Source: a virus. Taken from it: 6,156 nt of DNA. The notes below the pieces were generated by a model, which saw only the letters and a program-made list of their open reading frames with translations, was not told where the DNA came from and did not search any database. The translations under genes and the position numbers were made by a program. The first letter of the stretch is position 1, and every line of letters begins with the position of its first letter. The stretch is taken from IMG/VR virus record IMGVR_UViG_3300045988_004514, positions 1-6,156 of that record; one strand, given 5' to 3'. Below, piece by piece: positions 1 to 6,156 of the stretch.

Positions 1-141
1 GGCAAAACAAATGAATCATACCGGATGAAAAACGGTGGAAAACTCAACTTACCCATCTATTACAGAAACAAAATATTTACAGAAGAAGAACGCGAAAAAC
101 TATTCCTAGACAAAATCGAAAAGGGAATAGTCTATATACTA
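1..141. repeat. Terminal redundancy, copy 1 of an exact 141-nt direct repeat (identical to 6016..6156). It is the assembly overlap of a circular 6015-nt genome.
   Basis: Base-by-base comparison of 1..141 with 6016..6156 shows identity. The repeat lies inside one continuous reading frame (VP4), so it marks circular closure and is not a biological terminal repeat. Confidence 0.9.
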
Positions 142-408
142 GGAATCAAAATAGACCTCAAAACAGAAGAATTGAGATACTCCGGTGTACTCGTAAGCGA
201 ACGAGAACGCTGTGAAAGACTATACCACGACAATCCGAAAGAATGGGATGAAAGAAAATATCTTAACAGGCTTAAAAAACAAAGACAATGGATAGAATCT
301 AAAGCGACTATGGTCGCCAAGAAGGAAAAAAGAAAAGAAGAAAGAAGTGAAAAACGACTAAATAACGACATTGATTTATTCGCCAATCTATATTTCAACT
401 CAAATTAG
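1..408 (+). CDS. Replication initiation protein VP4, C-terminal part. It is the same gene as 5392..6156, and the complete gene is join(5392..6015,1..408), 343 aa.
   Basis: Frame 1 is open from base 1 to TAG 406..408. The first 141 nt duplicate the end of the 5392 ORF in the same frame. The track ORF 25..408 is the internal-Met remnant. The tail is basic (KKQRQWIESKATMVAKKEKRKEERSEKR). Confidence 0.9.
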   Translation, partial: GKTNESYRMKNGGKLNLPIYYRNKIFTEEEREKLFLDKIEKGIVYILGIKIDLKTEELRYSGVLVSERERCERLYHDNPKEWDERKYLNRLKKQRQWIESKATMVAKKEKRKEERSEKRLNNDIDLFANLYFNSN

Positions 409-410
409 AA

Positions 411-680
411 GCTGCGCTATAGCATGTCCAACGGGGCTCCGTGTTAACATCACACGGGTCTGTATTTACCACCTCAAGGCCGGGGGGCCAGGGTGTATAA
501 CGGGAGGGTGAGGTACACCTTTATCCGAGAGACAACTACCTTAAGACCAAGATAAGGCGTGACGTGCACCCGACCTACGGTCGTGGTGTGCGGCTTCACC
601 GATACTATGGTGCTAGTCGCTAAGGAGAGGCTCGGCGCCTCTCTGTTGCTCTAATCCTCGTTCAAACGCCACGAAGGCTT
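411..680 (+). other. GC-rich, ORF-free, hairpin-dense noncoding island. It is a candidate structured ncRNA or an ssDNA structural element (complementary-strand origin or primosome site). Its class is unknown.
   Basis: Hand count for 421..660 gives 135/240 G+C (56%), against 15/60 at 721..780, 11/60 at 841..900 and 21/60 in a VP1 sample (2041..2100). The track lists no ORF across 409..977 on either strand. I folded these local hairpins by hand: 439-444/452-457; 478-481/486-489; 491-497/514-520; 564-575/579-591 (one bulge, triloop); 590-600/609-620; 624-631/637-644; 656-660/672-677. Confidence 0.55.
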
Positions 681-728
681 AAAGATACTATTGTTAATAG
701 TTAAATCGGAAAAATAAATATCAGAAAA

Positions 729-760
729 TTTGCAGAAATCAAAAAAATCAATTATATTTG
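729..760 (+). promoter_or_regulatory. Candidate promoter for the small-ORF/VP1 transcription unit.
   Basis: TTGCAG (730..735), a 17-nt spacer and TATATT (753..758) approximate the sigma70 consensus TTGACA/TATAAT. The same DNA reads TTTG (729..732), about 20 nt, then TATATTTG (753..760), which matches the Bacteroides -33 TTTG / -7 TAnnTTTG consensus. It lies in the AT-rich noncoding region upstream of the gene cassette. Confidence 0.4.
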
Positions 761-864
761 TAGTGTCAATAAGAAAGGAGGTGAAAAATGAAAACTTAGA
801 GTTTCTTTTATAACAAAGAAAGAAAAGGAGTTTATTAGATTTTGTAAAACAAAAAAAGAAAATT

Positions 865-975
865 ATGAATACGGAACTTATAAAACTATTAGTTTACAAA
901 AATTACTTTATAGACTTTTATAATCTTGATTACGAGACATTTATAAATAAAATTGAAGAACTTAAAGACAAATAA
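865..975 (+). CDS. Possible small ORF (36 aa), hypothetical protein.
   Basis: My translation is MNTELIKLLVYKNYFIDFYNLDYETFINKIEELKDK followed by a stop. The stop at 973..975 lies 2 nt before the next ATG (978). The downstream cassette uses the same stop-2nt-ATG packing (1422/1425 and 1631/1634). Its start context AAATTATG resembles ATAATTATG at 978, 4352 and 5392. It is below the ORF-track length cutoff and I recognise no homology. Confidence 0.35.
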   Translation: MNTELIKLLVYKNYFIDFYNLDYETFINKIEELKDK

Positions 976-977
976 TT

Positions 978-1190
978 ATGGCAGCAACAAAATTTTCAGT
1001 AGTAAAAGAAAACAAAAATACAGGTGAATTACTCATTATCAACTATGCAGGTGAATGGACATACAAAACAGCACTTGCAATTGCAAAAGAAGCAAACCGA
1101 GAATTTAACGAGGAAGGATGGAGAATCGTATGTGTAATAGAGACGAAAAAATTATATCCTAACGAAAATGAAAAAACCGAAAAAGATTAG
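978..1190 (+). CDS. Hypothetical protein (70 aa), ORFan of the accessory cassette.
   Basis: Track ORF on the + strand with ATAATTATG start context, tightly packed with its neighbours. I recognise no motif. Confidence 0.55.
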   Translation: MAATKFSVVKENKNTGELLIINYAGEWTYKTALAIAKEANREFNEEGWRIVCVIETKKLYPNENEKTEKD

Positions 1191-1422
1191 AAAATATGAA
1201 GCAGAAGGACATATTTTCAATACATTTCAGGAGCTAAAAAATTACGTGTACTTCAACACGTCAATAAAAATGAAGAAAATATGTTATGAACTAGATGAAG
1301 ACGTTATTACAAAAAAATACGTCTTCACAAAACAAGAAAGGAGGTTAATATGTGAAAAAACTTTTGACAAAGATGAACAAGATTTAAAAGAATGGAATCA
1401 AAAACAGTTTAAATTATTTTAA
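1168..1422 (+). CDS. Hypothetical protein (84 aa), basic N-terminus MKKPKKIRKY.
   Basis: Track ORF on the + strand that overlaps the preceding ORF by 23 nt in another frame, which is typical microvirus gene packing. I recognise no motif. Confidence 0.5.
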   Translation: MKKPKKIRKYEAEGHIFNTFQELKNYVYFNTSIKMKKICYELDEDVITKKYVFTKQERRLICEKTFDKDEQDLKEWNQKQFKLF

Positions 1423-1424
1423 AC

Positions 1425-1631
1425 ATGAAAATTACAGGTAACCAATGGGTAGAAATCATTCGAGCTATCAGTACGGCAATCATTGCTATAATTACGACCT
1501 TATGTGTACAGTCGTGTACAATGAGCCTAAGCGTAAGCAAAAACAATCAAAACTCAACGCAAAAGACCGAACAAACAACAACGTCAAGCGTTGATAGTAC
1601 ACACATTAATATTAATCCTAAAAACTATTAA
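1425..1631 (+). CDS. Small membrane-anchored protein (68 aa). It is a candidate lysis, superinfection-exclusion or lipoprotein-like factor.
   Basis: The N-terminal hydrophobic segment WVEIIRAISTAIIAIITTLCV is followed by VQSC (two Cys residues just after the helix). The tail is polar and rich in S/T/N/Q. The ATG lies 2 nt after the upstream stop. Confidence 0.6.
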   Translation: MKITGNQWVEIIRAISTAIIAIITTLCVQSCTMSLSVSKNNQNSTQKTEQTTTSSVDSTHININPKNY

Positions 1632-1633
1632 AA

Positions 1634-1900
1634 ATGGAAAGAGAATTTAACGACATGAAAGATGTATTCAGAGTATTACCAACAACTCAAGAAGAAAATG
1701 AATTCATGATTGTGATTGGAAAACATTTGGCAACAACTGAAAAGTTTCCAACACGTGAAGCAGCAGAAGAAATAATCAACTCTATAAATTGGAATCTAGT
1801 TGCAGCAATGATATATGCATGTAAAGAGGCAGACGAATACGAAAAGAAACTTAAACGTTCTGCAAAAAAGATTGACAACAACACTAAAAAGGAGGGCTAA
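1634..1900 (+). CDS. Hypothetical protein (88 aa) with a basic C-terminal tail (KKLKRSAKKIDNNTKKEG).
   Basis: Track ORF on the + strand. The ATG lies 2 nt after the upstream stop, and its own stop lies 3 nt before the VP1 ATG. Confidence 0.55.
   Translation: MEREFNDMKDVFRVLPTTQEENEFMIVIGKHLATTEKFPTREAAEEIINSINWNLVAAMIYACKEADEYEKKLKRSAKKIDNNTKKEG
1889..1895 (+). promoter_or_regulatory. Shine-Dalgarno-like site (AAGGAGG) for VP1.
   Basis: AAGGAGG sits 8 nt upstream of ATG 1904. VP1 is the only long gene in the genome with a canonical SD. Confidence 0.6.
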
Positions 1901-1903
1901 ACC

Positions 1904-3859
1904 ATGGGAATACAAAAAAATATTGGTAAAAATACCATAGGAGACAATCAAAAAATGTCGGTCAGTCTGCATGACTACCAAATGTCAACGCACGATTTAT
2001 CAACAATCGTAAGAAACACTCAAAGCCCTGGGACACTAGTACCAAACTTATGTTTGGTAGGACAAAAAGGAGATACATACGACATTGATATAGATGCGAA
2101 TGTACTGACACATCCGACGACGGGTCCATTATTCGGCTCATTCAAATTAGAACACCATATTTATACAGCACCTGTAAGATTATACAACAGTTGGCTACAT
2201 AACAACCGTACAAAAATCGGTCTGAATATGGCACAAGTAAAACTACCTCAAATAACGGTAGCATTAAATGCATCATACGATAATGCAATAACAGAGGACA
2301 ACCAATGGACACAAGTAAACCCAAGTTGCCTACTAGCATATTTGGGAATCAGAGGTTATGCAAACCTATCGGGGGTTCCAACAAAAACGGCAACAAAAAA
2401 CGCAGTGCCAATCCTTGCATATTACGACATATTCAAAAACTTTTATGCAAACACGCAAGAAGATAATTTCTATATTATCGGAGCAGCATTGCAATTAAAC
2501 AAAATCTCGAGAGTAACACCAGCCGGCAACGAGGCATCAATACCATTACAAAACACGTACATAATGGAAGATGGACTACAATACCAAATAAGCGACGTTA
2601 ACGACGACATACTAGATTATATAGAAGTACGTTGGCAAACCTCAAACGGTGGACCTGCAAACACTACAAAACTATCAAAAATTGCAGACGAAATACGAGT
2701 ATCAGGAACAACCGCAACATTTACGGCAGCAACAAAAAAAGCAACAGGTGCAGAGTATATAAGAATATACTCCATACAGTCAAACGAATCAACAGCGCTA
2801 AAAGAAATCGCATTAGAAAACCTTGATACAATCAGGGATAAAATACTAATGACCGCAGGTGATACAGTATTTGATATAGGAAGCCAAACAGCAAGCGTAG
2901 AGCCGTTCAACTCATTCACAAAAAGACTAACACAAACAAATAAACTGTATTCAACTATTCCACAATTCGGACTATGTCTAAAAACATACAACAGCGATCA
3001 GTTCCAAAATTGGATTAATACGGAATGGATAGACGGAGTAGATGGAATCAACGAAGCAAGTGCGGTAGATGTTTCAGACGGTACATTATCAATAGATGCC
3101 TTAAACCTATCACAAAAAGTATACAACTTCCTTAACAGAGTCGCAGTAAGCGGAGGTACTTACAGAGATTGGTTGGAAACAGTATACACAGGCGGTAACT
3201 ACATGGAAAGATGTGAAACACCTATGTTCGAAGGTGGCGTAAGCCAAGAAATCATATTCCAAGAAGTAATAAGCAACAGCGCATCCGAAAATGAACCGCT
3301 AGGAACACTAGCCGGACGAGGTGTAACAACAGGACGGCAAAAAGGCGGACATATCCGTATCAAAGTGACAGAACCATGTTACATTATAAGCATTTGCTCA
3401 ATTACTCCGAGAATCGATTACGGACAGGGTAACACATGGGATACATATCTAGAAACCATGGACGATTGGCACAAACCAGCACTGGACGGAATCGGGTACC
3501 AAGACTCAACAAACGGAGAGCGTGCATGGTGGACGGACTACTATACAGCAGATGCAGACTTAAAACGCACGTCAGCAGGTAAAACGGTGGCTTGGCTGAA
3601 CTACATGACAAACGTCAACAGAACATTCGGAAATTTTGCGCCTGGGATGAACGAGAGTTTCATGGTATTGAATAGAAACTACTCAATGAACAATGCAGGT
3701 GAACCACAAATCGAGGACTTAACAACATACATAGACCCGGTAAAATTCAACTACATATTTGCAGATGCAAATCTAGACGCTATGAACTTTTGGGTACAAA
3801 CAAGATTTGGCATAAAAGTAAGACGTTTAATCAGTGCAAAACAAATTCCTAACTTATAA
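1904..3859 (+). CDS. Major capsid protein VP1 (phiX174 F-like, Phage_F fold), 651 aa.
   Basis: It is the longest ORF. It carries conserved microvirus capsid signatures: N-terminal HDLS...GTLVP...KGDTYDIDIDANV, YTAPVRLYNSW, AVPILAYYDIFKNFYAN, and SGGTYRDWLETVYTGGN...ETPMFEGG. Confidence 0.95.
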   Translation: MGIQKNIGKNTIGDNQKMSVSLHDYQMSTHDLSTIVRNTQSPGTLVPNLCLVGQKGDTYDIDIDANVLTHPTTGPLFGSFKLEHHIYTAPVRLYNSWLHNNRTKIGLNMAQVKLPQITVALNASYDNAITEDNQWTQVNPSCLLAYLGIRGYANLSGVPTKTATKNAVPILAYYDIFKNFYANTQEDNFYIIGAALQLNKISRVTPAGNEASIPLQNTYIMEDGLQYQISDVNDDILDYIEVRWQTSNGGPANTTKLSKIADEIRVSGTTATFTAATKKATGAEYIRIYSIQSNESTALKEIALENLDTIRDKILMTAGDTVFDIGSQTASVEPFNSFTKRLTQTNKLYSTIPQFGLCLKTYNSDQFQNWINTEWIDGVDGINEASAVDVSDGTLSIDALNLSQKVYNFLNRVAVSGGTYRDWLETVYTGGNYMERCETPMFEGGVSQEIIFQEVISNSASENEPLGTLAGRGVTTGRQKGGHIRIKVTEPCYIISICSITPRIDYGQGNTWDTYLETMDDWHKPALDGIGYQDSTNGERAWWTDYYTADADLKRTSAGKTVAWLNYMTNVNRTFGNFAPGMNESFMVLNRNYSMNNAGEPQIEDLTTYIDPVKFNYIFADANLDAMNFWVQTRFGIKVRRLISAKQIPNL

Positions 3860-3872
3860 ATTTTATTACATT

Positions 3873-4190
3873 ATGAAATACTCAAAACCAACAGGAAACA
3901 AAGGTAGATTAAAATCAATCGAAATCTACGAAGGTGAAAGCATTGAAACAAAATGCGCAAGAATCCTACAAAACAAAGAGCCAATTACAGACACAGCACC
4001 AATTATCTATACAGCAAAAGAAGATGGTGTACTACCTGCATATAATATCAGAACGGACAGGTTTGATATAGCAATGGATGCTTATGACAAAATAACAAGA
4101 AGTTCAGCTAAAAAAGAACAGGCGGTAAAACCGGAAGATTTTGGAAATGTACCTGACAAAACACAGGGAGGTTCACCTAGTGAAAACTAA
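3873..4190 (+). CDS. Hypothetical protein (105 aa) between VP1 and VP2, in the position of a scaffolding or small structural protein. Its function is unsupported.
   Basis: The track ORF is 3834..4190. I prefer the internal ATG at 3873 (MKYSKPTG...) because it does not overlap VP1 and has an ATTATG context like the other genes. I do not recognise the gokushovirus VP3 signature in it. Confidence 0.6.
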   Translation: MKYSKPTGNKGRLKSIEIYEGESIETKCARILQNKEPITDTAPIIYTAKEDGVLPAYNIRTDRFDIAMDAYDKITRSSAKKEQAVKPEDFGNVPDKTQGGSPSEN

Positions 4191-4194
4191 ACTG

Positions 4195-4214
4195 TTTAGA
4201 GAAGTATCTCTAAA
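4195..4214 (+). other. Perfect 8-bp stem-loop (TTTAGAGA-agta-TCTCTAAA), 5 nt after the 3873..4190 stop codon.
   Basis: The inverted repeat is read directly from the sequence. No T-tract follows, so it is not a classic intrinsic terminator. Confidence 0.5.
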
Positions 4215-4217
4215 GCC

Positions 4218-4291
4218 TTGTAGGTAACAAGCACTTCGGAGTATTTGTAAAGACAAAATACTTTAAAATACACGAAAGTACGCACCTACAA
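4218..4291 (+). other. Composite 74-nt rod-like hairpin in the VP2-upstream intergenic region.
   Basis: The outer stem is a perfect 8 bp, TTGTAGGT (4218..4225) with ACCTACAA (4284..4291). The middle stem pairs 4231..4238 with 4273..4283 (8 bp with bulges). The apical stem pairs 4240..4248 with 4253..4262 (9 bp, one bulge, loop AAAG). All pairings are hand-folded. Confidence 0.5.
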
Positions 4292-4315
4292 TTTATTATC
4301 AAGTAATATGAATAA

Positions 4316-4335
4316 CGCTTTGAAACATCAAAGCG
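4316..4335 (+). other. Perfect 8-bp stem-loop (CGCTTTGA-aaca-TCAAAGCG), 17 nt upstream of the VP2 start.
   Basis: The inverted repeat is read directly from the sequence. No T-tract follows. Confidence 0.5.
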
Positions 4336-4351
4336 CGAAATGTAAATAATT

Positions 4352-5386
4352 ATGCTAGGAACTATTATCGGTATAGGAGCGGCAGCCGGAAAGGCAATCG
4401 CTAACAATAACGCCAAGAATGAGCAAAAAAAAGAAAATAGGGAGTTGATGAAATACCAAGCAGATTTGAATCAACAACAAGCCTATTATAGCACAGGATT
4501 GGCAAAGGATTTGTGGGACTACACAAATTATGAGAATACCATAAAACATATAAAAGCGGCAGGGCTAAGCCCGTCGCTAATATATGGCGGTGGCGGTGGC
4601 GGTGGAAGCACTAGCGGAGGAGGCCAAGCAAGCGGAGTAGGAATGCCAAGCAAAACAGGAACGGAGGCAGGAATACAAGCACAAGGAATGGCACTCCAGC
4701 TAGCAAACGTAGCAAGCCAAACCAGGCTAAACGAAAGCCAGGCAAACAAAAATGAAGCGGAAGCCGAAAAGACTAGAGGAGTAGATACCAAAGCGCAAGA
4801 AGCTACAATTGATAACCTAATAGCCCAGACTTCAAATGAAAAAGTGAAGAAAGGACTCATATTGGGACAAATCAGAGTAGCAGATGCGGAAGAGGAACTT
4901 AAACGAAATACTGCCGATTGGACAAAAGAAAAAACCGATGAAACCCGATGGAATATCAAAAGCCTACAAAAAGGAATTGATAAACTAATTGAAGAAGTCA
5001 ACGGAATGAAACTCGACAACGAGTTAAAAGAGCGGACAATCGACAATAAAGTAAGAGAAAGCTCATTAACACTCCAAAACCTGATGGCTGAAATATTACT
5101 CAAAGGAAGCCAGAAAAAAGTCAATGAAGAGCAAGCAAAAGCAATTCCAGCAGAAATTCTACAAGGATGGGAAGACCTTACAAAAAAAGGGAAAGCACTA
5201 ATCATCCAAAGAGAACAGATGGAAGCCTATGTACAAGATGTATTCAATAGATACGACTTGGGCAAAAAAGGCCTGGACATTGAAGAACAAAAACTCGTCA
5301 AAGACATTGTACTCGGAATGCTAGAAATCGCATCGAAAGGTGCAGGAGCAGCACTAGGGGCAAAAGTAGGTAAAACAGGTTTTTAA
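4352..5386 (+). CDS. Minor capsid / DNA pilot protein VP2 (phiX174 H-like), 344 aa.
   Basis: It has a hydrophobic Gly/Ala-rich N-terminus (MLGTIIGIGAAAGKAIA). The motif AAGLSPSLIYGGGGGGG resembles the AGLNP..Y-polyGly signature of gokusho/alpavirus VP2. The C-terminal half is long, charged and predicted helical or coiled-coil. Its position between the capsid and replication genes fits. Confidence 0.85.
   Translation: MLGTIIGIGAAAGKAIANNNAKNEQKKENRELMKYQADLNQQQAYYSTGLAKDLWDYTNYENTIKHIKAAGLSPSLIYGGGGGGGSTSGGGQASGVGMPSKTGTEAGIQAQGMALQLANVASQTRLNESQANKNEAEAEKTRGVDTKAQEATIDNLIAQTSNEKVKKGLILGQIRVADAEEELKRNTADWTKEKTDETRWNIKSLQKGIDKLIEEVNGMKLDNELKERTIDNKVRESSLTLQNLMAEILLKGSQKKVNEEQAKAIPAEILQGWEDLTKKGKALIIQREQMEAYVQDVFNRYDLGKKGLDIEEQKLVKDIVLGMLEIASKGAGAALGAKVGKTGF
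4586..4606 (+). repeat. In-frame (GGCGGT)x3 + GGA microsatellite encoding Gly7 inside VP2.
   Basis: GGC GGT GGC GGT GGC GGT GGA is read in the VP2 frame. Confidence 0.85.
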
Positions 5387-5391
5387 TAATT

Positions 5392-6156
5392 ATGTGTCTA
5401 TATCCTAAACTCATACCAAATAAGCGGTACCTGCCAACAAAAAAGAATGGCGGGATACCGCCTGTTTGTCCTGACGAAAGGTTACGTTATGTAACAGCAG
5501 CATGCGGGGACTGTTACGAGTGCAGGAAACAAAAGCAAAGACAATGGGTAGTAAGAATGTCAGAGGAAAATAGACAAACACCAAATGCGTATTTCCTAAC
5601 ACTGACAATCGATGATAAATCCTACAAGCAAATCAAACAAAAATACAAGTTAAAAGACAATAACGATATTGCAACAAAAGCTATAAGACTATGCCTAGAA
5701 AGAGTACGAAAACAAACCGGAAAATCAATAAAACATTGGTTTATTACAGAACTCGGACACGAGAAAACAGAAAGATTACATCTTCATGGGATAGTATGGG
5801 GCCTAGGAAATGGAGAAAAAGTAACGAACAATTGGAAATACGGAATCACATTCACCGGATATTTCGTGAATGAAAAAACTATCAACTACATTACAAAATA
5901 CATGCTAAAGGTAGACGAAAAGCACCCAAAATTCAGAGGAAAGGTGTTATGCTCTGCCGGAATAGGCTCAGGCTACCTCAAACGAGAAGATGCCAAAAGG
6001 CATGTATATATCCCAGGCAAAACAAATGAATCATACCGGATGAAAAACGGTGGAAAACTCAACTTACCCATCTATTACAGAAACAAAATATTTACAGAAG
6101 AAGAACGCGAAAAACTATTCCTAGACAAAATCGAAAAGGGAATAGTCTATATACTA
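5392..6156 (+). CDS. Replication initiation protein VP4 (phiX174 A-like HUH rolling-circle endonuclease). This is the N-terminal and central part, open at the window end, and it continues at 1..408 on the circle.
   Basis: My translation from ATG 5392 in frame 1 has no stop before the window end: MCLYPKLIPNKRYLPTKKNGGIPPVCPDERLRYVTAACGDCYECRKQKQRQWVVRMSEE.... It contains the Cys cluster CGDCYECRKQKQRQW typical of gokusho/alpavirus VP4. It also has RCR motif I FLTLT, the HUH motif LHLHGIVW and the catalytic Tyr motif YITKYMLK. The ORF track omits it only because it lacks a stop inside the window. Confidence 0.93.
   Translation, partial: MCLYPKLIPNKRYLPTKKNGGIPPVCPDERLRYVTAACGDCYECRKQKQRQWVVRMSEENRQTPNAYFLTLTIDDKSYKQIKQKYKLKDNNDIATKAIRLCLERVRKQTGKSIKHWFITELGHEKTERLHLHGIVWGLGNGEKVTNNWKYGITFTGYFVNEKTINYITKYMLKVDEKHPKFRGKVLCSAGIGSGYLKREDAKRHVYIPGKTNESYRMKNGGKLNLPIYYRNKIFTEEEREKLFLDKIEKGIVYIL
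6016..6156. repeat. Terminal redundancy, copy 2 (identical to 1..141).
   Basis: Same comparison as copy 1. The offset between copies is 6015 nt, which is divisible by 3 and so preserves the VP4 frame across the junction. Confidence 0.9.

Follow-up and report, generated by a model that had tools for sequence, protein, structure and literature searches.

What is a GC-rich segment that lacks long open reading frames (ORFs) doing in the genome of an AT-rich microvirus? The window examined here (the whole stretch of DNA that was analyzed, 6,156 nt, 37.6% G+C) is a complete-looking microvirus genome, and Microviridae sp. PV067927, from a human sample, shares 85% identity with it. The segment in question sits among the following features:

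25..408 (+), 3' end of VP4, the replication initiator (ORF list, PV067927 annotation, translation)
412..692 (+), the whole element, from RRGGCUGCGC to AAAGAUACUAUU (alignments with relatives)
729..760 (+), match to a Bacteroidetes-type promoter, TTTG-20 nt-TATATTTG (sequence and conservation)
1904-3859, VP1 (39.7% G+C; sub-threshold Phage_F match)
4352-5386, pilot-protein homologue

The VP4 reading frame wraps around the window ends from 5374, and its stop codon (406-408) lies directly upstream of the element, which occupies the main intergenic region and adjoins the Rep gene. The sequence-only reading had placed a compositional island straight after the VP4 stop, and the element does begin at about 412. 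Its counts were exact for the island (135/240 for 421-660, or 56.2% G+C) and for the flanking noncoding DNA (25% for 721-780 and 18.3% for 841-900). It had also seen no ORF of note in 409-977, and the longest one overlapping that interval has at most 46 aa; the small ORFs within the island start with TTG or GTG. Over the whole element G+C is 54.1%, compared with 20.7% in the following 285 nt. The limits were set where homology starts and ends among the window, PV067927, and relatives with the inverted orientation, such as L009. We propose that 412-692 is a candidate cis-acting, strand-polarity-locked replication element, likeliest the complementary (minus)-strand origin of the packaged ssDNA genome, and we put the probability of this reading at roughly one half.

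Conservation and covariation bear out the premise that the island has a function and is not inert DNA. Energy is a different matter. Relative to shuffled sequences, RNA folding of the + strand gave z = -2.5 for 405-690 and -1.9 for 412-692, and DNA folding gave z = -2.1 on both strands. Single-sequence fold energy only marginally beats the shuffles and could not alone make the case; it is conservation and covariation, not energy, that make the element more than chance. The sequence-only reading had named a fold energy no better than controls, together with a lack of conservation in relatives, as an outcome that would count against it; the energy is indeed marginal, while conservation and covariation are both present.

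With the island as BLASTN query, the 3' half was recovered from microviruses of human, rat, and lemur samples that cannot otherwise be aligned. Members were then gathered by pattern scans on the invariant core across viral and metagenome collections. The core pattern matched 36 viral contigs, the metagenome scan matched 78 contigs, and looser patterns added more viral contigs. Together they give at least 119 different sequences of the element, and 105 remain when identity is kept below 95%. Every credible match sits in a microvirus-like contig. These contigs are about 1-11 kb long. Those that are full-length either measure about 5-7 kb or represent concatenated or misassembled genomes of this kind. 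The looser patterns also matched larger viral contigs and contig L048 (6.6 kb); these matches were dismissed as chance, the rest of the element being absent from them. Long contigs that might have pointed to a host were likewise set aside, L096 as an inverted-repeat misassembly and L121, L143, and L150 as concatemers. Every complete genome recovered with a VP1 at least 49% identical to that of the window carries exactly one copy, and the element therefore looks essential among these close relatives. A covariance model of the 3' domain re-found the element wherever it was expected, and it found nothing in phiX174, Chp2, phiMH2K, or Dulem virus 214, or in VP1 relatives at 43% identity or less. 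At the corresponding place, Dulem virus 214 carries another, different island of GC-rich hairpins.

The element is also new to the catalogs. Searching 300-1000 on both strands with cmscan against the 4,227 families of Rfam 15 (E up to 10) returned nothing within the island and two chance-level hits outside it, and ARAGORN found 0 tRNA or tmRNA genes in the whole window. Two degenerate core patterns had 0 matches in 185,579 bacterial and archaeal species genomes, and the 72,556 plasmids of PLSDB held no match to the element. Neither a clean Rfam hit nor a near-identical host sequence was thus found in these searches, two further results that had been named as telling against the island. Full-text literature searches turned up no description of it. 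The element is real and previously uncatalogued, absent from Rfam and from the literature searched, and we reject its membership of any known RNA family.

What kind of molecule has been conserved is best seen in the 3' half (565-679), for which covariation supports a fold of five helices and two pseudoknot contacts (PK1 and PK2):

565..590 (+), Stem I, UGCACCCGACC / GGUCG(U)GGUGUG, 565-575 with 579-590, U584 bulged (pair counts)
591..601 (+), Stem II, a CGGC-UUC-GCCG mini-hairpin, 591-594 with 598-601 (pair counts, loop census)
602..623 (+), linker GAUAYYAWGGU, hairpin III, and UAA, highly conserved
612-613 with 619-620, hairpin III, a 2-bp stem with loop UAGNC (covariation)
624..644 (+), hairpin IV, 624-631 with 637-644, 5' strand GGAGAGGC purine-rich, 3' strand GCCUCUCU pyrimidine-rich
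649..652 (+), mirror-repeat strand CUCU (parallel covariation with 625-628/629 of hairpin IV)
656..657 (+), 3' side of PK1, pairing with the hairpin IV loop at 634-635
658..674 (+), hairpin V, (U/C)CGU / ACG(A/G), 658-661 with 671-674, loop UCAAACGCC (pair counts)
676..679 (+), 3' side of PK2, pairing with the hairpin V loop at 665 and 668-670

The fold was derived from mutual information and pair counts and checked on a MAFFT alignment (A3) of 48 sequences below 93% identity. Over its 33 pairs, 96.2% of alignment cells are paired, compared with 80.2% in shuffles and 29-53% when the partners are slid, and 19 of the 33 pairs show compensatory change on both sides. Because the paired fraction lies so far above the controls and the changes compensate, intrastrand structure has been selected, and we regard the comparative support for this fold as strong. 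About 58 of the 154 columns of the 3'-domain alignment are invariant or near-invariant, and many of these are unpaired.

The individual helices bear this out. In Stem I, A568-U587 is AU in 111 sequences, UA in 5, and GC in 3; C567-G588 is CG in 112 and UA in 5; and pairs 573-581 and 574-580 each occur as four pair types. The copy in Tortoise microvirus 13 adds another compensatory change in this stem. Stem II has a C594.A598 opposition in the window, and its pair 593-599 is GC in 78 sequences, CG in 22, and AU in 17. The short hairpin III varies in the same manner (612-620 is GC in 102, AU in 13, and GU in 4; 613-619 is CG in 113 and UA in 2), as does hairpin IV, with both-side changes in four of seven pairs, and hairpin V (658-674 is CG in 62, GC in 48, and UA in 3; 661-671 is UA in 86 and CG in 26). 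For PK1, 635-656 is GC in 70, CG in 29, UA in 11, and AU in 2, and 634-657 is UA in 45, CG in 23, GC in 9, and AU in 3. For PK2, 669-677 is CG in 95 and GC in 19, and 665-679 is AU in 68 and GC in 34. The hairpins that had been drawn by eye at 564-591, 624-644, and 656-677 correspond to Stem I, hairpin IV, and hairpin V. Another, at 590-620, did not survive as a single unit and splits into Stem II and hairpin III.

The strand at 649-652 forms a mirror repeat with the 3' side of hairpin IV. Read in parallel against the purine strand of that hairpin, it is 97.4% complementary (71.6% in shuffles) with a covariation score of 0.758, whereas the antiparallel register is only 52.8% complementary. This pattern is as expected for base triples (U.A-U and C.G-C) in an H-type pseudoknot. 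An alternative fold from RNAalifold, a three-way junction with GCACC/GGUGC closing Stem I and a UGGUGU/AUAUCA helix, was rejected: the variants GGUAC, GGAGC, and AAGUGC are uncompensated in it, and GCGCCC/GGCGU and GUUCCC/GGAAU compensate inside Stem I instead. No partner was found for a UC-to-CU swap at 605-606.

The remaining parts of the element are organized differently:

412..490 (+), subtype-variable 5' hairpin region, with local hairpins 438-443/452-457 and 478-481/486-489 (folds; the sequence differs between subtypes)
491..561 (+), purine-rich conserved 5' core (invariant or near-invariant columns), with motifs GGUGUAUAACGGGA at 492-505, CUACCUUAAG at 536-545, and GAUAAGG at 551-557
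680..692 (+), AT-rich conserved tail, UAAAGAUACUAUU (tail comparison)

The hairpins noted earlier at 439-457 and 478-489 are present in the window, in the part that varies between subtypes. Hairpin 438-458 with its U-rich tail looks like a terminator for VP4. Within the 5' core, no column pair passed the covariation screen in a MAFFT alignment (A4) of 489-572. A long-range AGGUA/UACCU pairing in this core is a candidate seen by eye. In other subtypes the tail reads ...ACYRACUA... or forms a hairpin with loop ACUAU(C/U)AAUA. Upstream flanks are unrelated between subtypes and consist of the coding end of Rep, a long inverted repeat, or AT-rich DNA.

Pseudoknots, triple-like covariation, and invariant bases are more typical of functional RNA, and so elaborate a fold would be unusual in a DNA origin. 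Overall we see a substantial chance, though one that falls short of even, that RNA is involved in some way. The main rival to the origin reading, which we consider less likely than not, is a novel structured noncoding RNA gene of about 280 nt, forming its own transcription unit on the double-stranded replicative form. Such an RNA would work by way of its tertiary structure, perhaps by binding a conserved host machine or mimicking one, or as an anti-defense or regulatory RNA. Consistent with such a gene are the five covarying helices, the two pseudoknot contacts, and the triple-like mirror-repeat strand; the long invariant unpaired stretches (GAUAYYAAGGU, UAGNC, and GUAUA.CGGGA); and the invariant tandem U.G/G.U at 565-566/589-590. 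The lack of any match among the Rfam families, and of a tRNA or tmRNA, agrees with a novel RNA as well. The sequence-only reading had suggested a structured RNA or ribozyme. The first half of that suggestion gains from the RNA-like pseudoknots and triple-like covariation; the second has found no support, and self-cleavage by an RNA made from the element is conceivable at best.

Against a separate RNA gene, no promoter or terminator was seen to travel with the element, and the upstream flanks differ by subtype. A sigma-70-like match at 365-394 is within chance expectation. Bacteroidetes promoters have the consensus -33 TTTG and -7 TAnnTTTG, and the match at 729..760 is kept downstream of the element in sense-orientation genomes. 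Counts of such promoters were considered as a host test and dropped, being confounded by T-richness.

The strand that folds gives mixed signs. In favor of the + strand are the invariant G.U pairs 565.590, 566.589, and 624.644 and a minimum free energy (MFE) lower than that of the complement in 84 of 105 sequences, by 5.9 kcal/mol on average. In favor of the complement are an A572.C582 opposition in 35 sequences and the form that Stem II takes there, C(GNA)G, with GCGAAGC in 41 of the 119 sequences. The complement of the most conserved loop also contains TAGCG(T/A), on the complement of 616-624, which is the CS-6 consensus of the plasmid origin ssoA; this match straddles a stem and does not lie in a terminal loop, and about 0.3 such matches are expected by chance. 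Wobble pairs are therefore ambiguous as an indicator of the folding strand, for an RNA gene as for anything else, and the MFE and loop-motif arguments point in opposite directions.

A clearer signal comes from how the element is oriented. Among 95 contigs of at least 4.5 kb, it is in sense with the genes in 53 and antisense in 42, and in the antisense genomes Phage_F and REP_ORF2-G2P Pfam hits confirm that the genes are on the opposite strand. Four-fold sites on the coding strand are 64.5% A, 13.8% T, 11.4% C, and 10.3% G in the sense group, and 65.8% T, 14.0% A, 11.1% C, and 9.1% G in the antisense group. The corresponding AT skew of the coding strand is +0.65 ± 0.04 in 45 sense genomes and -0.65 ± 0.08 in 39 antisense genomes. 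In all 84 genomes scored, covering both groups, the element lies on the A-rich strand (about 65% A at four-fold sites). Parsimony on the element tree counts five orientation switches, each consistent with this strand lock; the count rests on a neighbor-joining tree, and five is few (p ~0.03 if orientation were random). Subtypes cut across the orientation groups, and that of the window (cluster 16) comprises 32 members in sense and 16 in antisense orientation. Element orientation follows strand-composition asymmetry and not gene direction.

Since it ignores gene direction, the element is not a cis-acting mRNA element. That it is found both in sense and antisense to the phage genes would suit an autonomous transcription unit, as an RNA gene would be, but such a gene would have no reason to track strand asymmetry, which the element does through all five switches. 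The strand-composition lock together with the single copy points instead to a strand-specific DNA transaction. Mirror-image neutral composition in the two groups is most simply explained by one shared mutational polarity, with the gene blocks inverted relative to it.

We infer that the asymmetry marks the packaged strand. Which strand that would be is less easily read, as cultured phages disagree at four-fold sites: phiX174 has 63% T and Chp2 50% T, and phiMH2K has 47% A. The A-richness of phiMH2K undermines any assignment of the packaged strand from T-richness. All microviruses are assumed in textbooks to package the coding strand; if that holds, no ssDNA origin could serve genomes of both gene orientations. 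The complementary-strand origin reading consequently requires that one phage group carry its genes antisense to the packaged strand. We tentatively suggest, with less confidence than we place in the origin itself, that there are two groups of gut microviruses with opposite gene blocks relative to a common replication or packaging polarity marked by the element, and that the element forms a new pseudoknotted, triplex-containing fold class. If this were true, one large group, possibly that of the window, would be "negative-sense" microviruses, and the element would act as a folded-DNA origin or through an RNA copied from the packaged strand, such as a structured pre-primer.

The element is also independent of the Rep that it adjoins. 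Sense and antisense members of cluster 16 have VP1 proteins only 21-24% identical, and the VP4 of the window matches the antisense-group Reps only at E = 0.002, while those Reps are 39% identical to one another. Such a distribution indicates cassette-like exchange among lineages. From the sharing itself we infer that the lineages carrying the element have a host in common. A Rep-specific origin is disfavored by this Rep independence, and a host source by the lack of matches in host chromosomes.

These observations bear on a further set of explanations, namely a Rep-dependent viral-strand origin, a packaging signal, a host fragment, or a XerCD/dif-type att site, which we consider very improbable as a group. 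A viral-strand origin or att site might be expected from the position next to the Rep gene, and the strand lock would fit a viral-strand origin too. In some subtypes the AT-rich tail forms a hairpin whose loop reads ACTAT(C/T)AATA, and L006 has 10 nt (TATTAATAAC) in common with the phiX174 origin. However, near-identical elements accompanied by almost unrelated Reps argue against recognition by a specific Rep. For an att site, there is a proposal that Bacteroidetes microviruses integrate by way of dif (PMC3091885), but the element is 10 times longer than the 28-bp dif site. The 0 copies in 185,579 genomes reveal neither a host source nor integrated copies, the PLSDB plasmids hold none, and all credible matches are microvirus-like. 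The sole contig that joins bacterial genes to phage, L124, is probably a chimera, with 60-64% G+C set against 35%. We therefore reject the host-fragment or att-site hypothesis of the sequence-only reading.

A complementary-strand origin had been raised there as well, and it is this idea that draws the strongest new support, from the strand lock, the single copy, and the nearly unrelated Reps. Such an origin would also fit a GC-rich element in an AT-rich genome, placed beside Rep in the main intergenic region. Once inside the cell, the AT-rich ssDNA would be coated by host single-strand-binding protein, and the GC-rich element would stay folded on the coated strand. The folded element may then recruit a host priming enzyme (primase, primosome, or RNA polymerase), which would start the complementary strand. 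Dependence on host factors, and not on Rep, would make the element an exchangeable cassette, as the single-strand origins (SSOs) of rolling-circle plasmids are.

A variant of this mechanism would reconcile the strand lock with the RNA-like tertiary features. The incoming single strand may template a structured pre-primer RNA whose fold is needed to make the complementary-strand primer, much as with ColE1 RNA II or the primers that RNA polymerase makes for filamentous phages. If the T-rich strand is packaged, as in phiX174 and Chp2, that strand would template an RNA with the + sequence, and hairpins or inverted repeats directly 5' of the core in several subtypes could form a single-strand promoter. 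We hold this variant to be improbable, less so than a Rep-dependent or att function and more so than a separate RNA gene. It is entirely inferential, no promoter-like duplex was recognized, and the primer RNAs that we know of in ssDNA phages and plasmid SSOs are short (about 20-30 nt) and unstructured, unlike the RNA that it calls for.

For microviruses outside the phiX174/G4 group, a conserved, easily recognized element offers a concrete candidate for the place where the complementary strand is started. The strand-composition lock makes the assumption that the packaged strand of Microviridae is always the coding strand directly testable. The element may also serve as a marker for polarity, host-sharing networks, and recombination among very abundant phages of the human gut. 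Were it to act as RNA, it would define a new class of structured RNA, marked by a rare pseudoknot with a triple helix.

Comparisons with known systems help to place the element. Its GGUGU...GCACC (as in P3) and CCGAU..AAGGUG..UAGACG are short local resemblances to an Azoarcus-type group I core. A group I intron was considered from such motifs and rejected: Intron_gpI gave no hit at E up to 10, the GCACC of the putative P3' pairs with GGUGU of Stem I with compensatory changes, and an intergenic location, with antisense orientation in 42 of 95 genomes, leaves no exons. In its fold the element resembles the H-type pseudoknots of the SAM-II and preQ1-II riboswitches, telomerase RNA, and ENE elements: the tail 3' of a hairpin runs back beside the purine strand before pairing with the loop of that hairpin. 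As in major-groove triple-helix pseudoknots, the covariation is isosteric (A-U with U, G-C with C), and the four pair types of PK1 and the excess of parallel over antiparallel complementarity (97.4% vs 52.8%) agree with an H-type pseudoknot with a predicted triplex. At 629/652 the third base keeps to Watson-Crick complementarity also where the duplex pair is reversed, a behavior that is not expected of simple Hoogsteen triples. The resemblance is one of fold only, with no Rfam match. The same covariation would also arise from a DNA triplex on either strand.

Among replication elements, the SSOs of rolling-circle plasmids (ssoA, ssoT, ssoU, and ssoW) are noncoding segments of 150-300 nt with extensive intrastrand pairing. 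Their function depends on orientation relative to the displaced strand, and they rely on host factors and are swapped as cassettes among replicons with unrelated Reps. The element resembles them in its distribution across Reps and in its strand lock. It too is noncoding (ORFs of at most 46 aa) with selected intrastrand structure (96.2% paired), and its orientation is tied to strand-composition asymmetry in 84 genomes, although cultured references differ in the sign of that skew. It differs from SSOs in having no similarity to any PLSDB plasmid and far more invariant positions, and we know of no SSO described with a pseudoknot and triple-like covariation. We see an even chance that the element is a new type of complementary-strand origin, analogous to plasmid SSOs.

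In coliphages, complementary-strand origins keep their fold when single-strand-binding protein covers the DNA, and they attract host priming enzymes: the oric hairpins of G4 use primase, the primosome assembly site of phiX174 uses PriA, and the f1/M13 minus origin uses RNA polymerase. Like these, the element is a GC-rich hairpin cluster in an intergenic region of a small ssDNA phage, and the complement of Stem II is a GCGAAGC-type mini-hairpin, a motif reported from coliphage origin regions. In contrast to these origins, it has a longer and more intricate fold, and its covariance model finds nothing in phiX174. The hairpin of the phiX174 complementary-strand origin is cited in a study of reekeekee- and roodoodooviruses, which carry conserved intergenic hairpins next to Rep with compensatory substitutions, tentatively tied to negative-strand initiation (PMC9865509). 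In those viruses, which belong to other clades, the structures are simple, with one or two hairpins of 13-64 nt (PMC9865509), and we claim no homology; the element instead has a multi-helix, pseudoknotted core of about 120 nt within its 280 nt. Reading it as a candidate minus-strand origin is in line with what has been proposed for these simpler hairpins (PMC9865509).

Downstream of the element, the window holds a promoter-like sequence that bears on the identity of the host:

729-760, promoter-like sequence, TTTG-20 nt-TATATTTG

It fits the Bacteroidetes promoter consensus (TTTG at -33 and TAnnTTTG at -7), and it is followed by AAGGAGGT at 775-782. Genomes in sense orientation, with the element on the same strand as the phage genes, keep the promoter-like sequence 3' of the element. 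The sequence suggests a host in the Bacteroidota. Within the island, the 5' part that varies among element subtypes includes a further signal-like feature, which may be a simple terminator of the VP4 transcript:

438-458, terminator-like hairpin (CCGUGU...ACACGG) with a U-rich tail, just past the VP4 stop

Variation between forms of the element is also found elsewhere. At 605-606, UC is exchanged for CU between subfamilies (74 versus 40 sequences) within an otherwise invariant linker, and a search for a covarying partner of this dinucleotide found none. In antisense-group subtypes, the tail 3' of PK2, the pseudoknot contact near the element's 3' end, forms a 4-bp covarying stem (AUCG/CGAU versus ACCG/CGGU; contig L006 at about 1590-1615, L012, and L164) with the loop ACTAT(C/T)AATA(A/G). 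The L006 tail contains TATTAATAAC, which matches 10 nt of the phiX174 viral-strand origin exactly; this may be a candidate Rep nick site on the element strand or a chance match.

Contigs of unusual structure also carry the element. In the metagenome contig L124 (1-10093), bacterial genes of 60-64% G+C (a PEP-utilising enzyme, a patatin, and a glycosyltransferase) are fused to a 35% G+C microvirus segment bearing Rep and the element. This contig is probably an assembly chimera, while a truncated provirus is a conceivable alternative. The 10.5-kb contig L096 is either an inverted-repeat misassembly or a chimera produced by amplification, with the structured region at its centre: two inverted 5.1-kb arms flank 290 nt of unique sequence (5103-5392) that consists of the element. 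The relative Dulem virus 214 (L173) lacks the element; its place after Rep (4661-4800) is taken by a GC-rich island with other hairpins (GGAGCATATCGCTCC, CCCCTAAAGGGG), which may be an element of an alternative type.

One long reading frame was noted opposite the pilot-protein gene:

4528-5205, minus strand, 225-aa ATG ORF antisense to the pilot-protein gene

Rather than a gene, this frame is probably a side effect of the strong skew in codon composition. Based on four-fold sites on the coding strand, the element-bearing microviruses (the window and loci L001-L171) form two mirror-image groups, an A-rich one (64.5% A) that includes the window and one with 65.8% T. The cultured references are likewise unlike each other at these sites, with 63% T in phiX174, 50% T in Chp2, and 47% A in phiMH2K.
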